Shown in pieces: positions 1 to 64,000 of a stretch of 64,000 nucleotides of DNA. The notes under the pieces are model-generated. The model was not told the origin of the DNA, searched no databases, and saw nothing but the letters and a program-made list of their open reading frames with translations. The DNA comes from Hydrolagus affinis. Taxonomy: Eukaryota. A program made the position numbers and the translations under genes. The number at the start of each line of letters is the position of its first letter. The stretch's first letter is position 1. The stretch covers positions 1 through 64,000 of the forward strand of contig JAAILG010000177.1 in the NCBI GenBank assembly GCA_012026655.1. The letters run 5' to 3'.

Positions 1-369
1 TATGTAGTCAGCACACTTCTCTGATAGACGATTCAAATGCTTCTTACTAAGTAGGATTGCAACCTTTTTCTGGTTGAATCTCTGACTGTGCTTCAAAGAG
101 GGCACTAGGAATTATGTAAAATACGATGAATCCTTCACATTTCATGCATTGTTTTTATCGTTAGAAGGATTAGAAAACAGGATTGAAATGTTACCCAGAA
201 TAAAATTGTGTTTTATCAACGTGCATAGCAGAGTTTTATTATACTGTGATGAATGGAAATAGAATCTCCAGTTATTAAAGAGCTGGATGACTCTGTTGTA
301 ACTTAAAGCATGGTTTGTTTTTAATGCTCAAAATTGCACTTTGAGTTCCGATTTTATATACAGTAATAT

Positions 370-527
370 ATAATAATAATCCTTGCATTTGACATAGCGA
401 TTTTGATGTCTTCTAGATGTTTCAAATCGCTTCACAGAATATACTTTAAAGTGGGTTGACTATATTTATGGGCTAAATGTGGCAGTCAATTGCGCACAGT
501 TGTGGACTGAGTGACCAAATTATTAAT
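370..527 (-). mobile_element. Young tRNA-SINE, 3' fragment
   Basis: Reverse complement of the family tail (ataataatccttgcatttga...cttcacagaatatac). Confidence 0.8.
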
Positions 528-3500
528 TTTTTTAAGGATTATTTCCCCCGGAAAGACGATCGCTAATTGACTAACAACTGAATAATTTTATGCAAAATAG
601 CAAATTGAATCACCTGAACTGAAGCTGAAATAAGAAACCTTCCAGCCAACTTGTTCAGGAGGGATAAGATCCAATGAGTTAAAAGAACAAACTAATCTTG
701 TGATCTTTGTCAAAAGGTGGACTGTCCAGCCGGGAGGCAGATGGCATAATATCATACATGTATTGTGGTTACATCTTTGACGCAAAGTACAGTAAATGTT
801 AAGTTTCATTTTTAATGCTGAACTCTTTAAATATCCAATTTAAATGAAGTAGTTCTTCATTAAATTCAGATTCTTTTTTCCTAATTAATGTTGTCCCCAT
901 CAGAGCTGCTGCAGTCCCTTTTCAATTATTAAGCAACTAGGTTTTATTGGGGATTAAATGATACAATTCTCTATTGAATTCACTTGATTTACTAATCTAA
1001 TTATTACTCTGCCACTAAAGTCTGCTGCTGCAAACTCCCCCATTTGGATTATAGTATGTTGTCGGACTCAAACATTTGATTTTTACTGAATACTGTTTTT
1101 ATCTCATCCAACAGACAATTTACGTTTACCACTCTTTCTTTTGTTGGTTGCACCTTATTATTTGAAACATTTGCTTTGCTTTTGAAGCATCAAAGTGTTT
1201 TGAACCAAAAATGTCTCCAATTTTCTTTGGAGAATGTTTGTTATTTTAGTTTCATAAAGTAAACAGATCTGCTCCTTAACCCTTTTGCCAATAAAAAAAT
1301 AAGGTACCAAATCTCAAGTGTTGACCGGGGATGGTAATACCCCAAGAAGCAATTCAAATGCCCGCCTAGCCATCATCGCACATGCCTCCAAGTTTTACCT
1401 TTTATTCTTCATACACAGCCGTAGGTAAGCAGGGTCCCAACAGGGAGAGTGTGAATTCATTTCAGACATTGGAAATGCCCATGTGTTGGTGGTATGCATT
1501 TGGGGATGGTTTAATCTGGTTTGGATACTCTTAAACATGGTGATGAGTTTCTGCATGTGTCAGACAGACACCCAGCTGGCCAAATCGAGAAACAGAAAAC
1601 TAATTGGAAGCTGATCTGATATAACCATAATACCACTGGCCGGCATTTAGACCTGTAGATGGCAGTGTCTTCAGTGAGATGGATCTCCAGTCTTGCTTTT
1701 GTAAGTCATTGAAAACCACACATTACTCTGATAGCCACACTGCACACAATTACTGCTGAGCCTGTGTGGCATTTGGTTTAGGGTGGGGTCGGGAGAGGGT
1801 GGAAGACATACAAATTGTTGGAGGGATGGGTAAAGAGGGGAAGCCAGTCATACATATGGATTACGTAGCAAACTACATAATTCTTCCTGAAATCAAGTTT
1901 AAAAACCTAACGCTTCAAATATGACTTCATATTGCAATCGCTATAATATATTTATTTCCTCACACTTGTGGGGACAATGAGTGACATCCACAATAACAAA
2001 AAATTATAAGTAGTTCTGTATCACATGTATCTTATCTCAGTATATAATTTCAATTTCATTGAAAAAAACATACACATACACAGATCATTCACTTTCAAAT
2101 CCACAAGCTTGCTGTGAAGGGCTTACAGACTTATCCGCAATGCACCAAAATGGTTCTGAAGGATGATTGAAGTTTACCTCGTTTCTCAGCTGGCTGCAAC
2201 TACAACTGTTGGACGCATGAAGATTATTACGTTTTTACGCAAAACTTTTAAACAAATCTTATTGGATAATATTTGCTCATATCCTTGGACTACCTCACTG
2301 ATCGACTGTACACTACATAGTCTCAAAATTAAATACAAAGCAAACAAATTACATCATAAGGGTTGACACATTCAGTGTGTTTATATTCAGTAAATGAAGT
2401 ACTGTACCTGTACTGTATATTTCCGACACCAATGTATCATTATTACCATCAGACTATATATAAATAGATTGGTTGATGGAGAGTTCGTTTTATTTTCTAC
2501 CGGTTGGTCAATCTAAGCACTTCACTTTGCTAGAGATGCAAAATTGTAAGATATGCAGGGATGGGGTTGGGGGATGGGGGTGGGTGGGCGGGGGGGCTGG
2601 TTTCATAGTGACTCAAAGCTAGAGCATTACAGGCTGGTGGCACAGTTGGATCCAATGGCATGGTGGGGGTTTGCACTGCAATTTACAGCAAGGTTCATCT
2701 CAGATTTCCTGGCAGCTCTAGGACATGAAACATTCACGTTGCAGAGTGGGAAGGAAAAGGCAGCGGGGAAGTAACCTCAGGCTCCTGCTGTGCATCTCCC
2801 CAGGTGGCAGGTTTTAGAAACATTGGCGGAAGCCTTTCTGCCTGCCCTCTGAAATAGGGAAACGTGGAAAGCACCAGGTTGGTAATAAAAGAGAAGAAAA
2901 TAAACAAAGTCCTGCAAACAGTACATCGAGTTCATTCGAAACAAGCATTGGAATTTAAGTGTATTCACTATATTCTACCAATACTGGCAGAAAGCTCATT
3001 GAAATACTACTCTATTCATCCAACTGAATCTTTCCTAAAATTATGTTTTCAGCTGTCAGTAAGTTCTGTTTGAAACATGTAACAAAGGATTGAGAAATAA
3101 TTTAGAGTTTTCCACGGTTGCAATAAATCTTGCTGGTCTATAGATAAGAGACAATGAGAAACTACTGCAAAGTATATTGCGGATGAAAAAGACTGGCTGT
3201 TGAAAGAAAAAAGAAATGTTGGATCAATGGAGAGATTATTTTGAACAGCCCTTAAATCCAGACATCAAAAATGAAGGTTTGACATCTGGATTCAGCTCAG
3301 ACACTAGCAAACAAAGGTGTTAGCAACTTGAGGTTGATTTGAAGTACTAATTCAAAGTAGAGGTTTGGAAAATAGCACTATTTTCAGAACACTGCAGATA
3401 GATAGACTTAATCCTGAATATAAACACTGGAGAAATATTGATATACTTGGGGATTGAAGAGATCTTGTAATTCCAATAATTATAGAACAGTCATCTACAT

Positions 3501-4614
3501 GATGTTAATTAAAGACAGGAATTTGTCTATACAGTATTTTCTGAATAACTCAGAATACAGGCATAATTGTGCTAAAGCAATATTGATGCTACTTAGTTTG
3601 ACTCATCAAATAACTATTTTAGAAGCAAGCTAACTTGTACAGAAATATGAGGGAATGCTTCATCACTAGAAAACTGTGATGAAGAGGTGGGAAAAGAAAA
3701 GAAAGGGTGCAACAAATGGAAATCTTGGGGTAGAGATTTCTAAGGGATTTTTATATATATCTATAAAATACCTAAAATCATTTACTGTTATGCTAACCAT
3801 TATGTGAACAGATATAAAGTATAACTTAATATACATTGAGTTAATGGATTTGGAGAACATTTTGCGAGAGTGCTGGAGAAGCCAATTTTCATATTCTAAA
3901 ATGAAATCGTATCTTAGGTAGATTACTTAGTAGATGGATCAATACAAAGAGCCTCTATAACTTTATATTGGTGGGTGTAATTGTGAAATTTTCTGTTCGG
4001 CAAATTTGTTATCAGAGGTGCTGTGTATTGTAAATAGATAAGATGTAGTACGCAAGGTGATAAATATCTAAAAGCATTTCATTCAGAATATGCTCTATTC
4101 AGATTATAACGTCAAGCTTCCTTTACATCATATCAATTTAGGAATGAGCAGTCCAGCATTAGAATTTGTTTTCCAATCTACATTTGGAATGCAACAATTT
4201 GCTTGTGTTGAGCAAGTTTAAGTAAATCACCTGAAAATGTTAAATACTAGTGAACATTTTAACACTGCCCCACAAAGAAGGAAGCACCGAGCCAGTCTCA
4301 AACCTAGATTCAACATTCAGGTCAGGTAGCACCTGAATATGACCTGTGTTTGGCTGAATATAATTGGCAACAAAAAGGTTATGACAAGGTTATGAATAAA
4401 AACTAATTAACCTGGTGACACACAATTTGATAGGATACTGTATATACATGAAAATCAGGAAGATTACACTATTCAAATCAAGCTAATTGCATGGTTTAGA
4501 CAGAACATTTTTAGGAAGCTGTCAAATTCTTTGATTCAGATGCGACATTCTTTAGCAGGTTTCAGTAACCAAATAAAAATAAATTTCTAATGGTACTCAA
4601 AGAGTTAAAGAAAG

Positions 4615-5160
4615 AAAGGGACTGTGGGATGGAGTTCCACAGGTTAGGGAAAAGTGGCTGAAGGCTTGCCCACCAATAGTTGGGTGGGTGTGATGGGGAC
4701 ACAGAGCAGGCCAGAGCCTGCTGAGCAGAGGGGTGGGCAGGTTTGATAGTGGGTTGGTTAGGAGGTCAAAGAGGTAGGGTGGGGTGAGGTCATGGAGGGC
4801 TTTGAAGGTGAGGACCAGGATCTTGAATCCTCTGGGTGATGTGGAGCCAATGGAGTCAGACGAGGATGGGGGAGATGGATCAAGAAGCTTGGAGCGGTAG
4901 AGGACACGGACCGCAGAGTTCTAGATTATCTGTGGCCTACAGAGGGAGGAATTGGGAAGGCTGTCAAGCAAGGCATTGGTGTAGTTGAGCCTGGATGTGA
5001 TCAAGGCGTGAATGAGGGTTTCAGTGGGTGAGGTAGTGGCGGAGTCAGGCAATATTGTGGAGATGAGGGAAGCCAGAGCAGGTCATGGCTTTCACGTGGG
5101 GGAGGAAAGACAGTTGAAGATTGAACAAGACACCTAGGTTCCTGACTGTCTTGGTGAAGA
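4615..5160 (-). mobile_element. L2-clade LINE, ORF2 C-terminal fragment
   Basis: Minus strand reads ETLIHALITSRLNYTNALL, followed by KILVLTFKALH-like remnants typical of L2. Confidence 0.8.
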
Positions 5161-5199
5161 AAGAAAGAGGGAGATAGAGAGAGAAATAGAGAGAGAGAC

Positions 5200-5500
5200 A
5201 ATAATAATAATCCTTACATTTGATATAGCGCTTTTCACGTCTTCCAGATGTCTCAAAGCAATTCACAGAATATACTGTAAAGTGAATTGACTACATTTTT
5301 GGGCAGCCAATTGCACACATCGGTGTCCCACAAACAGTTGTGGATTGAACTGACCAATTTATCATAGTTTTTTTTGGGACGGATTATTAGGCGTGTGGAG
5401 TAAGGAAACTTGCCCAAGGTTTCGCTCTGACCTGCCTGGATTTGAACCACAGGTCTCAGGCTTGTAAATTGAGTGCTCTAACCACTGAGCTATAGGACTC
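5200..5500 (-). mobile_element. Young tRNA-SINE, full length
   Basis: tRNA head with A/B boxes, aaccttgggcaagtttccttactcc core, L2-like tail and (TTA)n. Confidence 0.9.
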
Positions 5501-6671
5501 CAGATAGAGAGAGAGATAGGGAGGCAGGGAGGGATGGACAGACAGACAAGACTGCTGTCTCTTACCTCACATTCTTTCCTTGTTACACATTGTTAAATCA
5601 TATAGGTGTTAATTGGTCTCAATTCATGGCAATTTGCTGTGGGTCAGAAGTTTGTTGGTTTGTTGGTTCAAGCCCCACACCAGCATTTCAGCTCACAATC
5701 TAAGGTGACATTCAAGTGTGTCATCGAATGGGTGTTGCATTGATGCCGTCGCTCACTTAAACAGAGGCACTTCAGGTGAATGTTAACATAATTTGGAGCA
5801 AAGGCCAATCTGATTGATCGCAGAAAGGCCAGTAAGGGAATTTTAATGGCAGTTCAGTTGCAATGTGTTGCAATGCTGGAATAAGTTCATATATCCAGTT
5901 GGACAATTATTACAATTATTCTACAGATAAATAAGTTAGAAGTAATGAAAAGGGGCACAACTTGTGTAAAGAAAACAATACAGAAATTGGAAGATATCTG
6001 GATATTGATGAAACGTAAATAACTGCAATTGTGGAGGTTCAGCCGATGCTCCAGAATTATGACAGGCCAAACATGCAAACCTCTCCCTCAGCTGATAATG
6101 ATAACTGAAAACACAGAACCGGAGGCAGTGAGAAATTTTAGGATGTGAAAATGTGAGAACATATTGAATATCATTTTTACAGGCATGTTTTTAAATGAAC
6201 CTTAAATATGCCTGTGGTTTCCTGGGGAAATTGTCACACCAAGAAGGAAATAAACTTGACAAAATTTCACTTCCCATTCATTTCACTGAAACTGTTTACT
6301 CTTTAATGGCATATATCTGTAATTCCTGGGAGGGTTCCGCATAGATTTTGCAGATCTGATACAAGCAACTCTGCAGGACCTAAATTATCACGGTGAGTAG
6401 ATTATTGTGTTTGAAAGAAAGCTCGCTCTTCTATCAACAGGTTAAATCCAATTGGCAGAAATGTCTCCTATTGCTGTGAGACAAGTGAATTGTTGATTAC
6501 TAACCACTAGTGCCAACAAAGTGGGTGGAGGGGAAGAAAAAAGAGAAACACTTCCATGAGTGGGGGACAAATTCATTTACAAGCCCATTACCAAGTGGGA
6601 ACACTTGCCTCCCCTAATATTTGCTAAGCATTGAAAGTCCAATGAGAAAGAAACTGCAAGAGGGCTCTTCC

Positions 6672-6850
6672 AAGACAGCCTCAGTCTCTCTGCCCCCACA
6701 CTGTGGAACTCCATCCCACAGTCCCTTCATCTGGCTTCCTCCCTTGCCTCCTTCAAGGCTGGTTTCAAGACCCTCCTTTTCGATTGCGCCTTCTGCTGTC
6801 CTACCACTTCTCTCCCTCCTCTCCCCCCCCATCCTGACCCTTCCCCACAT
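6672..6850 (+). mobile_element. L2 3' fragment
   Basis: ctgcccccacactgtggaactcc...ccttcaaggctggtttcaagaccc; similar to 12680-12810. Confidence 0.75.
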
Positions 6851-7779
6851 TGGGAGATGAAGGGTTCAAACTAGATAGATTGAGTAAATCAACTATATGG
6901 GTATAAGATTAACAAACACTGTTGTATTACTATTAGGAGGAAAAAGGAACATAATGGTGCAGGCTGAGAGATTTGATAAAAAAAACAATGACACCTAATT
7001 CCGAGTAAAACTAATCATAAGTGAAGGTGGTCAACACCCAATCTAAAACCACAAAGAAACAGACTCCCATTGGTCAACAGGTTCTCTTCTCGGAAAGAGA
7101 CATGGACATGTACTTTCCCAATATCCTTACAACGTTAAGTAACTGCAAAGGCAGATAACACTCAAGCTACGTGCTTTTATAACAACTGCTAGAATAGACA
7201 GAAGAATGCCCATACAAGATTCATATAAATACAGGCGACATACTGAGATAAGTAGGTGTCGAGAACTGCTTCAAGAGATGCTTCGAGAACCACAAGGACA
7301 AGCTGACATAACCACATGAACAGGCGCTTTGCTCCTTGCCGAACCTCTGACCAACCCAACATGAAAGGCGATCTATAAATGTAATTTTGTTGTTGTTGAG
7401 GATAATGCAAGGAGCTATTTATGAGAGAATTGCAAAACACACTACACCAATATGCAGTGTGAAGATACGATGGACACATAATCTATAAATGAATTTGGAA
7501 AATACAAATAGCTCTTTAAGCTCTGATGAAATTAGAAGCGGGCTTAATGTACCAAACAAAATGGCACTTTCTTGTTCCATTCCTTCATGTTCTTACATAT
7601 ATAATAATAGCTCTGCAATTATCAGCACTGGTTGTTAGAGATAAGGATGAAAGATAAGGTGCTAGCAAAAAATTAAGTACTACACTTGTGGATTCTGCAA
7701 CAAAACAACAAAACAGACACCAGGATTCCCTGGAAATACTGTTTGATGCAAATAATGGTCAAGTTAAGTTCAGATACTC

Positions 7780-8340
7780 ACATCAATTGAAATGTGGAAG
7801 CTTCTGTGCCAGAAAGGCACTTTATAATCCATTACACAGAAGTTGATCTCCAATTGCTCTCAATAGAGCCTCTTGTGACATCAAAGCAGAAGAAACCAGT
7901 TCTGCAGAATTAGAGACACACACACATATAACTACTATAAAGTTGGGAACAGATCGATCATTGAGGGTCTGAAGCATTTGCAAAACTGTATAATGCCTTG
8001 GGCTGTACATTTCTCAAATAGCCTAAATGATTTTATTCTTTTCAGTAATGGAGAAAAGATATCAAGTGATGCTCTTTCTGCAGCTGATTGCTTGAATGTC
8101 TGAAATTGTCCCATCATCAAACATGTAACACCCAATATCAAAGACATTGAAGATAGAGGACATTACTTTATTTTGCAAAGGGTCATCAGAGTCTACCGCC
8201 TGCCTTTCTGGTGAAACGGTCAGAAACAATTGCATCTCATTTGTTGATAAGACTAAAAGGAAAGGAAAATCGACAGATGCATTTGCTGTTCATGTACTGC
8301 CATCCATAACCACAGCCCTTATTATTCCATCCAATTGACT
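7780..8340 (-). mobile_element. Highly degraded non-LTR RT remnant (CR1/L2 group)
   Basis: Frame-broken remnants VVMDG, ILGVT and RP..QEALLRAIG occur in the order expected for an RT C-terminal region. Confidence 0.35.
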
Positions 8341-11300
8341 GTAATGGCTTACTCTGCCTAAATCGAATATCATTTTATAGCTGGTTTGAAATTAAAAACA
8401 TAATTCAGCTCAATGTGGTGGCTGCTCTATTTGCTGCAGAGACTCTCAGGGATATTTCAAGGGCATGGTTATCAGTGAATTTGTTTTGAGTTAAATTCAC
8501 CTTTCTGGGCCATTTGAAATCTTTCATCCGTTGAAGGTCAAATAAATTAAGAACGAATTACACAGATAGAATCCTAATAGAAAAGCATAAGTCAAACCCT
8601 GAACAGACACCTTATAGCGTGCAGTGGATAAGATGAGTCATTTTAATTTCATTAAGAAACTATGAATTACTCAGGTGACCTATGTTCCCGTTTTCATTTT
8701 AAAGGTGACACTAACAGTAAGGGGAATTATGTTTTCATTGTAGAGCACTTGTTCCTTTACAGGTAAGATGCCATTATATTTTAATTGCTCATCACCTTTC
8801 GTTGAATGATTCTTCTTTGAAGAGCTACACGGTGTACTCCTGAAGACAGGTGTTTCATCAAAACACAGTATTTCGTAACCGTCAGGAGCAGAACATGATT
8901 GAACATTCTCAGTACCTGTCATGCAGTACCTGGTTGGTCTGCAATCCAGTACTGTGCTTGCTGTGAACATGAAGACCATATGTGAACAAAGACAGCAAAG
9001 CATCCATTAATAAACAGCACAGCTACGTGACGGTGATTGCCATCAGGGAGACTCAAAGCCAACATCAGTGCATGATGTGACCTCTTCACTTCAAGGAAAC
9101 ATCTGTTTTCTGGGCATCATGGAAACACGCTTCAAATACAGATTACTGAATAAAGTTTGGAAGTCATTCTCAAAGTTGGACTTGAACCCACATAACTTCT
9201 CAACCCAAAGGCAAGAGAGCCACCATCCGAGCTGAACTGACTCCAGAGCTCCAGGATAAATGAGAGGAGCAAACCTTTGAGGACCGTCAGAGAAAGTCCA
9301 GTATCGTATGTGTTGTATTGTAGCAGAGCTGTACAGGGATTCTGAAAAAAAAATCTTACATTTTTTTGGCTTTAGAGTTAGACACATACAATATATTCAG
9401 TATCTTCCAGATGGTAGGCCAGGCTTATTGATGCACCGGCACTGAATTCAGTTCTATGGGCAGAGCAAATCAGTCTTCAAGTGACCAGACTAAAATTGTG
9501 TTGATATATAAGAGAGAGGGACCCAAAGAACATGTGGCTTAATGCCTGGGAAGGATGTCAAGGGGAGAGGAATCAGAGAAAAGAGGTGAGCAAGCCAATG
9601 GCTCACTCCAACAAGGAAATGTGGCCACAATTCATTTTATAGACAAAGAGAAAAGCACATAAATTAAATTAATCCTAGTTATATGTATGTTACATCAAGT
9701 ACAGTATTTCAGCAATAATCCCATGAAAGGCAGGCCGATACAATGTGCACAGCAAAAACACATTAGAAAACAATAATCAGTAGATCACAGTGCCGATGAA
9801 GGCCCTTCTTCAGTCTCTTTGATCTCATCCTTCCATAAACAATGCCATTGTCTTCGTTCATTGTCAGCTTGTGTTGTTAAAAAAAACTGCACAACTAAAG
9901 CAGAGTCCAACATCACATTTTCAAAGACAATGTTTTTATGCCTAGAGAACCGATTCATCCAAATCCCAAATGATTCACCCAAACCCCAAATCCACACCTT
10001 CAAAAACAAAAGTAAGAGGCTGCAAATGGTTTTGACAACACAGAGGTTGCCAGTTGTTCACTCAACCTCTCTCATCCCGCAAAGTGGAGAAAAGGAGTCT
10101 CCTTGGTCTCACAACAGTGAAATCACTTTATGTGCTGTGCAGACTGACTTCAACCCGCTGCAGAGCACCAACATAAAGTTGTTTTATACTATTCGTGTAA
10201 AATGGGTACAGTCAGCATAATACGTTGACTCGGTCATAAATCTGCCGACTACAGTTGCATCCTTGCTCCTCACAGCTCAAAAATAGCCTCCAGTGATATC
10301 TCGATTTGAATTCTGTGATGGGAATCCATGCAGGAAAGCTGGCAAGCTCTCAAGAGCCCATGTGATGATTGTAATCACTCTGTTACTGGATTGATCCTAT
10401 GGGAATCCCCAGTGCTCATGTCTCCTTCTGGAGTTGTGTTTTGCTTTTGATCCAGTAGCGATGTCCCCTATTACTGTATATTATTAATTCAACAATTGTT
10501 AAACACAACAGCTCACATTTATATAGCCCCAGTAAATGGCAGTTTAATCCCTTTATGGCAGGTTGAGACCAGGACACCGGATTCATTTAAAACACAGCTT
10601 GATGCAAGGTTGATGTTCTTGGATGGGCCGAAGGACCTTCTTCAAACAAATCAATCTTGGGGATTATCTCGACAAAAATTGGCATTCACTTCATGTCTCT
10701 TTGTAGGATAAAGCTGTGTGCAAATTAGCTACCATATTTGCCTACAAAATACACAGCTACAACCTTAAATTGTTAGAGACTTCCAACTGCTATGAATGTT
10801 GCAATATCAAATTATTATTATTAAAACATGTTGAATAATCTACCAAACAAGCCCACAGAGGCAAAACATTGAGAAATTTAGAAATACAAATAAGCATCAC
10901 GACAAAGATTTATTCCATTTCAAGCATTGAGTTTACCTGGAGGATTACTTTCTTATCCTGAACTTTCCTTATGCTGTACTGAACCATACAGTACAACCTC
11001 AAGTCTGATCTCTCTCATCTCTCTGTGTTGAATTCATAGCCTGGGGCAACATAACATTCAAAGAAAAAAGGCAGGAATTGGCCAGCAATCTTGCAGATTA
11101 ATTGGTTATTTACCATATTATGGGTGTTTTTTGTGCAATCCTAAATGACCCAAATGGCTACCACATTTTACTAAAATACTATATTTAACAGTAATTGGCT
11201 GTGAAGCATTAAGATGCCATAAAAATGCTTGTTCTTTGTCTCTCATTCAATGTACAGTACATGGATTCTTTTGGTCGTACAAAGAAATGCAAAATTCCTT

Positions 11301-11924
11301 GATCATCTTGGTCAGATTTCTCTTTAATAGTTATCTTAATTGGTGATTGTGCACCAAAGGAACTATCGGTTGCTTAACTGTGAGTTTGCTGTAATTAATA
11401 CCACACCTGGATTGATGGCAAAAGAATACACATTCAGCTTTCAGTGCGGAACAGGGATTAATCAGAATGAACACACACCATGTTTATTATAAAGCTTCCA
11501 CACTAACAAATATTTTTTCTAGTGCTCAAAGAGCTCAAGCCTCAATAAATCCATATGCTTTAAAATACTTGGATTTTATATATAATTCTGCCACATCAGT
11601 GCACTCTGATATTCTGTTGGATGCTTAATGATCTTCAGCTCTGGCAGTTTTGTCCCCTGTTCAGTAAATGTACTGTCTTTGTCACACCAATTAATGCTCA
11701 CAAACAAAGGAAAAGAAAAAGCGAAAAGAAAAGAAAATGAAACACATTTGTGTGTGATTTGGGGACAGTTTGTTCATCACTGGAACAGCTCTAACTATAT
11801 GAGATGATAAATAAATACCCAAACCTAGAAATTTACTGATTTTTTTGTGCTTATCTTTGAAGAGATATCAGTGCTATTTTTTGGAATCATTTGCAAGTGT
11901 TACACCGAGTGTTAGTTAAGAAAC

Positions 11925-12305
11925 AGCAAATGAGACTATTCGGATAGGGCCTTTCACGTCAGAAGGACGTCGCTCGGCACTGGACTGTCAGTATTTCAGA
12001 CCCAAGCTGGGGTCAGGATTGGAGGGTGGAGGGAAAGGAGGGGATTTGGGGTGACCAATAGGACCGTCGAAAGAGGAGGATTTTGATGCAGGATTTGAAG
12101 GAGGCTACAGAGGGGGTGAGGCGCAGGCACTGTGGGATAGAATTCCAGAGGTTAGGAGCAGAGTGACTGAAGGCTCGCTCGCCGATGGTGAGGCGGGTGG
12201 GTTGGGGGACATGGAGCAGGCCGGAGTCTGCTGAGCGAAAGATAGTAGGGGCTTAGGAGGTTGCAAAGCTAGGGCGGGGCAAGGTCATAGAAGGCTTTGA
12301 AGGTG
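11925..12305 (-). mobile_element. L2 3' end
   Basis: Reverse complement of the L2 3' coding remnant and the gtgaaaggc tail. Confidence 0.8.
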
Positions 12306-12529
12306 AAACACAATCTTCAGGGGAAAAGGATGAAGAACCTTGCACACTGAATGAATCATATTGCAACATCACTTCTCTTTGAGTGAGATGTTGTCAGAAT
12401 CAAAATGCTGCCCTTGATGTTTCTCACTCTGACCCAGAAAGGAATTTTTCATGAAGATATTGTGTTTGAGTAGGCGATAGTTAGCAATGGGATTCATTAA
12501 TATTGACTAACAGGAAATTCTGCTGGTAA

Positions 12530-12901
12530 CTTCACTTTCAAGGCCATGCCCCTTCCTATCTCCCCAACTTGCTGACTCTCTATGAACCTGCTGTCCCCTC
12601 CGTTTAGTGGGCTCCGTCAGGTCTACTCCATGTTTCCTACCCGACCCGTCCTACCATTGGTGGATGGGCTTCCACCCTCTCTGCCCCCACACTCTGGAAC
12701 TCCATCCTACAGTCTCTGCACCTCGCTTCCTCCCTTGCCTCCTTCAAGACTGGTCTCGAGACCCTCCTCTTCGATCGTGTCTTCTGCCACCCTCCCAACT
12801 CTCTCCCCTGCCTACCCTGGCCGTCCACCTTGCTCAGGCCCAGTACCTTGGCACGTCCTCCCTATGTGAAAGCCGGTCTGTAAACGTAATTTTGTTGTTG
12901 C
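12530..12901 (+). mobile_element. L2 3' end with (TTG)n tail
   Basis: cactctggaactcc, gtgaaagc...aattttgttgttg. Confidence 0.8.
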
Positions 12902-13892
12902 TTTTGTAAAGTCTAATTGTTCTCTGTTTGTGAAGAGTCAGTGCTTCTGCTGAGACAAGCTTCAAGCTCGTGTGATCTTTTCACAGATCTAGAGGCCTCT
13001 TTTTGGCCTAGTGATCTGGGGAATATGCTGCTGTCAGCCACTTCTAGCATCTCTCTGCTTGTATTTTCCTGGTCTGTCATGTCCCATGTTCCCAAGTACA
13101 AGTTCTTGGCATTGACAGTGAAGTCGAAACAACAATGGTTGTGAGTATTTGTGTGTGTCTATGGTCATGTGAATAACATTTGCTTCTCAGTGAAACAAGG
13201 CAACTCATTGTTTTTTGACTGTCTTGCTGGTTCATCAGTGAAATTCTGTAACTAGATTTAAGTGCAAAGTGATTGGGAATATCCACGTTATACTGGACTA
13301 TAACTTTTGCGTAAAAGTTTTACGTTTGCAGTAGAGGGAACAACAACAACTTGTACCTATATAGCACCCTTCACGCAAGAAGATGAAGGGTGCTATATAG
13401 ATGAGATACATGATAAATTATGGTTGAGATGAGAGACATGATTCTAAATGCACAGTTGCATAGACAAAGTCTTTACTACTTCATGAAAAAGGAACTCTAA
13501 TTCCACAATTGCCATGACCATCAATCACTTTTAGTGTTTGTCAAGTGACGGGCAAAGTAAATCATAGCCATATTGTGAAATGTCACTTCAGCAGATAATA
13601 ACTTTATTTTTTTAATCCATTCATCAAGTGGGAGATTAGGGTTTGCAAAATTAATGGTAAATGAAATACTGTTCTGCCCAGGTCATAATTTTAGGAACAA
13701 GACTCATAAACGAGAGTATAAACGGCATAAAATCTGATACTGTCATGCATATCATAAGCAGATCCAGATGCGATCTGTGCAGTATTGTACAGTGGTTGTA
13801 ATTTATGCAACTATTATACCCATTTTAGACCCTAAAATAATGAATTCTGCCTTATTTTACCAATCCAGCTTTTAAATACCAGATTCTTTGCT

Positions 13893-14195
13893 ATAATAAT
13901 AATCCTTGCATTTTGATACAGCACTTTTCACATTTTCTAGACATCTCAAAGCCCTTCACAGAATATACTGTGAAGTGAATTAACTGTATATCTTTGGGCG
14001 AAATACAGCAGCCAGTTGCGCACAGCAGTGTCCCACAAACAATCATGGATTGAAATGATCAATTTATTATTTTTTGAGGAATTATTATTACATGTATGGA
14101 GTAAGGAAACTTGCCCAAGGTTTCGCCCTGCCTGGAATTGAACGCAGGTCTCTCGCTTGTAAGGCGAGTACTCTAACCACTGAGCTACAGGACTC
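13893..14195 (-). mobile_element. Young tRNA-SINE, full length
   Basis: Same architecture as the other full-length copies. Confidence 0.9.
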
Positions 14196-14429
14196 AAACA
14201 ACCATATTATTTACTTAATTTACAGCACACACACATACACACATGTGTATTTACACATATAGACAAGCACTGAAGAGTTTCACAATTTAAGGGTAATGGC
14301 AAACCAGAAGACAGTGGGATTTGGGCTTTCACGGAGTGCATCTATTCCAGTGTTCAAACCATCTCCTACCAAAATCATTTGAAGTCATAACACAATCTAA
14401 TTATATTGACAGAAAAGGGGAATCAGAAT

Positions 14430-14632
14430 CTGTTATAATCCTTTGGTTTGATATAGTGGCTTATCACATCATCGAGACTTCTCAAAGCATACAAATAGCC
14501 ATGAAGTGAATGGTCATTTTTATTTGGGGGATTGTTGACACCAGGAGAAACTCGCTTCTCTTTTTGAAAATTGTTATGGGATTTTTAATGTCCCCCTGAA
14601 CAGCCAGATGAGATCTTGGTTTAATGGCTCGT
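14430..14632 (-). mobile_element. Old DeuSINE-like fragment
   Basis: atgggatttttaatgtcc...ttggtttaatg Deu-like motif plus degraded tail. Confidence 0.55.
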
Positions 14633-15099
14633 AGGGGAAACAAAAATTGCCAAATCTTCCATGGAAAGTGTTAACAAATGGCCTTTTCTGATTTTAAGGT
14701 CTTCCAGAATTGGAGAATGTTATCTTAATTCACCCTGGGATTTCACAGCGCTTTTATTCCAGAGCTTTGCTCTACTGCTGTGCTGCTCGGGTTTGATACG
14801 GGGAACTCCAAACAGAATTTCCTGTTATTGTTGTGCATCTCTGATTAAAGAAATATCTGGTGCAATAAAACTGAGAACATCCTTGGAGATTTGTTTTGTT
14901 CTTTTTTAAAAAAAAACACACACACAGGCTGATGAAATGCTGAGGAAACCCAAGAATTGAAAGTAATTCACTCTCCACGCAATCCCTCCAATCTATTGAA
15001 AAATTATAATTTCAGCTATTTTTACCTTTTTAAAAAAAAATAGGCAGCACTTACATTCAGATATTCCCTCACATCATATATCATGTAGAGAAACTGCTC

Positions 15100-15812
15100 G
15101 ATCAATGACACTTCTGCGGGATTTAAACAGCCTTTGCCCCAGTTTAATCACATCACAAGGCATCCTAATTGACTTAGACCATTCTTCTCTCTCAGCGCTT
15201 TAAACTGCTGCTTAGTCTGCTTTGCCTGGGATGACATTTGCTTTTTGACCCCTTTTCAGTAAAAAAAAGTGGAAAGGCAAGTAAGGGGCCGTTAAAGCTT
15301 GAAAACAAAGTCCTTTGTTGCCTCCTCATTCCTTCAGCAAGGGAATGTGTCTGCCTTATAGAAAAGGAACAACTGGGTCTACAGGCTGCAGGCACTTCTC
15401 CTGGGAAATAAAAATCTCGATACTTTATTTAATGTACGTTTTCCTGAATTTCATGCTTGCATTTCCTCGAGGCAGATGGGGATCTTGCAAAGCAAGGGAC
15501 AGTGCTGCTAAGTCTGCGTTTAGCTGTATGTAGGACCAGCTGCTGTTTAGAGTTTTGGTAGCTGCCTTCCTGTGTTAATCTGATTTACTCGTTTGAGGGC
15601 TGACCTCATCATCCTGTCAGTGTGGTATCCCACCTACACAGTTAACAGCAGCTCAGTATTTGCTCAGAGAGCTGGCAGTGCTCCACACTGCTCAGAGACG
15701 AAAGGTTTGTTCTTTTCGCTTTCTACAGTGAAGGGATTTGGTGCAGAGGAAAACGCCAGCGCTAAAAGCAAGCAAGCTATCTTACATCTACGAGTTAAAT
15801 ATCATTTGGACA
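15100..15812 (+). promoter_or_regulatory. Probable KLHL4 proximal promoter and 5' UTR
   Basis: Unique, repeat-free sequence directly upstream of the ATG. No CpG island; the TSS cannot be placed from sequence. Confidence 0.45.
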
Positions 15813-16225
15813 ATGATGTCAGTGTCTGGGAGGAAGGAGTTTGATATGAAGCAGATTCTGAGGCTGAGGTGGAAATGGTTCAGTCACCCCTCGCAGAGTT
15901 CTTCTGGAAACAGTGGCTGTCTCCAGCAGGAGGGAATTGAGCACCGTAACATGGGTCAGAACAGGTTGAAGAGCCATTCTCGGGATAGAGGTGGACTCAA
16001 GAAAAACAGCAGCCCCGTAAACAGTTTACTGGCACCTGCGCCTGGTCCAGTTTACAGCAGAGGTGACAGTCAGTCATGGCATCAGCAGAATACAGTGGCA
16101 CACACACCAGAGAATGAAGGACTCTCTAAAATCTCGACACAAGAGAATACGATTAAAGAAGAAAAGGAAAATAAGGAGGCAGTGGAATCAGGCACTGTTG
16201 ATCTTACAGAAGAACCTGCAGAGAG
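15813..16225 (+). CDS. KLHL4: Kelch-like protein 4, coding exon 1 (ATG at 15813 or 15816)
   Basis: Translates [26 protein letters not shown]...[19 protein letters not shown]...LAPAPGP, the N-terminus typical of KLHL4. Ends at AG|GTAGGA (phase 2), matching exon 2. Confidence 0.9.
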
Positions 16226-17152
16226 GTAGGAATTTCTAATAAGAAGCATTATTAACGGTACTTAAAAAAAACTGTCATCACTGAAAAAGATTAAAACAAA
16301 AATAATTCAATGAAATAGTGTGACCATAATTGAAGAATTTGCATGATCTTCACAAAGAATTTGCATGATCTTTACATACAGTTCTGTATTCTGTTTTGAG
16401 TGCCTTTGACCGATTGCCTGCCTGTTAAGATTTATTTCTTCCAGTGAAAGATTAGAATGTGTGTGGATAATTTTGCTTGCTGTCACATGTTTATTCACTC
16501 ATTAGGAAAAACGTGCAAATCTATGCTTCAACTCCATACCCAGAGTTCTGTGTAGCTTGTTAAGACTGATTTCCCAGCCAGAGACACACTTCAGTTTGCA
16601 GTACAGTCGGCAGAACAGACGAATAATTTATTTGAGGTTATATTTAAAACCAGTCTCATGTTTATTCAACGCTTCGTTTACTGACACTTGTTAAAAAGCA
16701 GATTTCTTTTTTGTTATTGCTTCCCAGCCTTGTCGATGAAAATGTCTCTCATTCCCCCACCCCAAAGTGTACAATGGAGTATAATTTCTAAAAGAGAAAA
16801 GATATCTGTGATTTGTAGAAGGATGAGTCAGAAATGAACTTTGGGATTGCTACACAGTCTCCTAACTCAGTTCCCACTTCTGTGAATTCATAGCATAGAA
16901 TTCCATCCAGTCGGCCGTGACACATCTTGGATTTACAATCTACTATTTACTAATCCTTGTGAGAATCTCACCATTTAGAGATTTAATGCATTTAACCAAC
17001 TCCCAAAATGAGCTGGGCACTGCTATGCGTTCTTTGATATCAAGATCAAAATGTTGATCTGTAGACTCTAATTTCCCTCCCTTGCCGCCACTTCCTAATG
17101 CTGAAAATGTACAGTGGAAGTTGGTGTGGGCACACAGAGGATTACGGCAAGA

Positions 17153-17540
17153 TAATGATCCTTGCATTTGATATAGGACCTTTCACATCAAGAGGATGTC
17201 TGAAAGTGGTTCACATGATTCTCTGTGGATACTGTCTACATTGTCAATGAATTTAGCAGCCATTGCGCGTAGCAGCAATTTCCCACAAAACAGCCATGAA
17301 ATAAACGACCATTCTTTCTTATTTGGGCATTATTGGCCAGGACCCCTGGTTGGTGTCAGAGAAAACCCCCTTCTTTTCAAATAGTGGCATGGGATGTTTA
17401 ACGTCTACTTAAACAAGTAAATGAGACCAAGGTGACTTCTCATACGTAGGGCAGCACTTACAACAATGCAACCCACCCCCATCATTATGTTAACTCAGAC
17501 TGTGAACTCAATATCCCAACATGGAACTTCAACCCACAAC
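17153..17540 (-). mobile_element. Old SacSINE1/DeuSINE-like element
   Basis: Reverse complement of the architecture seen at 20032-20482. Confidence 0.7.
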
Positions 17541-17836
17541 ATATCAGCAAAATGGCTCAAAGCGTTCAGGTAATTGCTGTCAGGGCTAACAAGTGTGTAT
17601 TTGAAGACAAATTGATTTGGCAAGAATGCAAATCAACCATGAAATGATTGACCGATTTTTCTGGACAATTGTTGGTACGACACTGGGTGAAACTCCCGAC
17701 TTTTTTAAACTAGCATCATTGGATTTTTAACTCTCACCTGGACTGACAGTATCAGGTTGGTCTGTGAACTCTGGTCTTAAGCGACATGGGAGAGACTGTT
17801 ATGTGAAGAAGGAATAAACAAGAAGTTGAATGTGAT

Positions 17837-18161
17837 GAGTCCTGAAGCTCAGTGGCTAGAGCACTCGCCTTACAAGCGTGAACCTGTGTTCAAATCCAGG
17901 TTTGGCAAAACCTTGGGCAAGTTTCCTTGCTCCACATGCCTGATAATAATCACTCAAAAACCCCCAATAATAAATTGGTTATTTCAATCCACGACTGTTT
18001 GTGGATCACTGCTGTGCGCAATTGGCTGCCACGTTTTGCCCACAATTATACAGTCAGTTTCCTTTACAATGTATTCTGTGAAGCGCTTTGAAATATCTAG
18101 AAGACGTGAAAAAAAGCTACATCAAATGCTAGGATTATTATTATTATTATTATTATTATTA
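17837..18161 (+). mobile_element. Young tRNA-SINE, full length, with expanded (TTA)n tail
   Basis: gctcagtggctagagcactcgccttacaagc head; ends in ~9 TTA units. Confidence 0.9.
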
Positions 18162-19613
18162 TGAGCTCTGACCAGCACACCTTGCATTTGTTTTCTCCAA
18201 TTAAATAATTGATACTAATTCAAAACCTTTGGTTAAGACAGCATAAGCACAATGGAAATTCACTCTGTGTGATGATAGAGCAGAGAGAAATAATCCTTGT
18301 TGCCAAGATATTTATTTTTAGTCCAAAAGGAGAGAGCTGTATACTCTCATTTAGTTTTAATTAATTCTGTACCTTTGGAACTGTTCATTATCTTAGTGCT
18401 CAGTGACAGTGAGAACACTGCACTGGCAAAGACAAAGGGTGGATGGCTTAGAGTATTTATGTGAATTTACTGCTAACATAGCACTCCCACCTGCCTGCCA
18501 GATAAATCCAGGTGACAAAGTCTCAATTCACAGAGTCAAAGTGAATCTTTAATTTAGTGGAAAACATTTTATTTGTTACCCGCATTTTATGGCTACTTTC
18601 TCCTGTTTTAGGTCCCTTGGTGCCATGTGCACCACTTCTCAGCCAAAGATGCCAGACGCTGATCATTGCCGCATTTGGCTGTGCTGTTCTGTAAGCTAGG
18701 CAGCTGTGCAGTGTTGGAGTTTGGTCTGGATTGACTGAGCCTCTTTCTCCCTCTGTGTGAACTTCTCCAGTGATATGCTTCCCCTCCGTCACTCCCCCAC
18801 TCCCTAATAAGTTGGATGAGGTGAGCCACTCAGGGCACCAGAAACTATGGCCAAAGGATTTGATCCTTACCAAACTGTAATCACTGCAGTATCAGAGTGC
18901 AAGGCCAGTAGCATGGAAATCCTAATGGCCCAAATTACCAACTCTCCAAATTATATGGTATGGTTCTGTGAGCAAAGCCAGTGGGAACCCTTCCCCCAAA
19001 CACCAGGAAATATACACTGAAGGCGCGTTGAAGCTTGAATCACTTATAGTCATCTTGACAGATCGATCTATTTCACTGCTGATAATACTATACAACCCAT
19101 GAGTTAAACATGATAATTTTGCACTGTATCTAATACGCAGTTTCATCTTTAAAAAGGCCTGAACAAAGATAGTGAATAAAAGGACATCTGTTAATCAGGA
19201 TAGTGCAAGTCCCAGAATAACTCCCTCCTTCCTTCTGTGGTGCAACTGTCTGTGGTGCAACTGTGATGCAATGGGCTCTAATACACTGAGTACAGTGTGG
19301 TTCTCCTCTGTCAATTGCTTCTTTAGTTTTGAAGGTTTAGTAAGTGCTCTAATTTTTCTTTAGAAAGGATGAAATATAGAGTGGGTGGCAAATTCTTACA
19401 AACTAACCTATTCTCCCACGTGGGTAGTAAATTAGATGGTAAACCGACCAACCACACCAATCACAAGAATGCCATGTGAAAATAATTCTAAGCCCGTGAA
19501 CGAAATGTGTAACAACATCTCATCTCATTGGCCGCAGCACCTTCGTAGAGTTTGCAGATTGATCAAACTGTTAAAGTGGCTGATTTTGCAGCACCAATTT
19601 TCTTAAAGGGGTA

Positions 19614-20000
19614 GTTCGCCTTCAAGGTCCTCCATGGCCTTGCCCTCTGCGATCTCCTAACTCCCTACCAACCTTTCCCATCATTCAGTGGGCTCCAGCC
19701 TGCTCCATGTTCCCCGAATCACTGGCCCCACTATCGGTGGGTGAGCTTGCAGCCACTCTGCCCCCAACCTTTGGATTCCATCCAGGAATCTCTCTGCCTT
19801 GCCCCCTCCCTAGCCTCCTTCAAGTCCTGCCTCAAGAGCCTCCTCTTTGTCCGTGCCATCGGTCACCCACTTCCACACTCTTCTTTCCATTCCCTGATTC
19901 CAATCACAGCTTCAGTCCAAAACATTGACTGTCCAGTGCCTTGGAATGTCCTCCCGATGTGATGGGTGCTATTCAAATGTAATTTTGTTATCATTATTGT
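19614..20000 (+). mobile_element. L2 3' end
   Basis: ccttcaaggtcctccatggccttgccc...ccttcaagtcctgcctcaaga...tail. Confidence 0.8.
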
Positions 20001-20031
20001 CCATGCCAATCAGATCGGATCGTATTTTAAG

Positions 20032-20482
20032 CTGGATCAGTTGGTAACTCTCTTACCTTGTGAGTCAGAAAGTAAAGAATTCAAGATCCAAGATGGGACT
20101 TTGAGCTCCAAGTCTAAGCTGACATTCCAGTGCAATGCTGGGGGAAATGCTGCATGGTGAGAGGTAACGTCCTTCTGATATGATATCAGACTGAGGTCCC
20201 ACCTGCCTGTTCTAATGGATGTTAAAGATCCTATAACATTATTTGGAAAAGCAAGGGAGTTTCTGCCTGTTCAACCAATTTTCTTGGTTTACAATCCTCC
20301 AGATAAAATTGGTCATGTTTAATGTCTGTTTATGGGATATTGCTGTGTGCACATTGCCTGTGTTCACCTACAAATACACGGTCATTGCAATCTACAGTAA
20401 CTACTGTGAAGTACAGTACTTTAAGATGTTTAGATAATATGATAATGAGCTATATCAAATGCAAGGGTGTCATTATCATTAT
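20032..20482 (+). mobile_element. Old SacSINE1/DeuSINE-like element, near full length
   Basis: cagttggta...gagtcagaa head; gctgacattccagtgcaatgctg and ggatgttaaagatcc Deu-like domain; same tail as the young SINE. Confidence 0.72.
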
Positions 20483-21129
20483 TGTTTAAATCAAACAGTG
20501 TGATAGGTAAGCAACATATAAATTCTTCAGAGATATCAGAATAGGTCAGATTTCCCATCAAAGGGTTAAATACGAGAGGCGTCAAAATAGTTTGGAACAG
20601 AACAGGATAATTCATTGAAATGGAAGCCTGCATTGAATTGTACTCATAAAATATTTGTACATTGCCCTTTTAGGATGTGTTGCGTTAGTGCCAGGGGCCT
20701 TTTCTGGAGATACGGTGGTAAGGGACCTTCTAAGAGATATGGTTCATTGGGACAAGCATGAAGGATTTAATGCTTGAGGCCGATTAATGTAGGGCTCATG
20801 GTGGCAGAAGTCCAAATGTGATCTACAGGGGATATTTTGTGAATCTTGAACACATCTTGTTCAATAATTCAAAGCAGGATATATGAATGTTTCTGCCCAT
20901 TTGTTAGAGGCCACACACTGCTCTTGCACTTAATGATATAAAGAAAATGAAACAAAAGTGCATCTTATATAACAGATGTTACAGCATGCATGAATATTTC
21001 ATTCAATTGCTTAGCATGAAAGAGAAAAGCTACAGCCAAAAGCTTGAACAGGCCACCACCAGCTCTCTGATTTATAGCTACATAAGATATGGGAGGTAGA
21101 AACAGTTCTCTTACAATACTAATAAACAA

Positions 21130-21485
21130 TATTCATTTGATAACAGTGCCTCATCACCTCAATGTCTTATTACATGGTGCTTCACAAGATTTACTGTAGA
21201 GTGAGTGTGTATTTAGTAAGTGAACAGCGAATTTGTTTACAGCAATGTCCCACAGATAGGCATGAAATGAATAATCAATCTTATTTGGCCAGGATCCTGG
21301 GAGAAAATCCCTTTTTTTTGTGTCACGCAATGGAATCTTTAACATCTAGATGAGGATCTCAGTTTAAGATCTCATCTGAAGGATTGCCTCTTCGACAATG
21401 CTGTAAAACACCTCCAGCATTGCATTGGAGTGTCAGCATTGACCACAAACTCAAACACCTGCTATGGGGCTTGAACCAACAACTT
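21130..21485 (-). mobile_element. Old SacSINE1/DeuSINE-like element
   Basis: ggaatctttaacatc, cagcattgcattggagtgtcagc and gggcttgaacc motifs. Confidence 0.7.
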
Positions 21486-22782
21486 TCAATAGAATATTAC
21501 TGTAGTTGGAATTCAAAAGTTTAATGAAACGGTTTTTCAAATACGTTACAATGATGGGCTAATGAACTTAACTGTAAAAGTAAAATGTTGAGCGGGCAGG
21601 TTGGTAGGGGTTTAGGAGGTCGCAGAAGTAGGAGGACATGGAGGATTTTCAAGGCAAGGACAAGGATCTTGAACTGTATCTTTTTTGCGAGAGTAAGTTA
21701 CCAATATAAACAACACAACAACAACAGATTTACATTTGATTATAACGGTTTTCATGTATGGAGGATGTCGCAAAATATCATCAACAAATGTTTCCAGTCT
21801 GTGGAAGGTATTCAAAAATTTCCCTATACATACAGTCAGTCACTACGGTTGACAGTATTCTGTGAAGCATTTTGAGATTTTGACTTTGTAGGTGCTATAT
21901 TTATTCTTTAAGGCATAAGTCATCCAGACTTAATCCAAACGAGAGACATTCAAGCTGGTTGACACGGCATTATTTGGATAGCACTGAAGTCTTCAAGCTT
22001 GAACACTTTTGATTGACATTCTAAGTTGACAATGAATGGTACCAAACCACATTGTTCTTTTCGTAGAAACACAGAACGAAACTCAGTTCAGCGCCTCCTC
22101 CCTGATTCACATAGAAGAACAATGAGTCCTGACCGAGCTCGGCACATTTTATTAAACTTAGAATGTCTTGAACAGAAAAGGCTTGTTCTTAAATTTTGTT
22201 TTAACTTCTATTTAAATTAATCCCCTTTAGTTGCTGATCAATAACTAAATAAATAAATAACTACTGCATTTTGAAATAGCAGCTATAATATTGAGGCATC
22301 TCAAAACACTTCACAAGTAGCTACACTAAAGTGTATTGATTGTGTATTTGTACAGTATATAGCAAACAATACTTTTTGGTAAGTGTTGTTCAGAATCAAT
22401 CTTAAGCTCCTGGTTGGTAATGGATTGGTAATGTAGTTTTGATTGCACACAGAGTGGTTAATGAATTGGTGTTAGAGAGACACAGGAGGAGTGTGAGTAT
22501 TAGCAAGAAATTATGGAAGACACCATAATCAGTAAATCGGTGGGATGAGAACACCACTGTTAGCACAAAATCTCAACATCAAAGCAAGAACGTCAGCCAA
22601 AGTTTTGAGAATGGCCCAAACCACAACATAACAGATATCAGTGAATGCCTGCCAGTGATAAATCACAGAAGAGAGGAAGAGAGAGATCAGCATGACATCA
22701 ATGATGAGAACTGCAGGACAGTCAACTTATGAATGATAAACCTGAAGAAACATGCAAGTAAGTCAAAAAGAGCATGAAGTAG

Positions 22783-22950
22783 AATAATAATCCTTGCATT
22801 TGTTATAGCGCTTTACACGTCTTCTGGACGTCTCAAAGCGCTTCACAGAATATACTGTAAAGTGAATTGACTGCATATGTGTGGGCGCAACACGGCAGTC
22901 AATTGTGCACAGCAGTGACCAACAAACAGTCGTGGATTGAATTGAAATAA
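22783..22950 (-). mobile_element. Young tRNA-SINE, 3' half
   Basis: Reverse complement of the family tail and central domain. Confidence 0.85.
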
Positions 22951-23359
22951 TTCAATTCCTAAGTGGTGAGTGAAGTACAATACTGTAAAGAGAGATGATA
23001 GACACACGACCAGCAGTCCATTGATGTGCTTTGATGGCAACCAAAAACTTTGAAATAGGAAGTGAACACATTCAATCTTTTCAAATTACAATGTGTATTG
23101 AAGGAGCTTATGTTTTCAAATCAAAATTTTGAATAGGGTTCTATCTGGTCAACAAATGATTACCTGTTAGGCTGGTGTTGAAGAGATGCAGCGATGCATT
23201 CGTTTTTCTATATTTCAAGATTAAAATTTAAGACCAATGGCAATCAGTTAACTTGTGAGTCAGCTTGGAGTGCTATAAATCAGAGTTTTGTGGAGAAGGA
23301 CAAACTCCCATATAACGGCCAAAAACAACAGTTAATGAAATACTATTTTATAAAGGTAT

Positions 23360-23560
23360 GGGCAGAAATTCCATTGTGGGTCTAGATTTACTCTATTTAT
23401 ATACCGTTTCAGAATGTGCAGAATATGGCACATTGTCAAATTCAGCCTTAACTTTGGATTTTCTGTACTTCTTAAAATTTAAGGCTGTATTTAAGATTTA
23501 TTTTCCAAATTCCGTACACTCTGGAATGTAAATCTGCACACACGTGGCATTCCCTCACCC
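23360..23560. mobile_element. Imperfect palindromic MITE-like element
   Basis: Left and right halves are degenerate inverted copies; a related copy lies at ~46291-46520. Confidence 0.55.
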
Positions 23561-24088
23561 CAGAATTGGTCTGGAAACAAATGTGAAATAAATGTTTATT
23601 TCCCCATCCATTGTACTGAAGCCATTTGAGTGGGAGGCCAAACCAAGAGAAAGCTCAAAAGGTTTAAAACCACCACAGCAATAAAATTACACTTCAGGAG
23701 GGCGTCCCAAGGCGCTGACAACAATTTTTATTACTAAAACTCCAAATTATTCATTAACTTTCCATTAAAAAAAGGCTTCAACTGAAGATGACATATTATG
23801 TGAGAACATAAACCATAGCTAAAAAAGGTACTTTAGGTGAGAATGCAACATTTCACAATACAGTACTGTAGATAACAAAGGCAAATTGGATTTATTGAAG
23901 CAGTCATGAAACATGATATTCTCCACTCCTACAAGTGCACACTTACTTTCAAAACAGACACACTAACTGTACAGATTTCACTATCGTGGATCAATGAAGA
24001 TCAATAGCAAAACAGATCTAAGAGGGGATCAGGTCAGAAATATAGTGATATAAAACCCTTCCTGTGAGTGGTTTGCAGAGATATGGTG

Positions 24089-24387
24089 GAGCCCTGTAGC
24101 TCAGTGGTTAGAGCACTCGCCTTACAAGCGAGAGACCTGGGTTCGATTCCAGGCAGGGCAAAACCTTGGGCAAGCTTCCTTACTCCACATGCCTAATAAT
24201 AATCCCTGTCCCAAAAAATGTGTCATTCCAATCCATGACTATTTGTGAGACCCGCTGTGTGCAATTGGCTGCCATGTTTCGCCCACAAAATATACAGTCA
24301 AATCACTTTACAGTATACTCTGTGAAGTGCTTTGAGATCTCCAGATGACGTGAAAAGCACTATATCAAATGCAAGGATTATTATTAC
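24089..24387 (+). mobile_element. Young tRNA-SINE, full length, best-preserved tRNA head
   Basis: Near-complete cloverleaf at 24091-24160 followed by the SINE body and tail. Confidence 0.92.
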
Positions 24388-25380
24388 TATATTGAGACTC
24401 TGTATAAATACTCAGCATTAGTATTCACTCTAGCAGGCTATTTCACTGCCACTAAATATGGTTTATTTTTGTCAGCAAAATTTCATTACCGCAATAACTC
24501 TATCAACAATTGAAACTCACAAAGCTCATTGGATATATTTTTGCACCCTGCAAACCATCCAACCAGCAAAGTATTAAACTTAATTTCCTGCTGCTCCCAG
24601 TTAATTGAGATCATATAATTCAGTCTGTGCACATTGTCCTGTACTGCATATTTATTGTGGAATGAATGGAAAATAACACTTGGCACTGGAACTATGACTG
24701 ATATTAGACCAATAATATTTTGATTATAATAGGGAGAGATGAAAGGAGCTTGCCGAAAATTCGTCTGTATTACAGAAGATAAGCTTTTCTAATTTAAAAT
24801 TAATGGGAGAAAAATTCTGATGAGCAGGGACACATAGTTCTCCATCAGCTTGTAAATGGCATTTGTGTTTCTCATTCTGGATGTCATTGCTTTCAGTGCT
24901 GATCTGCTATGAACACTGCTCCAATCTGTTCCTACCTTAAAGACAAGCTGCTAAACATGAACTTAAAATTTTACAACACGTGCCTGGGCAGACATATTTT
25001 ATAACTAGAATTTCACACCAATTGCCACCCAGCTGGAGAGCTCTATGGTAACACTAACACATTCCCATGACGTCTGCATTTGCATATTCAAAACCAATGA
25101 AAATTAGAAGCAATACAAAGTGTATATTTAGATCAGCTATTTGAGAGAAGCAGGAAAATCTAAACACTTGTGTTAATATTAAGGTAAAAATAAGTCAAGT
25201 GCAACTTATTTTCAGTTACCATGGACTACGCTACTAGATAACAATATCTACTGCTAGTTAACATGCTGTTATGACACTTCATAAAGGTGTATAATCTCCC
25301 CTTCCTCACTCTATGCACACACACTGCACTCTTTCTGACCAGTCAGTTGAATTGGTGTAGCCCAAGGACATAGATAACAA

Positions 25381-25605
25381 CAAAAACAGAAGTTGCTGGG
25401 GAAACTCAGCGGGTCAGAAAGCAACCATGGAGAAAGGAAAAGGAGTCAACGTTTCGGATCTACAACCCTTCGTCAGATGAGGGGTTGTAGACCCGAAACA
25501 TTGACTCCTTTTCCTTTCTCCATGGATGGTGTCTGACCTGCTGAGTTTCCCCAGCAACTTCTGTTTTTGTTTCAGATTCCCAGTATCTATAGTATTTTGT
25601 GTTTT
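25381..25605. mobile_element. Palindromic Penelope-like insertion with a 14-bp TSD
   Basis: Inverted arms span 25379-25571; GACATAGATAACAA is repeated at 25367-25380 and 25606-25619. Confidence 0.85.
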
Positions 25606-25937
25606 GACATAGATAACAATTTGCTCAGAATTGATCCACCATGCACCAAATGTCCTCTGGCACAGCTCTGTTTGTGTCATCATTTCCCCTCCTCCCACCC
25701 ACCCAGATTTTTGTTTTGTCAGACAAGTGGGTGTCTGACACATGCAGAAAACCATCACCATGTTTAAGAGTATCCAAACCAGACAGAAATCCACACATTT
25801 ACAGTATTCAGAAACTATCCGTACAAAGTAAACCAGAGTGCCATTTGAGATTGAGACTTGAACTCAGAATTACTGGTTGGAAAGCATTGTAGCTGATAGG
25901 TTACATCTAGTGTAACCTTTTGTATTTTCACCTCTTA

Positions 25938-26215
25938 TAATAATAATAATCATCCTTGCATTTGATATAGCGCTTTTCACGTCTTCTAAAGGTCTCAAAG
26001 CGCTTCACAGAATATAGTATAAAGTGAGTTGACTATATATTTGTGGGCGAAACACAGCAGCCAATTGCGCACAAACAGTTGTGGATTGAAATTTTTGAGG
26101 GATTATTATGAGATGTGTGGAGCAAGGAAACTTGCCCAAGGTTTCGCCCTGCCTGGAATTGAACCGGGGTCGCTCACTTGTAAGGCGAGTGCTCTAACTA
26201 CTGAGCTACAGGACT
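25938..26215 (-). mobile_element. Young tRNA-SINE, full length
   Basis: Family head and tail on the minus strand, with small internal deletions. Confidence 0.9.
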
Positions 26216-27175
26216 TCCATTCAATCACATAATTTTATTTGATTCAAATGAAAATCTCGAAGAATTATTTTTGCTGGTTACAAATAATAATGCAGAAAAA
26301 CATACATCACGGCCCAAATTTTGGTATCACACAGATTTCTGGGAGTGAATTGCAAAGATATAATCTGATTGAAGAGTTCAATTAGCGTAAAGAGACAGAT
26401 TTCATCAAAGTCACCGGAATACTAATCTTTAGGTTACGGTTTACGCTATGGATCTGTTTCAGTTTTTCTCCTGTGAATATAAAGGATTATCAAACTGAGG
26501 AATGCATGGACTGACGTCCAACAAAGGTCCTGTTCTCTACTCCTGTACTGTACCTTGACCCCATGCTAGTGGGGCATTCATCAATATAATCTTTTCCATT
26601 TTCCACACCAGCTATTTTTTATGGCATCTGTTTGCTGAGCACCGCCAAACTTACGTCGATTGCTCCTGTGCTGTGTGCTCTGGAGCAAAAAGGGATAAGA
26701 TTGAAATTGCCCAGGGTCATTTCTTAAGATTCTCACAGCTAGAGTGAGAGATTTGCAGCTCACAGGTGAAAGAAAAATCCAATTTCCAAATTATACACAA
26801 AGAAGACAATCATGCTTTGTTCTGATGGTTTTTGCAGCATAATAATTTGCAGATTACAGGAAAATACTTGGCAAACTATCCTGTTAAGTGACAAAACCAA
26901 ACTCTGTAGCGGATATATCTCACTTATTGCACTGATTCTTTCATATTCTGTTTGGAAAACATGTTTTGATTTACCACGTGTAATAAAGTTGCCAAACACT
27001 AACCTCACTATGATGACTATAAAATCCCATAAAGTAGTGAGCATTATGTTGTATTGTTGATGAATTTATTCCCCTTCATCACTGATCAGTATCATAATAA
27101 TATAATATAAATAAACAAATGATGATTTAATATAATATATCCAATATAATACCAGATTAGGCAGGATAGTCTTAT

Positions 27176-27477
27176 AGTCTTATAGCTCAGTAGTTAGAGC
27201 ACTCAGCTCGCAAGCGAGAGACCTGGGTTTGATTCCCAGCTGATCGAAACCTTGGGCAAGTTTCCTTACTCCACTTAATTCCTCAAGAAAAACAATAATA
27301 ATAATTTGGTCATTGAATCCATGGCTGTTTGTGGGACAAATCTGTGCTTGATTGGCTGCCATATTTCACCCACAAATACATAGTCAATTCACTTTACTAT
27401 ACATTCAGTGAAGCGCTTTGAGACGCCTCGAAGATGTGATAAGCGTTACATTAAATGCAAGGATTATTATTATTATT
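27176..27477 (+). mobile_element. Young tRNA-SINE, full length
   Basis: Family head, core and tail. Confidence 0.9.
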
Positions 27478-29644
27478 GCCGTTTTTCTTTTCCTCATTTA
27501 CACTGCTATCGAACCTTAATGAGTTAAAATGCTACCAAAAGACATTGCATTGGCTCCAACACTAGAGCTAAAACGTTCTATTGAATTTGGAGAATCGGTT
27601 TCAACATTATTCAGAATATCATCAATGCTGAAACGATGCGGGTTTACAACGACCTCGGCCATTAAGAGAAGTGACAAGCACAGGACACTGCAATATCCAA
27701 GAATGAATCAACCTGGTCTCTCCCAACAAAGCTGAAGGAGGAAAACTTAACAATTGGGGAAACCAAAACCTGGGAACTGATCCCCTGCCTCCAGTCTTTC
27801 TGCCACAGGTGCACTTACTTAGGGGGAAATATATCTACATAGGAAAAATATAACAAGATCCAAGTAAAATAATAAATAATGACTACGTCAAATCAATTTC
27901 AAATAACAGTCGATAGAACTGTTGAAGGTCAGTTTAATTACTTTGCTTATAAAAAATGTTATGATGTCTTTCTTTGGTAGTAACTCCTATTAAACAACAC
28001 CCCTATGGCCTATTTACTGGAGCGATAGCAAAGATTTGTAGTTATTGTATTACCATCAATCTCAAAGAATTATTAATTTAAAAATGTCCCAAACACAAGC
28101 TTCAAGATGCAGCCCAACGCTAGGAGTTCTTTGCTATTTGACAATCTGTATTATATAAATTGGTTTCCTTGCTGATTTTTTCCAGGTAATTTTCACATTT
28201 CCTCATCCTCGCTCCAGAACTCAGTTCAATATTTGAAAGCTTCTAATCAGAATAGTTAATTTTGTAACAGTGTTCGCATTCCCTTTCTATATATGGGGTG
28301 AATGTCAAATTTCTGTATAAATCCAAATCATACATAGAAATATAGATTAGAGAGAGATAGGTCATTTCGTCCAATTTGCCATTTTATTCATTGTCTTATT
28401 TCCTTATTAGATATTAGATACTATAGTAAACCTTCACTAATTTTGCATTTAAAGTTCTGCATTGCATAAAACTGAAAGCTGTTCTCTGGGAGAGAAGTTC
28501 ACAAGGAATTCTCAGAAGAAAAGCTCCACACACTACTTCTCTTGTCTGCTAAACTTCTCTCCCGGACAGCAGCTTCCAGTTCCCTGCAATGCAGAACTTC
28601 AAATGCAAAATTAGCCGAGGTTGACATAGTATCTAAGAGGTTATGGGTAGCATGCATTCTCGCACCAGCAGAATTTCTTACTGATTTTCTTTCCATTATC
28701 TCAACAATCATTGAGGTCAATTTCATGAGACATCAGTGCTCGTTAAAGGTGCCTCCTGCTGCACTGGGCTGTTTTGTTACCTGATAATTTATTGTGTCAG
28801 TGCAGGAAGAAACATTGAGTTTCTAGCAATCGGCAAATGAGATGCACAAGTTCCCTTCGCCTGAAAACGATCAAACATATATAGTTAGAAGTCTAGGCAT
28901 CCTGGTAAGGAATGATTAGAAGACTAGAAGTGTCATTACTTACTGTAATTACTCTCAGCCCAGAAGCAACATCTCCTGTAATCATTCCTGAGCTCGTCTT
29001 AGCCTCACTTATTACATTATTTTACAGATACTGTAGCATCGGTATTCTATCGGTGCTCTCTGAAACAATTTGCTTATCTACTTCTGTTCTAGGCTTCTGC
29101 CAAAAGCTCCCAGTTAAACCCAAAGTGACTAAATACGAGGTCATTTAGATGTTCAGGAGTTAGTGCACTATATTAAAGCATTTTCATTGTCTTGCTGACA
29201 AATCCAGCAGTAATTGGAATTCAATTCTATTTTTAAAATAATTATTTGGTGTAATTTAATCCCAAACACAGATTGCTCTGTCCAGCGTATTGAACCCTAT
29301 TGTAGTATTGAAGGCTTCATTTTGGAATTGTAATACAGTATTGTTGTTTGACCTGTCTTTAGCAGTCGCCTGATTTCAGCACGTGCGTTTCACCCAGTAA
29401 AAGACAGGAGCCAATATTTAAAATTCTTCACTGTGTCCTTATTTTACAATCGAGCATCTCTGGAGATGCAATTTCCCAGCATCAAGTTTACTAGAGAAAC
29501 AATGTACAGTACAGTACAGTGAAGGAAGCAATGTCATGTGTTACATTTCACCACAGGGTATCCACACGCAGCACAGAACAATATCCGGAGAATCCAATTC
29601 TGAAATCTACATTGTAATCCACAAGTTTGTTTAGGGTATGCTTT

Positions 29645-30130
29645 GAACCATACATAGAATTAGATATATAGATTTGTGTACAGCACTGAAACACGCCATT
29701 AGTCCAACTGGTCTTTGCCAACATTTATACTCCACAGAAGCTTCCACACATCCTCGTCCCTAAGCTCTCCCCCATATCTCTTTACCCCATGTCATTTCTG
29801 TATACATAGAGCTTACAATTAAATGTATCCATGCATCCTGGTTCAATCGCAGCTTGTGGACATGATTTCCACAATCTCAACAATAACAACAATAATTTGG
29901 GATTTATATAGAAAGAACCCTTCAAGTAGGGTAGCATTTGATGCTTGATGCTGAGCTGGGGAGAGGAGGGAGGTGGTGACCATAGGCAGAATCAAAGAGG
30001 AATGTCTTCAGATGTGATTGAAAGACGGGGAAAGAAGTTCCCTTGTATGTAAAGAAGGTCCTCCGAAATTCTCTGCTCCATGTGTTTGTGGCTATTTATA
30101 TCTTTGCTCCTTGTATCTTTATATCTTTGC
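29645..30130 (-). mobile_element. Old CR1 3' fragment interrupted by an L2 tail (~29878-30040)
   Basis: CR1-like ...ttccacaatctcaa breaks at caataacaac and resumes at cccttgtatgtaaagaag. Confidence 0.55.
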
Positions 30131-32764
30131 TCCAGCCCAGGAACACAAGCTCACTCACAGGTTCAGGCTTCAGTTGAATCCACCTGAACTCAAATAATTT
30201 CTCAACTTGATTTTAATTGGGCTTTTCTTTTATAAAGACTGCCTCTTTTCAACAGTGCGTATTTTTACTTGTATCTGCAATTTGTGTATGGCTTACTTAA
30301 CAAAATATAATGAGGAAAATATCTGACTGAAGTTTAAGTTAACAAAACATTGGCCCTCACCTCATTACACATGGCCTTCAATTAAATTATTGTAACTTTC
30401 ATCCCAAAATTATAGGAACACCTAGATTCATACAGAAGAATTTTTGTCCAGTGGATATCTCACACCATCGGTCACGTGTCTGACACATGTGGTAACTCAT
30501 CGCTGTGCTTAAAGAGTATCCAAGCCAGACCGTACAAAGATCTATACATCCCATCTACACATGGACATTTCCGTCACTTGAATGGAATGCTCTAAACTCT
30601 AAACTATAAATCCTTACCCTTTCCAATCTAAATACTCATAGGTAAACTAAACAAACACATTGTACCAATGCTAATTTTGTTTCTAGATATCAAACTCTGA
30701 GCCAAGTGCCCTTGTATACAGCATCCATTCTCAAACGGCATCAAAAGAGCAATGTATATTACTGTACTACATACTACAAAACAGCACAGTTATTTACTTT
30801 GCTCAAAGAAGTATCAAAATCTAGACAAACAGTCATGTTGTCGGTCGAACATGGACCAGTTCAGGATTGAAACTTGCAGCCGCCTGAACAAATAAGCCGG
30901 TTGTGGCAGAAAATCAATAACAGATTAATTCTTGTTTTCTTCCTACAATGTCACCTTGTGTTGTGTTAACACATGTGGATGTACATTTCATATACAAACA
31001 AAACTCAAGCTGTTGAGTTGTTCCTGTGACAAAATTAGAGGGCAATTCATTTGCTCTGTTACAGAAGTGTGCACTGAGGCATGTCAGCAGGAAGGCTAAT
31101 TAGACCCTTTTGCACGTGATATGCACCAGAATACCTTGCAGGTGAGCAATACCTCCTTTCATTTCCAGTGACAGTCACCCCCACAGGAACAACTGTGCTA
31201 TCCAGATTATTTTTAAACCTGCATTCAGTTTATTAAAAAAAAATCATATAAGTCAATGGTCTGTGTGTATTAATAAAATGATTAGTGTTCATACAAACAA
31301 AATAACTGCTTAGTTGTTCAATTTTGTGTGCTATTAATTGAACATTATTCTAGAGCTGGGGCAAACTTTGTTCCACTCTGTTGGGAGTAAATCAAGGGAC
31401 CTGTTTTAAGGGCCACTTTCCCTCACAAAAGCACAAGATTTGCTCTGTTTAGCCAATATTGTTCCAATTGTTTCAGCGACAAGACAGTACATATGTCAGC
31501 ACTACTGGCATACGTCCTTGCCCTGTTGTGTTAAGCAGGCTGTTCTGCCCTTTGTCTGCAAGTAGAAAGCTGTTATTATTGGAATCCAATGTTATTGGTA
31601 TTCCGATGATAGCAAGCATTGAACATTCATTCCTATTCTTTACTTATCACCTGGGAGACAACAAATACAAAGTGCTGATTGATAATCACCAAACAGCACA
31701 ATAACATTTGGATATTAGTTTCACTTTCATATTCAATCCAATATGTTCAATTCTGCATAAACCATATCATGTAAAAATGAGGCAAGTAGCCAAATCCTGC
31801 TTTCTGGTGAATTGATAAACCTCTTAGGGCCAGATTAGTCTGTTATGGGCCTGGGCACAAAAAGCTTTGTGGGTCCCCATTTTCATGTGCTCTGTTTGCA
31901 AGTATTGGGCCAGGTGGTCGCTCAGCTCCTTGAAAGGGCTTGGAATTGTGTAAATTAGCACTGTTGATTCCTCGAGGGCACTTGGCAGCCATTCACAGGA
32001 CCACCTGGCAGCCAATTGCAAACAGCCAAATGTGGGACATTCGGGAAATTTACTGATTTCTGGTATAGCCAGTCTGCCGCTGAATGGTCCTTTCCAAGTG
32101 TGGACTGGTGCCATGGTGCCTTAAGCACCATTGTTAATTCACCACTGATCAGACATGTCAAGAGTAGATAAATGAGAAACTTGTAGATTCTGCGCTACAT
32201 CATACATGCCCAAAGCAGACATTGACTCGTGAATAAGGAGCCCATTTAGATAAATTACATTTACAATAGTTGTGAGGGCAATTCGCAGCTTCTCTCTCAG
32301 GATCAATAAGGATACAATGCCGTGTTGACAACCGAGTCTCCGAGGGACAATGTGACAGATTCCCAATTGAATTTTACTTTGGGAAGAAAACAAAGCGTTT
32401 TGATCTGTTACCACAGCATTCAATTACATGTCCCTGGTCACTGGTGATTCCTATAATCTGGTAGATGTAGTTTAGATTGCTTCAATTGTCATTCAATTTC
32501 TCACCAAAATGCAGCCTGGACAATCCTGACCAAAACCTAGGTGGCAAACCTGGATATAACACCGAAAGGCTGGGTCAAATAAAACAATCCTTTGCAGATA
32601 ATGTCAGATGTTTCAATGGATCTCCAGCAATTGATTTTTTCCTGCAGCCCTGTTCCTTGATGATGAGAAGACCTTTAATCAAAGTGAGTGAAATATCTAT
32701 TTTATGTTTTACCAGTTTGGCCCTCTGTTCATCAAATGGTTCATTAGCTCATGCAAGAACATGT

Positions 32765-32878
32765 GTTTCACCCACAAAACACGTAGACAATTCACTTTAC
32801 CATATATTCTGTGAAGCGCTTTGAAATGTCTCAACAACATCATAAGGCACTCTATTGAATGCAAGGATTATTATTAAT
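32765..32878 (+). mobile_element. Young tRNA-SINE, 3' tail
   Basis: aattcacttta...ctgtgaagcgctttga...gcaaggattattatta. Confidence 0.8.
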
Positions 32879-34782
32879 TATTCTTAACCAGTGATCTTCC
32901 ATAAAGATTATAAGCACGGTTTCTTAGCCAATGCATTTGAGGTAATCAGATTCACATTTACCCTCTTTATTTTTATTGCTGTAAGGATCACAAGCCTCCA
33001 GGGCAAAATTAAATTCTAAACTCACTGCATCCCACTGCGATACACTGAGTTAGATCTGATGGTTTGGACATCTCTCCTTTGTAGAAATATAAAAGGATCA
33101 AACAAATGACCAGAAAATAGCTACCCGGTATTTAATTGCACAATTATGAAAATATTAAATAACTAAGTTGAGTGAGAGTGGATGTATACTCTTTAGCAGA
33201 ACTGCAGCTCCTTTGTAGACAATGATTTACTTAAAGATCTACAAATCAGCCACATCACTTTGCTTTAATGGGTAGAGGTTTCTCTGCCTGAATACAAAGC
33301 CTAAAAATATAAATTGTGGAATAGATGTTCAAGGTCTCCGGAATCCCAGTCATGGCATGGATGCAGGTATGCTTCTTTTTAAGTCCTGCAGAGATTGGGA
33401 TTCCAAATTAATGCTCTATTTAACATTTGTTTCCACAATTCTGCACCATCTCAAATTTTAAGACACCTAAATCTTATAGGCTGGGACTGAATGTAAGTTT
33501 GTATTTATAGTACTTAAATATTACCTTGACTTTGCTGGAATATTCAATGGCAGGAGCCTTACCTTACGACTTTAGACTGATGGCAGAAAATCTGTTTAAG
33601 TGGCAAGTGCTGCTATGAGTTTGTGGAATCAAGTATTGCATTTTATGTCTGATTGAGGAAGTCATAAGAAGAGGATACTCTATTACTTGGTAGGGATGAG
33701 GCAATAAAGGCGGTCTTCTTCCATGACTACCAAACTCATAAAGCCTATGTACTTATGCAATGGAGTAAATTGGCTTTTACATTGAGCAGCCTGCAAAGTA
33801 ATTACTTTTTCCACTGTCATTCTCCCATCTTACAAAAAAATGATGTGCTCCTTCTCAACAAACACTTGATGCTATTAGATCTCAGACAATGATACTGGAG
33901 TCTGCAACAACAGCGCCAACAGTTCAACATGACTAAAATACAGATCAGTTTTGCAATACAGGATTAGTTTTTACCTTTAATGAATCACCAATGAGATGGC
34001 TTTGTCGCACTCCACGTGAAAGTACAGGCAGGATAAAAGGCTCTCAACCATATGAGTTCTAGCACTGAAATACATTACTAAACCTCAATCTAAATCTCAA
34101 TCATGATGATCCTGGCAGTGCTAAGATATAAATAAATTCTACCCAAAAGACACATCATTGGCTTCTTCATAAGGATATTATTTTAAAGGTAAAATCAAAT
34201 AGCTTCACTCTCTCCAAACTCTGATACTGAAGTTAAGTGGTGGGAACTCTGGATCAAGATCGGACATCAGTATGCAAACAGCTTTGCTGTTAAAACATGT
34301 ACTGTATAGTATATATCAATCAAGGCTGCAATACAAGTTCTTAACATGTAAATAGTTTATAGTAACAAATTAGGGGACACTGTACCTTCAGCACCAAGGA
34401 TTGTTATTTCCGAAATTGACATGATTAATAACAAATATTGAATGGTTGCCTAGATTGATTGCAGCTATTAGAGAACTATAGTGATGTTTTTAGAAATGTT
34501 ATTGGCAAGTTTGATCCATATCAGCTGCAAAACATGCAGGTCATTATCGCGTCACATATTTCATCCGTAATATGATTTGACTCCTGACATTTACATACAT
34601 TGGATCCCAGCCAGGTGAAGGTGCCACAAATAGGGGAACCTAATTTTCTTTTTCACATGAATTCAGATATTTATTATTCAAAACAGTGTCTAAAGTAATC
34701 AACATTCGGTCCATTTGATGAGATTGCATACGTCAAATACGCTTCAAAACTGCCACCTGGAGATTTGAAAGCCAAATATGTT

Positions 34783-34845
34783 TTTAGTAAAACTTTTAGT
34801 AAAACTTAAACTTAAAACTTAAACTTAAACTTAAAACTTAAACTC
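34783..34845. repeat. (AAACTT/AAAACTT)n tandem repeat
   Basis: Directly visible. Confidence 0.9.
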
Positions 34846-37524
34846 ATCTTTTTTCTATGTCTTTTTTAAATTTATTGTTCTCTGATACTGGGAATGTTTT
34901 GAAAATGGTCTATTCCACTTGGATATTTTTGACTTATTCTATACTTTATCAAAAAGGCTGAATTAAAGCCCGCAATGATTCTAAATTACTCTTTTAACCA
35001 CATTATATCCAAACTAATAAAATTATGTATTTATAAAAATATTTTAATATGTTGGATTTTTGAATCGTTCCTTAATTGAATCAAATGCTTTGAAATGTCC
35101 TCCTGAAGTGAAAGGCGCTATATAAATGTAAATTCTATTGAACGCTTTGGTAAAGCAATACTCTAAAAATACACATCTATTGCAATACACAACAGATAAT
35201 TGCACAAATTATTTGTAAATTTATATTGCTGGGGTAATGATATGATGTGCCCAACCTCCCTGCTCAGGTCCAAATCCCAGACTATCCCTGACTAACCTCC
35301 TGATGTGAAAGGCGCTTTACAAATGTAATTTTGTATTCTAATACTTTCAGGAATTAGGTAAAAAGGATGTGTCCCTCCAGGGAGTGAGTGCATGTTCAAT
35401 TCCAGTAATCTATCTCTGGAATTTCCATGTGTAGGTGGGATGCATGGAATTCTCAGTTTGGGTTGGATACTCATATATGGTGATAAGTTTCCGCATGTGT
35501 CAGACTCCCAGTTGATCCAGCTGACCCCCAAAAATGTGATTGAAATAAGAACTGCATGACCAGGGCATTGTGTTTACTCAAGGTGTTCTTATGCTATAAT
35601 AATTGCTTTGTGGTTAACAAAAAAGGCACCTATCTTTTGAATTTGGGCATGTCAATGTTTCATAACAGCTATAGTACATGCTATAAACTAATTACAGGGT
35701 AGAAGAAAGATTTCTTTTTCAAAACTCTGTTATGACACACTTATATAATCCCACCATCATTTGTCCTTTACTTTATTCCTAACATGATGAGCTCCTACAA
35801 AGGCAAAGTATGCATAGCCTATCCTCATGGTAAATTGAATACGATTATATGTCGCACATTCTCTTCCTATCCTTCTCATTGCTGCTTTTTTCCCCTTGGT
35901 TTGTTCTTCAGTTTTTAATCACTCTTCCCCCAGGCTTAACATACCATTAATTCCACCCCACAATTGTTGCTGCTCTTCATCGTTTTGAACTATCTTTCTC
36001 TATAGTCAATCACCCACCCACTCTGTATATCTTATGATTGCAACTCTCCCCCATCATTTTTTTTGTTCATAATTACTAGTGTCTCTAGTCTGTACTTTTC
36101 ATCATTCCACAAACTCCCATAGATGTGTTCTTGTAATTATCTTTCTCTTTTCAGGCTCTGCCTCTGTTTCTCACCTCTATCCCACTTTGTCTCTTCAAGC
36201 AATTTTTCAGATGATTTCCCAACCTAACTCATGAGAATTTGACAAGCAGCATTTTCCTCTCACCCAGCATCAAGCCCATAGATAGGCAAATGCACACAGT
36301 CCTTTTACAGCCTCTCTAATCATTGTTTCATCAACGTCATAATAATACTTTCATTTCATATAGCGCCTTATTGCATCATTGTGGCAACTCAAAGCATTTA
36401 CATATGGGTAGCACACCTTGCTCCTCAGACCCCACTTGAGGTGTGGTATAAATATGATACACAACATTGAAACAAACAATATGGGCGAACCTAAAGACGC
36501 GTTATAATATCAATTTGCAATTAACATTGCAATCCAATAGACTGCTTCAGGATAATTCACTGAGAGTTTTGTGTATCCATTTCTCAATGTTTATTTGAAA
36601 GGAGCCAGTGGAAGCAAATATTCCATTGTGTGCATAACAACATGGTTACTGTAGAGGAAGTCACGTTTGTTATTCCAGCTGAAATGCTGTATGTGAAATG
36701 ATTAGACCCTATATTATGCACTACCGAGTAGGATTAAAGTGGTTGATGCGTGTGTGAGTGTCTTTTAAATACCACAGGGCACCCTACCCAGAGATAAGTG
36801 TAATAAGGCCAGTTAATAACCTTTAACCTATGTCTAGATAATGCACATTGCATTTATGGGAACATTCATTTGCAGGAAACATTTGCTCAGGGATCAATGA
36901 ATTCCCCATAGGAAGGAAATGTTTTGCTCTCAATGGGGATGTTCATATTAAAACAGCAGTCCTCCTTTCTGGCGCCACTAGAAATACGAAAAAAAAGTGA
37001 TGAATGATATCTCCCTGACCGGATTCTGTGAATGGTCCGAAGTGCGTTTCTCTTACTTCATTTCTCAAGGACAGTGTCATTATCTTGGGCAGTTTGACAG
37101 CAGGCACAGTAACTGCAAGCAAGAGCCTGCCTCACTGAGGGGCTGCGTTCCAGTCGTAAGCAAACCAGTCACGTGAAGCCAGACCTGTCAAATACATTGC
37201 AATCTCATTCCGAGTGCTGCTGCTGTATTTTTGAGAGATCTAAATGAGTTTAACTATATTTAAATATTCCAGATTCCGCTACCTGTATTCAAGTTGTCGA
37301 ATGTAGCACTCGTTCTTTAATAACTAACTATGCAACGACCAATAACACTACACGGAAACTGTAAACTGCCCAGTGTACCCTGATATTTAATCAGTTAAGG
37401 AATCTACCCTCTGTAAATGTTTCCTACTCCTGAATGCAAATGTTAATCCCTGTTCACTGTTAGCAGCAAATGATAACATGACGCTATAATCTGCATCGCC
37501 GCCTCTTGCTGTTATGCTCAAATT

Positions 37525-37745
37525 CACAGACTTTCAGGGATAGGATCAAACAGTGAGTTAGCACACCATGCTTTCAACTCAAGCTTTGGAATTTGAAACC
37601 AGTGCCTTTGAGTTGTGCAATCACTGTCCAAGTCAAATGGTCTCTTTATAACCACATCAGTTGTGCCTTTTATCATGTCAAAAACCTGAATCACATTCCT
37701 TTTGATACTCATTTTTTCAATGAGGACAAGTTCAGCTTTATGGAG
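37525..37745 (-). mobile_element. Old CR1 fragment
   Basis: Minus ORF IKRNVIQVFDMIKG...QRHWFQI resembles the CR1 motif RGDLIEVYKIMKG...TRGHSLKL. Confidence 0.55.
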
Positions 37746-38642
37746 CATCTCTTTATAACCTACATCGCATACATACATACATACGTATGTCATATAAATA
37801 CATAAGAGAGAGAACAACCATAACTCACTTTAACCTGCACCGTTTGTGAGTCCTTTATCTTCACACCATCATTGGCTTATTTCTTCCCATACGCAGTTCC
37901 CAAAAAGGCATTGTATCCATTACTCTATCTCTTGACTGTGTTTCTGTGGCAACGGGCAAATGGAGATCGGAATAGAAGAAAATTGCACCAGCAGGAAAAA
38001 CATTGTGTTGGTTTAGTGTAAGTAAGGCATCCCTGAACATTTCTTTCATAACTACTCAGTAGCAAATTACAGTAATCTGAGCATTATTTTTAAGACTAAA
38101 ATGGTTATAACTAGACAGATGGCTGACTTCAGGCTTGTGCATGGGTTCAAGACCCACATCAGGCCAGCGTACAGTAGCAGATTATTAAGTGAAGCACACT
38201 GCCACATGTGATGGGTGATTTAACCAAGAGACTTGTGAGCCTCTTATCTATATTAGAGTGCATTCAGCCTATGATCCCTTTGGGCAAAACATTAAGGCAG
38301 TTGAACAGTAAAGCCTCTTAAGTACAAATGATTGCTGTTAAACAACAGAAAAACAGAAAAGACTGCAGTTAAATCATATGACGGCTGGTAATTTATCTTG
38401 ATGCATCTCCAGTCACTGCTGTTTACATTTTTTAAATTTCACCTAAGCTGCAGTACATCATTTGAAACAATTTGACGTAATATTTATCATATCCAGAGCG
38501 ATTTCAGGGATAAAAAGGGTTAGCGTTGTAATGTTTTTTGTTCTGCAAAAGATCCTTGATTAAGCCACTTCCTGATTATGCGTTGGAGTCAGCCAGTCAG
38601 AAATAGCGTCTATATCTTCTTACCGCAGATGACAAGTCCATA

Positions 38643-38992
38643 TTAATAATAATCCTTGCATTTGATATAGCTCATTATCACGTCATTCAGGCATCTCAAA
38701 AAGTTTCACAGAATATAAAGTAAAGGGAATTGACTGTACATTTTGTGGGAAAAATGTGGCAGCCAATTGCTTACAGTAGTGTCCTACAAAAAGTAGTGGA
38801 TTGAGTGACCAAATTATTATTTATTTATATTTTGGGAGGAGTTATTACGCCAATCCGCCAATCGACCAGCAACCAGGTTCTTGCTTACTGCTCGGTAAAC
38901 AAAGGTGTGTGAAGTAAGGAAACCTGCCTAAGGTTTCACCCTGCCCAGGAAACTTGCAAGGCGAGTGCTCTAACCATTATATCACAGGATTC
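38643..38992 (-). mobile_element. tRNA-SINE, long variant with an extra ~55 bp internal segment
   Basis: Family head and tail, plus a segment at ~38850-38905 that the other copies lack. Confidence 0.85.
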
Positions 38993-39785
38993 CACTGAGT
39001 ACATGCAGTAAAACTTTATATCTACAGAGAGTGAAAATACATGCCAGGCCATAAGTCAGAACAGCGCAAGCAATATACTACGTGGTAGATCAGATACATT
39101 GCATTTGAAACTATCTGATCAATGCACATTGTCAGGCTTGTTGCTATCAGCTGTTGATTGTACAGAACTAAGCAAGCCAAATCCTCCAACCAAATCAGTT
39201 ACGCCATGAAAAAAGATTCCAAAAGATTCATTAGACACGATCAATGGCGTCTCAATTCATGTTCCCTTCTTACAGTGTGTATACTGTTCAGTTGTTCATT
39301 GATAGAATACTGCGCAATGCTGTCAAACCTTTTCTCCAATACACATGTTAGGCTAACAGATCTTTAATTTTTACATTGTGTCTCATAGATAGAGCTTCGA
39401 TTATAGCTTGGATGGGTTCTAAATGTACATATCCAAAAAATGCCATCCTCCATCAAAACACTATCTATTCTGTAAAAGGGCAGACTACAATCACCGCACT
39501 CTCTAGTCAGTAGCTTCTCTGAACTTCACACCTCTGCACAGTTAAAAATTCCATATAATTTATTAAATTGCATCAAATTGACATGACACTTACATCTGAA
39601 ATGTGATTTATTTATATCTCTGATCATATTAAATCTGGAAGAATTACCAACTGTGCAGTGCAGCAAAAACAGATCCCATTACAGCAATATTTTCACTTCA
39701 ATGACAACATCAATAATACCTACACTGCCATCTGATAATAACTCTGGAAGGCTGCTGTTGATTGATTCACATGTAACAAATAACA

Positions 39786-40180
39786 ATAATAATAATCCCT
39801 GCATTTGAAATGGCGCTTTTCACGTCTTCTAGACGTCTCGAAGCACTTCACTGTACTGTAAAGTGAATTGACAGAAGGAGGCCATTCAGCCCATTGTGTC
39901 TTTGCCTGCTTTTTGAAAAGAGCTGTCCAAATCAATCCCCCATAGCCCTGCAAGCCTGCCCTTCCCAAATAACTATCTACTTCTCCCTTAAATTGTCTTC
40001 CACCACTTGTCAGGCAATGCATTCCAGATCCGAAAAATTCACTAAATGAAAAAAGAATTCCTCACCTCTCCTCTGTTTTTTTTTAACAACCATTTTAAAT
40101 TGGTATCCTCTGGTTACCGACCCACTCGCCAGTGGAAATAGTTTCTTTTTGTTCACTCTATCAAATTCCCTCAAATTCTT
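39786..40180 (-). mobile_element. SINE tail (39786-39871) abutting a CR1 3' fragment (39872-40180)
   Basis: SINE tail switches directly to gaaggaggccattcagccc, the reverse complement of a CR1 3' end, and continues into CR1 C-terminal coding remnant. Confidence 0.75.
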
Positions 40181-42499
40181 TCATATCCTGCTGCCAGAAT
40201 GCAGTCTAATTGCTGTATTTTCTTGTACATACGCACATTGAATGTTGGCTGCACTTTTTTTTCCATTTCCAATTTTACTGGTACATACACACAATATGGT
40301 CGATAATAAACTGACCATTCATTTGGGTAGTTAGCTCATTTAATGTAATGACAACTTTAAAAAAAAACTCAAGACAATGACAAACTGGAGGTGTTAGAGG
40401 AAACAATGATTTGCCAGTGAAGGTGCTTTTTGGCTGGGAGGTGCATTAACATCAGCGCTGCTGAGTGCATACTCTGTGGACTGATAATCAGCCCAGAAAT
40501 TAGGTTAACGTGTGCAATGTAATCCTTCACATGCAACACATGATATTTAAGTATTCAGTCATCTTATGTTTCCTTCCATGTTGACATCTGAAACCACACA
40601 ACTGCCCATTGCAGTGAAATTAAACTTTCACTTCCTACACATTAGCACCGTTACTGAGGCAAAACATATAGCATAACGGAAGTTTGACCTCTCATGTTGT
40701 TTCAATCAATAGTATTACAGCACCAAATGGCTGTATTCATTCCAGAACCAAGCGAGTGGTTGGCAACAGGAGAGAAGATTATTGGGGAGTGACGTATAAC
40801 AGGAGAAGTTATCGTGGGAGGGTTGCAAAGAGCCTTTTTAAATTCTGTGGTTTCTATGTACAGTATTGTGAATGAATAATTGTCCCAACTAGGTTGCAAA
40901 TGTATATATTGCTGCATCATTTTTACAATGGCCAAGTCTCAAGAAGTGTACATTAGAAGCCAATAACAGATATTGCATTGCAGTCACAAGTTGTATATAC
41001 ACACAAGGAGGATACCATTGGAGATGGATGGAGTTTCAGTTTAAAATAGTGTAAAACAACAAACAATCCATACAAGTAGGAATCTAAAACTCCTGCAGTG
41101 GAGTCAAGTGATAATTTGGAGGAACAACATTCCATATGTGCTACCTATCAACTTTCACAGAGGCATTCTGAGGAATTAGATTATCTGCTTATTTACTGGG
41201 CAAACATGTTGCAGTAGGGTAAAGCGAATATTCCTTTGAGGCAAAAATAATTAACGTTTCATTGCTTTCTGTTAGGAAACACTTAATCAATTGTCTTTAA
41301 ACCAATGTAAAATGTGCATTATGGAAAAGGGCATATCACACGAAGTGAGGTTTATTGGATCCTATATTATTTTGTGTTGTATAGGAGATCATAGTACTGT
41401 ATATTGTTGAATTTTAAAATGTGGGGCTGCTGCACATTCTCCAGCACAAATATAACAGCTCTCATTGGAACCAGGATGCTCCTATTTTTATTTCCTGAAT
41501 TCCCTTTGAAGTCATTTGAAAATTAAAGATCTCAAGACAAAAATAGAACACAGATTTTTCTCAATGCAAGATTTTTTCTGGTGACATGTCCAAGTACATG
41601 GCCAGAGTTATTTGGGGGGGGGAGTAATTAGAAGCACTCAAGTAATTGCCATGGTGCATTTTGTGACGTATACACACACAACTAAATAGCAAATAAATTG
41701 TCCTCTGCCGTCTCTCGTTTAAAAAAAAATCTACAATAAAATAAACGAAAAGTCAACAATATTTTGTTTACACAAAATTCCCAGAGACTTCTCCTAAATC
41801 TCTTTATGAGAAATTCTCCATTTAGAAATTATGAAGCATTGAAGAATATAAGGGTGGTTAATCCTTCACAAATAAAATTTTATAAAATACAAATTTTTAA
41901 AAAGTACCCTGGACCTGTTATCTTTACTGTAGGTTGCTCGCAGCATTTCACTAAAGTTAATAATCTACTTTTTAAAGAAATGATCAACATATTCTCTGCC
42001 AGTGGTCATAAAATGGACTGGAAGGTAATGTGAAAGATTCATTTGCACATTACTTGGGTATTTTGAAGTTTACTGTTTCACGCTCTCTCTCTTTGGAATG
42101 CATCACGTTCTTTGGGAACGGTGATCATTAAACAAATGAGCCACACAGCTGTACCTGAGAATATGTTCTTCACTTCTGTTCCCTCCTTAATTTATTCTCC
42201 TTTCCTCTTGTGCTATGAGTTGCTCGGGCTGCTTCCAACATTTTAAGAGGTGTTGCACAACAGTAATCAAGAAAAAAGCACACATAGGAATAAGCAGCCA
42301 TTTAATTTCAGTTTTTTTTAGGTTTGATTTGCTGTGAATTTAAATGGTAATGATATTGTGACAGATACTGTTCCTTTGATCAGCATGTCCTTCAGGCCAC
42401 ATTCAAAAGATACAGACCATTAAACTCCACCCTTGGCAGAAAAATAATGCAAACCCTGTACTACAGTTGAATGGTGATAACATCATTGAGCTATAAAAT

Positions 42500-42775
42500 T
42501 TGTTGCAAGGTGTGTAGAATTAGCCAGTTTTGTGCGAAAGTCAAAAGTCTAGTCCAGGAGATACACGCATTAACACAGGAAGCTTTTGTGTGGGTTGGAT
42601 GTTCGTGTGACAGGTTATATCCTGGGTATGCAGTAATCTTCAAAATAAATGCAAACCTGGGAATCTCAAAAATGGAAATGTAATTTAAGGTGATAAATGA
42701 CATGTATTCTCAAATCTTAGCACAGACACGATGGGCTGAATGGCCCCCTTCTCTGCTGCAGACTTCTATGGTTTG
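42500..42775 (+). mobile_element. Degraded CR1 3' fragment
   Basis: cagacacgatgggctgaatggcc...cttctatg 3' end. Confidence 0.55.
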
Positions 42776-42805
42776 TGTGTTTCATTTAAACAATTAAATG
42801 TCGAG

Positions 42806-43040
42806 ACCTATAGCTGAGTGGTTAGAGCACTTGCCTCACAAGCAAGAGACTTGGATTTGATTCGCAGCAGAGCGAAACCTTGTGCAAGTTTCCTTACGCC
42901 ACACGTCTGATAATAGTTCTTCAAGGAAATGAATTAATTAGTTAGGTCAGTCAATCCATGACTGTTTATGGGACACTGCTGTGCACAATTGGCTGCTGCA
43001 GTTCACCCATAAATATACAGTCAATTCACTTTACAGTATC
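42806..43040 (+). mobile_element. Young tRNA-SINE lacking its 3' tail
   Basis: Head and core present; homology stops after aattcactttacagtat. Confidence 0.85.
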
Positions 43041-43664
43041 TAAATCATTGATATTCTAATTTCTGACCCACCAGACCTTTCCCTTACTGGCAGGGGGAAA
43101 TTAAATCACCTAATTTTCAGCATTAGTGATAATCACAGAGAAGTTCCTGAACAAGCTGGATGCAATTCACATGAACTTGGTTAATAACTACCTAGTTTTA
43201 CTATCTGAGGTCTAGATATGATGGGATATGACAGCTTTGTCAGAACAGAAAAAGACAGCTTTCTTCACCCTCCATTTACATATCAAGAGAGTGTGTTTGT
43301 TCCTGAACCCAATCCTGAGAAGTTGGCACCTTTCTATCAACTTATTTTACAAGCAAACTTCATTATACTGTGCTGTCATTTCTTCAATTCTACAACTGAA
43401 TCATAAATCTGCAAACAGTTATGTTGACTAAAGATGAAATGGATTAATGGAATAAAATAAATCTATTCTGATTATCAATGCAGTCGGTTTTGTAGGCTTA
43501 CCAACATGTGATTTTCGCTTCATGAATTCTGAACCCGCGCCTTTTCCATCAGCTAGAAATTAGTCTCACACTGTCTCTGAAGTGCAGCCATGGGCTTCAA
43601 CAATATCATGTTGTTTTAATTGCGTTTAAAAGCTTCTGACATTGAAGTTAAATGGATATTAATC

Positions 43665-44005
43665 CCTGTGTTTAATGTAGCACTTTTCACACTGGGAGGG
43701 TGTCTCAAAGTACTTCACAGGAAATTACTGTAAAGTGTAGTGACTCTGCGTTTTGTTGGCCAATGCAGGGCACCTGGAAAAACTCTTTTGAATGACGCTT
43801 TGGGATCTTTAACATCCGCCTGAGCAGGCAGATGGAATCTTGGTTTAATGTCTCACCCGAAGAATAGCGTATCCAGCACTGCAGTACACTCCCAGCACTG
43901 CACTGGCATGTCAGCCAAGACTTATACGTTCAAAGTCACAAAGTAATGGTGTGAATCCATGACATTCTGACTCAAAGGTGAGGGTGCTACTAACTGAGCC
44001 ACGCT
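43665..44005 (-). mobile_element. Old SacSINE1/DeuSINE-like element
   Basis: gggatctttaacatcc...cagcactgcactggcatgtcagcc...ttctgactc...actgagccac. Confidence 0.75.
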
Positions 44006-44819
44006 AATGCTCTAGGTGCAGTGAATTTATTGCTGTAAGTACGATCTTTCAACTGCCAGTGATGACTGTCTGATGATTTTTTTGCTGAGAAATTAGCAGT
44101 TAAGTAGACGGGTTACAGAATAATAAAATTGGCAGATGTGTAGGATCGGTAAGTCGTTGTTTGACAGACAAGAAAGCAGCTTAACTGTTGAACCAGATAG
44201 CGGATTAACTAACTAAATTGCAGTCTAGACATAATTGCAATGGAAGATGTATTCTTTGTATCGTTATTTCAAGGTTTCAATATTCAATTCATGATCATTG
44301 CAACTCGAAAATATAGACACTCTTCAGCTATTACCAGCAGAAGATAAGATTTAAAATCAGGATTATAATTCAAAAGCAAATGAAAACAGTCATTTAGTAC
44401 CACAGATACTGGAGGTTGAACCTCAAAGCTTTAAATTAGAACTGTGACTGGGATGCTATTAATAAACCACTTAAGATTTACTCTCAGGACAGAAAATTAA
44501 CTCCCAGGTTGGATTAAATCTGTGATCTAACTGTGCAATAGCCATGTTTTACTGCATAGGTTTATGGTATTATTGAGTGGTCAAAAATGTTGTGTATAAA
44601 TCTAAGACAATTGACAGTTAAATAGCTCAAGACAACAGTATGAAAGGGTATGGGGAAAAGAGGAGAATAGGAAAAACAAACAAAATTGCATTCGGTTAGC
44701 CTTTCACATTGGGAGGATGTCCCCAAGCACAGATAGTATTTCGGACCTGAATTCGGGGTGAATAGAGGAGATAGCTTGAGCAAATGCCCACCTCTGTGCT
44801 GTTAGCATTCTAATCATTT

Positions 44820-44975
44820 CCGTTTTCAGGTCGTGCTTGAAGACCTTTGTGTTCGACCGCGACTACGGTCACTTCCCCCCTCCCCCAGGCTCGGCCCCGG
44901 GCTCCGCTATTGCGAAACGCTCTGAGATGCCGTCTGGCGTGGAGGGTGCTATATAAATCCAAGTTGTTGTTGTTA
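44820..44975 (+). mobile_element. L2 3' tail, relatively young
   Basis: Retains CpGs; ends gctatataaatccaagttgttgttg. Confidence 0.75.
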
Positions 44976-46675
44976 ATCTTCTACGGGTGACATAAACAAA
45001 ACAGGTGACATATGTGCACATAAAGGATTGTCCATGAGGAAATGTGCAAACAATAAAATGATATGGGCGCAATTATTACCATTAAAGGAAACTACATGGT
45101 GCATGTGGAATGCAGCATTATGAGCAGAAATACTGTAATTCTCTGACAGAATAAAAGTAAATCAGTGATTTTGCTATTACCTTTAATCAGGACAGATTGG
45201 CTCTTGCTGATTCTTATTGACCTGCTGTAGATTCAGCATTTGAGGATTTATTTCAGATTTGCAGCATTTACAGTTTTCCTATTCCTTCCTAAACAACTAC
45301 TTTAATATGATTTAGGGGATTTGACTGCAAATCAAAAGAAGTATTATTGACCTTCGGAAACACACATTTAAAATATTGGGGTTATGTTTGCCAGACTAAC
45401 AACCCCGGCTTTGTTATATTAATTACAGCTTCCAATCGCATGAAAATCTAGTTAATAAACCAAAAAGCCTGCTCACTCTCTGTCTATCTCTTGTCATCTG
45501 CTGAATAGACTCTTGACAAAACCATATAATGCTTTGTTGATGATTTCCTTTGAAAAAGACTTGGATAGTATTACAGCAATGTGTACATACAAGAATAATG
45601 AAATATCCCTTGGCATGCAAACTTTTGTGTGCCATTGGGACCATAGAATGGCATCTGTAGAAAGGAAAAAAAACAGTGCTCAATAATGCTAAGTACTGTA
45701 GTTTGCTCGATTACCTTTTATGTTGTTCAGAACTCTCCCTTGGGAAACCAAATAAATTGGTTAAGATGCTGATGGACCAAATTCTACATGTCTTGTTGAA
45801 GGAACTACTTACAGCTTGATTGTTTGAATAGCCTTATCTGATCTTAATACAGGATATCAGACGGATTTGACTTCACAATATTGTATCCCCTCTAATTCCT
45901 CATTCATTTTTGATGTGTGAACTCAAGACAATCAACTTTGGTCTACTATGTCCGTATGGGGAAGAGGGCATTACAACTCATAAGGGCAATCTTGCCCTTA
46001 TCAGACGTGCTCACAATTTCCATTAAAGCCCAATAGACAGAAATCAGCAGAGTGAATTTTGTGCTCCAATTGGGATCAGCAAAATCTTCATGTCGGAGTT
46101 TTAATTTGCACAAACCATATTGCAACAAAGTCATCATGACTAAAGAGCAATGTCCTTGCAGAATTCCTAAATCTTTAATTTAGAAAGTGCAGCTCTACTG
46201 TGTGTGTTTCTTTCTAGAAATGTGACATTATTAAGTACAATTACTTTATTGTACTTAATGTTGTACAATTACTTTACATAAAGCATTATTGGGAAAAAAA
46301 AATTCCACCTGGGTCCAATTTACTCTATTTATGAAGCATTTCTGTGCCAGAAATTGGAAAATTGTTGAATTCAGTCTCAACTTTGAAGCCAGTTTTCTGT
46401 GGATCTTAAAATAACCAAAATAACAAGTTTCAAAATTATGATTTTATTTAAGAATTTGCCAAATTACGCTAAGTAATGCTAAGTAGATCAGGTCAAGACC
46501 CGACCCAGTTGGAATTTGTATCTCATTACAGCTATAGCCAGTTATAGGAATCAGACAGACAGCAATGCTATACTCATACTGTGTTTACATTAGGTGCACA
46601 GAATATTCAGCCTAGTATTTGGCCCTTTCATTCCATCCACGTCATTTTATTGTGATCAATACATCTTCTCTGGGT

Positions 46676-47320
46676 TAGAACATAAGAACATAATAGGAGC
46701 AGGAGTAGGCCAATCGGCCCATCGAGCTTGCCCCGCCATTCAATCATGGCTGATATTCTACTCAAACTCCAGCTACCTGCCTTATCCCCATACCCCTTGA
46801 TCCCTTTATAAATGAGAAATCTATCTAACTCAGTCTTGAATATTTTCAACGACTGCGCATCAACAGCCCTTTGTGGTAAAGAATTCCATGCATTCACCAC
46901 CCTCTGAGTGAAGAGATTTTTTCTCAACTCAGTGTGAAAGGGCTGACTCCTAACTTTAAGACTGTGTCCCCTGGTTTTAGATTCTCCAACCAGGGGAAAC
47001 ACTCTCCCACTATCTACTTTGTCGTGCCTCTTAATAATCTTATAGGTTTCTATAAGATCCCCTCTAATTCTTCTATGTTCCAGAGAATATAGGCCCAAAT
47101 TAATCAACCTGTCGTCATAACTCATCCCCCTCATTCCAGGTACTAACCTAGTAAACCTATGCTGCACTCCCTCCAAGGCAAGTACATCTTTTCTTAAATA
47201 AGGAGACCAACACTGCACACAGTATTCCAGGTGTGGTCTCACCAGGGCCCTGTATAGCTGCAGCAAGACTTCCCTACTCTTATACCCTAACCCTTTCATA
47301 ATGAAAGCTAACAAATCGTT
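46676..47320 (-). mobile_element. CR1-clade LINE, 5'-truncated, open ORF2 C-terminus
   Basis: LYRALVRPHLEYCVQCWSP...RRIRGDLIETYKI...FTQRVVNAWNSLP are CR1 hallmarks; (TTCTTATG)-type 3' tail. Confidence 0.95.
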
Positions 47321-47904
47321 AGTTTGATCTTAATATGATGAGTATGAATGTGTTCATTGTTTACTTCTAATTGCCTTTTGAATATTATTTCGCTCACAAA
47401 AGAATTGGTGCCCCAAATATATTTTTATTTCACACATCATCAACGTTAAAATTACTTTTTTTCATAGGAGACTTTCAATACCACCTTACCAAGAAGTTAC
47501 AATAAACTGTTTATGAAGAACTCTTCTTCTTGATCCTGTAAACATATTTGAAATTCCATAAAGCTATCCACAGTGTCGGGTTTTGTAATTGATATCTGAA
47601 GACTGATTTTGCTTGTACCCCATGGCAATTTGTTGCCATTTAATCATTTTAAACCAGTTTCACTGAAGTGAACTGGTTTCGTACACAACTGAAAAAGGAT
47701 AATTAAAAACACATATTTTTTTCATCTTGATTATTGAGACTCAGAAATTAAATTTCTTAGCCTCGTCCTCGTAGCCATCAGCCTGCAGCAAAATCCACAG
47801 CTCATTTGTCTCTGCTTTGACAGGCGCAAGGTTTGAAATTGTGGATAATGGAAATAGGATTTGGTGCATGTGCTATGGTGGGTTGTGAGCGCAATGTTAT
47901 TTTT

Positions 47905-48540
47905 AACAATAATGGCAATTTACATTTATATAGCACCTTTCATGTCTCAAAGCGCTACATACAGCTGTCTTGGAGCCTGTGCTAGTGGGAGGAGCTGGGG
48001 AGGGGGAAATGTGGCAGAAAGTCTGGTCAAAAAGTCTAATTTAATGGGCTCACGAGAAGAGGTGGTAATAAAATGAGAGATGTTGTAGGTGTGAGGAAAA
48101 GCTGAGTGAGTGAGAGCCTGATTCCACATGTTAGAAGGATGGTTGGGGTTGACGAGACACCAAGGTGCCCACTACCTCCTTGGGAGATGGTTAGTTTCTG
48201 ACGCAAAAAGGCAGTGATCCTGGAGTCACGGGAAGAGGCAAAGACATAGAGTTAGATGTCATTTGTGTAGATGTGGAAGCCATCTGGATGGCTGTCATCA
48301 ACGACTGGAAGTATATAGAAAAGCATAGACTACAGATAGAGCTTTAAGGAACATAGTATGAGCCTTGCAGGGTCAGGTGGTGGAGCTACTAGAAGAGACA
48401 AAAGAAAGAGCCTGGGATAGGTAAGAATAAAATCATGAAGGGACAGATCATGGAGGTGGAGCAGGGAGGAGAGACAGTGTAGAAGGATGGTGTGATTAAC
48501 AGTATCAGAGGCAACAAAAAGGTTGAAGAGAACAAGGATA
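47905..48540 (-). mobile_element. Degraded L2-like fragments
   Basis: Reverse-complement tail at 47905-47960; gtcatttgtgtagat (YxDD-like on the minus strand) at ~48258. Confidence 0.5.
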
Positions 48541-51500
48541 GCCTATGCTTATTCATTTAATAGAATTCCTCTCAATTCAAAGGCTGCAGGCACTTTTCCA
48601 GAGCACAGTTCACTGACCTGACTACAAAGTACAATTACAAACTTTTCCCTCTGTGAAGATAACTGAGCAGCATTCCCTCCAGGGCTCCTTTTACTTGTTA
48701 GTCACAAAATATATTGATGTATAGGGTCCTTAAGGCAACATAGGCTTTTGCTAGGTTTTGAAATCAATTCAACAGAAGTCTCATTTCCAATAATGATACA
48801 CAAAAGAGAGCCTAGCGGCCGACAAATAATTCTAGTGTTGACACGAAGTACACAAAGTGTTCATTGCAATTTTAGCAACTACGTAGAAGCGAAGAAAGCG
48901 AGGTCATAAGCTAGAGCCTCTATCTTGTTCTATCAATTATTGAAATTTCCATTCAGGTGCTGGGCTGGCTCAAAACAAAGAAACATATTTTTCTCTCTAA
49001 AATGAAAAGCTAAAAATAGTTGTCAGCTGAAACAGTTTAAAAACTTCTGTGGCCACTGAGAGACAAAGATGTCTTGTATAATCTAATAAGTAGTGGCAGC
49101 TCTATACTGTTTCATTAATTGCTATGGTGATCTTAAAATAGAAACTGCTAATTATTCAGAGTTTACAAAAAATGAAAAGCAACTAGACACTGTATTTAAA
49201 GTGCTTATCACTTTCTGCACACTTTACATGTTTCTGCAATGACTTAAGGAACGGCTGGACAACAAACATGGCTCCTTCAGTATTCACCACCCCAACACAG
49301 CAGGAAATTTGATACTCTAAACTGATTGTGTAAGGAATAACACTGCAAATTGCTCCTCATTTTGCAGGGACAATCTTAACATTTTGAGTTGGAAAGGACA
49401 CCAGTTTCCTTACCTCAAATCTAACATGTTCACCCCGTTGCCGCCTGTGATTGCAAGCAATACGTGCAGGAATTGTATGTAGAGGCATGAGCCACTTTGG
49501 AGTCAGTATGAAATCTGTTACTGATGAAAAATGACATGCAATTTAAACTCACCATGTCAGTTTGATGAGCAATTATTGTTTTTATAAAAAGCAATGCAAG
49601 TTTGATGAAATGAAGAGCAGATTAATCCCTCAATGAATAAATTGCCCTCATCTTCAGTTACCTTTGAGATTAAATGCTCTGCAAATCAGTGCCAATCAAA
49701 TGGGCTAATGTGGTCTGTGGTTGCAGGCAGCTAAATTGGTTCAGCCAACGATTGAGATCGAGAAGTTCTGAGTTCCAATGTCAATGGATCTGCCAATCTC
49801 TTTGAGGTCAATAAAATGAGTAACTACAAAAGATAATTTTAGAGCGAGGGAAACGGATTCCAACAAGGCAAGCCAACCAAAGCCAGAAGGCTCTGTAGCA
49901 ATCTGATGGGACTGCTGGTGGTTGTATAGTTGTTGTCGAATCATCAGAAGGTATCAAAGCACTTCACAAGATTTATTGTAAGAATTGGGCTTTGACTGCA
50001 GGTTTGAGGGCATGTCTCTCTGAGTAGCAGGATGGTTCATGATGGACAAGTACCATGCTAGGGGAACTCCTGTTAATTGATGGAACTATTTCAGAGTATA
50101 AAGAATTTTAACATTGATTTAAGCTCCTTAGTGGTAGCCAGACTATCTATTTCTTACAGAATGGGGAATAGCTTACAAGCATTAGAAATTGTAGCTTAAA
50201 GCCCATCAGAAAGAAAACTGATCATGCACTCAGCTGCAAGAATTGTAGAATGGTAAAGCAACTAAACACTATATTTTGAATGTTTTAAATTCAACCAATG
50301 TCTCTAAAACAATGAGATAAGAAGAACGCCTTACTGCATTTACTTTCTCAGTGTACGGTGAGCACAGGCCCATCCTTCATTTGTCTGTGCTGCAAATACT
50401 GAATGTAGATTTCCTAAGATTTCCTGCTGCAGTATTTATTTAAAGATTTTTTAAAAAAAAAACTCAGTCATAGGTCCGAAAAGCGACTGAACTCAATAGT
50501 TTCACCAATGATGACTGCTGCCAGCACAATGTGTCCACACTCACATTTGAATGCAGCTGACAGATACAGGCTGCTTGCAATAAACATAACTTTTCATTTG
50601 GGATTTGTGTAGCACTTTTCACATAAAAGATTGACTTAAAGTACTGTACTTGTCAAATATTGGGGTGGACACCGAGCAGGGAAGCTGGGACATTTAAAGA
50701 TAATATAATCATCCTTGCATTTTACACAGTGAGGTCTTCAGAGATTTTTGGTAATGTGTAAAGACATTTTGGAGCACTTCACCACAACAAATGACACCAA
50801 GAAGTAAATGTTTTACTATTAATCCAGCAAGATGAATTGGTCATTGAAGAGGCAGGTTAGTGGGAATAGCGAGGTAAGAAATAAACATCTGCAGCCCCAC
50901 CTTCCTGATGTTGTGCATTGTCCATCTTAGTTTATAAAAAGGCACAAGGCAGAATGCTGACAACTCAAAGAGCTCTAGAATTTCCGTTTTGTGATACCCA
51001 GAGAATTCCCAACCATAGGTGCACATGACGAATGAACCGCTAAAAAAAGGCCACAGGATGTGGGTAAAGAATAGAAACATTGTCTCTATAAATTAACTCT
51101 AACAGTTGAATAAGTACTGGCAAACAATTACTTTATCACTGTGTTTTACGTGACAAATAAGAATCCCAGAGACGGCAGATTAAAACAGAAAAGCCAATAT
51201 CTGAACATTTTTAACTGAAGCCTATTTATAGTTAATGATTCAGTTTGCACGCAGTCTTAATGCCACAGAGAACCAAATATAGACACCTTACTTAAAAGTG
51301 GTTTTGATTTATGAGATATTAATATGCATATATCAGTTCATATTTAATATGCAAATCATAAATCAGTTTTGCAACCAAGCAACCAGAATGAACATGAATG
51401 ACTTATTTATGCCATTAAAAAGAATGATAACATTTCAATGTTCGCAAGACGGGTGAAGAGGGTTAAGGGAAACTGAAAGCCAACAAACCGTTCCTGTACT

Positions 51501-51634
51501 AAAAGCAACTGACAAATCTATGTCTCCATCAGTTATTTTCTAAATATTGATATTTTTGTGTTCAGCTACGCATGGGTGTGGCAAAGGAATACATACTTTT
51601 TTGTGGATTTCTGTCTCTTTTGTGTTTGAATAAG

Positions 51635-51810
51635 CCTCGAAACTCTGGAAATCTCTCCCTCAATCCTCCACCTTGCCCTCTCCCTCCCTTCCCTACCTTC
51701 AAATCCTGCTTAAAGACCTGCCTTTTGGAATCGTCCTTACAGTCCCTTCTCCCCCCTCCCCCTCCCCTATTGTCAAATTCCGCCACTGTAAATCACTTTG
51801 GGGCACTACA
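51635..51810 (+). mobile_element. L2 3' fragment
   Basis: aactctggaaatctctccc...ccttcaaatcctgcttaaagacc. Confidence 0.7.
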
Positions 51811-52027
51811 CCCCTCTCTCCCTCTATTCTTCCACCCAGGATCTCTCTCTCTCTGTGTCTCTCTCTCTTTCACCTCTCTCTCTATCCCTTCATCCCAGGG
51901 CCTCTCTCTCTATCCCCAAACATCAGAATCTTTCGCTCCCTCTCTGCCCCTTCACCCCAGGGTCTCTCTTAGCCATCCCCTACCCCTCCACCCACTCCCC
52001 CTCCCCACTCACCCGATTTTCCTCCCC
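51810..52027. repeat. CT-rich low-complexity tract
   Basis: ~220 nt, strongly pyrimidine-rich. Confidence 0.85.
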
Positions 52028-52124
52028 GGCATCTTGAAGCGCATTCTGAATGCAGAACTAGATTGTGATTACAGTTTTGGCCTCCAGTGCTCTATTAACA
52101 GCCATCTGTGCTCCTTTTCCGCAG

Positions 52125-52298
52125 GTTGCCTTTAAGCAGCTGCTCTCCTAGCAGGATGAGTTCTGGTGGTTCAGATGAGTTCTTCCAGTCCATGAATCAC
52201 GCTGAACAAACTTTCCGGAAGATGGAGAACTACCTCCAGCATAAGCAGCTGTGTGATGTTCTCTTGATTGCTGGGGACCACAAGATCCCAGCACATCG
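52125..52298 (+). CDS. KLHL4: KLHL4 coding exon 2 (start of BTB domain)
   Basis: Acceptor ctccttttccgcag|G; encodes [11 protein letters not shown]...[34 protein letters not shown]; donor CG|GTAAAG, phase 2. Confidence 0.93.
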
Positions 52299-53474
52299 GT
52301 AAAGTGCATGTTAGATATCACTGTGCAGTGACTTATTGGGTGTATGTTTACCATTCTGGGGATATTTACAGTAACACTAAGGCTGGTCAGCAGAAAGTGG
52401 CTCACTTTGCACCATTTTGCCAACAGTTTAAAAACTTTTGCTTTTTGGCAAGATTGAGAAAAATTGAACATAGTTTAAGCAAACGCACAGAATGCGCATT
52501 TGAATTGATCTGATGTCTCAATAGCATATCTGTTACAAGCCTGGAGGCCAGTGAATCATCGGATACATTAAAATCACATCAAAGAGGACTGATGTTCTTC
52601 TATGAAAGGCCATCTGAGCAACTAAGGTAGTCGGTGAGATATTAGTCAATTTGCAACACGGCTAACATGGATCCTAGTCATCCAGTGGCATATGGGTTCC
52701 TTGTATGTCCCTCGATTCAAATTTGTTACTGGGATTAGTGTTCCGGTAGAACTAAGGGCGAAAGAGATAAAGCAGAATAATGAGTAAAGCGTTTAAAATA
52801 TGATTCATATGGCAGTACTCACTTATGTGTCAGCTGTCAAATAAAGAAGCATTTTAACTTCTTGGCCGTGAAAGTAACTAACTTGTTGCAAAGATGCTAC
52901 TGCTGGTAGAGGGAAGGGAAGTGTGCTCTTTATGTTTAAAATGTCAGTGGAGAAAATGTAGATTTCTATCAGCTTATTTTATAATATTTAGCAATGGATA
53001 AATACAGCTGCACCCACCTCCCTCCCCACCCCCCATCGCACACCCACAGAGTAACATTGAGTGCACAAGGGAATATTTATCTTACACACATGAACAATCA
53101 GAACTAAACTGTTTATAATATTTCTAAAATTAATCCATGATTAATATTATTATCAGACAGTTTGAATATAGAATCCTACATTTCACCATTTATAGCATGC
53201 TATGGCTCAGCCAGCGGAGAGTACAGAAATATTTCACCAGCCTGCATTACAGATCCATTAAATACAGACACTTAGCACTAAATAAAAATAAGTGTGACAC
53301 TAGCTATACGCATATGATAGCAGCAAGAAATAATTCAAATGGATATATCTACAAAGATTATGTTTTATTTTATGTTGCAGTTTTCAGGGTAAGGGTGAGG
53401 AGACTGAAATTCCTGAGCATATATTCATCCATTTTTGTTTTACTTATCTACGATTTTATCTGGATTGCTTTCAG

Positions 53475-53611
53475 GCTGGTCCTCAGTGCTGTCTCGGACT
53501 ACTTCGCTGCCATGTTTACAAATGATGTCCGCGAGGCAAAGCAAGAGGAAATTAAAATGGAGGGCGTGGACCCAGATGCACTTAAAGCACTGGTGCATTA
53601 TGCATACACAG
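53475..53611 (+). CDS. KLHL4: KLHL4 coding exon 3 (BTB)
   Basis: Acceptor gctttcag|G; encodes [45 protein letters not shown]; donor G|GTACC; 137 nt. Confidence 0.95.
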
Positions 53612-54015
53612 GTACCTTTGGATAGAATGGAATATTTTACGGAGGTCATATTATCATTTCAGTGCCAAGGTCTGTATTGGAGGGGAAGCTCAACTTCAGA
53701 TTTTCAATGAAGTCAACAGTTGCATCTCAAAACAAATATGAGTCAGCTCTATGCATACTGAACTTATGTCAACGTGCAGGAGGCCGGAAACAGATACTGT
53801 ACTTAAAAATATTGGTACAGAAGATTTCAAAGCAAGCTACTTCTCCCATTTTGAGAGAGCTGGCAGATGCATCTGGTTCATATCTATTTTGTCTGTTTAT
53901 ACATGCGGACCAGTCAGAAGAATCATGTATATTTATATACATGTATTGCTCTTTGTATTTTTAACCTCATGAATCTGACTCCAGGTGGCTATATATTTTA
54001 TTACATGTCATAGCA

Positions 54016-54310
54016 GCTCTTGTAGCTCAGTGGTTAGAGCACTCACCTTACAAGAGTGAGACCTGGGTTCGAATCTGGGGCGAAACCGTGGGCAAGTTTC
54101 CTTACTCCATGTGCCTAATAATAATCCATCCCCCAAAAAACTTGGTCGTTTTCAATCCATGACTGTTTGTGGGACGCTGCTGTGCACAATTGGCTGCCGC
54201 GTTTCGCCCACAAATATACAGTCAATTCACTTTACAGTATATTCTGTGAAGCGCTTTGAGACGTCAATAAGATGTGAAAAGCCCTATATCAAATGCAAGG
54301 ATTATTATTA
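54016..54310 (+). mobile_element. Young tRNA-SINE, full length, just upstream of exon 4
   Basis: Family head, core and tail. Confidence 0.92.
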
Positions 54311-54353
54311 TGTTATATCAGGGCTCTATAATGATTTCTTTCATTTGTGACAG

Positions 54354-54550
54354 GTCTACTGGAGCTGAAAGAGGAAACTATTGAGAGTCTCCTGGCTGCC
54401 GCGTGCTTACTCCAGCTCTCCCAAGTGGTGGAGGTGTGCTGCAACTTCCTCATGAAGCAATTGCATCCTTCAAACTGTTTGGGTATTAGGTCATTCGGTG
54501 ATGCTCAAGGCTGCATGAATCTGTTGAAAGTGGCTCACAGTTATACCACC
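54354..54550 (+). CDS. KLHL4: KLHL4 coding exon 4 (BTB end, BACK start)
   Basis: Acceptor gtgacag|GT; encodes [21 protein letters not shown]...[18 protein letters not shown]; donor ACC|GTAAGT; 197 nt. RSFGDAQ favours KLHL4 over KLHL1/KLHL5 as I recall them. Confidence 0.95.
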
Positions 54551-54923
54551 GTAAGTGATTTACAGAGTAAGAAGTAATGGGACAAGCTATGTTACTATAT
54601 TTGACAGCATTTAGCCTGGATGGTTTAGTGGCATCTTGAATGTTGGCAGCCATAAGATATTTATTGTTCATCTATCAAATCCAGGCAGTTCACACAACAA
54701 TACATCTTTGTAGTAGTATTATTATTACTGTTCACCATTGTCTCTCCATTCGCTCTCTGCTTTTTATTTATTTTATTTATTGACTCTCTTATCCACTCAG
54801 AGCATCAAAAAAAATTACTTTTGTTATAATCCTAAAAAATATATAATCCATGCTTTTGATAAAATGCCTTATCATGTCATTGAAATGTTTCAAAGTGCCT
54901 CACTGGATTTTTGCTGTGAAATA

Positions 54924-55039
54924 CAGTAAAACCTTCGTTATCCGGCACCCTCAGTGTCCCGGATCTCCCATTACAATTGGAGATACCGGTTGGTTGAGTT
55001 TGCCGGTTGGTTGGGTACTGGTTAAAAAAGGTTTTACTG
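54924..55039. mobile_element. pogo/Tigger-type MITE
   Basis: TA|CAGTAAAACCTT...AAGGTTTTACTG|TA; 27-bp TIRs with 5 mismatches and a TA target site. Confidence 0.85.
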
Positions 55040-58000
55040 TAATTGTATTTCAAGCAAACACAGCTGACAATTTGTGCACAGCAAGTGTCCCACAAACAGC
55101 TGAACACCAAGAGAAACTCTACTCTCTTTCAAATGGTATCATGTGATCTTTAAATATCCGCTTTAACAAAAAACACACAAATATACTATTCTCCAGTTAT
55201 TGTGCTTATTCAGGATTATTGTGGCCTCGTCAATCTGATGCCATTTTCTTCTGTGGTTTTTGAAGATTAAAGCGAGTTCGGTTTGGTTTAGTCTTATGAT
55301 TAAATATCCATTTACCGTTGAATGGATAGCCTGTGCTAAGTGGTGTTAACACAAGAAGGAAATTGAATAATTTACACCGGCGGCCACTCTCTCGCTCATG
55401 CGAGATCTGTGCAGCAAAATGCACAATGCCCAGCAATCTCCTTCAGATTCAAAGTAAGTTTGCAACATCAAAGAGAAATCTCTCTACTATTAGCATCTGA
55501 TTTGAACATGAACATGAAGGGAGGTTATTCTGAAAGGTACAGATTTACAATTGCTGTTTGCCAGAGGAACAATGGCTCATCATCCCAGCTCGACTGAGAA
55601 GTTCCAGTATCGAAAAGAGGAGGCGAGTATGTGACCACCAAAAGAAGAGACGTACATTTAAATAATTAAAATTGAAAAGCTGTGTGGAAAAGGAGGAAGC
55701 AAATGATAATTCAGCATTTTTTTTAACAAAAAATAGGATTACTTGCATAAAGACACAATCATAGCTGTACCTATCATGAGGTTGCAGGTTAAAATCCAAC
55801 CTTTTCTGGGTGGCTAGTTTGGGCTTGGGGAGCTTTCAAAGCTTGAATGCTCCTGCATTAGAGAGAGAGGAATAATGGCCAGTGTTTCTGTTACCCTTTT
55901 TGGAAGGTCAGCATTTAGGTGAGGATACAATCAGGCTTGGTTATATATCCTACCACACTGTCAGGACTTGTGTGTCAATGACTGTGACTTGGGTTAGGTA
56001 CAGGAGGTCGATTGGTGGCTGGGGGCATGAATGAGAGAAAATTGCGAGAGCAGAAACTGGTGAAAGGAAAGGCTGCTCAACCAGCAGTTGTGTTTAAAAG
56101 AACAAAAGGAATGAGCTGCTCAAGATGAGAAGGTTACGGTTTAATATACTGGATTTGTGGTCAACAGTATTGCAAATGATTATACACTGTGTTGATAGTT
56201 AGTTTTTGATTTAATCTGTCAGTTTCTGGCCTGTGTGCGACACCTTACATTTTCAAGAGAGTTTAGCAATGAGGCACAAGTCTATTTAAACTCCAATCAA
56301 CATCAACAATTAGTACTGGGTAATTGTAAATCTGCCTGGGGGGTGCAATTAGTCTACTATAAAGCACAATTTCAATTTCCAAGGATGCAAGGCGGTAAGG
56401 GTTCTGCTTATGGGAACCATCACTGCTCTGTCGGGAGATCAGACTTTACACGTTAATTCATAGCCCCACACAGCATAAGAAAACATTTTGTAACGTTGGA
56501 AATCCAATTCAATCCAGATCATAGTATTTTAGCTCAGCTCCTACTTAAGATCCCACTTGCAATCCAGTCCATTCAGAATCTGAAAAGGCCCATGTCTTTG
56601 GAGGGTTTCCTTTCACTGCCTGGTTTCAGGGCACCATTTGCCACCAGTGTGTGCATTAAGGGATTCCTCAGCCACAATCAGAAAAAAAACTGAAACAAAC
56701 TAACTCTCATAATGTTTGCACCTACCCGTGTTGTGATTTAATAGTTCTGTACAATTGGATTTCAGTATTAGCGGATGAGAGGAAATTGATTCAATTGCAA
56801 TGGAAAGCAAATACCTGTACCTAAAATGTCCAAGGAGCAATTTGGACTTTTGTTGAATCTGTAATTTTAAGACCTTGGTCGGTACATTTTTATTACATTA
56901 ATTTTTTTTGTCTGACATGTGCACCGGCATTGAATTCACCATTGAATTAACATCTGCAGCAGCTTCAAACCAGCTCTTTTCACAAACTTAAGCTTAACTC
57001 AAATGTAATTGCAAATTGTGTCTCCTCATGGTTTACTTTTACTGTCCCTGTTCTTGCCGCTGTACTGCAGCACAGCTTCAAAGACTTGTGCAGGCAAGTC
57101 AGTGGAAATAAATCCACTGTCGGCGTTACGTTGTAAAGTAAACAGATTACAAATGGGAATTTCCTGATGTTATGCAGAGAAACCACAAGCATTTCATCTA
57201 CTATCCCTGGGTCAGAAAAGTGGAGAACTACCACCCGTGGAATAGAGGACAATAAAGGGAGTCATATTTTGCTCATTAAGCCAAATGTTACACAGTTATA
57301 TTTTAAATTAATTTTGATAGCTGTTGTGCACACAGGAATTTTCAGTGGCAGAAATATGGAATCTGGTCAGTAAAATGTAAGCACATCCTGTTTAATCTCT
57401 TCACTTGTGGACACGACAATGCGAGACCTTATTAACAATTTCCTGCCTCTGTATCTTTCTCGCACAGGCAAAGCCCATCCTGATAAACAGTTTTGCCTAT
57501 TTTTGTAAACTGAAATGGACGAAGCTTCCGGTTCCTATTTTCCAGACAAAAAACAGTGAGAGGATGTGGATAACAGATCCCAGCCCCTGTCACTTTTGGA
57601 ATCAGCACTTTTAGCTCTGCCTGTTCCCCCTCCCTCCCCCCCCCCACCCATCACTACCCATTGCTTGTCATTTTCTTACAAACCCATGTGATGAGATGAA
57701 AGCCCAGAATAAAAATAACCCATATGTGACCCAAAATAAATTTGCTGAATATCAAATTTGTTAAGTAAACAAGGCATTGAGCAAAAAGATCCGAGCCAGA
57801 AATGAGCTTGTCCAGAGTTGGACATCCTCCCAATGTGAAAGGCGCTGCACAAATGTAACTTTGTTTTTGTTGTTGTACTTAATAATCACTGCAATTGTTA
57901 GAAGTACAATGTTGATAGTTAGTGAGCACACAGGTGAAATCTGGAGGATTTAGTCACTTTGCATTCGGGTGTGTAAGTCTTTATTTTGGTGCTGGCTCAT

Positions 58001-59299
58001 GGGGAGAGAGGACTATGCTGCACAGAGAGGAAAATAAGTCAGAACTTGACACGGTGAGAGCATTTGCCTGATCAGTTCAACAAATCTTTTTCTCCAACAC
58101 AGTGATGACTCGAAATGAAGTGAGCAATATGTGTCAAATACACTTCCATGGAAAATATTACCACGGGAATAGTGAGTAAGGAGCATATCAAAACCAGTAC
58201 AGATTTTAATCTCAATGTCTGTCAGAGTTGATTTATAAGCATTGAAATCTGATTATGAAGATTGATTCACAATATGGAAGTGGCAATCAAGTCACTGAAT
58301 GATACCTGAGGTGGAATTTTTGAGAAACAAAATACCATCTGCGTTCATTCCAGGCAATACAAGTACAATTCCTGATCGTAATTTATAAAATCATTTAGTC
58401 ATACTTTTTTTATTACTTGCCAGAATATAAAGATCCTGAAGATAACTGTTTAAGAATGATGTGAATAAAAATTATTTAGCCTTGTCAACTATTTTGTTGT
58501 TCTGTCAAATTGGGTGAAGGGTTCTTGAAACAACTCTGAATTACAAGTGTGCTGATCAATACAATTAAACAAGTAAATGGCTTTGAATATTTAAGTGGAT
58601 TATGAGTATTTATTTTTGCATAATCAGTATGCAGCTAACGAATAAGGTGCATTTACTAATAGCAAATACTGACATAGAGGTTAAAACACATCTTGAATCA
58701 TGCCCTCATCATGGGCTTAATATTTTAATTGCTTCTCATCCATCATGCACCCGCGCTCAGTAAATTGAAGTGCCAACGCTGTCACTACCTCAGGATATGA
58801 ATTTCTGGTTGCTTTATTGATTGACTGAAATGCTCGATCCGAATGACTCAATGGACCAAAAATGAATAAATGCAGCCTAATAAGATTGAGCTACGTTTGC
58901 AACCGTGGCAAAACCTACATGTTTTAGAGAATGGTGTGTGACTTCTTTAGTAATGAGAGAGAGGCAGGGACTGCATACAAAATATATCAGTGTATGTTCT
59001 CACAAAATCTCAGTCACAAATGTCCCACAGGTCTGCATTTTATTGCAATTATCAAAAATTGAGAGTCGCAAAACAAGTTGCCTTGTTTCAAGCCTCCCCT
59101 TTCAAGCTCCAAACTCCCACCATGTCCAACACAGTCACTTAAAGAAATGGTGTGTATTGAAGGGTGATGGAGTAAGAGTGGGTGAGTGTGACTAGTCGGT
59201 AGCTCTTTCAAAGAATAGGAGTAGATCCAATGGGCGAAATGGCCTCTTTCTGTGCTGTAAAATTCTGCATGTTTACTGCTATCTTCCAACTGAATGATA

Positions 59300-59716
59300 A
59301 AACAATCCTTACATTTGGAATAGTGCCTTTCATAATGGGAGGACATTCCAAAGTGCTTCATAACTATACTGTAAAGTGCAATGACTGTGTGTTGTGGGCG
59401 AAAGCGGAAGCCAATTTGCATGCAGCAAAGTCCTACAAACAGCCAAGGAGTGAATGATGTGGCCACAATTTACTTAGGAAGACTTAATCAACCCTGCCAA
59501 AGATGCAAATGCAGATGCTCACAGAAATAGATGTAAAGGGAACTCAAATAAATTTCACGTAATAGAGTTTCAGCAGCAGAGTCAATTATGTTAATAACAA
59601 TGATAATCCCTGCATTTGATGTAATACCTTACCACATCAGGGCGATGTCTCAAAAGTGTTTCACCGAATACAGTATATTGTAAAGTGGATTGACTATATT
59701 TTGTGGGCGAAACGCA
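59300..59716 (-). mobile_element. Two SINE 3' fragments (~59300-59455 and ~59600-59716)
   Basis: Reverse-complement tails (aatccttacatttg..., aatccctgcatttgat...). Confidence 0.7.
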
Positions 59717-59840
59717 AAATAGAAGTACATAGGGGTGGGTGGGAATTTGTAAACTGTAAGCTGCGCACATTTTTTATTCATAGTTAATGTCACCCATATT
59801 TATCGCTGCTAATTAGATTTTCATTGATTTTTTTCTCTAG

Positions 59841-60053
59841 GAACATTTCTTGGAAGTGATAAAGAATCAAGAATTCCTTCTGCTTCCAGCCATTGAGATT
59901 GAGAAGCTTCTCGCCAGCGATGACATCAATGTTCCTGATGAGGATACCATATTTCACGCTTTGATGATGTGGGTAAAACACGATTTACAGAAGAGGCAAC
60001 AAAATCTGTCAATGCTCTTGTCTTACATCAGACTCCCGCTACTTCCTCCGCAG
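59841..60053 (+). CDS. KLHL4: KLHL4 coding exon 5 (BACK)
   Basis: Acceptor ttttctctag|GAA; encodes [16 protein letters not shown]...[10 protein letters not shown]; donor CAG|GTAAAA; 213 nt. Confidence 0.95.
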
Positions 60054-60329
60054 GTAAAAGGGCAGCAAATTAGGTTCACTGTCTTTTCTATATTTTGCTG
60101 CCTTGTCAATGAACAATTCTTTTGACCATAATAAGAAATGCCATTATCACAAGGTTGATGCCACGTTTGGTTTCCTTTTCAGTAGACGTAAAATGCTATG
60201 TTACATCAGATGAGATTCATTGTTTGTTTGCTGAGATCTTGAGATCTGTAATTAGATACTGAGCATGTGTAGAAATTGTGCAGTATAAATGCAGCAATGG
60301 TGACTGATGGACTCAAATGTTTGGATCAG

Positions 60330-60516
60330 CTCTTGGCAGATTTGGAAAATAATCCCATGTTTGCTGACGATTTGGAATGTCAGAAACTCCTGATGGAAGC
60401 TATGAAGTATCATCTGTTGCCAGAGCGACGGCCCATGATGCAGAGCCCCAGGACGAAGCCACGCAAGTCTACAGTCGGAGCACTTTATGCCGTTGGGGGA
60501 ATGGATACCACGAAGG
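60330..60516 (+). CDS. KLHL4: KLHL4 coding exon 6 (linker, kelch 1 start)
   Basis: Acceptor ggatcag|CTC; encodes [34 protein letters not shown]...[18 protein letters not shown]; donor G|GTACGT; 187 nt. Confidence 0.93.
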
Positions 60517-60543
60517 GTACGTAGAACCACTGTACCCGTGAAC

Positions 60544-60547
<4 letters not shown>

Positions 60548-60574
<27 letters not shown>
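60548..60574. repeat. (TG)n microsatellite
   Basis: Directly visible, ~30 nt downstream of the exon 6 donor. Confidence 0.95.
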
Positions 60575-60575
<1 letters not shown>

Positions 60576-60900
60576 GCAGATAAAATTAGCACCAACATCA
60601 CTACCACACTTCAGCTCCTTGGGATGTCCTCCCGACGTGAAAGGCGCTCTATAAATGTAATTTTGTTGTTGTTGTTGTTGTAAAAATAAACGATTACCAA
60701 ATAATTAATCCTGCAACCTTTTGGGCTGCTGAGAGCTGGATGCCCTAGTTGAACAACATCCGCGGGGCGCAGAAGCAATATGTTTGTGTTTTCCCTTCCA
60801 GAAAACATAACGTCACATTTCTGGGTTAAGGAGGGAGTTGGTGGGTAAACCTGCTGTGAGTTTCACTACCAGGGTCACCTTCAACTCCTCAGATGCCAGA

Positions 60901-60990
60901 TAATAATAATCCGTGCATTTGGTAAAGTGCCTTTCATGTGAAGAGGATGTCTCAAAGCCCTTTGCAGGATAAATTGTAAAGTTGACTGGC
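60901..60990 (-). mobile_element. SINE 3' tail fragment
   Basis: taataataatccgtgcatttg...gatgtctcaaagc. Confidence 0.7.
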
Positions 60991-61097
60991 TCGTGTTCAT
61001 TATTTTGAAAACTTCCCTCATCTCTGATACCCACCCCACCGACCCTAGGCAAGGATGACAATCTGTTATACACCCATTTGATGTGCCATTTCCACAG

Positions 61098-61322
61098 GTG
61101 CCACAACAATAGAGAAATATGACCTGCGAACAAACACTTGGATACAGGTAGGCACCATGAATGGAAGACGGCTGCAGTTTGGAGTGGCAGTGATAGACAA
61201 TAACCTGTACGTGGTCGGCGGCAGGGATGGATTGAAAACATCTAACACTGTTGAATGCTACAACCCAATAGTCAAGGTCTGGTCTATAATGCCGCCAATG
61301 TCTACCCACCGACATGGCCTAG
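61098..61322 (+). CDS. KLHL4: KLHL4 coding exon 7 (kelch repeats); gene continues beyond the window
   Basis: Not in the ORF track; read by hand. Acceptor tttccacag|GT; encodes [74 protein letters not shown]; donor G|GTAGGT; 225 nt. Confidence 0.95.
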
Positions 61323-62886
61323 GTAGGTGAAACACATTTCCGGCTTGTAAAGCAGGTGTTTAATTATAAAACTCCTCCACAAAGTATTTTCTGCGTGTGC
61401 ATCTGGCACAGATGTGTCGGAATATTGTCTGAAGGTAATGTTCGTTTGTGGGAAATTCCTTGCAATTATCAGTCTCACAAAATTGTCATTGATGTATAAA
61501 ACACAAATTTACATTATCGTTTAAAATTCCATCAATGAGGTTCTATATACAAATCTGCAACTCAGCCAAGACTTTTGCCATTGTGATAAAGAAGTATTTC
61601 TACCTGCATTCTTCTCTGATCAATTAGAGGCCTTGATTTTTATGCTCTTTGACATAATCATATTTATCATCGCAATCCAAGCTTGGGTCTGTTATTAGAA
61701 TATAACTTTCAGGGCAAAAAAGACAGCATTTCAATTTGAAGCCAGGGATGAAAGAATATTTCATAATAAATTTAAAGAATGCAGTTTTTAAAAAATATAT
61801 TTTATTTACATCATTGCAATTTATTTTGGTGGTGGGGGGAGCAGATAAATTTTGTTCAATATTAAACTGTGCTGCTGTGATTAAAAATAGTTTTCTGATG
61901 GAAATCTGAAATGGACCATATTGCCTTGCAATGTGCAACGTAATTGAAATGCTGCAAGGAGAATATCGAATACTACTTCAGCTACAAATCAGTCTGTCTG
62001 GATTGAAGTAGGTGACAGAAGCACAGCAATAATTACCAGTGAAGGATAAGCCTCCCATTTGTCATATCTGCTAATTTTGAAGGAGTCTCACTCCCAGGCT
62101 GCTTACCTCAGTGGGTTTTCAGGTTATGCTGGCAGCTCCAGTGGTGATTAAGTCAGAAGGCAATGGATGATCTCCACATTATTACACATAAATTATATAA
62201 AAGGTCAAGAGCAGTCAAGCCAACAAATACTGTGTTAGAATCTGACAATAGAATTAGCAATAAAGAACAACACAAGACTGATTATGAAACTAATTGCATT
62301 GCAGGATGTAAATCCGCTCACCATCTAAATGTATGTTACTGTATAATGAACTAAAGTCATAGTTTTTGTTGAAATAAAATTCCCGAGGCTAACTTGCTAA
62401 CCGATCATAGTGACAAAGAGAAATATATTAAAATATGTGCAGTTGTTGTGCAAATTTAAAAGTGAGAATTCTTAGGATCAATCTTCAAGCTGCCAGCAGG
62501 TTTTCGGAAACATGTATCTCCTTGAGCTGATAGTCTCAATAAGCTTTCATTTAATATGACAGTTAAAATAATGCTCAAACACTAGGTGATTCGTGTCGTC
62601 GAGATACACAAAAAGGTATTATCCAATGATGTGAGATGATGTGGTTCCTCAGCAAGTGTGAAAGTACAGATATTGAGATGGGTCTAGATTTGTACTACAA
62701 AGGGCTAAATCATTTGACAAAGAATAGCAATGGGCCAGCCATCTGTGTCTTATCAAAAAAAACACGTCGTTCATAACTACCCTGTTCTCATTCATAATTT
62801 AGTTATCAGATTTTAGAATTGCAGATCAATAGGGATTATCGTCTGTTGGATGCCAACTAAGTAGTGTCCTTAATTTGTTTGAAGTT

Positions 62887-63030
62887 AATAATAACCATTG
62901 CATTTAATATAGTGCTTTTCACCTCTTCTAGACATCATAAAGCATTTCACAGAATATACTGAAAAGTGAATTCACTATACTGTACTGTATATTTCTGAAC
63001 AAAACACAGCACCAGTTGCACACAGCAATT
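62887..63030 (-). mobile_element. SINE 3' fragment
   Basis: aataataaccattgcattt...ttcacagaatatactg. Confidence 0.78.
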
Positions 63031-64000
63031 AAAGGGAAAGAACTATTCCTTCATATGAAAAACAAGATTGAAAATCAGCTGAGGCATTTATTGAGACATC
63101 TTCTGATAAAGACATCTTCTGCTAAAAGCTTGAAGGAAAACTCTTTATGCTGAGACCACTGGGTTCCTTTGTAGATATAACATCCAGGATCTCTCAGATG
63201 GAAACTGAAACATCCAGATCTGGAATTTGCTGGATTAAAATTTAATTCAGGAAAAGACAATCACACTGAAAGCAAGTAGTTTTGCATTTAACGATTGTTG
63301 ATCGGTCTGTGTACTGACTTTGAGGATATCTATGGCAATGGAAATGGTGCAGTTTTACACACACTTCTTTCTCACCTCGATATCTTATTCTTTCCACACA
63401 GTTTTCTGCCACTTGCCCAAAAAAGCCATTGTTCATGTCTAAGTTTTGATTGTCCACATTGACAACTCCATGGGGGCTTTGACAGTACTGACTTCTAGAA
63501 ATTCTGGAAAGGATTACTGGACTCCCACTTTCTCAGTTTAGGATGCTGAAGGGTATTGCTTGGACCACCTAATTAAGCAGAGTGTGGTCTGCAATAAAAT
63601 AGGTAATTCATAGTTGTGGAGATGGAGTTTGTATCATGTGAAACAATAGCTTTTCTTAATTCCATGCTTTTTTATGTTCTTTCATAAACCAGTTACAGAC
63701 ACAAATCAACACATAACATGTCCCACATTCTTGCTTGAAAATACCTGTGTGCTTCTAATCCTGAAATAATCAGTGTGTTTGAGGCAGATTTAAATAAAAT
63801 ATCAAATACTAAGATACCATGTATAATTTCAGATTGTATAGAATATACATCAGAAAGCCAAGAATTACACAAAACTAAAGTAAGAGTTGATTTGCAGCAA
63901 AACCCACGATCTACTACAGTTGGAAGTGATTTGAACTATTTCATAAGTACCTGTAATTTGTTTTCTATAACGTGCATTTTCCTGATGTGCATTTTGAATG

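What the first reader, a model, noticed from the sequence alone, without database searches (positions are those of the whole stretch)
25367..25619. TSD-flanked ~190-bp palindrome folded at hammerhead-ribozyme cores
Seen: ~95-bp inverted arms and a perfect 14-bp TSD. At the axis the minus strand reads CTGACGA-A-GGGT-tgtag-ATCC-GAAACGTT (25448-25476) and the plus strand reads (CA)GATGA-G-GGGT-tgtag-ACCC-GAAAC. Established: CUGANGA/stem II/GAAA with a palindromic ACGU loop defines the minimal hammerheads of Penelope-like elements, which often insert as inverted ends. Inference: this is a Penelope-mobilised insertion whose inversion junction falls at the ribozyme core. It would form a long hairpin in KLHL4 pre-mRNA. 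Helix I appears lost, so monomeric cleavage is doubtful.
Basis: partly seen in the sequence, partly recalled or inferred. Interest (0 to 1): 0.7.

Follow-up and report, generated by a model that had tools for sequence, protein, structure and literature searches.

The report
Double-primed Penelope retroelement stub
This mirror-image sequence in a gene's intron is one of many short stubs of a common Penelope-type jumping gene, likely built afresh at each landing by copying the first ~135 letters of the element's RNA onto both cut DNA ends; its built-in RNA scissors are predicted to be dead, so it is ordinary, but the stubs likely record where that RNA starts.

Summary
The arms are the pLTR end of an endonuclease-bearing Penelope-like element (PLE) of Neptune/Nematis type, with RT, CX4CxxC linker and GIY-YIG. 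The genome holds 1,182 exact copies of its tail. In 90 copies sampled by the tail alone, 49 carry an inverted arm. Junctions differ (43 distinct of 45), so this is neither a self-copying palindromic family nor a one-off. Arm ends pile up at the first bases of the hammerhead (60 of 131 ends in a 12-nt window), not at its cut site. ORF-linked copies start at the same point. The inverted arm often reaches further than the forward arm (21 of 45), which a fold-back cannot produce. Best model: two cDNAs are primed on the two nicked strands at the tail's two RT start sites, run to the RNA 5' end on uncut RNA, and are end-joined. The KLHL4-sense hammerhead is broken. The architecture is published, and this scan has noted such stubs before on other DNA (111 notes, at least 22 genomes). 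Interest is low to modest.

The parts
25367..25380 (+). Left target-site duplication (last 2 nt may belong to the inverted arm)
   Evidence: sequence
25381..25477 (-). Inverted arm: copy of element positions about -36 to -133 (-1 = 25605); inferred second cDNA, primed at the upstream RT start site
   Evidence: outer end lies at -41..-28 in 39 of 45 sampled inversions
25444..25476 (-). Minimal hammerhead with intact core CUGACGA-A, stem II GGGU/AUCC, GAAA-CG-UU (predicted cut after 25448); helix I 5' strand missing; antisense to the host gene
   Evidence: stem II pairing probability 0 within the full hairpin, 0.55 in isolation
25476..25477 (+). Junction: 2-nt microhomology (GA) between the two arms
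   Evidence: sequence; alignment
25476..25571 (+). Forward arm, element positions -130 to -35; broken hammerhead (no C3/U4, no helix I 5' strand, G16.2 changed to A); host-gene sense
25572..25605 (+). 34-nt PLE tail, present on one side only; in full elements it is followed by a short leader (about 33 nt) and the ORF start
25606..25619 (+). Right target-site duplication (first G may be templated by the element)
   Evidence: G follows the tail in 73 of 90 copies
15732..16226 (+). Host gene: N-terminal coding stretch of a KLHL1/4/5-type gene (KLHL4 by recalled N-terminus), upstream of the intron
   Evidence: no Pfam hit for this stretch
52099..52299 (+). Host gene: next coding stretch found (start of BTB); later stretches carry BTB, BACK and Kelch

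Best explanation
This is a short insertion stub of an abundant Neptune/Nematis-type Penelope-like retrotransposon, likely made in one event in which both nicked target strands primed reverse transcription on the uncut element RNA and both copies ran to that RNA's inferred 5' end before being end-joined head to head. Shown: identity of the arms with the PLE pLTR; TSD; one-sided tail; copy-specific junctions; arm ends piled at -140..-129; ORF-linked copies beginning at -135..-138. Inferred: the endonuclease makes an 11-16-nt staggered cut; one strand primes at the tail end (about -1) and the other at the second start site (about -34), by analogy with the two in-vitro start sites of the anole Poseidon element; A(-136), the first base of hammerhead helix I, is the transcription start; repair trims and joins the two cDNAs. 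The stub is predicted to be inert: neither hammerhead can fold in the hairpin, and the sense one is mutated.
For: Parent: L102:4124-6367 carries RT motifs, CQHRRCNTC linker, GIY-YIG with CCHH and the same 3' end, with its own TSD (Pfam GIY-YIG E 3.3e-4, below the curated cutoff). The closest proteins are from sharks and rays. Sample of 90 of 1,182 tail copies: 41 simple, 49 inverted; TSD found in 81 of 90. After dropping 4 complex loci: 60 of 131 arm ends at -140..-129; 60 of the 77 arms that reach -129 stop there; 43 distinct junctions of 45; 20 microhomology, 6 blunt, 19 with filler; inverted arm outer end at -41..-28 in 39 of 45. The inverted arm reaches more than 5 nt further than the forward arm in 21 of 45. 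Arms of one copy share subfamily variants (123 of 133 comparisons at 4 non-CpG sites; all 8 polymorphic sites 0.80 against 0.57 mean and 0.69 maximum in 2,000 permutations), while CpG decay is mostly private to one arm. Of 14 loci with pLTR directly before the ORF start, 7 (4 independent events) begin at -135..-138 and none extends further. Of 12 joins from inside the ORF back to the element end, 8 loci (6 events) land at -136..-140, several with microhomology. The 3' ends continue into the ORF leader for at least 4 nt in 22 of 90 copies, i.e. internal priming. PMC11167929 shows both strands cut and extended, two RT start sites bounding the tail, and uncut RNA as substrate.
Against: No RNA 5' end was measured; a strong RT stall or processing site at -136 would give the same genomic pattern. 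The genome-wide step is weaker than in the sample: 2,311 hits for a core 20-mer against 804 for the 20-mer just upstream, 2.9-fold, so the tail-selected sample over-represents stubs. 17 of 77 arms pass -140. The assembly is fragmented (245,464 contigs) and may under-represent long copies and perfect palindromes. End positions are BLAST ends, good to about 2-3 nt. Two junction types occur twice among 45. The in-vitro analogy comes from a different PLE clade.
Confidence: 0.75

Rival explanations
1. Same double priming, but -136 is an RT stall or RNA-processing site inside a longer tandem transcript rather than a transcription start.
For: Long copies also end in ORF-leader bases, so tandem templates exist. 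17 of 77 arms pass -140. A CAG with an upstream CTCTAAC lies at -136/-135 and resembles a splice acceptor (consensus recalled). PMC4209133 reports an intron ending at helix I in Drosophila virilis Penelope.
Against: No shared upstream exon sequence precedes the stubs. ORF-to-pLTR joins lie at different ORF positions with microhomology and no GT donor. An internal promoter in the pLTR is shown for D. virilis Penelope (PMC2377424), and CCAGTTC fits an initiator (consensus recalled).
Confidence: 0.13
2. The palindrome is a self-propagating non-autonomous unit (MITE-like or retrozyme-like) that is copied whole.
For: All 40 scored hits of the whole-element search match nearly full length (3,418 candidates), but they were ranked by likeness to the query. 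Two junction types recur among 45.
Against: 43 of 45 junctions are distinct. Arm lengths vary continuously. Helix I variants AGUC and AGUU occur in both stubs and upstream-extending copies (23/5 and 67/20; genome-wide 506 against 196), so this marker shows no stub-only lineage. No head-to-tail tandem unit at this locus.
Confidence: 0.05
3. Fold-back or self-priming: one cDNA (or an antisense RNA) folds at a short palindrome and copies itself, as proposed for rotifer PLEs.
For: PMC3846280 proposes self-priming for head-to-head junctions. The arms share variants. The window copy alone is compatible with it.
Against: In 21 of 45 copies the inverted arm holds sequence absent from the forward arm, and in some the arms do not overlap at all (L111, L093, L145). 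The inverted arm's outer end is fixed near -34 (39 of 45).
Confidence: 0.05
4. The axis is set by hammerhead self-cleavage of the template RNA.
For: The axis is at the ribozyme; an earlier scan note (e1-9820663) reports a signal at the cut site in another genome.
Against: Here 1 arm end falls in -105..-101 against 3.2 expected from background, and 3 of 131 in -104..-100. Stubs contain the core and stem II, which lie upstream of the cut.
Confidence: 0.02

Closest known systems
Insertion architecture of EN+ Penelope-like elements: inverted 5'-truncated pLTR, 30-40 bp one-sided tail, TSD (PMC8557442 passages; Pen2a_Av in PMC3846280 passages)
   Same: Head-to-head inverted pLTR, 34-nt tail on one arm, TSD, GIY-YIG/RT parent.
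   Different: Minimal form with no ORF between the arms; about a third of sampled copies take it; the junction distribution was measured here.
[quoted passage not shown]
   Same: CUGANGA, extra base after position 9, G10.1-C11.1, palindromic CG at 15.2/16.2, 4-bp helix I; opposite-strand pairs 100-700 bp apart were noted there.
   Different: In this copy helix I is missing on both strands and the sense core is broken; the paper gives no mechanism for the opposite-strand pairs.
Poseidon of Anolis (PAc) in vitro (Frangieh et al. 2024, PMC11167929, parts 1-2 of 4 read)
   Same: Two internal RT start sites bounding the tail, both strands extended, uncut hammerhead RNA as template, AT-rich targets.
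   Different: Different clade (no linker Zn finger); its ORF starts within the hammerhead, whereas here it starts after the tail; the parts read do not derive palindromic stubs from the mechanism.
Twin priming of LINE-1 (recalled, not read here)
   Same: Second target strand primes internally; inversion flanked by a TSD; microhomology at the junction.
   Different: In L1 the two cDNAs cover adjacent parts with little overlap; here both usually cover the same ~95 nt and the second priming site is fixed.
Non-LTR retrozymes (bioRxiv 10.64898/2026.07.22.740005, parts 1-3 of 5 read)
   Same: pLTR-derived, hammerhead-bearing, non-coding.
   Different: Retrozymes are head-to-tail tandems with a complete ribozyme in each unit; this is a head-to-head pair with incomplete ribozymes.

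Membership tests
EN+ Penelope-like element (parent) | Single ORF with PLE-type RT followed by a C-terminal GIY-YIG with CCHH | tested here: met
   DKG, RT and GIY-YIG/CCHH motifs read in broken natural copies L047 and L102; Pfam GIY-YIG E 3.3e-4, under the cutoff; Pfam found nothing for three RT fragments; homologues carry PF00078/PF26215. No intact ORF was seen.
EN+ Penelope-like element (parent) | pLTR at both ends or partial tandems, inverted truncated copy, 30-40 bp tail | tested here: met
   pLTR after the stop codon and before the ORF start; inversions and tail.
Neptune/Nematis clades | CX2-5CxxC linker between RT and endonuclease | tested here: met
   CQHRRCNTC in L102; definition from PMC8557442.
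Neptune (as against Nematis) | Placement in an RT phylogeny | not tested
   No named reference set was at hand.
Minimal type I hammerhead (family form) | Core, stem II with G10.1-C11.1, palindromic 15.2/16.2, helix I, NUH site | tested here: met
   Column profile: helix I AGUU or AGUC with GACU, both variants pair; 39 of 89 motifs keep the full helix I. An older variant changes loop II and keeps stem II (2 of 89). Rfam gave no hammerhead hit.
Minimal type I hammerhead (this copy) | Complete core plus helix I on one strand | tested here: not met
   Plus strand lacks C3/U4 and has G16.2 changed to A; minus strand lacks the helix I 5' strand; stem II probability 0 in the full hairpin.
Minimal type I hammerhead | Self-cleavage, as a dimer or protein-assisted | not testable with these tools
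   Needs a cleavage assay.
Non-LTR retrozyme | Head-to-tail tandem units, each with a complete hammerhead | tested here: not met
   Head-to-head single unit.
Non-autonomous palindromic family (MITE-like) | Copies share one internal junction | tested here: not met
   43 distinct junctions of 45.

The most novel reading that the evidence does not exclude
Thousands of stubs are an in-vivo footprint of PLE integration: the RNA starts on the first base of the hammerhead, is used uncut, and is primed twice, once per nicked strand, at the two tail-bounding sites. Run-off cDNAs then join each other (palindromes), the target (simple stubs) or another RNA site (partial tandems), and the endonuclease favours one 15-bp site in the resident tRNA-SINE.
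Probability: 0.55. Interest if true: 0.5.

Novelty: new member of a known kind. Interest (0 to 1): 0.28.

Why it matters
How PLEs make their inverted and tandem structures is stated as open in PMC8557442 and PMC11167929. The stubs give base-level predictions (RNA start at helix I, strand-specific use of two RT start sites, no role for ribozyme cleavage in integration) that an existing in-vitro assay can test. The single locus is predicted to be inert. As a class, such intronic ~95-bp hairpins are candidate substrates for editing or small-RNA pathways, which is untested.

Tried and rejected
Rfam scan: no hammerhead model hit; the miRNA-type hits are generic hairpins below gathering score. Pfam on three RT fragments: nothing. 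Run search: no RNA holder listed. The three RNA runs, one sample of another coded organism, cover the repeat family but have no depth on the unique flanks, so expression, A-to-I editing and small RNAs at this locus remain untested. Read-level mapping of RNA or copy 5' ends on the parent's 3' end was not obtained. No empty site was seen; X1 carries the insertion's left junction and may not be independent of the assembly. Peak at the ribozyme cut site: rejected. Splicing as the source of ORF-to-pLTR joins: rejected on junction sequence. Stub-only lineage by the helix I variant: rejected. Samples were ranked by likeness to the query and were not used for the end counts. Loci L119, L123, L143 and L155 were dropped before the arm counts as complex. 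A few 'simple' copies (L081, L087, L132) keep inverted remnants too short for BLAST. Literature searches that found no description of such minimal palindromic stubs or of twin priming in PLEs. Most subscription papers, Repbase and all supplements were not seen and may bear on novelty.

Full report
Observation. The 253-bp feature is present as described: a perfect 14-bp direct repeat at 25367 and 25606, and 96-nt inverted arms at 92% complementarity. It folds at -168 and -162 kcal/mol, z about -22, with 0 of 200 shuffles as stable. A regular expression for the hammerhead core found exactly two matches in the 64-kb window, one per strand, both at the axis. Rfam gave no hammerhead hit. A contig of run X1 crosses the left flank into the arm with about 1% differences, and the arms differ at 8 sites, which argues against an assembly artefact. 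The host is a BTB-BACK-Kelch gene on the plus strand; the name KLHL4 is from a recalled N-terminus.

What the arms are. Copies chosen on the 3' end extend upstream through a pyrimidine-rich UTR into a GIY-YIG reading frame on the hammerhead strand. L102:4124-6367 is a 2.2-kb truncated copy with RT motifs, a CX4CxxC linker, GIY-YIG with CCHH, and the same end. By the definitions in PMC8557442 (passages) that is an endonuclease-bearing PLE of Neptune/Nematis type. The closest proteins are from sharks and rays. I number from the last T of the tail (-1 = window 25605). The family hammerhead is then: helix I 5' strand -136..-133 (AGUU or AGUC), core from -132, stem II -124..-112, cut after -104, helix I 3' strand GACU -103..-100. 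This matches the minimal hammerhead of PMC4209133 (parts 1-2 of 4), which also mentions opposite-strand pairs.

Family census. An exact 33-nt tail pattern occurs 1,182 times; the reversed control occurs 0 times. I analysed 90 of these, taken from the 100 listed places on the first contigs. Of the 90, 41 are simple 5'-truncated copies and 49 carry an inverted arm; a TSD of 7-16 bp was found in 81. Four complex loci were dropped before the arm counts. Of 131 arm ends, 60 lie at -140..-129 (5.0 per nt, against 0.2-1.3 per nt in the bins between -160 and -30), and 60 of the 77 arms that reach -129 stop there. One end lies at -105..-101 against 3.2 expected. Of 45 inversions, 29 have both arms reaching -100 like the window copy, 39 have the outer end at -41..-28, and 43 junctions are distinct (20 microhomology, 6 blunt, 19 filler). 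Genome-wide the step across -136 is smaller: 2,311 core 20-mers against 804 upstream 20-mers. The tail-selected sample therefore over-represents stubs, but the step is there.

Two cDNAs, one source. The inverted arm reaches more than 5 nt further 5' than the forward arm in 21 of 45 copies, and the reverse holds in 13. In L111, L093 and L145 the arms barely overlap. A fold-back cannot supply sequence that the first strand lacks, so the self-priming proposal of PMC3846280 (passages) does not fit as the general route. Arms of one copy share subfamily variants (123 of 133 comparisons at four non-CpG sites; all eight sites 0.80 against a permutation mean of 0.57 and maximum of 0.69), while CpG changes are mostly private to one arm. 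So both arms come from the same source RNA or subfamily and then decayed separately. Mean divergence of forward arms from the column majority at non-polymorphic sites is 2.6% (71 arms). Core CpGs decay at 10-21%, giving no sign of selection on the ribozyme in inserted copies.

Why the axis sits at the hammerhead. Of 30 loci fetched with the ORF start, 14 have a pLTR directly before it. Seven of these (four independent events; L169, L171, L173 and L178 share flanks) begin at -135..-138, seven are shorter, and none goes further. Of 12 joins from inside the ORF back to the element end, eight loci (six events) land at -136..-140, several with microhomology and none with a common GT donor; three land further upstream and one (L191) is unclear. 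The simplest reading is that A(-136), the first base of helix I, is the RNA's 5' end. CCAGTTC fits an initiator (consensus recalled), and D. virilis Penelope has an internal promoter (PMC2377424, abstract and passages). The 3' ends continue into the ORF leader for at least 4 nt in 22 of 90 copies, consistent with internal priming. PMC11167929 (parts 1-2 of 4) showed in vitro, for another clade, cutting and extension of both strands, two RT start sites that bound the tail, and uncut RNA as the substrate. Priming at the first pLTR of such an RNA gives cDNAs of about 100 and 135 nt, which is the anatomy seen. An RT stall or processing site at -136 is not excluded, because no RNA end was measured.

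This copy. The inverted arm reaches -133 and the forward arm starts at -130, joined by a 2-nt microhomology. The host-sense strand carries the broken hammerhead. The intact core is antisense, lacks helix I, and has stem II probability 0 in the full hairpin. The two motifs are on opposite strands, so they cannot form a dimer in one transcript. The RNA runs give no depth on the unique flanks, so effects on the host transcript are untested.

Novelty. Inverted pLTR, tail, TSD and minimal hammerhead are all published. Eight searches found no paper describing these minimal stubs or twin priming in PLEs, but subscription papers, Repbase and supplements were not seen. The retrozyme preprint (parts 1-3 of 5) covers head-to-tail forms in the parts read. 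The scan's own notes hold 111 similar findings in at least 22 genomes and 4 in this genome. My reading was recorded before I saw them, and they are not independent evidence. Verdict: real, a new member of a known kind, inert at this locus, with modest value as a mechanistic footprint. Interest 0.28.

Noticed in passing
TSDs of L121, L135, L136, L151, L155, L160; SINE copy window 54018-54316, positions 208-224: 6 of 74 TSDs (10 bp or longer) map to the same 15-bp site in the tRNA-derived SINE, in both orientations and with different junctions; 3 more map to the SINE tail. About 0.1 would be expected from the window's SINE density (my estimate). This suggests a target preference. A occurs 3 nt before the TSD in 45 of 74.
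   Followed up: partly
L166, L168, L169, L171, L176, L177, L184, L189: Reverse partial tandems: the 5' part of the element (pLTR and/or partial ORF) followed by a stub that starts at -136..-140, consistent with a template jump after run-off.
   Followed up: partly
window 28414-28636: Second, older palindrome (74% self-complementary) with ends like TAGATACTATAGTAAACC; no match to the PLE stub. It resembles a Tc1/pogo-type MITE (recalled).
   Followed up: no
window 25937-26215, 24086-24390, 13892-14196, 54018-54316 and about 15 more: Abundant ~300-bp tRNA-derived SINE with an (AAT)n tail; ARAGORN calls four heads as tRNA-Val/Cys. Two copies flank the stub in inverted orientation.
   Followed up: no
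L169, L171, L173, L178, L189: One PLE insertion duplicated together with at least 280 bp of flank (90-97% identity), apparently carried within another repeat.
   Followed up: no
window 46631-47329 (-): 233-codon open frame resembling the C-terminus of a CR1-type LINE ORF2 (resemblance recalled).
   Followed up: no
window 25732-25783, 1479-1566, 35425-35505: Another short dispersed repeat next to the stub; abundant in the laid runs.
   Followed up: no
sample loci with forward arm starting at -135: The base before G(-135) is T in 6 of 8 and G in 2. This may reflect target composition or a cap-derived G; unresolved.
   Followed up: partly
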